This document shows positions 1 through 8,668 of a stretch of DNA of 8,668 bases, piece after piece. How positions within the stretch are numbered: the first letter of the stretch is position 1; each line of letters starts with the position of its first letter. Location: the NCBI RefSeq assembly GCF_006345805.1, contig NW_021828356.1, forward strand, positions 1-8,668, written 5' to 3'. This DNA comes from Octopus sinensis (lineage: Eukaryota). The notes beneath the pieces are model-generated. The model was not told the DNA's origin, ran no database searches, and saw only the letters and a list, made by a program, of their open reading frames with translations. Both the position numbers and the translations under genes were made by a program.

Positions 1-289
1 ATCACCTACACCACCACAACAGAAATCCCAACTCTCTCTCTCCCTCTCCCTCTCTCTCTTCATATCTATCTTTCTATCACCTCTCACCACTACCCGCACG
101 ATATCTCACAGTCGACGGTGGCACAGCGTTATACAGAGGAAACTGAGGCAGGATGGTGGGCTGGCAACGCGTCACCATCGCTTGATGACATCATCTCACA
201 ACACCTTCTGACATGCTCTCCCATCATAGAGACTCGCATAAGAACAGTAAACCCCTAATCTCGAAGCATCATTATCATCACCGGCTTCT

Positions 290-1050
290 CCATCTTCATC
301 GCCATATATTCATCGCCATCTTCATCGCCATAGTCATCACCATCTTCATCGCCATCTTCATACCCATCTTCATACCCATCTTCATCGCCATCGTCATCGC
401 CATCTTCATCGCCATCTTCACATCATCATCGTCATCTCCATCGCCATCTTCATCGCCATCGTCATCGCCATCGCCATCTTCATCGCCATCTTCATCGCCA
501 TCTTCATCGCCATCTTCATCGTCATCGTCATCGCCATCGTCATCGCCATCTTCATCGCCATCGTCATCGCCATCTTCATCGCCATCTTCATCGCCATCGC
601 CATCTTCATCGCCATCTTCATCGCCATCGCCATCTTCATCGCCATCGTCATCGTCATCGCCATCTTCATCGCCATCGTCATCGCCATCTTCATCGCCATC
701 TTCATCGCCATCGCCATCTTCATCGCCATCTTCATCGCCATCGCCATCTTCATCGCCATCTTCATCGCCATCGCCATCGCCATCTTCATCGCCATCTTCA
801 TCGCCATCTTCATCGCCATCGCCATCTTCATCGCCATCGCCATCTTCATCGCCATCTTCATCGCCATCGCCATCTTCATCGCCATCTTCATCGCCATCGC
901 CATCTTCATCGCCATCGTCATCGTCATCGCCATCTTCATCGCCATCGTCATCGCCATCTTCATCGCCATCTTCATCGCCATCGCCATCTTCATCGCCATC
1001 TTCATCGCCATCGCCATCTTCATCGCCATCTTCATCGCCATCGCCATCGT
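290..1050. repeat. NNCATC-hexamer minisatellite (dominant 12-mer GCCATCTTCATC)
   Basis: Tandem GCCATC/TTCATC/GTCATC hexamers read directly; 565-779 is identical to 835-1049. Confidence 0.97.
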
Positions 1051-1054
1051 CGAC

Positions 1055-1351
1055 GTTATTTATTGACAGCGAACCACAGTATGCATTGATCAGGACTGGG
1101 CCCCTAGACCAACGAAGCCCCTTAGCATATCAATTCACTGGGTCCTTCCGTTATTTATTTACTGAGGGCAAGCTGTAACATACGTACATCAGAATTGGGC
1201 CCCCAAATCCGTGAGGTGCCCCAGCAAATCAGTGAACAGGGTCCTTTAGCATTTATTGACGGCAAAGCACTGAATACATATCAGAATTGAGCCCTGAACC
1301 CGTGAGACCCGCGAGCAACTGCCCCTTGTGCACGTGCCTTATGAAGACACT
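1055..1351. repeat. Degenerate ~95-99 bp tandem repeat (about 3 units), possibly internal repeats plus one end of a hAT-like non-autonomous element
   Basis: Units start at about 1055, 1150 and 1249 and share ATTTATT..., ATCAG(G/A)A(C/T)TG(G/A)GCCC, AGCA and (first two units) GGGTCCTT. Confidence 0.65.
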
Positions 1352-1489
1352 TCATTCGATTAGCTAAAAATAGCAGTCGATTTTCTATAAAACACTAACA
1401 GCGACGCCCCTGTCAAAGAAAGGAGGGATTGCCACCGTTGGAAAGTCTTTAAAGAATGGTTTGGTTAAGAATGACAAAAGCAACAATAG

Positions 1490-2100
1490 TTACTACCACC
1501 GCCACCACTACTACTACTACTACTACTACTATTACTACTACTACTACTACTATCACCATCACCACTACCACCACACCTATAACTAATACTACAACCGTCA
1601 CGACTACTACAAATACTCTCACTACTACTACTACTACCACCACCATCATCACAATCACCAATACTACTATCACTACCACTACCACCACCACTACCAGCAA
1701 CAAAACCACCACAACCACCATCGCAAAAGCCATCACCAACACCACAACCACAACCTTCACCATCATCAGCACTACCACCATTACCACCATCACCACCACC
1801 ACAAACACCACAAACACCACCACCACCACTACCACCACTACCATCACCACCACCACTGCCATCACCACCACCACTACCACCATCACAAGCACCACCACAA
1901 GCACCACCACCACCACTACCATCACCACCACCACCACTACCATCACCACAACCACCACTACCATCACCACCACCACCACCACTACCACCACCACCACAAC
2001 CACTACCACAGCCACAACCACCACCACCGCCGCCGCCGCCACCACAATCATTAACAGTAAACACATCAACAATATCAACAACAACAAAAAAAACTAACAA
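1490..2100. repeat. Compound (ACT)n/(ACC)n/(AAC)n trinucleotide low-complexity tract
   Basis: Direct reading; it generates the poly-Thr, poly-Val and poly-Gly ORFs. Confidence 0.95.
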
Positions 2101-2169
2101 TTACACACAAAAAAACCAAAAAACATACAATACGACTCCAGCTTTCATAAGAAGAATAAAGAAAAAAAG

Positions 2170-2307
2170 GCGCTGTTTACATCTCCGAGATGAAACACTC
2201 CTCCGCCATCGCCGAGCGCCGCCTCGCCTCCGCCATTTTGACTCTTCGTGTAGCTGTTGTTGTTGAAATACACAGTCAATAAATAGATTTTTAGGTGACA
2301 TAGCAAC
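2170..2307. promoter_or_regulatory. CpG-rich promoter-like island with YY1 motif (CCGCCATTTT, 2230-2239), RFX X-box (GTGACATAGCAAC, 2295-2307) and Forkhead-like TGTTTAC (2174-2180)
   Basis: Motif matches to CCGCCATNTT and GTNRCNWRGYAAC; local GC/CpG enrichment in an AT-rich context. No functional data. Confidence 0.4.
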
Positions 2308-2330
2308 ATCACATTTTTTTTCACGACATC

Positions 2331-2364
<34 letters not shown>

Positions 2365-2422
2365 TATAATATATACACATTTATACATACGTATATATAT
2401 GTATATATATATATATATATAG

Positions 2423-2457
<35 letters not shown>

Positions 2458-2880
2458 GCACACACGTATATATGTGTATATATATATATATATACACATA
2501 TATATATACCTATATATACATATACATATACATTATATATATATAATATACATATATATGTAATATATATATATAAATATTTACATATATGTGTATAAAT
2601 ATATGGGTACACACACATCTATGTATCATGAGCGTGGGTATATATATATATATATATATTATATATATTATAATTATATATATATATATATATATATACG
2701 TATATAAGTATATATATATACAAGTATATGTATATATATATTATATAAGTATATATATTATATATATACATACATATCAATAAATATTTAAATAATTTTT
2801 TTTTGTACGTAAGTATTTATCGATGATGTATGTATGTGCGTGTATATATATAGATATATATATATTATATATATATATAA

Positions 2881-2948
<68 letters not shown>
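2331..2948. repeat. Imperfect (TA)n microsatellite blocks
   Basis: Direct reading; short interruptions at about 2600-2640 and 2780-2840. Confidence 0.95.
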
Positions 2949-3019
2949 GTAGGTCCCGGGTTGATCCGGGGTTAACCACAGTAAGTAAGGTACTCAATAC
3001 ATAGCAGAGTAAAATTAAT

Positions 3020-3093
3020 TTATTATATAGAAGGAGCTTCTACAGGACTAGTACTCAGTGTACTAGTCCTGTAGAGCTCCTTCTATATAATAA
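3020..3093. repeat. Long inverted repeat (35/34-bp arms, 5-nt loop) ending a unique insert (2949-3093) within (TA)n
   Basis: TTATTATATAGAAGGAGCTTCTACAGGACTAGTAC (3020-3054) versus GTACTAGTCCTGTAGA-GCTCCTTCTATATAATAA (3060-3093); a single 1-nt indel. Confidence 0.93.
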
Positions 3094-3095
3094 TA

Positions 3096-3096
<1 letters not shown>

Positions 3097-3132
<36 letters not shown>

Positions 3133-3170
3133 GTACATATATATACATATATACATATGAGTGTGTGTGT
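3097..3170. repeat. (TA)n/(TATG)n/(GT)n microsatellite
   Basis: Direct reading. Confidence 0.9.
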
Positions 3171-3269
3171 GTTGGCATATCATATTGCACATTGCACTCT
3201 TTTAAGAATAGATGAAAAAGCATTGAGTACATTAAATATTTTGATGTATCGACAAAATATATATATATA

Positions 3270-3470
3270 ATGTGACCGCGTGTGTACCGTTGGCGATTTT
3301 TTTCCTCTGTCTTCCCTTCTCTGGATCTTTCCTTCTCCTATGTTTCCGACGAAGAGCTCCGCTCGAAACGTTGAACCCTCCTTCTTTCCTGAGCGTCCAT
3401 AATACTGTAATTGTTCCACGTCCTCGCGTTGTTGTGTTTTTTTTTTGTGCTTTCTTGTTTGGATTAACTT
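3270..3470 (+). mobile_element. Short HHR-bearing retroelement relic (Penelope-like pLTR/retrozyme type) bracketed by (TA)n
   Basis: About 200-bp pyrimidine-rich unique island between TA tracts with a central hammerhead motif; family assignment is inference. Confidence 0.55.
3342..3376 (+). ncRNA. Minimal type-I hammerhead ribozyme, variant core
   Basis: GUUU-CCGACGA-A-GAGC(UCC)GCUC-GAAA-CG-UU-GAAC. Stem I GUUU/GAAC, stem II GAGC/GCUC, palindromic stem III region AACGUU; core has U4->C. Confidence 0.72.
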
Positions 3471-3475
3471 TATAC

Positions 3476-3517
<42 letters not shown>

Positions 3518-3519
<2 letters not shown>

Positions 3520-3754
3520 GGGTGGGCCAAAAGCAGGTTTCCAGTTATCACGTAGGCACTTTAAATTTCCTTTAAAACATTTTATTACATTTAAATTTTC
3601 TATCTTACAAACTGAAAAGGGACCCTAACAAAATTAACTAAATTAGCTTAGAATAAGGGTTTCATATTATTTTTATAATTAAGATCTAAACTGTTAATTT
3701 ATGAATGCGAAAGAGATAGTTGAATAACTGTAAACCTACTTTTGGTCCAACCTG
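3518..3754. mobile_element. Tc1/mariner-type MITE, 237 bp, 31-bp TIRs
   Basis: Left TIR CAGGGTGGGCCAAAAGCAGGTTTCCAGTTAT (3518-3548) versus reverse complement of 3724-3754, CAGGTTGGACCAAAAGTAGGTTTACAGTTAT: 27/31 identical. AT-rich non-coding interior. The TA TSD is decayed (TG left, TT right). Confidence 0.88.
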
Positions 3755-4116
3755 TTTACATGAGAAAAAGAAGAAAATGGCGATTGGTGAGTTAATAATT
3801 GTTTATTATTAACAGCAAATTAATCATCAACCCTTACAGCTGTTTCAGCATAAATGTCCTTGGGGGCTAACCCCTTTTACTGAAGATATTTGGTAACACC
3901 ACGGTGCCAAATCTTATCCATTTTCACGAAATGTCTCTTGTACCACTTTTCGAAGCCCTCAACTCTGTATCCAATGTGGGTTTATCTGGAAAGAAAAAAT
4001 GCAATTAGCGTCAGTTAAGTTTGAATTTAATGCCTGCCGAGTTTAATTAGTGTATAATAAATCCCTCTTAATACAGCCTATGAACGTTTAGCCCACTCTA
4101 GTGCATATATATATAT

Positions 4117-4149
<33 letters not shown>

Positions 4150-4180
4150 CAAAATAACAACTAGGATATCCAGAGGTAAT

Positions 4181-4269
4181 ACAGTCCGATCGTTTCATGC
4201 GACTCCATTAATTGAACAATGCAAACATTTCATTACATCAATTTAAAATGTAGAGCAATCTTCAGCTGC
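4181..4269 (-). ncRNA. Degenerate hammerhead ribozyme with extended stem II, in unique island ~4150-4385
   Basis: Minus strand: GCAG-CUGAAGA-UUGC...GCAU-GAAA-CGAUCG-GA-CUGU. Stem I GCAG/CUGU and palindromic stem III CGAUCG are present, but the conserved U16.1 is G. Confidence 0.55.
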
Positions 4270-4389
4270 ACAAAGACATAGAATTTAATTAAATTAGAAG
4301 GACGCATTAGTATAATTTTACCCCAAATCTCCAAAAGGATAAGTAGATAGACAAAGAATATGTTTTACCAGCAACATCACAGGATATAT

Positions 4390-4496
4390 ATAGATAGATA
4401 GATTGATAGATAGATAGATAGATAGATAGATAAATAGATAAATAGATAGATAAATAGATAGATAGATATATAGATAGATAGATAGATAGATAGATG

Positions 4497-4557
<61 letters not shown>

Positions 4558-4584
4558 ATAGATAAGTAGATTGACAAGTAGATT

Positions 4585-4647
<63 letters not shown>
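4390..4647. repeat. (GATA)n microsatellite
   Basis: Direct reading. Confidence 0.97.
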
Positions 4648-4648
<1 letters not shown>

Positions 4649-4936
4649 TGTTTCTTTATTAGCCACACAGGGCTGCACACAGACGGGACAAAATTACAAG
4701 GTAGAGCTTTTCTTTTGGGGGTAAAAGAAGGTTTTCGATCAAAAGAGATCGTAACTGGAAAGAAATAGAACAAAAAAAGGGGGGGATAAAATAAAATTAA
4801 AAAAAAAGGGGGGGAATTGGATCAATAGGGATCGTTATCACAGAAATGTCAATATGAAGTGCAAAGGGGAGGACAGGTGAGGTTTACCCGTGGAAAGAAA
4901 AGTCTACGGAAAAGACCACGGTAACCTCGGTCAATG
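4649..4936 (-). mobile_element. Probable 5'-truncated non-LTR retrotransposon 3' UTR inserted in a (GATA)n array
   Basis: Minus strand ends with ...GTGTGGCT-AATAAA-GAAA (AATAAA at 4655-4660) running into (TATC)n. It contains pyrimidine-rich tracts and a stem-loop, with GATA arrays on both sides. Confidence 0.5.

Positions 4937-4937
<1 letters not shown>

Positions 4938-4993
<56 letters not shown>
4938..4993. repeat. (GATA)n microsatellite
   Basis: Direct reading. Confidence 0.97.
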
Positions 4994-4995
<2 letters not shown>

Positions 4996-5003
4996 GGGTG
5001 TCC

Positions 5004-5148
5004 AGTCAAGTCTGGGGAACGTGAAGGCCAGATGACATTGCCATAGCGGGAGATTATTCTCTCCCCAAGGCACTGCCGTAGCAATTGTGTTGTTTCTCTT
5101 GTACTATGTAGTACGAGCAGTTGTCCCCTCTTGCTTGAATCATGTGCG
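5004..5148 (-). pseudogene. Mariner transposase fragment (second-Asp region to WPSRSPDLT), inverted
   Basis: Minus translation RT*FKQEGTTART/..RETTQLLRQCLGERIISRYGNVIWPSRSPDLT corresponds to the WFQQDGAxAH...WPxRSPDL motifs; contains a stop and a frameshift. Confidence 0.88.
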
Positions 5149-5162
5149 AGGTCTACTTAGAA

Positions 5163-5402
5163 TGGCCTTCACGCTCCCCAGACTTGACTAGCACGGATTT
5201 TTTCTTGTGAGGATACCTGAAAGAGAGGGTTTACGTCAACAAACCGGAGACCCTGGTGCAACTGAAGGAGAACTTCAATAGAGAAATCAGAGAAGTGGAG
5301 TCTGAAACTCTTGAGGGTGTTATGGTGCAAGTTTTGGAAAGAGCACAGGTGTGCAAAGCCGAATATGGCTGCCATTTAAGCAATGTCATTTTCGATATGT
5401 GA
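5163..5402 (+). pseudogene. Mariner transposase C-terminal fragment
   Basis: WPSRSPDLTSTDFFL*GYLKERVYVNKPETLVQLKENFNREIREVESETLEGVMVQVLERAQVCKAEYGCHLSNVIFDM*; in-frame TGA at 5208-5210 replaces the conserved Trp. Confidence 0.92.
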
Positions 5403-5545
5403 TGTTGTGGTGTTGCAAAATTTGACTTGTGCAGATTAATTTCCATTATGTCCGTTATATTGCATCAAAATTTCATGCATTTATTTGTAAAGTCAAGGAA
5501 GTTATTAAAAATTGAAACCCTTTCGGTGACTTTTGGGACACTCTG

Positions 5546-6005
5546 TATATACACACGCACATACATGTATACACATACATATATACATACATACATACAT
5601 GCATGCATGCATGCATACATACATACTTAGATACATACATGCATACATACATACATACTACGTACATACATGCATACATGCATGCATACATACATACATG
5701 CATACATACATACATGCATACATACATACATACATACACACACACACGCACACATACATACATACATACATACATACATACACACATACAAACATACATG
5801 CATACATACATACAAACATACATACATACATAAATACATACATAGATACATACATACACACACATACATACATACATACATACATACATACATACACACA
5901 CATATACATACATACATACACACATACATACATACATACATACATACATACATACATACATACATACATACATACATACATACATACATACGTACATACA
6001 TACAT
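5546..6005. repeat. (ACAT)n/(CA)n/(GCAT)n compound microsatellite
   Basis: Direct reading. Confidence 0.96.
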
Positions 6006-6394
6006 AGAAACACGTATATAAACCTGCTCGTCTAGATGTACTCAGCCACAAGCTAATTCAATAAGCACGTCTCATACAATGAATCGAACAACTGAAGCGC
6101 TCATCTCCGTAACTGACGGAGAACCCATTATCCATGCGCGTGTGTGTGTGTGTAGATTGCATGTTCCATGTGCACTATATGCAAGACGTGTGCACTGAGC
6201 TGCTGCAAAGAGATAACAGCTCTTTGATGCTCGTCACTCAAGCGAGACCAATTAAGACGTTACACTCGAGCGAGTTTCTATGGGAGACGCACTGACACAG
6301 AGACACACAGACGGACCCCAGGTGGCAGCGGCATCGGCCGCGAAAGGGACGTCGACGTCGGCGGACGGGTGAAGGTTGTCATGGAGATCGTGAT

Positions 6395-6556
6395 GCTGGT
6401 GGTGGAGGTAGTGGTGGAGGTGGTGGTGATGATGGTGGTGATGATGGTGGTGATGATGGTGGTGATGATGGGGTGATAGTAACGACGATGACGGCGACTA
6501 CGACGTTGATGATGATGATGATGAAGATGATGACGATGGTGGTGATGATGATGGTA

Positions 6557-6603
<47 letters not shown>

Positions 6604-6682
6604 AGTGATGATGATGATGATGATGATGATAATAATGATGATGATGATGATGATGATGATGGTGATGTCGATGATGATGGTA

Positions 6683-6751
<69 letters not shown>

Positions 6752-6845
6752 GTGATGTCGATGATGATGGTAATGATGATGATGATGATGATGAGGTGAT
6801 GATGATGATGATGATGATGATGATGGTGGTGATGATGATGACGAT
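6395..6845. repeat. (GGTGGTGATGAT)n followed by (GAT)n
   Basis: Direct reading; the variant block GGTGATGTCGATGATGATGGTAAT occurs at 6661 and 6751. Confidence 0.95.
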
Positions 6846-7014
6846 AATGAGCGTGTCCGTGATGGGGTAGGTCGGTGGGTTTAGCACGGTGGTGGTGTCG
6901 ATCGTATGTGTGTGTGTGTGTGTGTGATGATGTCGGATGCTGGCGGCGATTGGAAGATGGGGGAGGCGGTAATGTGTTGATGCGAAGATCTGGATTGAAG
7001 AGGGTGAGGCGATG

Positions 7015-7325
7015 GTGGTATCGGTGGTGGTGGTGGTGGTGGTGGTGGTGGTGGTGGTAGTGGTAGTGGTGGTGGTGGTGGTGGTGGTGGTAGTGGTGGT
7101 GGTGATGGTGATGGTAGTGGTAGTGGTGGTGGTGGTGGTGGTGGTGGTGGTGGTAGTGGTGGTGGTGGTGATGGTGATGGTAGTGGTAGTGGTGGTGGTG
7201 GTGGTGGTGGTGGTTGTAGTACTTGTGATAGCCATTGCATCATGGCGGCGGCAGCAGTGAAGACGAATGTGATGGTGGTGATTGTTGTTGTGGTGGTGGT
7301 GGTAGTAGAGGTGGTGATGGTGCTT
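7015..7325. repeat. (GGT)n low-complexity tract
   Basis: Direct reading. Confidence 0.95.
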
Positions 7326-7339
7326 ATGATGGAGGCTGT

Positions 7340-7778
7340 GGTGTGTGTATATGTGTGAGTCATTGCGTGCGTGTGTACAAGTGTATATAAATGCGTGTGT
7401 ACTTATGTGTATGTATTCCTGCAGGTGTGTATATGTGTGTGCGCGTGTGTGTACGTGTGTATCTGTGTGTGCGCGTGTCTGTTTGTGTGTGTATACATAT
7501 GTGTGTATGTGTGTATATGTGTGTGTACTGGTGTGTGTGTGTGTGCATACACGTGTGTATGCGTGTGTGTGTGTGCGAGTGTGTGTTTGTCATTCTATGT
7601 GTTTGTGTGTGTGTACCCGTGTGTGTGTGTACGAGTGTACGTGTTTGCTTGTGTGTACGTGTGTGTGTTAGCGTACAAGTGTGTGAGTTTGTGCGTGTAT
7701 GCGTGTGCTCTTGTGTGTGTACGTGTGTGTGTGTGTGCACGCATGCGTGTGTGTGTGCGCATGCGTGTGTGTGTGTGT
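7340..7778. repeat. Degenerate (GT)n microsatellite
   Basis: Direct reading. Confidence 0.95.
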
Positions 7779-7875
7779 TTAGGGTCTGCCATTCGCTCCA
7801 GTCGAACGCTCTCCTATAGACTCCCTCGTTGGATCAAAGAGTTTACTGTTGATGCGAGTTTTGCTATTCTCCCTC

Positions 7876-7876
<1 letters not shown>

Positions 7877-7905
<29 letters not shown>
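7877..7905. repeat. (GTT)n microsatellite
   Basis: Direct reading. Confidence 0.95.
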
Positions 7906-7906
<1 letters not shown>

Positions 7907-8233
7907 AGTTGCTTTTATGAATTCCCATCTCATGACATGACCATCCTCCCCGAACCCACCACCTCCACCTCCACCACTATCACCCACTTCTAAGACATCG
8001 TCTATCCAGGAGTACATTTATCAAATGTGCGCTTCCTATATCATTCTTTATCAGACGAAGCTTGAGCGTATCAGAAGCAGACTTGACTGCCATGTTTGTC
8101 AGCTTAACGTGGCTGAGTATCTCGCGTAACTAATTCCATGTAGCAGGAGTCGAACTCCACTAAACAGTACGCTAAATTCCAAACTACGAACTAACGTGTG
8201 TATTAGTTTGACGCTAGATGAAAGTGAGAAGGT

Positions 8234-8269
8234 CTTTTACATTTCGAGCGTACGCTCTTCATCAGAAAG
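8234..8269 (-). ncRNA. Minimal type-I hammerhead ribozyme with intact catalytic core
   Basis: Minus strand: CUUU-CUGAUGA-A-GAGCG(UA)CGCUC-GAAA-UG-UA^-AAAG. Perfect CUGANGA and GAAA boxes, stem I CUUU/AAAG, palindromic stem II, GUA cleavage triplet. Confidence 0.82.
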
Positions 8270-8407
8270 GAATACGATAAAATAAACAGGAGAAAATTTT
8301 TAAAATCTTGTGAATTTAGCGGTCAAGCATGGCGACAGGTTTGAATAAAAAGGTTTGACAGGAAAAGATGAAAGAAGAGGAGATAATAAAGTATATATAT
8401 ATATATC

Positions 8408-8668
8408 TGAGACCCCCCTTCGGTCATGACTGACCATGGGAGTGCACCTAGAAAGTTACCCTCCCAGGCACAAATCCGGGCAAGGTTGTTTTATGGAAGA
8501 CCAGCAGTCGTCCATGCATACCAGCCTCCCCTCTCCACGCCCCCAGTGTTATCCAAGGGAAAGACAAAGGTCGATACAGCTTGGCACCTGTGACGTTGCA
8601 ACTCATTTCTACAGCTGAGTGAACTGGAGCAACGTGAAATAAAGTGTCTTGCTCAAGAACACAACACG
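8408..8668 (-). mobile_element. CORE-type SINE (5' tRNA head lies beyond the window edge)
   Basis: Minus strand TGTGTTCTTGAGCAAGACACTTTATTTCACGTTGCTCCAGTTCACTCAGCTGTAGAAATGAG resembles the MIR/CORE block (TGTGACCTTGGGCAAGTCACTT...CAGTTTCCTCATCTGTAAAATGG). A 3' stem-loop (8422-8435) is followed by a (TA)n tail. Confidence 0.72.

What the first reader, a model, noticed from the sequence alone, without database searches (positions are those of the whole stretch)
2949..8335. Candidate system: multiple diverged ribozyme-bearing mini-retroelements colonising microsatellite DNA
Seen: three full or near-full HHR motifs plus one half-motif in about 5.4 kb, each in a short non-coding island, most of them bounded by (TA)n. 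The 3270-3470(+) and 8215-8335(-) islands share a layout: TGACCGC (3273-3279; 8319-8325 minus), a 50-65 nt pyrimidine-rich linker, the HHR, then a CCTTCT-type pyrimidine tract. Inference: a superfamily of non-autonomous HHR retroelements (solo Penelope pLTRs or retrozymes) with a preference for TA repeats, mobilised in trans by an RT/GIY-YIG element not present in this window. Whether these families are already catalogued cannot be determined from the sequence alone.
Basis: inference. Interest (0 to 1): 0.75.

Follow-up and report, generated by a model that had tools for sequence, protein, structure and literature searches.

The report
Penelope retrotransposon ends with variant hammerheads
The four ribozyme-shaped islands are the cut-off ends of four families of protein-coding Penelope-type jumping genes sitting in TA repeats, a known kind of element, but two families carry an altered letter in the ribozyme core in thousands of copies, and one likely starts copying itself at a TA stretch inside its own RNA.

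Summary
There are three whole hammerhead (HHR) motifs and one half motif, each in a repeat family whose 3' end abuts (TA)n far above background. The islands are solo pseudo-LTR (pLTR) stubs. They are not one non-coding superfamily and not retrozymes: longer copies of each family lead to RT and/or GIY-YIG remains.

A (3269-3474) and B (8198-8393) are related Neptune-type families. C (2949-3098) and D (4151-4383) are Hydra-clade.

Three extras:
(1) Family cores deviate. A has U4C (82 of 100 listed; 4,608 matches). The B group has A6U (100 of 100 listed; 12,060 matches) while position 7 and the flanks diverge.
(2) In family A the stub's 3' end is an internal TTTATATA of the element (9 of 10 tandem copies), and 19 of 30 5' ends fall within 16 nt. 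This suggests TA-primed copying that runs off the RNA's 5' end.
(3) D has a 63-nt helix II.

Cleavage and RNA ends are untested. The local cluster is only a modest excess (P about 0.1). This scan already noted such pile-ups and A6U/U4C cores on other DNA of this genome.

The parts
2949..3055 (-). Family C (Hydra-clade PLE), long arm: 3' half of the HHR (GUA 3043-3041, helix I 3' strand) and the full 3' tail, ending on (TA)n
   Evidence: 40 of 40 listed copies 100% identical over 102 nt; full HHR in other copies; RT, CxCx5C and GIY-YIG upstream in L107
3060..3098 (+). Family C, inverted short arm, ending at the second (tail-less) end on (TA)n
   Evidence: sequence; 9 of 20 3-kb loci show the same second arm end
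3269..3474 (+). Family A (Neptune-type PLE) solo pLTR with minimal type I HHR: core CCGACGA (U4C) 3346-3352, triplet GUU 3370-3372, 3' end GGATTAAC-TTTATA
   Evidence: ORF link
4151..4383 (-). Family D (likely Hydra-clade PLE) tail-less pLTR with type I HHR, 63-nt helix II region; triplet mutated to GGA in this copy
   Evidence: endonuclease remains upstream in L171 and a sister pLTR behind a Hydra ORF in L110
8198..8393 (-). Family B (Neptune-type PLE) pLTR fragment with minimal type I HHR; this copy has CTGATGA while the family has CTGTNGA; 3' end lost
   Evidence: RT, Cys linker and GIY-YIG remains upstream in L061-L064
2334..2948 (.). (TA)n tract next to C; further (TA)n at 3084-3158, 3471-3516, 4105-4149 and 8392-8406

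Best explanation
The four islands are 5'-truncated ends (pseudo-LTRs) of four families of Penelope-like retrotransposons whose longer copies carry reverse transcriptase and/or GIY-YIG endonuclease remains, two Neptune-type and two Hydra-type (D likely), and they likely landed independently in TA repeats by target-primed reverse transcription. Shown: repeat status, ORF linkage, partial-tandem pLTR-ORF layout for A, two alternative 3' ends and head-to-head arms for C and D, TA adjacency, and family-wide core variants. Inferred for family A (about 0.55): the RNA starts about 75-85 nt upstream of the HHR core; the endonuclease nicks (TA)n; the free end pairs with an internal UUUAUAUA about 110 nt downstream of the core; copying then runs off the RNA's 5' end and leaves a roughly 200-bp stub. 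Priming at a downstream pLTR copy would give the long truncated copies. Inferred (about 0.75): the template RNA is uncleaved, because copies keep both sides of the cut site. The U4C and A6U cores are likely slow, dimer- or protein-assisted ribozymes that are not needed for insertion but are still under selection (about 0.55).
For: ORF linkage. B: four loci share 1.2-1.9 kb upstream with RT, CX4CXXC and GIY-YIG remains. A: L162 holds RT, CSRSRCNTC linker and GIY-YIG, ending 1.5 kb before the HHR; its relatives carry RVT_1 and GIY-YIG. C: L107 holds GLYRDD RT, CNCHDKTTC and GIY-YIG in both arms, 3.3 kb before the HHR. D: L171 endonuclease fragment 62% identical over 53 aa to the L110 Hydra ORF. 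Tandem layout: 10 of 30 loci found with the A ORF's 5' part have the A pLTR about 1 kb upstream, and 9 of those 10 continue TTTATATAC into the 5' region. 3' TA adjacency against a 5.8% background: A 25 of 29 and 28 of 34, B 16 of 28, C 20 of 20. 5' ends of A: 19 of 30 pattern-found copies end 73-88 nt upstream of the core; 25 of 29 end at 64-83 nt with a 3'-only query. Selection on the motif: A and B keep G5, G8, G12-A14 and helix II while helix I swaps G-C for C-G; the B group keeps one 35-mer across subfamilies with diverged flanks. Literature: internal RT start at two sites, and HHR mutants do not affect insertion in vitro (PMC11167929); promoter inside the pLTR (PMC2377424); Hydra HHRs read ctgaagat...tgaa and insert in (TA)n (PMC8557442).
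Against: No intact full-length ORF was seen; every ORF examined is broken. The C link rests on one locus; the D link rests on one locus plus a sister family about 80% alike. Clade calls come from motifs and by-eye comparison with printed proteins, with no tree against references. Pfam hardly sees the locus proteins (best RVT_1 E=0.19). 5' flanks are TA in only 11 of 30 A copies. The 5' boundary is 16-20 nt wide and its Inr likeness is weak for A. In the anole element RT starts at a site not homologous to the cut DNA (PMC11167929), unlike the pairing step proposed here. Folding energies do not single out the HHR fold. Nothing here shows transcription or cleavage.
Confidence: 0.8

Rival explanations
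1. The stubs are self-propagating non-autonomous elements (SINE-like solo pLTRs). Each carries an internal promoter, is transcribed into the flanking (TA)n and is copied in trans by PLE proteins.
For: At least 23 of 30 unbiased A copies are stubs with a shared 5' boundary. Two variants are commoner in solo than in long copies (G after the cut site, 23 of 48 against 0 of 21). pLTR sequences can act in cis for mobilisation in trans in rotifers (PMC3846280).
Against: That enrichment is explained by query bias: the G variant is 4 of 100 in the unbiased list. Solo and long copies are interleaved on the tree (18 changes against 18.9 shuffled; 50 of 66 branches unresolved). Ends retain the element's internal TTTA/TATA.
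Confidence: 0.25
2. The islands are non-LTR retrozymes: tandem 150-1000-nt HHR monomers copied from RNA circles.
For: Type I HHRs in short non-coding units; animal retrozymes are proposed to derive from pLTRs (bioRxiv 10.64898/2026.07.22.740005).
Against: No tandem array in the window. Copies are variably truncated and lead to ORFs. Second copies in the inspected loci are mostly inverted arms, ORF-flanking pLTRs or local duplications; one head-to-tail A pair (L053).
Confidence: 0.04
3. The U4C and A6U motifs are dead ribozymes, kept only as an RNA structure for binding the element's protein or by recent amplification.
For: Changes at positions 4 and 6 lower activity in vitro (PMC3088659). A also has the weak GUU triplet. 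HHR activity is dispensable for insertion in vitro (PMC11167929).
Against: The catalytic G8 and G12, the C3-G8 pair and the palindromic ACGU helix III are kept between A and B and across B subfamilies, while position 7 takes all four bases. A natural U4C viroid variant stays infectious (PMC3088659).
Confidence: 0.4

Closest known systems
Minimal type I hammerheads in pLTRs of metazoan PLEs (Cervera and de la Pena 2014, PMC4209133; parts 1-2 of 4 read, figures and supplements not seen)
   Same: A and B have a short helix I, an extra nucleotide between 9 and 10.1, G10.1-C11.1 and a palindromic 15.2-16.2, and occur mostly as single motifs from truncated PLEs.
   Different: Family cores are U4C (A) and A6U (B group); the text read describes only the U3-A8 core variant. 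Helix II is 4 bp rather than 7-8 bp.
Hydra clade of C-terminal EN+ PLEs, including Hydra-1_oBim (Craig et al. 2021, PMC8557442; passages, section 11, supplement part 2 and searches)
   Same: C and D: CxCx5C linker, GLYRDD, HHR of the form ctgaagat...tgaa with a 4-bp helix III, (TA)n insertion, inverted 5' arms.
   Different: HHR sequences differ from all those listed in File S2. 3' UTRs are about 3.3 kb (C) and about 2.2 kb (D), whereas described elements are generally under 3 kb in total. D has a 63-nt helix II region. C is very young.
Neptune clade PLEs (defined in PMC8557442 and PMC3846280 passages by a Cys-rich CX2-5CxxC linker and microsatellite bias)
   Same: A and B: RT, CX4CXXC linker, C-terminal GIY-YIG with CxxC and two His, partial-tandem pLTR-ORF, microsatellite adjacency.
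   Different: These families were not matched to a named entry; Repbase and Dfam could not be searched. Stubs with a clustered 5' end dominate.
PAc (Poseidon of Anolis; Frangieh et al. 2024, PMC11167929; parts 1-2 of 4 read)
   Same: Internal RT initiation downstream of the HHR, two 3' ends defining a tail (C, D), uncleaved RNA as template.
   Different: PAc starts in an AC-rich loop inside the ORF, not homologous to the target. Family A ends at an internal TATATA about 280 nt before the likely ATG, which matches the target.
Non-LTR retrozymes (PMC7229834 passages; bioRxiv 10.64898/2026.07.22.740005 part 1 of 5)
   Same: Type I HHR in short non-coding DNA, related to pLTRs.
   Different: No tandem monomer arrays; ORF-linked; variable truncation.

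Membership tests
EN+ Penelope-like element | RT followed by C-terminal GIY-YIG in linked copies | tested here: met
   A: L162; B: L061-L064; C: L107; D: endonuclease fragment only in L171, RT and EN in the sister locus L110. All frames broken.
EN+ Penelope-like element | pLTR with partial-tandem or inverted arrangement and optional tail | tested here: met
   A: 10 of 30 ORF-5' loci. C and D: inverted arms and two 3' ends. B group: one tandem-like junction (L288).
EN+ Penelope-like element | HHR motif in the pLTR | tested here: met
Neptune clade (A, B) | CX2-5CxxC linker between RT and EN; CCHH in EN | tested here: met
   CSRSRCNTC, CNLC and two His in L162; CSRPRCRTC and CSFC in L061
Neptune clade (A, B) | RT phylogenetic placement | not tested
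   no reference set was available to the script machine
Hydra clade (C, D) | CxCx5C linker, no internal CCHH, canonical-size HHR, (TA)n insertion | tested here: met
   CNCHDKTTC in L107 and CNCRVKSHC in L110; HHR form as in File S2; TA adjacency. For D the linker was seen only in the sister locus L110.
Hydra clade (C, D) | N-terminal RWK and DKT motifs; RT phylogeny | not tested
   N-termini are missing in the linked copies; no tree against references
Non-LTR retrozyme | tandem array of HHR monomers without coding sequence | tested here: not met
Non-LTR retrozyme | circular RNA of monomer size | not testable with these tools
   only assembled contigs were offered
Hammerhead ribozyme (active) | core CUGANGA / GAAA / UH in the family majority | tested here: inconclusive
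   met for C (22 of 22) and D (29 of 37); A has U4C (46 of 62), B has U6 in most copies (CTGTTGA 19 of 35)
Hammerhead ribozyme (active) | self-cleavage at the predicted triplet | not testable with these tools
   needs an in vitro assay or raw RNA reads

The most novel reading that the evidence does not exclude
Neptune-type PLEs here aim at (TA)n by pairing the nicked target with an internal UAUAUA near the 5' end of their own RNA, so most events stop at the RNA's cap and leave retrovirus-like strong-stop stubs in thousands of copies. Their hammerheads work with U4C or A6U cores under selection, probably with help from the element's protein. Standard CUGANGA searches with no mismatch would miss these ribozymes.
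Probability: 0.3. Interest if true: 0.55.

Novelty: new member of a known kind. Interest (0 to 1): 0.3.

Why it matters
As a system it is ordinary: HHR-bearing pLTR stubs in (TA)n are described for Neptune and Hydra PLEs. Two details are testable on open questions. How PLEs target microsatellites and make their pLTRs is unresolved, and family A offers a concrete RNA start, priming site and product length. What PLE hammerheads do is also unresolved, and a core letter changed across about 12,000 matches with the catalytic guanines kept separates cleavage from a structural role. Family C, with at least 40 identical 102-nt ends, is a candidate for a recently active Hydra element.

Tried and rejected
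Rfam gave no HHR hit. Pfam on locus-derived frames gave nothing significant (and the window frame).

A first idea that D belongs to Naiad was dropped: the linked ORF has C-terminal EN and CxCx5C.

Two other candidate stretches are not high-copy repeats: 6010-6135 has one weak match elsewhere and 7980-8200 has none.

TGACCGC as a fixed signal was rejected.

5'-junction mapping over all families was noisy because the 3' UTRs hold microsatellites. It gave TA in 5 of 33 (A), 8 of 31 (B), 0 of 5 (C) and 4 of 24 (D) non-inverted ends and is not used as support.

De-duplication by flank merged identical C copies (38 to 22). A 3' anchor failed on B subfamilies (2 of 30 found) and was replaced (27 of 30 against 19.7%).

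No RNA holder was listed. Contigs of runs only guessed to be RNA were laid and say nothing on ends or expression.

Sequence look-ups of earlier findings returned nothing.

Lunse et al. 2017 on small PLE hammerhead variants is not held and may already list U4C or A6U cores. Six paper searches and three 11-nt words in the Craig supplement (long runs cut) did not show these families; this is not proof of absence.
Full report
Setting. The window is a whole small contig of a 2.72-Gb animal genome, rich in microsatellites. I read it as octopus-like from earlier scan notes and by-eye similarity to Hydra-1_Obim; this is inference.

Observation. A type I descriptor finds two intact motifs, A (3346, +) and B (8265, -). 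In 300 block dinucleotide shuffles the means were 0.007-0.013 and none gave two. D (4265, -) fails only because this copy has GGA for the family's GUA (33 of 37 copies have GTA). C is the 3' half of a motif whose full form is seen in other copies. Rfam does not detect them, and folding energies are unremarkable. The HHR-shaped folds lie 1.2 (C) and about 2.5 (D) kcal/mol above the minimum.

Repeat status. All 40 scored candidates matched in each of four searches, at about 82-88% (B), 91-96% (A), 100% (C) and 90-94% (D) identity. Exact patterns gave 4,608 matches for A and 12,060 for the B group, with 0 for reversed controls; these are lower bounds. C also occurs in runs under five organism codes.

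TA preference. Against a 5.8% background in flanks, the 3' end abuts TA in 28 of 34 A copies (2 without an anchor dropped), 25 of 29 in a pattern-found set, 16 of 28 B copies (6 without an anchor) and 20 of 20 C loci. For D it does so in 12 of 34 at the short end; many others run on into a tail of about 85-95 nt that ends in TA in most of 13 printed cases. Both different ends of C meet TA, which favours TA as a target rather than a tail. 5' flanks are TA less often (11 of 30).

What the islands belong to. B: four loci share 1.2-1.9 kb upstream holding RT, a CX4CXXC linker and GIY-YIG remains. A: a query upstream of the stub found long copies, and L162 holds RT, CSRSRCNTC and GIY-YIG ending 1.5 kb before the HHR; database relatives carry RVT_1 and GIY-YIG. 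These are Neptune features (PMC8557442, PMC3846280 passages). A and B pLTRs are homologous: 99 against 28+/-10 in 300 letter shuffles; the 3' flank alone 0 of 300, the 5' flank 13 of 300. C: of six long loci fetched, L107 holds GLYRDD RT, CNCHDKTTC and GIY-YIG in two head-to-head arms, 3.3 kb before the HHR. D: L171 has an endonuclease fragment about 2.2 kb upstream, 62% identical over 53 aa to the ORF in L110, which has CNCRVKSHC and is followed by a sister pLTR about 80% like D. CxCx5C, (TA)n insertion and HHRs reading ctgaagat...tgaa define or typify the Hydra clade (PMC8557442 section 11 and File S2). All ORFs seen are broken. The C and D links rest on few loci, and no tree against references was made.

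How stubs likely arise. In 10 of 30 loci found with the 5' part of the A ORF, the A pLTR lies about 1 kb upstream, and 9 of the 10 continue GGATTAAC-TTTATATAC into the 5' region; a likely ATG follows about 280 nt later. So the point where stubs meet genomic (TA)n is an internal TA run of the element. One B-group copy shows a similar junction (L288). 5' ends cluster: 25 of 29 at 64-83 nt upstream of the core with a 3'-only query, and 19 of 30 at 73-88 nt in the pattern-found set, which includes two locally duplicated pairs. B shows 15 of 31 ends in a 20-nt window and none in the next 47 nt (the lower edge is set by the query). Penelope's promoter lies in the pLTR (PMC2377424). PAc initiates RT internally, at two sites, on uncleaved RNA (PMC11167929). 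I infer that a nick in (TA)n primes on the internal UAUAUA and copying runs off the RNA's 5' end. The pairing step differs from PAc and is untested. Re-transposition of stubs in trans cannot be excluded: the tree of 69 A copies does not separate 48 solo from 21 long or tandem copies but is poorly resolved.

Core variants. A: CCGACGA in 46 of 62 distinct copies and GTT in 51. Of the first 100 pattern matches, by my hand count, 82 are CCGACGA, 14 CTGACGA, 2 CTGATGA and 2 CCGATGA (the pattern allowed only C or T there). B group: T at position 6 in 100 of 100 listed matches, with position 7 T 56, A 16, C 15, G 13 by hand count, across subfamilies with diverged flanks. The window's canonical B core is thus atypical (3 of 35); the pattern itself excludes this copy. 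Between A and B, G5, G8, G12-A14, helix II and ACGU are kept and one helix I pair swaps G-C for C-G. Natural U4C and A6C variants are slow but active (PMC3088659). I therefore favour slow, assisted ribozymes over dead ones, narrowly.

Is the cluster a system? In 297 kb of flanks of other copies the descriptor gave 29 hits, some duplicated, against 1-3 in five shuffles; about 0.5 are expected per 5.4 kb and P(>=2) is about 0.1. Window 2300-4200 is 24% (TA)4+ against 3.7% in those flanks. Independent insertions into a TA-rich patch suffice.

Verdict. A known kind of element, four families not matched to named entries in what I could search, and two testable details. Earlier scan notes report similar pile-ups and A6U or U4C cores elsewhere in this genome. 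I read them after reaching the family assignments, and they are not independent support. Lunse et al. 2017 could not be read, and the figures and supplements of PMC4209133 were not seen; either may already hold these variants.

Noticed in passing
family C loci L067, L069, L072, L078, L079, L081, L084: 7 of 20 loci fold back within about 6 nt of the 5' edge of HHR helix I, with five different junctions; the next 5' ends are at least 350 nt further. The site follows GCTAAT...TAG, like a splice acceptor (the D. virilis intron ends at helix I, PMC4209133), but it is also an AGCT palindrome.
   Followed up: partly
window 4383 and L087-L100: About 10 of 14 D copies have 5' ends near TTTCAG|TTACAAC, which resembles both an initiator and a splice acceptor (motif names recalled).
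   Followed up: partly
window 4196-4258; L110, L168, L172: D's 63-nt helix II region is kept in sister families with changed pairs.
   Followed up: partly
L110:6355-7560: The Hydra-type ORF has a long Asn-rich insert; N-rich inserts are described in rotifer Penelopes (PMC3846280).
   Followed up: no
L168:4741-5414: A further Hydra-type RT fragment lies between inverted D copies.
   Followed up: no
window 3517-4104: TA-flanked island with imperfect terminal inverted repeats, likely a Tc1/mariner-type element (label recalled); one match in L117.
   Followed up: partly
window 4996-5545: Broken Tc1/mariner-like transposase pieces (WPSRSPDL motif, recalled) with short inverted ends; no Pfam hit.
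   Followed up: partly
window 8407-8668 and 4650-4936: Other common repeats (29 and 11 matches in fetched loci); the first looks SINE/LINE-like from recall.
   Followed up: no
window 290-1042: 12-bp minisatellite, about 64 copies.
   Followed up: no
L018, L023, L027, L049, L051, L251 flanks: Further HHR-like motifs of other families turned up in flanks.
   Followed up: no
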